Virus record (IMG/VR): IMGVR_UViG_3300021256_000067
DNA from: an uncultured virus (IMG/VR IMGVR_UViG_3300021256_000067)
Taxonomy: Duplodnaviria; Heunggongvirae; Uroviricota; Caudoviricetes
Reading direction: 5' to 3' (one strand)
DNA: 20,000 nucleotides
The position numbers and the translations under genes were made by a program. Positions 1 to 20,000 of this stretch are shown piece after piece (the stretch's first letter is position 1; the number at the start of each line of letters is the position of its first letter). Under the pieces are notes generated by a model that saw nothing but the letters and a program-made list of their open reading frames with translations, made no database searches and had not been told where the DNA came from.

Positions 1-353
1 TGGCATATTGGCAAAATCAAAATAAAAATTATCCGTGGTTTAAAAATTATATAAATGATATCATTAATTTATATTTTAATAATAAACAAGATTTTGAGAA
101 ATATATAAAAACATGTATTAATGATAGTTATGGTGGCTCTGATCTAAGATCAGAGGAAATATATTACAGTGTTATTAATAATTACGGTTTATTCATTGAT
201 AAGTTATTCAGAATACCGGATGAATCTGAATTAAAAGCTATAGTAGATATTACAAAATATGTACCTTTAAAATGGCAGTCTACATTCTGGAATGTCGCTA
301 TTTTTGGAGATAGGGGGCTTATATGGTGCATAGTTAAACATAATGAAATTTAA
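1..353 (+). CDS. 3' part of hypothetical protein (starts upstream of window)
   Basis: Open frame from base 3 (AYWQNQNKNYPWF...WCIVKHNEI) to TAA at 351-353, followed by a terminator hairpin. Confidence 0.8.
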   Translation, partial: AYWQNQNKNYPWFKNYINDIINLYFNNKQDFEKYIKTCINDSYGGSDLRSEEIYYSVINNYGLFIDKLFRIPDESELKAIVDITKYVPLKWQSTFWNVAIFGDRGLIWCIVKHNEI

Positions 354-360
354 TTATAAT

Positions 361-390
361 AAAAAAGGACCTTTTCAAAAGGCCCTTTTT
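361..390. terminator. Bidirectional intrinsic terminator
   Basis: aaaaaagg-accttttcaaaaggc-cctttt: hairpin with A-run on the left and T-run on the right, between the convergent CDS and tRNA array. Confidence 0.75.
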
Positions 391-482
391 ATATCATATT
401 TTAATTTAAGGAAATATACTACCAATATAAAAGGTAATATATAGGTTTTATATTTATTAATATAAAAATTGTTTGAATTTAG

Positions 483-553
483 TTGGCCATGGAGGTAACG
501 CTCCCCCTCCCTCAGGACCAAAACCTGATGTGCGACTTTCACACCGATGGCCA
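483..553 (-). tRNA. tRNA-Gln(TTG), non-canonical T-loop AGCGTTA
   Basis: Acceptor tggccat/atggcca; anticodon arm tcagg-ttTTGgt-cctga. Confidence 0.85.
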
Positions 554-563
554 ATATAAGATG

Positions 564-635
564 AGCGATTGACCAGAATCGAACTGGCATCTCTAGCTTG
601 GAAGGCTAGAGCACTAACCATTGTGCTACAATCGC
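564..635 (-). tRNA. tRNA-Gly(TCC)
   Basis: Acceptor gcgattg/caatcgc; ctagc-ctTCCaa-gctag; TTCGATT T-loop. Confidence 0.95.
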
Positions 636-642
636 ATAAATG

Positions 643-725
643 TGCCCCGTGATGGACTTGCACCACCCATAGCCAAAGCTATCTGATTTACAGTCAGACC
701 CGTTGCTATCTCCGGTCACCGAGGC
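643..725 (-). tRNA. tRNA-Tyr(GTA)
   Basis: tctga-ctGTAaa-tcaga; long variable arm tagc-tttg-gcta; T-loop TGCAAGT. Confidence 0.9.
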
Positions 726-872
726 ATATTTTGAGCCTTACAAGATTGCGCACTCTTGCAAGTTGTTTATATCTGTGCTTGTCCATCTTTACACCATTCC
801 TTAAGAGCCCTGCATATCAGAATTACGTACTTCTATACGATACCGAACTCACCTGATACAATCTCAAAATTG

Positions 873-944
873 AGCCTCCTGTCGGATTCGAACCAACGAC
901 CTGCTCATTACAAGTGAGCTGCACTACCACTGTGCTAAGGAGGC
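873..944 (-). tRNA. tRNA-Thr(TGT)
   Basis: Acceptor gcctcct/aggaggc; gctca-ctTGTaa-tgagc; canonical T arm. Confidence 0.95.
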
Positions 945-1110
945 AATTAAAATAATTTATATAGAAATTCTAGCTAGTCGGATAAAGGTAACAAGGATCC
1001 TAAAACCATACCTTGCTTCTCTTTTGGATAAGAGTGTTTGTATATATTTAGGACACATACTTCCTAATATCCTCAACCTTTTCTCCAATTTCAATATGTA
1101 AATTATTTTG

Positions 1111-1183
1111 TGACCTCGGTGGGACTCGAACCCACGGCTCTTACATTAAAAGTGTAATACTCTACCAACTGAGTTACGAAGTC
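1111..1183 (-). tRNA. tRNA-Lys(TTT) copy 1
   Basis: gacttcg/cgaggtc; ttaca-ctTTTaa-tgtaa; canonical T arm. Confidence 0.95.
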
Positions 1184-1380
1184 ATTTTACGCAAGGCAAA
1201 CAATAAAACCCTGCTTATCCTTTCTGTTAGTTTCTATTATAGTTTCCAAAACTTACAATGGCGATTTCCTCACCTTCAAAAATCTCATTTCATTCGGTTG
1301 TACAACCTATGATGATTATGGTTTCATCAAATACCCCATACACTTTAATGATCAGCATGGTTACGTCAGGTCTTGTTTAG

Positions 1381-1537
1381 TCGGATAAGGAGGAATTGAA
1401 CCCCCACCCAATATGATTATGCTTCTATGACTGCGCGGTCACTTGTTGAAACATCAGCATATCGTCTTCAGTATTCCGCGCTTTTATTCCCGAAGCTCCC
1501 ACCCCTTGTGGGTGCGCTACCGTTGCGCTATTATCCG
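1381..1537 (-). ncRNA. tRNA-Pro-like RNA with ~90 nt variable-region insert
   Basis: Acceptor cggataa/ttatccg+A, D arm gcgc-aacggta-gcgc, ccca-caAGGgg-tggg, insert with gcttc/gaagc and gcgcgg/ccgcgc stems, T arm ggggg-ttcaatt-cctcc. Confidence 0.7.
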
Positions 1538-1547
1538 TTATTTGTGC

Positions 1548-1681
1548 TTGATATGTCATCGTGCTAACCGTTACACTAAGGAGTCGAACCAATCTTATGA
1601 CACAATCAAGCACTTTGATATGTCATCGTGCTAACCGTTACACTAAGGAGTCGAACCAATCTTATGACACAATCAAGCACT
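1548..1681. repeat. Exact 67-bp tandem duplication of a permuted tRNA-elbow-like element
   Basis: ttgatatgtcatcgtgctaaccgttacactaaggagtcgaaccaatcttatgacacaatcaagcact at 1548-1614 and 1615-1681. Confidence 0.95.
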
Positions 1682-1844
1682 TACTAAAAATGACCCAATA
1701 CAAATTTGCAACTTCACATTGTTGTTTGCTGAACGTGCTTCTTTGTCACCTTTACACCTTCCATCACCGCTATGTATTTAGTAGTCTCGAACTGTCGCGA
1801 CCAGTCACGAGTAAATACCCCCTTTCAACAATGTCATTTCTTTG

Positions 1845-1916
<72 letters not shown>

Positions 1917-2205
1917 ATATATAGCCAAGATTTTGCGCAATCTGGATACCTATCTTGGGGTTCCATGACGTCACCTCTGAAGTGGGTCTCTCTCCATCGC
2001 CTAAACAGTGCGCTACGTCAGCATCCAATATCTTGGCTTTTGTAAAAAAGTTCAATCCTCTGCAGATGGAGTGTTCTGATGAATGATTTGCACGTTCTTT
2101 CATCCTTTCAGGACAGCTTTACTATATAAGCTAATCAGACACTCACGAACTGAACTCTATGTATAAAATTGAAATCCCTATAGGTAAATGCAAACCATCA
2201 CACAC

Positions 2206-2302
2206 AGTCAATGAATGGGAGTCGAACCCATAGTCTCTGAACGTTACAGTGGTGATACCGATGCGCCTAACCACTGACTGATGAACAATCATTCACATTG
2301 AT
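2206..2302 (-). ncRNA. Atypical tRNA-like RNA
   Basis: tcaatg/cattga acceptor-like stem and T arm atggg-ttcgact-cccat; the D and anticodon arms are replaced by other hairpins (cagtgg...ccactg). Confidence 0.5.
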
Positions 2303-2315
2303 TTCAACTTTATTG

Positions 2316-2389
2316 TACTGCCAGCGGGGTATGATCCCGCAATCTCCGCCGTGAAAGGGCGACGAGTTAGCCAATTACTCCATGGCAGC
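2316..2389 (-). tRNA. tRNA-Glu(TTC) copy 1, T-loop ATCATAC
   Basis: gctgcca/tggcagt; tcgcc-ctTTCac-ggcgg. Confidence 0.88.
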
Positions 2390-2394
2390 ATTTG

Positions 2395-2443
2395 CGGTGC
2401 GTACGTGACTCGAACCAATCTTTTCATATTAATCAAACGCACC
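2395..2443 (-). pseudogene. Truncated tRNA-like remnant (acceptor + T-loop)
   Basis: Perfect ggtgcgt/acgcacc stem enclosing GGTTCGAGTC; no D or anticodon arm. Confidence 0.5.
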
Positions 2444-2448
2444 AATTG

Positions 2449-2522
2449 TACTTCGGCTGGGATTCAAACCCAGGACCCACAGCTTAGAAGGCTGTTGCTC
2501 TATTCATCTGAGCTACCGAAGC
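2449..2522 (-). tRNA. tRNA-Arg(TCT) copy 1
   Basis: gcttcgg/ccgaagt; acagc-ctTCTaa-gctgt. Confidence 0.95.
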
Positions 2523-2697
2523 AAATAAACACAGGAATGGACTAGCCAAACACACCTATAGGCGTAACCCACCAACATCCTGTGTTGTCGCAGCGAGATT
2601 ATGTACATCACGTCTGCCGCTGTTTCTCCCACTTGCTCCTGAGAAACATAGCCAAACCTTGGAGTGGAGTTTCTGAAAATCTCCCAACCGTATGTAG

Positions 2698-2734
2698 TGG
2701 TCGTGATAGGGTTTGAACCTACGACCTCTTGATT
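2698..2734 (-). pseudogene. 3' tRNA half (Ile2-like) forming the intron 3' exon
   Basis: aatcaagaggtcgtaggttcaaaccctatcacgacca; 5 differences from the 3' part of the CAT tRNA at 5648-5721. Confidence 0.75.
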
Positions 2735-3204
2735 CTTACCACACTATGTTACCATAGCCAACCTAATATTGCCTCTCCTGACAGGCACTTTACACTGGCG
2801 GTCAACTCCAGAAACCTCCTTTTCACAAAGGTATAGGTTGTTGTGGTCTAGACTGTTTACCATATTGAAATTCTTGCAAGATTGAGGTTGTTTCGTATAA
2901 ATTCCTCCAACGTTAATTTTTCGAAGATTCGGAATTACTCATTTTCAACTCAAATTTCAACTTAGGTATCACTCATTCAGTCTACACGATTATAATGAAT
3001 AATGTCAGGTATGGAACAATTCCTTCCCACAGAATATTCAATATATTATCTGATTCATTATATTCGCTCGGTGTTGTCCTTACACATTATTGGTTAGTGT
3101 GCAAAGTGTTATGCTCTTATCATTCTTTACGATGATTCAAAGGATTTCCACCGAATTTGGGTGATTCTACTATGGGATTTCTCGCCATAGCACTCTTTAT
3201 AAAA
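2735..3204 (-). mobile_element. Group I intron (IC3/Azoarcus tRNA-Ile type), core apparently degenerate, no ORF
   Basis: Minus strand shows IGS GTG, P2 ctatgg/ccatag, P AAATTCGGTGGAAA, Q GGACAACACCGAGC, R GTGTAGACTG..GAGTGAT-ACCTAAG, S TATGGTAAACAGTC, P9 accac/gtggt, and terminal G before AATC; same order and similar motifs to the Azoarcus pre-tRNA-Ile intron. Confidence 0.8.
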
Positions 3205-3236
3205 ATGTAACACTCTTCCAACTGAATTACGAAGTC
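3205..3236 (-). pseudogene. 5' tRNA half (Lys-like) forming the intron 5' exon
   Basis: gacttcgtaattcagttggaagagtgttacat; 4 differences from the 5' part of tRNA-Lys at 1111-1183. Confidence 0.75.
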
Positions 3237-3243
3237 AAATCAG

Positions 3244-3316
3244 TGGATCCAGTGAGACTCGAACTCACGGTCTCCTGCGTGCAAGGCAGGCGCTTTTCCA
3301 ACTAAGCTATGAACCC
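3244..3316 (-). tRNA. tRNA-Ala(TGC)
   Basis: G3:U70 pair, cctgc-ctTGCac-gcagg. Confidence 0.95.
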
Positions 3317-3344
3317 ATCAACTGGCAGTGTTGATAAAAAATTG

Positions 3345-3418
3345 TCGAGAACGTATGATTCGAACATCTCCTCCTCATCCCAAATGAGGTATGCTAACCG
3401 GGTTACACCACGTTCTCG
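3345..3418 (-). tRNA. tRNA-Pro(TGG)
   Basis: cgagaac/gttctcg; cctca-ttTGGga-tgagg; imperfect T stem. Confidence 0.85.
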
Positions 3419-3618
3419 TGGCGCCGCCTAACTTATATTTTTACATTTAGTATATATCCTAAACACTGGGGCCGTGCGGCATGTTCCCAAGTACTATGGA
3501 AAGCTTCTCCCCATCTAATGGCCAATTAGAGTCTCAGTAGTTGCGGTCGAAGACGCTAAAACTTGGCAAGGGTTATGATCCTTTGTAGATTACCTAATCT
3601 CACCCTATATAATCTTTG

Positions 3619-3764
3619 TCGGTAAAGATGGAATCGAACCATCACTGCTATAAATATAAAACATTCAACATTCTATATAAATAACACCTTTGTACCTTAA
3701 GACGTCATTATAGTACAAAACCTCCCAGACCAATATGGGTATGCTACCTTTACACCATTTACCA
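3619..3764 (-). ncRNA. tRNA-Pro-like RNA with ~75 nt two-hairpin variable-region insert
   Basis: tggtaaa/tttaccg+A, D arm tggtgtaaaggtagcat, ccca-tatTGGtc-tggg (8-nt loop), hairpins tttgtac/gtacaaa and tgttat..atagca, T arm gatgg-ttcgatt-ccatc. Confidence 0.7.
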
Positions 3765-3767
3765 AAG

Positions 3768-3842
3768 CGGTCCTGACGGGACTCGAACCCGCAACCTCGC
3801 ACCGTGACAGGGTGGTATGCTAACCAATTGCACCACAGAACC
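3768..3842 (-). tRNA. tRNA-Asp(GTC)
   Basis: ggttctg/caggacc+G; cacc-ctGTCac-ggtg. Confidence 0.92.
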
Positions 3843-4257
3843 AAAAAAATAATGTCTCGGCTAAAGTAAATTCTGATAACGAATCAATTATTGCATTGTA
3901 GTTTATGCCTGATGGCAGTCCGGCATAATTACCCTTCCTCGTTTATGGTATTGGGCATACACAGTTTCACGAACTGTCAAAACTTAATTCCAATTTCCTT
4001 CCGTACTTGTGGAACTAACAATAATTGCCTCACAATAGTTATCAATACTCAAAATGTAAAGGAAATTCAAATAATCATTTCAGACTATTTTAATTCAAGA
4101 ATGTTTGCAACCATTCAAGTTACATTCTATGAGATACTCCACCTTTAAACTATTGCTCTTCGTTGTTGTTTTGTTGATGCAAACCCTACCATCGGCGCAT
4201 CAGTCTTGAACCTTCTGTACTATAGTTCTTCAACATCGAAACCATTATTTAGTTTTG

Positions 4258-4327
4258 CGGGTAACAGAGGACTCGAACCTCCTGTAATAATCTTAATTAT
4301 CTGCAGTTTTAAGATTACACACCACCC
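4258..4327 (-). ncRNA. D-armless tRNA-like RNA
   Basis: gggtggt/gttaccc acceptor-like stem, T arm ggagg-ttcgagt-cctct, and a single long hairpin taatcttaa/ttaagatta in between. Confidence 0.55.
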
Positions 4328-4392
4328 AATTTTAAATTCAACTAATGTACACTCATTGAATACAAATTTGTGTAGAAACCCATGTTTAAAAG

Positions 4393-4466
4393 TTGCGTGG
4401 GGTCAGATTCGAACTGACGACCTTCTGCTTATGAGACAGACGAGCTGACCACTGCTCCACCCCGCA
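4393..4466 (-). tRNA. tRNA-fMet-like (CAT), atypical
   Basis: Initiator-type D arm TGGAGCAGTGGTCAGCTCG; tctgt-ctCATaa-gcaga; bulged acceptor strand cccacgca. Confidence 0.8.
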
Positions 4467-4654
4467 ATATGTAAATAGAAGCAGTAGCATTTAGACCGAT
4501 TTCAATCGCAACATCCAATTATCCTGCTACGGACTTATGTTCCTTTGTACTTCTATTTTTTCTTTAAAAGAAAGGTTAAGCTCTATGCATTTAAGCTACT
4601 CTCCGTACGCCGTCATTGAGATTGGATTTCAACCAATATCACCTTTCTTCTTAG

Positions 4655-4738
4655 ATGCCACCGAAGGATTCGAACCTCCTCCCGAATCACCAGGGATGTA
4701 CCTGCGGGTTCCATATATGCAGCTAACATACGGTGGCA
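4655..4738 (-). ncRNA. Atypical tRNA-like RNA
   Basis: Perfect tgccacc/ggtggca acceptor and T arm ggagg-ttcgaat-ccttc; non-standard D and anticodon arms (cccg-cagg-tacatc-cctg..cggg). Confidence 0.6.
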
Positions 4739-4862
4739 ATGTAAAGTTGAAACTCTTGCAAGATGTGAGTGCAGTTTCTATAACTACCAAGAGCAGTCCC
4801 TATACTGCTGCTTTCAACGTCTTGAGGTTTTAATTTTATACTCACAAATTCCAACTTTATTG

Positions 4863-4933
4863 TAGCCCAGCACGGTAACGCTCCGTGTTCTCAAGAATGA
4901 AAATCTTGCGTTCTGCTTCTAAACTACAGGGCC
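4863..4933 (-). tRNA. tRNA-Glu(TTC) copy 2, T-loop AGCGTTA
   Basis: caaga-ttTTCat-tcttg; T arm cacgg-agcgtta-ccgtg. Confidence 0.85.
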
Positions 4934-5236
4934 ATATTTGAGCAATTTGATATGGAGTGTACTGCTCATTGATTCATGTTGTGATCTTCAACAATCTTCT
5001 CTCCTTGAATCAGAAATTCTCCGGATAAATTCTGAATCCGTAGCATCCTACTCAGGCTTGACGAAGGCCTCTCGGAACTCTTGCTCGGCTAATTTACAGA
5101 AAACTAGCAAAAATAAATGGATTCTTCTTATAAATCTATGTGGACAATCAAATGCAAAAAAGGAGGTGTCCATGGAAATCTATCAGAATCTTGCACATTT
5201 GGCGAGAATCCACGATCGTGATAGACTTGTTATTTG

Positions 5237-5310
5237 CGCTCCCTCTTGGACTCGAACCAAGGACCCTCTGATTAACAGTCAGATGCTCTAACCAACTGAG
5301 CTAAGGAAGC
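5237..5310 (-). tRNA. tRNA-Asn(GTT)
   Basis: tctga-ctGTTaa-tcaga; canonical D and T arms. Confidence 0.95.
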
Positions 5311-5333
5311 TATCAAATTTTCTAATTTATTAC

Positions 5334-5455
5334 CCACTATGTCAATGAGCTCTGTTTTAAAATCACTCTACAAAGTTATATCAAAATAATGACATAAAAA
5401 AATTTTTTGAGTAATTAACTTTATTTTAACATTTAAGTTAAATTTTGTTTAAGTA
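5334..5455 (-). promoter_or_regulatory. Bacteroidetes-type promoter + boxA-like element, copy 1
   Basis: TAnnTTTG -7 box (TAACTTTG, 5371-5378) followed by GAGCTCATTGACATAGTGG; AT-rich upstream; near-repeat of 5827-5949. Confidence 0.7.
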
Positions 5456-5539
5456 CCCGGAGCCGGGGTCGAACCGGCACGGCCGCAATGGCCAAGGGAT
5501 TTTAAGTCCCTCATGTCTACCCAATTCCATCATCCGGGC
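5454..5539 (-). tRNA. tRNA-Leu(TAA)
   Basis: aggga-ctTAAaa-tccct; long variable arm ggcc/ggcc. Confidence 0.95.
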
Positions 5540-5567
5540 ATTTATTCAATATATCAAAGAACATTTG

Positions 5568-5641
5568 TGACCCCGGTGGGACTTGAACCCACGACCCCTT
5601 GATTAAAAGTCAAGTGCATCTACCAACTGAGCTACGAAGTC
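5568..5641 (-). tRNA. tRNA-Lys(TTT) copy 2
   Basis: cttga-ctTTTaa-tcaag. Confidence 0.95.
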
Positions 5642-5647
5642 AACTCG

Positions 5648-5721
5648 TGGTCCTTCTAGGGCTTGAACCTAGGACCTCTTGATTATGAGTCAATTGCTCT
5701 AACCAACTGAGCTAAAGGACC
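5648..5721 (-). tRNA. tRNA-Ile2(CAT) (lysidine type; elongator Met less likely)
   Basis: ggtcctt/aaggacc+A, TAGCTCAGTTGGTTAGAGC, ttga-ctCATaa-tcaa. Confidence 0.85.
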
Positions 5722-5728
5722 AATATTG

Positions 5729-5816
5729 CGGAAAGAGAGGGATTCGAACCCCCGATACGCTATTAACGCATGCCGGTTTTCAAGACCGGTGTATTCAACC
5801 GCTCTACCATCTTTCC
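5729..5816 (-). tRNA. tRNA-Ser(TGA)
   Basis: ggaaaga/tctttcc+G; ccggt-ctTGAaa-accgg; long variable arm. Confidence 0.95.
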
Positions 5817-5826
5817 GAATTTATCT

Positions 5827-5949
5827 CCACTATGTCAATGAGCTCCGTTTTAAAAATACTTTACAAAGATATATCAAATCAATGATATAAAAAAATATTT
5901 TCAAATATTTAACTTTAATTTAACATTTAAGTTAAATTTTGTTTAAGTA
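5827..5949 (-). promoter_or_regulatory. Bacteroidetes-type promoter + boxA-like element, copy 2
   Basis: TATCTTTG (5864-5871) followed by GAGCTCATTGACATAGTGG. Confidence 0.7.
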
Positions 5950-6019
5950 TCCCGGGAAGGAATCGAACCTTCATTTACGGTTTAGAAGACCGTCATTCTA
6001 TCCGTTGAATTACCGAGAC
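5948..6019 (-). tRNA. tRNA-Arg(TCT) copy 2
   Basis: gtctcgg/ccgggat; acggt-ctTCTaa-accgt. Confidence 0.92.
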
Positions 6020-6023
6020 CCGT

Positions 6024-6060
6024 AAAAAATCAAATCCCGAGACTCGCATAGTCCGGGATT
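6024..6060 (-). terminator. Attenuator-type terminator immediately 5' of the first tRNA
   Basis: AATCCCGG-ACT-ATGCG-AGT-CT-CGGGATT followed by TGATTTTT. Confidence 0.7.
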
Positions 6061-6085
6061 CATATTCTTCATCTGTTAATTGTCT

Positions 6086-6190
6086 TTACATTATATACCC
6101 GGAACTGTATATGCACCATGAATCGGCATTTCTTTTTATTAAAGAAACGCTTTCTGGATTTGTTTGATATGTTCCGAAAATATATTGCAT
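6086..6190 (-). CDS. Putative 34-aa leader peptide MQYIFGTYQTNPESVSLIKRNADSWCIYSSGYIM
   Basis: ATG 6190 to TAA 6086; its last codons carry AGTTCCGGG, complementary to the terminator 5' arm CCCGGACT. Confidence 0.6.
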   Translation of the reverse strand: MQYIFGTYQTNPESVSLIKRNADSWCIYSSGYIM

Positions 6191-6242
6191 TTAATTATTT
6201 ATCTATTAAAAATAAATTTAAAATTTAATTTTCATAATTTTT

Positions 6243-6776
6243 TTATTGGCAAGAGAAAGCATCCTCGCCAATCGAGGTCACTGAGCTTGGGATTTCAATC
6301 TTGGTCAAACCACTGCAACCATAGAAGGCCTGGTCGCCAATCGAAGTCACCGAGTTGCCGATTGTCACCGAGGTCAAGCCTTCGCAATAAGCGAAGGCAT
6401 AGTCGCCAATCGAAGTCACCGAGTTGGGGATGGTCACCGAGGTCAAGCCTCTGCAATTATTGAAGGCACTGTTATATATTTTTTTAACTTTATCAAAATC
6501 TTCTATGTATATATGGTATTCACCTGGTTCATATTCATTTACCGTATATCCATTCCGATCTAATTTAATATGTTCACCGTTTATATAAACTTTATCTTTA
6601 TATTTTTTATAACCATTATTTATAGGATTAAATATTTTTATTCTTCCGCGTCTATTCACTTTATAGACAAGCTGATATTGTATATATTTTTTTACATCAG
6701 ACGCTTTAATGATTCCGGAATCTTCAATATCAGAATTATCCCATTCGATTAATATCCTATTTAATATATTATCCAT
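6243..6776 (-). CDS. BspA-type (LRR_5) leucine-rich repeat protein with phage N-terminal leader
   Basis: Three 23-aa repeats of the [19 protein letters not shown] type. Confidence 0.9.
6267..6468 (-). repeat. 69-bp imperfect tandem repeats encoding the LRRs
   Basis: tcgccaatcgaagtcaccgagttg and tcaccgaggtcaagcct recur at 69-bp spacing. Confidence 0.85.
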
Positions 6777-6795
6777 AATTTTATTTGAAGTTTAA

Positions 6796-7533
6796 TTAAG
6801 GAAATGATACAAACCAATAGCCTTTATTACAATCTTTAAAATATTCTTTTGCCTCATTTATTTCTTCTGTTCCTTCGTCTTTATATAAACCCGAATTGAC
6901 GGTTATACCGCCGATAAGGTTTGTCGTGAATGTTCCTATCAATCTTGAAACCTCTACTTTGCATTTGCCGCATATATATTTTCTTACCATACCATCATTC
7001 CATAAATCCTGCTCGGGTATACGGACCATCATCTCAACCACTACATTCGTCTTGGGATCATGTCCTAAAACCTGCAGCCTGTGAGTATTGGGATTCCAGC
7101 TGTGACGAATATCAACCAAAGAGAATGTTTTCATTTGATCCCAAGAAAGCCAGGCTATCTGCATGGAAGCTATCCATTCATTATTGAATTGTGATCCGAA
7201 ATAAATTCCTGAATTGACTGCTTTCTGGAATGACATGTCCGGATCATTGAACCCGTAAAAATTATACATCTTGTGAGCTTCTTGAAATTTAGTCACTGAT
7301 GTAACACAATCCGCGAATTCTATAACTCTGTCTTTTCTGAATTCTGGTCTGTAAAATAATTCTTTTGGCAGCATCATAAACTTTTGCTCTAAACTGTCAG
7401 GATACAGCTGATAAATCTCAAGCGTCGATTTCTCTATTACACGTTTGATTTCCTTTTTGGGAAGATTTATATCTATTGATCCTCCCAGTGTTATTTCATT
7501 CTCTATCCAGTTGGCTAATTCGTCTTTTGTCAT
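6796..7533 (-). CDS. T4 gp13-like neck protein
   Basis: N-terminal 'EL..I...LGG.I.I.L....I...I......YQLY.D' and C-terminal 'WNDGMVRKY....K...R........L.GG.T.N....EG..E' resemble the gp13 family from memory. Confidence 0.7.
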   Translation of the reverse strand: MTKDELANWIENEITLGGSIDINLPKKEIKRVIEKSTLEIYQLYPDSLEQKFMMLPKELFYRPEFRKDRVIEFADCVTSVTKFQEAHKMYNFYGFNDPDMSFQKAVNSGIYFGSQFNNEWIASMQIAWLSWDQMKTFSLVDIRHSWNPNTHRLQVLGHDPKTNVVVEMMVRIPEQDLWNDGMVRKYICGKCKVEVSRLIGTFTTNLIGGITVNSGLYKDEGTEEINEAKEYFKDCNKGYWFVSFP

Positions 7534-7551
7534 TTTTAATAAAAATTAATT

Positions 7552-8388
7552 TTATATAGTATGGGTAAGTTGTATTTTTGTGTTATTATCATCCCAGTAT
7601 TCTGATAATTTAAATCCATCTATGCATAAATCTGTATCAAACGGAAGATCAAATTTAATCATATTACTTGGTTCGGATTTTTCGACAGCGAGCATCCGCC
7701 CTAATTCGTGAAGATCTAAAAATCCTTTTCCTTTCTTCCAATAAATGTCATTAATATTAATAAACACCTTTTTAATATATTTAAATTCAAAGGGAGAATC
7801 AAAAGTATAATCGGGGTTTTTAGTATCTGTTTTCTCAAAATGTACAGATATTCCTATATTCTCATTCAGAAATGATATCATATAACCTATAAAATCCCCG
7901 TAATAGAATTTATATTTTTTATATAATATCCCTAATCCGTCAATTTTTTTAAGTAATCCATTTATAATATTTTCAATATCAGCCCTTAATGAACGGTATT
8001 CATCTGAATATATTCCTCTTGCCAAGCTGCTTGGTTCAAAAAATATATCATTCATAGTAAAATTGACATTTATTTCATAAGCATCTTTTCCTACCATTCC
8101 TATATCACTCACCGCGTCATATGAAAGCCATGTATCAAGTACTTCTTTACTGTGAGTAATAAACGATAATTTATTTCCCGGATTCATTAAAATATGGGAT
8201 GCGCAGAAATATATATAATCATAAATTCTTGTATATACATCTATAATATTATTCTTAAGATATTCCTGTACTTCTTCAATATGATCATTAAGATCATAAA
8301 AAGAATTTTGAGATAATATTCCATTAGAATCCTGAACTGTATCAGAATTCCATTCAATTAAAATCCTATTTAATATCTTTTTATTCAT
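7552..8388 (-). CDS. Hypothetical protein with shared ILNRILIEW leader
   Basis: 278-aa ORF, tightly packed in operon. Confidence 0.8.
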   Translation of the reverse strand: MNKKILNRILIEWNSDTVQDSNGILSQNSFYDLNDHIEEVQEYLKNNIIDVYTRIYDYIYFCASHILMNPGNKLSFITHSKEVLDTWLSYDAVSDIGMVGKDAYEINVNFTMNDIFFEPSSLARGIYSDEYRSLRADIENIINGLLKKIDGLGILYKKYKFYYGDFIGYMISFLNENIGISVHFEKTDTKNPDYTFDSPFEFKYIKKVFININDIYWKKGKGFLDLHELGRMLAVEKSEPSNMIKFDLPFDTDLCIDGFKLSEYWDDNNTKIQLTHTI

Positions 8389-8391
8389 ACT

Positions 8392-8637
8392 TTACCATTT
8401 CTTTTCTGGACATCCTTCTATTGATATTCCGTTTTTGTCAAGATAATAATTGACATTTACTTTCGCGCTTATATAACATCCGCATCTTTCACAGAAACCG
8501 CCCTTCCTGTATTTGCACTTATTACAAATAGCAAGCCTTTTTACAGCAACATCGCTTCTATAAAACTTAATGGTGGATAAAATATATTTGCCCCATCCCT
8601 GTAATATATAATAAATCTTTTTTAAACTGTTAATCAT
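8392..8637 (-). CDS. Small Cys-rich protein (DUF6171-like)
   Basis: RLAICNKC...CERCGCYISAK...CPEKKW pattern. Confidence 0.75.
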   Translation of the reverse strand: MINSLKKIYYILQGWGKYILSTIKFYRSDVAVKRLAICNKCKYRKGGFCERCGCYISAKVNVNYYLDKNGISIEGCPEKKW

Positions 8638-8644
8638 ACCTTAA

Positions 8645-9553
8645 TTAAGTCCAAGGTACAAACGGAAATATCCAATACCAAGGATGATATTCCCACATGC
8701 ACTTGTTTATATTTGTAAATAAATTTAATTTTCCAGGATCTTCTATATAAAAAGCATCTTTATTTGTCGGTATAGATACTAGATACATGGAATAATCATC
8801 TTCCCATACTTTTAATGCTTTAACACTGATAGGCGTATTTATATTATTAAGAGTAATTTGACCGAGGGTTTTAAAATTTCCATATTGTATATTCCTGCTG
8901 CCTGATTCCCATTCGTTTTTTGTATTAATAATATCTTCTATTATTGATAAATCTTCACCAAAAATTTCATTTTCTGCATATTCAAGATATTTTTTTACAG
9001 TATCCTGTATTCCGTTTTTTCTTATCATTGCCCTAACATTATTCCCTCTAATATCAAATCCTGCTATATAACACCATGGAATATATTCATTTGAGGTACT
9101 ATAAGATAATACATAATTTTCTGTTCTGGTTACCCAATTTAAAAACGGATCAGCGGAAAAATAATCAATATTTCCTTTTTTAACTTTTGTATTAAGATTG
9201 CATATAGTATTATTACTTAATCCTCTATAGACATTTAATAACGATCCTAATTCTGACGAATTAATTTCTATATTTGGAGTATTTATATCTATTTCTAAAA
9301 CATCTGTATCCGCTGAGCCGAACGGCCATTCAACAGAATCTGCAAAATTTTCTGATTGTAAACCTTTAAACAAAAAATTAAATGTATCTATTGCCCATTT
9401 AACATTCTTTATATATTCTGGAGAATCCCATTCATAAACACCTTTAAGCCGATTATTTATAGAATCAGTAGATATAATTTCATTGGTGCCTGTCAGATAG
9501 TTTCCCCAATCAATCAAAACTTCATTTAAATATTTTATATTTTTTATACCCAT
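8645..9553 (-). CDS. Hypothetical protein with related YLNEVLIDW leader
   Basis: 302-aa ORF, first gene of the minus-strand operon. Confidence 0.8.
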   Translation of the reverse strand: MGIKNIKYLNEVLIDWGNYLTGTNEIISTDSINNRLKGVYEWDSPEYIKNVKWAIDTFNFLFKGLQSENFADSVEWPFGSADTDVLEIDINTPNIEINSSELGSLLNVYRGLSNNTICNLNTKVKKGNIDYFSADPFLNWVTRTENYVLSYSTSNEYIPWCYIAGFDIRGNNVRAMIRKNGIQDTVKKYLEYAENEIFGEDLSIIEDIINTKNEWESGSRNIQYGNFKTLGQITLNNINTPISVKALKVWEDDYSMYLVSIPTNKDAFYIEDPGKLNLFTNINKCMWEYHPWYWIFPFVPWT

Positions 9554-9673
9554 TTTAAACTTATTTTGCGATTTCCGTTTATATAATTGTATGCAATTAA
9601 GAAAAAGAAATATTTAAAGAAATATATAAAGAAAAAATTTAGTTAAATATTTAAAATATTTATTTTTATTCTT

Positions 9674-10240
9674 ATGAATAAGAATATATCTGATTATAAA
9701 AGAAGGAATAAACCCCATATGAATGAGAATTCTAAATTCTATCAGGGATATTTTATTCCTAAACATCCAGAAAAATGTCTTACAAAAAATAATATATGTC
9801 GCAGTGGATGGGAATTCAGGTTCTGTAACTGGTTGGATAACAATTCAAATGTTATCGAATGGGGATCAGAACCTATTGCTGTGCAATATAGAAATCCCGT
9901 CGCTAATTTAAAGTATTGTAAAGAGAATGGTCTGAATCCTAAAGATCCGTCAAACTGGAAAATATGTAACTATTATGTCGATTTCTGGTTTCGTTTAAGG
10001 CAACGGGACGGCTCATATAAAAAAATATTTGTAGAAGTAAAACCATTATCCCAATGCAAACCTCCAAAACCATTAGAGCCTAATGCGAAACTTAAAGAAG
10101 TACGGGCATATAATAAAGCCGCCGAAACGTGGTTAATCAATTCCGCGAAATGGGCAGCGGCAAAACAGCTATTTGAATCAAAAGGATGTGAATTTTGGAT
10201 AGTTACTGAAAAGACTTTAAGTAATTTAGGTCTCTTATAA
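9674..10240 (+). CDS. T4 gp4-like head completion nuclease (TnsA-like PD-(D/E)xK fold)
   Basis: QG.F.PK.PEK, RS.WE, W.SE...Y, Y.VDF, VEVKP, N.AKW.AA and F.I.TEK motifs. Confidence 0.88.
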   Translation: MNKNISDYKRRNKPHMNENSKFYQGYFIPKHPEKCLTKNNICRSGWEFRFCNWLDNNSNVIEWGSEPIAVQYRNPVANLKYCKENGLNPKDPSNWKICNYYVDFWFRLRQRDGSYKKIFVEVKPLSQCKPPKPLEPNAKLKEVRAYNKAAETWLINSAKWAAAKQLFESKGCEFWIVTEKTLSNLGLL

Positions 10241-10277
10241 TAAAGAGTAAATATAAAAATCGTAGTTTAACAGATAA

Positions 10278-11417
10278 ATGATTACAGCATTAAAAAATAT
10301 TACAGTCAACAGCATGATCGGCATGCTTCCTTCTGTTATTAATTATAATAATCAAAGTATAGAATCTGACTTTGCATATATTTTTGATTATGATAAAGGA
10401 TGTTATATACATGATTTAATAAACCCCAAAGGACTTGTAAAAGCCCACTGGGGAGAATTTGTCAATCTTACAATCGATACATTAAGAATTAAAGATCCAT
10501 CTAGTCTTTTTAATTCAACATTTAGGGGAATCAGCCATAATCAATGGACTGAAAGATTTGTTAATGAAGATATATTGACTGAAGATGATAAAGAAAAGTA
10601 TTGTCATGATATAGCATCTATTAAAGGACTTGAAGAACGCCTTCAAGAATTAGAAAATAAAATAGCTGAATTCGGAGAAATCTATAAGCGATTAACCGCG
10701 ACCGATCCATTTGATAATGTATGGGAAGCTTATGGTTCACAAGAGGCATCTGGTCCATGGACTGTAGGCCCAACATCGCAAGAAAATTCAACTGAAGAAT
10801 CATCAGAAAATAATACAGATCCTCAGGAAGAACGACCTTCTAATGGAGATAATCAAGGAAGCAGAACAGATTCTGATACACTCAATACAGAAGAAACTGA
10901 ACCTGCAGGTGAAAGATTTGGTGCGAGTTCTCCTACAAAAAGCGTAAAAAGAAATAAAAAGAAATCAGCCGCCAATAAAAATATAGTTAATGAAAAAGGT
11001 AATGAAACAGAATATACATATCCTAAATCTTTATTAACTGAATCAAAAGCTGTTATAAAGAAACAATCTTTATATCCCGGTGACTACAGAGATTTACAGG
11101 CATGCAAGACATATCATTATATTGATACTAAAAAAGGTGATGTTGAATTTGTAAAAATAAGTAATACTTATCAATATGCATTTAACAATGCCGAAATTAA
11201 TCAGGAAATATATCTCTTATGCCGTAAAGCTAATAATAATGATTCTGATTTTGTGATTAAACTTGATGGATGTCTTGATAAGCATTTATATATATCATCA
11301 CATATTCAGCCAGAACAATCTGTTAAACTGATATGCTATAAAGTTGATCGTTCTCTTGGAGCATGCTGGAAACTTGATCCAGATGAAATTGAATCATTAC
11401 CTATCGAAATAAAATAA
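10278..11417 (+). CDS. Hypothetical (probably virion) protein with central acidic low-complexity linker
   Basis: 379-aa ORF; short coiled coil followed by an S/T/E/N-rich stretch. Confidence 0.8.
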   Translation: MITALKNITVNSMIGMLPSVINYNNQSIESDFAYIFDYDKGCYIHDLINPKGLVKAHWGEFVNLTIDTLRIKDPSSLFNSTFRGISHNQWTERFVNEDILTEDDKEKYCHDIASIKGLEERLQELENKIAEFGEIYKRLTATDPFDNVWEAYGSQEASGPWTVGPTSQENSTEESSENNTDPQEERPSNGDNQGSRTDSDTLNTEETEPAGERFGASSPTKSVKRNKKKSAANKNIVNEKGNETEYTYPKSLLTESKAVIKKQSLYPGDYRDLQACKTYHYIDTKKGDVEFVKISNTYQYAFNNAEINQEIYLLCRKANNNDSDFVIKLDGCLDKHLYISSHIQPEQSVKLICYKVDRSLGACWKLDPDEIESLPIEIK

Positions 11418-11433
11418 TCTTCTAAGAATATAA

Positions 11434-14415
11434 ATGAGTAACAAGAATAAAACACCATTATTAAGACCATTAAGAAAAGAAGGAGGAACTTTATATATTT
11501 TCCCTTCTGCTACTGAAGATATTGGATTAAATATTAATTCAAGGGCCAATAGAGTAGCATTATCTTATTATGCGTTATTGGATATTCCAAACTGTGAAAC
11601 TTATGATGATATTATATCCGAACAGGATCCGGATATATGGGTAGATTCATCATCACGAGAAGATTATCTGAATAAAAACAGGTTTATGCCTGGACTTATT
11701 CCAGGTAGATTTACAAATACCGGTCAGGATCAAATAGACAGAAGCGAAACAGGTATAGGATCTTGGGAAATCGCCGCGTCTTTACAGAATTACGCAATGA
11801 ATTTTGAGACCGTACTTAGGAACCAGGATTCATATAATTACCAGTTAAGTAAAACCGTATCTGAAAGAGTATTTTGGAAATGGCTTAAAGAGACAGGAGC
11901 TATCAGATGGGAATATATAAAAGATTTAAAGACTAATCCCGATGGATCTGAAATAAAGAAAGGGTATTATAGAGAAGTCTCAGATTCTGCTTCATATGAA
12001 AGAGTTGTAAAATGTTTCGGAGAAATTGCAGCGGGAAATTCATTATCGACAGAATTCGGAATGTTTAATGAAATCTATATTACTGTTCCATCTTCTTATG
12101 GTGAATCTCCTATATATTTTCAAATCGATGAAGATGATAATTATCAATTAGGTAAAGCTTATACTTCCAATGAACTCCAGAATAATATTCTTGAAGGACG
12201 TAGGGAATATATGAATAACAATGTTATAGATTTTCAATATACATTAAATCGCGCGTGGTCAGATGTATATCAAGAATCTGCTAATATGGTTGATCCCACC
12301 AGAGGAAAAATAGAGACAGAAAATGGCCTGCCTTGGTATAAAGATTTATATAATAATGAAGGAGATATTAATTCTTATATAACAGATGATGCCATAACTG
12401 ATTATACAAAACCATTGGATGTTTCATTATATGTTACTCCTCCAGGTGAAAACATTGAATCAAGTTTTATAATCAAAAGATCCAAACTTGATGCAGTTTC
12501 TCTTGTGAAAAGTATACCTGTTTATGAGAATATTATGAAATCTCAATTAGCAGATAATATAACTGAAAATACTGAAAGTGAATTTTCAAGTCTCGATTAT
12601 CCTACTGAATATATTGAAGACGGGTTGTTAGATTGGGATAAACTAGCTATAGATTTTCATAAAAATATAGATTCTAAATTTACATTTAATACTGTACTTC
12701 TTTATTATACTGTATATGATGCAAATAATCAAACTGAATTAGCAACTAATTTATTTGGTATATTATTTTTAGATGGCGTAAAAGATGAACAAGGATCTGA
12801 ATCTTCTGATTTTTCAGGAGCAAATATGCAGTTCTCTTTCAATGAAATAATAAAACGGCAGTCTAATGAAAATGGATTCGGTACAGGTTATTCATTCAGG
12901 GTTAATATAAAGACTTCCTCTATATTTGACAATACAGATGCACTTATATCTGATAATACAACCGCGAATTCAATTATAACTGATAATTTTAATGATGTTA
13001 TATATTCTTTGCATCAATCTCTTAATTTAATGCAGGGAAATACATATATTACACAATCATTAATTGACAAATATAATGAACTGCATTCGCATATCCAGAA
13101 TAATGATTTAGATATACGTAAATTAAAAACAGATTTAAATACTTATCTTATGTATAAGTATGAAAATATTGTTGCCGATACAGTAGACAGCGATTTAATA
13201 TCTGTTCGAACGATTGTTCCGAATTCATTAAATGACGTTAAAAGCGCAGGCTCGACATTAAACAGTATTGATTTTAATTTTTACAGAAATAATCCCGATA
13301 CAAGTGATTATATTCTTTCAGATACTCCTATTATGTCTGTAGGAATTAATAATGTAAACATTAAACACAGCACAGCGGAGAAATTAAAAGTTCATAATTT
13401 ATATCAATCTATTCCTTGGGTTTATGGTAATACCATGAATGAGGATTATATAGAAATAAGCGATCCAGCGCTTGATAACGCACTAACAATTCTTGAAGCC
13501 ATAGATATTAAACTTTTACAAGATACAAATACATGGGTTACAGAAGATTGGGATAACACATTATCTGAATGGGTAAGAACCGTACATGATGGTACAGAAC
13601 AATATTATATTATTGATCCAAGCTCTTCATTATTCACTGAAAGAAATACTTGGGGATATAAATCAGATATGATATATACTGATTATACATCTGGAATTAC
13701 TTGGGTGAATTATCAGAAATTTATTCCTCTTATTATATTAACATTGAAAAAACTGTTAACATATCATAAAACTGGTGTTTCTGCTGAAACAGAATTATCT
13801 TCTAAGATGGAGCAGAAATTTAGTGAATGGGTTAAAAAGGGAGAAGCAACATTATCTAATATAACAGAAGAAGCTCAAAATATAGTTAATGAGCATTCAG
13901 AAAGACTTACACAATATTCTAATATTATTAATCAAAGCCGTGCAAATATAATAAATCAGACTGTAAATGATATAACAGCTGATGTAAGCGCTATGATAGA
14001 AAGAGATGTAAGTATAGCTGTAAGTCGAATCGTCGATTCTTCCGTGCCTGATAATTTATGGAATTTTGTAATTAGTGATAAAGTTTCTGAACTTGTTGAT
14101 AATAAAATAGATCAAAAATTCCCAAGAACATCAGAAACTACACAAGCTGTAGATCTAGAAACTATGTCTAATAACCTTACTAATTTAAATAATGCGCTTT
14201 CAATTTTACAAAGTACATTTAATACATTCTCTAATAATTTAGCTAATATGAATGTACATGACAGCGGTACAGCTATATCAACTATAGTAAATGCCGGGGC
14301 AGAGGCATCTGGACAACTTGAGAATATTCAACAATATATGCAGCAGTTACCAAAAAATTATTCTGATGCATCTACAGCTATAGATGCTTCCCAAGGAGAA
14401 CAATTTGAACCATAA
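11434..14415 (+). CDS. Large hypothetical structural protein with possible degenerate S74-type chaperone segment and C-terminal coiled coil
   Basis: 993-aa ORF in structural operon; 'NAL.IL.AI' ... 'VNYQKFIPLII.TLKKL' motifs. Confidence 0.75.
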   Translation: MSNKNKTPLLRPLRKEGGTLYIFPSATEDIGLNINSRANRVALSYYALLDIPNCETYDDIISEQDPDIWVDSSSREDYLNKNRFMPGLIPGRFTNTGQDQIDRSETGIGSWEIAASLQNYAMNFETVLRNQDSYNYQLSKTVSERVFWKWLKETGAIRWEYIKDLKTNPDGSEIKKGYYREVSDSASYERVVKCFGEIAAGNSLSTEFGMFNEIYITVPSSYGESPIYFQIDEDDNYQLGKAYTSNELQNNILEGRREYMNNNVIDFQYTLNRAWSDVYQESANMVDPTRGKIETENGLPWYKDLYNNEGDINSYITDDAITDYTKPLDVSLYVTPPGENIESSFIIKRSKLDAVSLVKSIPVYENIMKSQLADNITENTESEFSSLDYPTEYIEDGLLDWDKLAIDFHKNIDSKFTFNTVLLYYTVYDANNQTELATNLFGILFLDGVKDEQGSESSDFSGANMQFSFNEIIKRQSNENGFGTGYSFRVNIKTSSIFDNTDALISDNTTANSIITDNFNDVIYSLHQSLNLMQGNTYITQSLIDKYNELHSHIQNNDLDIRKLKTDLNTYLMYKYENIVADTVDSDLISVRTIVPNSLNDVKSAGSTLNSIDFNFYRNNPDTSDYILSDTPIMSVGINNVNIKHSTAEKLKVHNLYQSIPWVYGNTMNEDYIEISDPALDNALTILEAIDIKLLQDTNTWVTEDWDNTLSEWVRTVHDGTEQYYIIDPSSSLFTERNTWGYKSDMIYTDYTSGITWVNYQKFIPLIILTLKKLLTYHKTGVSAETELSSKMEQKFSEWVKKGEATLSNITEEAQNIVNEHSERLTQYSNIINQSRANIINQTVNDITADVSAMIERDVSIAVSRIVDSSVPDNLWNFVISDKVSELVDNKIDQKFPRTSETTQAVDLETMSNNLTNLNNALSILQSTFNTFSNNLANMNVHDSGTAISTIVNAGAEASGQLENIQQYMQQLPKNYSDASTAIDASQGEQFEP

Positions 14416-14446
14416 AAAATAAAAATAATTCATAATTATTTAACAT

Positions 14447-17128
14447 ATGTCTAATAATATCAATAGTTTTGCAGAAAATATGAATGCCCTTGTAAGGACA
14501 TCTAACAATCAAATGCAAATTTTAAATGCCTTACAAAATAGTCTTATAAATAATTCTGCCACAACATATATTAATATAACAGACCCTAATACAGGAAATA
14601 TGCTTAGTTATCAAATTCCTGCATTTCAAGGAGTTATTAATAGACTTGAAGGAGTAGAAAATTCCATAAAAGCTTTATTATCTGGAAATGGCATCGCTGA
14701 ATTAAATGATGGAACATCAAGAGAGATTCAAATAACGCCATTGGCTAAAATACCTACCAGTATATATATGTCAAGCTCTCCAACTACATTTAATATAGAC
14801 AGTAATTGGTTTTTCGAGGACTTAATGTTTCCTGGAATAACTGTTAAAGTAGATTTAAAAGGGCAAGTAGACCTTAAATCTGACAGAATAAGAGTAAAAC
14901 GAGTTATACTCGATTCAAGAGTTACAGCAAATCAGAATATATGGTATAATAACATTGAAAATTCTTCTATGTCCTATTTGGATCTTATCTCATTATTGAA
15001 TAATTCAAATATAGAATATTCAGAAGATGAAGAGACATTAGAATTTCCATTAGTAAATCGTTCATATCAAGGAGAATTTACAATTCAATCAAGTACAATT
15101 ATTAATAACCGAATCTGGTATACATTAGACACATTTAATTATTATGAAATAACTATTAATGGTACAGGTACATCTACCTCAAAAACATTAGCTATAGGAG
15201 ATTTATTGTCATATAATAACACAGTTCTCCAGATTGAAAATATCAATTATGCAGAAAACAGGGTATTGTTTAAATATAATATCGGTGCAGAACAACCAGG
15301 CATTAATTCATATCTTGAATTTTATGAAGAGCCATTTCCAACTAAAGAACTAGATATACGAGTAGGCATTCATGAATTTAATATAATATACTTTAAGCCT
15401 ATTAATGAAACATTCAATTTATTGGCGAGCAGCTGGGGATATCCAATGACATTTTATACAGATGATTTAACAAATTCTGACGGAGTGTCTTTGGCGACAT
15501 ATTATGCAAATAATATAGTTGACTGGGGCTCTATGATGATTGCTGAAGCTAAAGAAAAGACTATCAGTGCATTTGAAGGCGTTACTCCTAATGCTCCTGT
15601 ATTATCACAGGATAATTTCAGTGTTGTTAAAATCAATACTCAAATTAATGCTGCATTAGATTTAACAGAATTCAAAAATATAGTATCATCTATTGATAAT
15701 GTTAAATCAGATATTAATTCTTTGAGATCAACTATTGCAGCACAAAAATCCGATTTACAGAATATTAATAATTTAGTTGAATATAAAAATGTTCAAGAAC
15801 AAATTAACATAAACACTCTTGAACTTACTCAAACACAAAATAGTTATAGATCATTATTAGCACAAGCCCAAGATTTATTAAAAAATAATAATTCTGTAAC
15901 AACACCTCCTAAATATCATATCCGTGGATTCTTTCCAATTCCCGCTCCTAAGATGAATATTTCATCTTCAAGCATTAAAACAACTCAACAGATTATAGGA
16001 TTTGAAATTCAATACAGATATATCAAGGAAGATGAGACAGGTGTAGATTTGAAAGCCTATACTTATATGGATATGGACGGTTTCTCAGAGGTTACCGGTA
16101 TATATTCTGATTGGAATATAATGCGAACAGCTGTATTAGAAAAAGCATATAATGAAAATACAGCCGCATATGAATGGGTAAATGAATCTATTGCAGACGG
16201 TACAAAGATTAATATCAACCAAGTAGATATTCCTATATCAAAAGGTGAAAAAGTAGAATTCAGAATTAGATCTATTTCTGAAGCCGGATGGCCTGGAAAT
16301 CCACTTAAATCCTCATGGTCGAATTCTATTATTATGGAATTCCCTTCAAATCTTGTCACATCATCAGAAGCAGAAAACCTCATAGAATCAATTAATAATG
16401 AAAATGGCACAGCTACAGTTGATAATGTTCTTAATTCATTAGGTGTATATACACACTTAAATGATTCTATGCCGAATATTAATTCTGTTAACGGAATATA
16501 TTATAAACACCAAGCTGCCAATATATCGTATGAATTAACCAAAATGGCGGATGGTGTGAATAAAACTATCGAGACTATAAGTGTTCAAGATGCCATTGAC
16601 AGGGTTATTGATGATAAGTACAGTAATGTCTATACTAAATCAGAAATTACAAACCTCGCCAAAGAATGGGGAACTGTTTATATTAAAACAACTACATCTG
16701 CTGATGGATATCCAATTCCCGTATATGAAAAAGATACAAGAAAAGTTTATTATAATAAAATATACTTAACAGAATTACGAGACGCAAGTAATAACTTCAC
16801 AGCATATGAGGCATGGATTCTTGATTTAGAGTCAATAGATTTAAATGGTGATGGTTATATTACAGCGGCTGATGTAACTAAAGCTATTGAAATAATGAAT
16901 AGCGATTTAACTATGGCAAATGTCATGAAAGTCCATAGTATTGAAGACTTTATTCTCGGACGTACAACTGTTAAGGATTACTGGAAAAAGATAAAATTTG
17001 AATCATCTGCCCAAAGTGATTTAGAATATAAGATAAATGCTTTGACTGATGAATTTAATAATATTAAAAACTTATTGAATAATATTATTGATAATATTAA
17101 TACTGGAACCCTTCCAACACAATCATAA
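14447..17128 (+). CDS. Large hypothetical structural protein with central coiled coil and C-terminal dockerin/EF-hand-like motif
   Basis: 893-aa ORF; heptad region around aa 405-480; DLNGDGYITAADV. Confidence 0.78.
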   Translation: MSNNINSFAENMNALVRTSNNQMQILNALQNSLINNSATTYINITDPNTGNMLSYQIPAFQGVINRLEGVENSIKALLSGNGIAELNDGTSREIQITPLAKIPTSIYMSSSPTTFNIDSNWFFEDLMFPGITVKVDLKGQVDLKSDRIRVKRVILDSRVTANQNIWYNNIENSSMSYLDLISLLNNSNIEYSEDEETLEFPLVNRSYQGEFTIQSSTIINNRIWYTLDTFNYYEITINGTGTSTSKTLAIGDLLSYNNTVLQIENINYAENRVLFKYNIGAEQPGINSYLEFYEEPFPTKELDIRVGIHEFNIIYFKPINETFNLLASSWGYPMTFYTDDLTNSDGVSLATYYANNIVDWGSMMIAEAKEKTISAFEGVTPNAPVLSQDNFSVVKINTQINAALDLTEFKNIVSSIDNVKSDINSLRSTIAAQKSDLQNINNLVEYKNVQEQININTLELTQTQNSYRSLLAQAQDLLKNNNSVTTPPKYHIRGFFPIPAPKMNISSSSIKTTQQIIGFEIQYRYIKEDETGVDLKAYTYMDMDGFSEVTGIYSDWNIMRTAVLEKAYNENTAAYEWVNESIADGTKININQVDIPISKGEKVEFRIRSISEAGWPGNPLKSSWSNSIIMEFPSNLVTSSEAENLIESINNENGTATVDNVLNSLGVYTHLNDSMPNINSVNGIYYKHQAANISYELTKMADGVNKTIETISVQDAIDRVIDDKYSNVYTKSEITNLAKEWGTVYIKTTTSADGYPIPVYEKDTRKVYYNKIYLTELRDASNNFTAYEAWILDLESIDLNGDGYITAADVTKAIEIMNSDLTMANVMKVHSIEDFILGRTTVKDYWKKIKFESSAQSDLEYKINALTDEFNNIKNLLNNIIDNINTGTLPTQS

Positions 17129-17145
17129 AATTTTATTACTGAAAT

Positions 17146-19833
17146 ATGCCTTCTGATAATTCAAACTTATATGAAAATATATGCAATAAATTAAACAGTA
17201 TTATCTCTTTTAAAAATAATATAAAGGGATATATGGAAACATATATCACAGACGGAAATCCTACAGGAATACATGATTTATCAGAAATATCAGAAGATAA
17301 ACCGGATAATGAATTATTAAATAAGGGTTATTTACCAGATTATAATATCCTTTTAAAAGATTATTTAAATGCAAAATATATTCCGGATCCAAGTTTACTC
17401 AGTAAAGCTAAATTAAATACTGATAATTTAGAAGTTATATCGAGAAGTTTGGAATATCTAATAAATTTTAAAGGGGATTCCAGCGCCTATATAAATGGCA
17501 TAGAACCAAATTTATTAAAAGGATCTAAACTTTTATCTGATTATGATTTTGCCATAAATGATTTATTATTAGGAGACAGTACAGAATTCGGAGATGAATT
17601 GAAACATCAATTAATGATGGTCGGAGGACCTGGATTTATAAATTCAGAAGATATAACAATAGAAGGGTTTTCAAGTTTCAGTGAATATAAAAATTATATT
17701 TTCAATTATTCAGATCCAAATAATGACGGATTATACAGAAAAATTGAAAATATTAAGAATTTAGATCTTTTAAATGGACAAGGACTATTAAATATCATAA
17801 ATGGAACTATAGGGTTAAAACCTGTAAAAAAAGAAAATGAAAAAAAATATAGATATATTTTTGTAGATTATATTAATCATGAAGCTGAAAAGATTATAGA
17901 AGAAACAAACAATAATATAATTAAACAAAAATATTCTATTACTAGCCGCACTCCTAACAACTATACAACATCATATACATATAATTTCGAAGATACAGGA
18001 TTATATTACGGGAATAATATATTAGAACTGAGAAACGGAAAATATGTATGGAAGTCCGAAAGTTTTAAATGGAAGGCAATTCCTGTAAAATATTATAATG
18101 AAACTATATTTGATGAAAATAATCAATTAATAAATTATGAACAAGATAGGTGTGCTATATCATACGGTTCTAATAAATCTAATACTAATTTTGATGTTAA
18201 ACTTGGAGAGACAGATATGAAATTCAGGAATGATTTATTATCTTTTATAAATACACATCCAGAACTCGCAAGTGAACATACACAATATAAATTAATAAAA
18301 ATAGCGGAAACACATGAATTCAGAAAAGTATCGATGCTGTCTCAATCATTTACACATAGTGATGCATCCACAACTAAAACGATAGATAATGTTTCTTTTT
18401 CATTTCCTACTCAATTACATTATAGCACAGGATCTAATTTTTATGTAGATGTATCCACAAAATATAAAACTACATCTAAAAGTTGGGTGACTGCCATTAA
18501 CGGTACAGTTTGTAATTTCCATTATGGAGATGTTTCTATTTTAAATGTTACAGCTTTAACAGGATATACGTTGTCTTTATCAAATCCTTCATTAAATCCG
18601 AATAATATCAATACTACAAGTATTGATATATCTGTTAATCTTAATCCTTCTAATGCAAATGATTTAATATCTGAATATGAATGGGATGTTTCTATATTAA
18701 CTCCTCAATATATTTCATTAAAGAAAAAAGAATCAAAAAAATTTACAATTAATATTTTATCATCTTCAGAAGAACATACAGCGTCATTATTTGTATATAA
18801 TACACATAATCCATCAATAAAATCTAGTCCATTCAATCTTAATGTCCAAAGTGATTTATGGAGTGGAAATAATGGTCTTATACATCTTAAATTCAGAATT
18901 ATTCTAGACGGATTTTTTGGAAATTCTACTGATGGTAAATATGGTTCTTTTGATTGGGGAAGAGATGGAGGCTCATCTGCACAATGGAAAGAAATAAAAT
19001 TATTTTTCGGAAACGGAACAGCGTCATCAGTATCTAATAGACCTATATATAGATGTAAAATGCAAGAACCTAATGGAGAGCAGAGAATATTTGAATTATC
19101 ATTTAAACAATTATATGAAATGTGGCATAAAACTGCATATACAGGTTCAACTGCATTAAATTTATATTTTAATACCGGAAACAGTACTACTCCATCACGT
19201 ATTATAATAGCTCCATCTCAAACTACAGGAAATATAAATCTAGGGAATGAGCCTAAATTAGGTATAGGTTATATAACTTATCCTAATATTACTAATAATT
19301 CTGAAATTGAATATAATAATTTCGAAAATAGATATACACCTTCAAAAATTATCGTTCCATTTAAACCTCATGATAGTTATAAAACATCATTATTTATAAT
19401 AGATCCATCTGTATTTGAAAAATCAAGTCTTCAACCATATAATTATGTTATTGGTTCTAATGGATCATCTGTTTCAGACCCTACAGGATTTCATATACCT
19501 GTTCCATCAACCGCAACAGCTACTAATAATGTAATCTTTATTCCTACAGGATCAGATTTAAATTTAAATGAAATTCAAATACGAACAGAAAGATATTCTT
19601 CGACTAGCAGTAATCCGGTTAAACAAGAATATAGACTCAGTTATATATTATATAAAGTAAGAAAACATGGAGGACCATGGAATGGACATAAAATAATTCC
19701 GACAAATAAATTTAACAGTGAATCTGATTATAATTATACATTTACTGGAATTAAAAATGATTATAGTCCCGAAATATGTATAGATTTAGTTTTTAACCAT
19801 CAATATAATACTGGAGGATATGAAGGAGCATAG
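17146..19833 (+). CDS. Large hypothetical protein (possible fibre/appendage)
   Basis: 895-aa ORF; S/T/N-rich, beta-looking C-terminal half; ends TAG-TAA. Confidence 0.75.
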   Translation: MPSDNSNLYENICNKLNSIISFKNNIKGYMETYITDGNPTGIHDLSEISEDKPDNELLNKGYLPDYNILLKDYLNAKYIPDPSLLSKAKLNTDNLEVISRSLEYLINFKGDSSAYINGIEPNLLKGSKLLSDYDFAINDLLLGDSTEFGDELKHQLMMVGGPGFINSEDITIEGFSSFSEYKNYIFNYSDPNNDGLYRKIENIKNLDLLNGQGLLNIINGTIGLKPVKKENEKKYRYIFVDYINHEAEKIIEETNNNIIKQKYSITSRTPNNYTTSYTYNFEDTGLYYGNNILELRNGKYVWKSESFKWKAIPVKYYNETIFDENNQLINYEQDRCAISYGSNKSNTNFDVKLGETDMKFRNDLLSFINTHPELASEHTQYKLIKIAETHEFRKVSMLSQSFTHSDASTTKTIDNVSFSFPTQLHYSTGSNFYVDVSTKYKTTSKSWVTAINGTVCNFHYGDVSILNVTALTGYTLSLSNPSLNPNNINTTSIDISVNLNPSNANDLISEYEWDVSILTPQYISLKKKESKKFTINILSSSEEHTASLFVYNTHNPSIKSSPFNLNVQSDLWSGNNGLIHLKFRIILDGFFGNSTDGKYGSFDWGRDGGSSAQWKEIKLFFGNGTASSVSNRPIYRCKMQEPNGEQRIFELSFKQLYEMWHKTAYTGSTALNLYFNTGNSTTPSRIIIAPSQTTGNINLGNEPKLGIGYITYPNITNNSEIEYNNFENRYTPSKIIVPFKPHDSYKTSLFIIDPSVFEKSSLQPYNYVIGSNGSSVSDPTGFHIPVPSTATATNNVIFIPTGSDLNLNEIQIRTERYSSTSSNPVKQEYRLSYILYKVRKHGGPWNGHKIIPTNKFNSESDYNYTFTGIKNDYSPEICIDLVFNHQYNTGGYEGA

Positions 19834-19911
19834 TAAATGAATACTATATAAAATTCCAAAAATTAACATTTTAAATATATTGTGGCAGCAGAAGATAATA
19901 AGATATTAAAT

Positions 19912-20000
19912 ATGACTAATCTTTCAGAGAAAGATTGTATAATAGATGAATACCTTCCTGAAAAAGGACGAACATTAGTAACACAATATGCAGAAATATT
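19912..20000 (+). CDS. 5' part of hypothetical protein (alternative GTG start at 19882)
   Basis: Open frame MTNLSEKDCIIDEYLPEKGRTLVTQYAEI runs off the window end. Confidence 0.45.
   Translation, partial: MTNLSEKDCIIDEYLPEKGRTLVTQYAEI

Follow-up and report, generated by a model that had tools for sequence, protein, structure and literature searches.

A candidate ribosome-dependent attenuator ahead of the tRNA array of a Lak-like gut phage

We analyzed a 20,000-nucleotide stretch of DNA from an uncultured virus of the Caudoviricetes (IMG/VR record IMGVR_UViG_3300021256_000067), which we call the window. It includes an array of tRNA genes (16 according to ARAGORN, or 17 according to Rfam at gathering score), and ahead of the array lies a spacer of 223 nt (6242-6020, minus strand). 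Our preferred explanation, in which we place moderate confidence, is that this spacer is a transcribed leader and a ribosome-dependent transcription attenuator that gates the transcription of the phage's tRNAs. The decisive support for an attenuator is comparative: a similar arrangement is found at the heads of tRNA arrays in other huge phages. The phage is akin to the Lak megaphages of Prevotella (a neighboring 245-amino-acid protein is about 40% identical), its sequence is present in public runs from ruminant gut samples, and its host is probably a member of the Bacteroidota.

Layout of the leader and the putative terminator

All of the candidate attenuator's features in the window are on the minus strand. 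Upstream of the spacer, a block of protein-coding genes runs from 9553 to 6243, and its last gene encodes a 177-amino-acid protein with a BspA-type leucine-rich repeat (LRR_5). Between the stop of this gene (6243) and the leader open reading frame (ORF) is an AT-rich stretch (6191-6242), which is the leader's 5' untranslated part and possibly a promoter region: there is a single weak match to a sigma-70-like promoter at 6222-6194. The leader ORF itself (6086-6190) has 34 codons plus a TAA stop codon, with its ATG at 6190-6188 and its TAA at 6088-6086; another TAA lies immediately 5' of the ATG.

The terminator hairpin begins 24 nt after the stop codon. It spans 6061-6032 and has 12 base pairs, one bulged U, the loop AUGCG, and a predicted energy of -15.2 kcal/mol, or -20 kcal/mol with the flanking A-rich/U-rich pairs; folding indicates that the U-tract can pair with the A-rich sequence at 6071-6064. 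By analogy to known attenuators, we refer to the hairpin's 5' arm (6050-6061, from folding) as region 3 and to its 3' arm (6032-6044, from folding) as region 4. The U-tract and the bases that follow it occupy 6020-6031: just 4 bases (6023-6020) separate the run of U at 6029-6024 from the start, at 6019, of tRNA-Arg(UCU) (5947-6019, identified by both ARAGORN and Rfam), which is the array's first gene. No other terminator-like site precedes any tRNA of the array. The initial annotation, which was made from the sequence alone, had described a short ORF that ends about 25 nt before a GC hairpin and U-tract, 4 nt from the first tRNA, and we confirmed this, with a gap of exactly 24 nt. A promoter would not fit into the 4 nt between the U-tract and tRNA-Arg, so in every reading of this region the tRNA must be made by readthrough of the hairpin.

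The start of the leader ORF can pair with its end: UUCGGAAC (6178-6171) pairs with GUUCCGGG (6105-6098), and the pairing extends on to the stop codon. In the minimum free energy (MFE) fold, the 105-nt leader ORF forms one long imperfect hairpin, whose 5' strand (region 1, 6165-6189) includes UUCGGAAC and the UG of the start codon, so that the start codon sits within the 1:2 stem. The 3' strand (region 2, 6087-6115) includes the stop codon and a segment, AGUUCCGGG (6106-6098), that we call the antiterminator. Between the two strands is a perfect inner hairpin of 10 bp with a 5-nt loop (6126-6150), and the AAA-AGA codons that the initial annotation remarked on lie in its 3' strand. The fold of the leader ORF has an energy of -28.9 kcal/mol (z = -5.3), and none of 300 shuffled sequences was as good. 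For the whole 223-nt spacer, z ranged from -5.1 to -6.1, as compared to -0.5 to -3.2 for the 12 other array spacers of at least 40 nt; the leader is thus the most structured of the 13. The structure of the leader ORF and of the spacer is clearly unusual, and it is the strongest signal within the window.

Region 2 has a second potential partner, namely the 5' arm of the terminator. AGUUCCGGG, which lies 9-18 nt upstream of the leader's stop codon, can form 8 bp with one bulge with CCCGGACU of that arm, at -11.6 kcal/mol. The complementarity between the end of the ORF and the terminator arm, which had been proposed from the sequence, is therefore real. This is the best duplex that the 5' arm can form with the 181 nt upstream, and 32 of 1,000 dinucleotide shuffles equalled it (p = 0.032; the terminator-finder pipeline gave p = 0.025). 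The alternative partners of region 2 in the folds, region 1 or the terminator arm, give a trp-like layout with pairings 1:2, 2:3, and 3:4. A second upstream complement on the minus strand, GAUUCAU (6124-6118) with AUGAAUC (6063-6057), reaches the base of the terminator hairpin and forms in the fold with region 2 masked.

The ORF by itself is not beyond chance (p of about 0.05 to 0.10). ATG ORFs with 34 codons or more arose on the same strand in 198 of 2,000 dinucleotide shuffles of the 223-nt spacer, and there are 12 ATG ORFs of at least this length on the minus strand of 1-6242. Requiring that the stop codon be at most 60 nt from the hairpin gave p = 0.049. Within the window, then, the signals from the ORF and from the complementarity are both modest.

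The same design at the heads of other tRNA arrays

Of the 13 array heads that we compared, 1 is the window's, 2 belong to Lak megaphages, and the remaining 10 come from a further five huge phages. In Lak-A1 and Lak-B1, the heads of both arrays have an AT-rich stretch and a short ORF (37 or 42 codons), followed by a perfect hairpin and U-tract that lie 19-22 nt before the first tRNA. Within the ORF of the Lak-B type, the sequence of the terminator's 3' arm is repeated. The duplex of this type has an energy of -14.9 kcal/mol in Lak-B1 (matched by 0 of 500 shuffles) and of -11.5 kcal/mol in Lak-A1 (10 of 500); the complement of the Lak-A type is weaker (29 of 500 and 24 of 500). In five Lak variants, the start of the ORF also pairs with the distal part of the ORF, with these pairs flanking the antiterminator core. 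Among the five variants of the Lak-B leader, all four indels fall outside the ORF, and the stems of the terminator do not vary. A by-eye count of the substitutions in the ORF gave 3 synonymous and 8 nonsynonymous changes across the five variants, a pattern with no sign of protein-level constraint on the Lak-B ORF. Also in the alignment of the Lak-B type, there is a predicted pairing between the bases immediately 5' of the ATG (columns 59-65) and the U-tract of the terminator (columns 267-273), and two of these pairs have changed on both sides among the five Lak variants.

The five other huge phages encode the 245-amino-acid protein at 24-30% identity, and the tRNA matches listed for them, with 80 more matches beyond the list, gave 20 candidate heads. 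Ten of the 20 have a strong hairpin and T-tail 7-54 nt before the first tRNA, given a search window of 60 nt. One more head, W05b, whose hairpin ends 63 nt before the tRNA, was included after the search window was widened to 85 nt. Several of the candidates with no hairpin are probably not true heads, as tRNA-like sequence can be seen by eye just upstream of them. For 9 of the 10 hairpin-bearing heads, there is an upstream complement to the hairpin's 5' arm at p ≤ 0.033, and in all 10 of the heads that were scored, the complement lies inside the short ORF, within its last 10 or so codons.

Across the set, 12 of the 13 heads have an ATG ORF of 24-42 codons that ends 17-39 nt before the hairpin. 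For single heads, the p value for such an ORF ranged from 0.016 to 0.11; the combined value was 5e-8 for the 13 heads, which include homologous pairs, or 3.5e-7 without two homologous leaders. By eye, several of the leader peptides begin with MKT-L/I/V-N, which is encoded with synonymous differences. This suggests that the mini-ORFs are translated, and we infer the same for the leader in the window.

To put these numbers in context, we ran the same terminator finder on 94 kb of sequence from the window and related loci, which yielded 42 terminator-like sites. Three of the 42 had an arm complement at p ≤ 0.05, including the window's own hairpin, and none had one at p ≤ 0.01, so the shuffle test is well calibrated. 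An ORF of 24-42 codons at this distance preceded just 2 of 41 control terminators, versus 12 of the 13 heads, where it ends 17-39 nt before the hairpin. We also paired each of the 13 arms with each of the 13 upstream regions. Among 12 to 13 regions, an arm's own region ranked first in 5 cases, second in 3, third in 3, fourth in 1, and fifth in 1 (the window's own arm ranked second of 13). In other words, the preferred or a near-preferred partner of every terminator arm is the sequence upstream of it. The initial annotation had asked for conservation in relatives, and the recurrence in the 12 other huge-phage heads, against well-calibrated controls, is conservation of this kind, though of the design and not of the sequence.

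Sequence similarity among the leaders is limited. BLAST of the leaders of two of the other phages found the leaders themselves and one partial match, and a pattern search for a 5' motif common to the leaders returned nothing useful. By eye, TATATTTG is present about 55-65 nt before the ATG in several of the other phages' leaders, and the window has near matches only; this sequence matches the -7 box of Bacteroidota promoters. Another motif that we noticed by eye, similar to GTTCTTTGAA, lies between the T-run and the first tRNA in L129, L131, L133, L147, and L148. Among the 12 single tRNA genes that we examined, a hairpin and T-run 7-8 nt upstream occur only in one orthologous Lak pair.

At one locus (L142, head W07b), a 16-bp antiterminator beats the terminator in the MFE fold, and the pairing probability of the terminator is 0.06, so the leaders may not all have the same default state. 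Calculating pairing probabilities at equilibrium while segments are masked is too crude a method to reveal a common logic across the 13 leaders.

How the switch would work

In the proposed mechanism, the 34-codon ORF would be transcribed and its two ends could pair (1:2). Region 2 could instead capture the 5' arm of the terminator (2:3), which would otherwise be part of the terminator (3:4) with its U-tract. On a leader without a ribosome, 1:2 and 3:4 would both form, and transcription would stop. A fast ribosome that reaches the stop codon would cover region 2, so that 3:4 would form and transcription would again stop. A ribosome that is slow or stalled in the first two-thirds of the ORF would hold 1:2 apart; 2:3 could then form before region 4 is made, and the polymerase would continue into the tRNA genes. 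The net effect of slow decoding would be more phage tRNA.

Constrained folds reproduce these states. With no ribosome, we obtained 1:2 and the terminator. If region 1 was masked, or if a ribosome was placed in the middle of the ORF before the 3' arm was made, 2:3 formed. Placing the ribosome on the stop codon masked region 2, and the terminator formed. At equilibrium, the terminator wins in every state that we modeled, so any antitermination must be kinetic.

The initial annotation had recognized the layout of ribosome-coupled attenuation, and the anatomical part of that proposal stands: the ORF, the antiterminator, and the terminator before the first tRNA are real and recur in 12 other heads. 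It had also argued that the two pairings are mutually exclusive and that a ribosome at the stop codon masks the antiterminator. A ribosome at the stop codon would indeed cover the antiterminator, but the 1:2 hairpin was overlooked, and the logic would be trp-like, with three states and not two. In particular, since the start of the ORF pairs with the antiterminator segment, a leader that is not translated should also lead to termination.

Relatives of the leader and evidence from RNA

Few sequences are close to the window's leader. A DNA search of 5900-7600 against a phage collection found no match, and neither the exact hairpin nor the tRNA-Arg, searched for as patterns, had a match in IMG/VR (0 each). 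When we compared the leader by BLAST to two IMG/VR records and to three Lak genomes, we obtained AT-rich noise only. We also considered whether the window's leader is homologous to the Lak-A leaders, which have a 12-mer in common with it, but the MAFFT alignment was unconvincing and we rejected this.

A search of IMG/VR for close relatives with the 245-amino-acid protein as the query found nothing; with an alignment of the protein as the query, we obtained 9 IMG/VR loci and 80 metagenome loci. Of the metagenome loci, 60 were scanned, and a single one has tRNAs beside the gene for this protein; none of the 9 IMG/VR loci and none of the 3 Lak loci does. At that one locus (L021), the leader is identical over 361 aligned bases and the 245-amino-acid protein is 99% identical.

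We also compared 5600-6800 to the contigs (from Logan) of four sequencing runs. In a bovine-gut run (X8), a 4,580-nt contig retains the leader; across the 220 nt of 6024-6243, it differs at 9 positions and has 1 gap (about 96% alike). The changes that we could see are at 6061, 6191, and 6193, along with the deletion at 6208, and these include 3 of the 9 differences. The AT-rich part ahead of the leader ORF is the most variable (6191, 6193, and 6208), and the change at 6061 replaces G-U by A-U in the basal part of the terminator hairpin. The identical locus L021 and this bovine contig, with 3 of its 9 differences displayed, gave no covariation for the window's leader. To either side of the leader, the bovine contig differs: it has 72 other letters where tRNA-Arg lies, and where the LRR gene would be it has a different stretch of about 1.26 kb, with a gene that is longer. 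The pattern resembles an exchange of cassettes to the left and right of a conserved leader. In the window, the 177-amino-acid LRR protein (6243-6776, minus strand) and a 278-amino-acid protein (7552-8388, minus strand) have the N-terminal motif ILNRILIEW in common.

A sheep-gut metatranscriptome (run X4) includes a 382-nt contig that is identical to 5843-6224: it covers the leader, the hairpin, and tRNA-Arg and extends into the spacer that follows. Together with one other contig (5034-5702), it accounts for the entire 0.33 word share of 5200-7600 in this run, so the upstream protein-coding genes seem to be absent from the X4 RNA. This is a hint, from one run whose contigs show neither ends nor strand nor levels, that the leader and the tRNA are on one transcript and that there is at least occasional readthrough of the hairpin. 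The contig across the hairpin would fit a leaky or nonfunctional terminator equally well.

What the leader could sense

The leader peptide uses 19 of the 20 amino acids within 34 residues, and each of these is used one to five times. Just 0.16% of 4,387 windows of 34 amino acids from the phage's own proteins are this diverse (p = 0.0016); the diversity is also unusual given the composition of the phage's proteins (p = 0.008) or relative to stop-free shuffles (p = 0.016-0.017). In the 12 other leaders of the set, amino acid diversity is average or lower, so high diversity is a property of the window's leader and not of the Lak-like class. A peptide with 19 of the 20 amino acids would be a general sensor of decoding speed, rather than specific to arginine and lysine.

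The initial annotation had linked the AAA-AGA codons (lysine and arginine) to the tRNA-Arg(UCU) downstream, and we found no support for this link. We did not find, within the 34 codons, any run of regulatory codons or any enrichment that matches the array's tRNAs. Codons that are read by those tRNAs make up 15 of the leader's 34 codons, versus 52% of the 4,421 codons in the phage's genes. Furthermore, the bovine-gut relative keeps the leader even though other sequence replaces tRNA-Arg.

The peptide did not match any family in Pfam or PHROG. A phmmer search against 1.84 billion representative sequences gave 6 matches, with no small homolog among them: all six are proteins of 323-715 amino acids that aligned in 3-7 stretches. 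The three that we inspected (P0015, P0016, and P0019) are repeat proteins of unrelated families.

The rest of the array

In the spacer after tRNA-Arg (5817-5946, minus strand), an AT-rich hairpin with a T-run is followed by a conserved block that ends just before tRNA-Ser. This hairpin and T-run may confine any control by the leader to tRNA-Arg alone. The spacer between tRNA-Leu and tRNA-Asn (5311-5452, minus strand) is a copy of it: the two are 82-83% identical over two repeat blocks, and both have the AT-rich hairpin, the T-run, and the conserved block just before the next tRNA. The copied spacer may divide the array into units, as a recurring module for processing or one with a terminator/promoter. 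The array's tail has a canonical terminator (388-364, minus strand), with a perfect stem of 11 bp and a T-run.

We noticed several other features in the array. A 67-nt unit is duplicated exactly in tandem at 1548-1681 (plus-strand coordinates), within a long spacer. Rfam reports tRNA matches at 4863-4933 and 643-725 that were not called by ARAGORN, and there are T-arm-like repeats in spacers of 300-700 nt (near 1392, 2215, 2697, 3613, and 4268, and at 4612-4680). The array may hold additional tRNAs, some of them perhaps unusual or degenerate, or RNAs that resemble tRNAs.

Alternative explanations

The leader's structure might matter on its own, independently of translation, with the hairpins being part of the tRNA precursor and the ORF a by-product. 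Such a structured leader could be a leaky terminator that sets the dosage of the tRNA, a processing site for a double-strand-specific RNase, a stabilizer for the 3' end of the upstream RNA after cleavage by RNase P, or an element whose trigger is a protein or RNA factor and not a ribosome. The strongest signal that we have is structural (z = -5.3 to -6.1), the ORF alone is within chance, its start codon is paired, RNA crosses the hairpin, and the Lak-B ORF shows no protein-level constraint; all of these favor a structured leader. It would leave unexplained the open frame of 24-42 codons that stops 17-39 nt ahead of the hairpin in 12 of 13 heads, versus 2 of 41 controls, as well as the location of the arm complement in the last 10 or so codons in 10 of 10 scored heads and the related N-termini with synonymous differences. 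We consider this explanation to be unlikely. The statistics for the heads as a class also weigh against a plainer explanation, in which an intrinsic terminator insulates the array from the upstream structural-gene operon, and both the ORF and the 8-bp complement arose by chance. The p values from the single window are weak enough to allow this, the block of same-direction genes (9553-6243) needs an end, and a canonical terminator closes the array at its other end (388-364) as well. However, just 4 nt separate the U-tract from the tRNA, so that a promoter would not fit and readthrough is needed; the hairpin begins (at 6061) about 180 nt past the stop of the upstream gene (6243) and behind a structured ORF of 105 nt; and the X4 RNA joins the leader to the tRNA, with the upstream genes apparently absent. 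An insulating terminator seems to us quite improbable.

More doubtful still, in our judgment, is an independent small gene, for either the 34-residue protein or a small RNA of about 170 nt with its own terminator, whose location at the array is accidental. The promoter-like AT-rich stretch upstream, the N-terminal motif in common with other phages' mini-ORFs, and an amino acid diversity like that of a real protein are what such a gene might have. It belongs to no Pfam or PHROG family and has no small homolog by phmmer, and neither the arm complement nor the fixed position next to a tRNA would be explained. We prefer the attenuator: its anatomy, the accompanying statistics, its recurrence, and an RNA contig across the hairpin are observed, whereas translation of the ORF, termination at the hairpin, and the switch itself are predictions of that model.

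Implications and comparison to known systems

Phage tRNA arrays are usually regarded as constitutive cargo, which either matches codon usage or replaces tRNAs that are lost to host defenses. We tentatively propose that Lak-like large gut phages gate their tRNA arrays by means of a translated mini-gene that tests decoding speed: slow ribosomes would cause the terminator to be bypassed, which would provide feedback on the supply of tRNA. Decoding could be slowed by depletion of host tRNAs, by codon mismatch, or by tRNA-cleaving defenses; the initial annotation had suggested activation of a host anticodon nuclease, in which case the switch might serve in counter-defense. If this is correct, then phages gauge decoding capacity and tune their tRNA supply on demand, and leader-peptide attenuation extends from enzymes of amino acid metabolism to the tRNA genes themselves. 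Given its recurrence across distantly related huge phages, the design could come to serve for marking regulated tRNA units when phage genomes are recovered from metagenomes. It is also compact and should be accessible to simple reporters.

In full-text literature searches, whose scope did not extend to subscription journals, we did not find a published account of such control of phage tRNA genes. Rfam had no leader family in 6020-6242, either at gathering score or at E ≤ 5, and no T-box in 1-6400 at E ≤ 5. T-box riboswitches act without a ribosome, through direct binding of uncharged tRNA, and the genes that they control are those for tRNA synthetases and amino acid metabolism; the likeness to the window is that control of antitermination is tied to the status of tRNA.

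The closest parallels in layout are the enterobacterial attenuators of trp, his, leu, thr, and pheA, which have a translated short leader, the pairings 1:2, 2:3, and 3:4, and an intrinsic terminator. In these amino acid operons, the terminator is the stronger of the two structures, and the antiterminator can prevail only through kinetics. The window likewise has a short ORF, the three alternative pairings, and a terminator directly before the genes, and its antiterminator is also weaker than its terminator, so that a kinetic win would be needed. Unlike those operons, the genes that would be regulated are for tRNAs instead of enzymes, the leader lacks a run of regulatory codons, the system is carried by a phage, and the 1:2 stem includes the start codon.

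In the breadth of what it would probably sense, the window's leader is more like the upstream ORF (uORF) of whiB7 (wblC) in mycobacteria. Stalling of translation in this uORF is believed to cause antitermination, and the attenuator responds to many different translational lesions, such as those in amino acid synthesis, in tRNA, and in tRNA synthetases, which makes it a general sensor of translation stress (PMC10274678). The whiB7 system differs from the window in that a transcription factor of Actinobacteria is controlled and in that the uORF is enriched in alanine (PMC10274678). The two systems have no sequence relationship, and the output in the window is the supply of tRNA, which would close a direct feedback loop.
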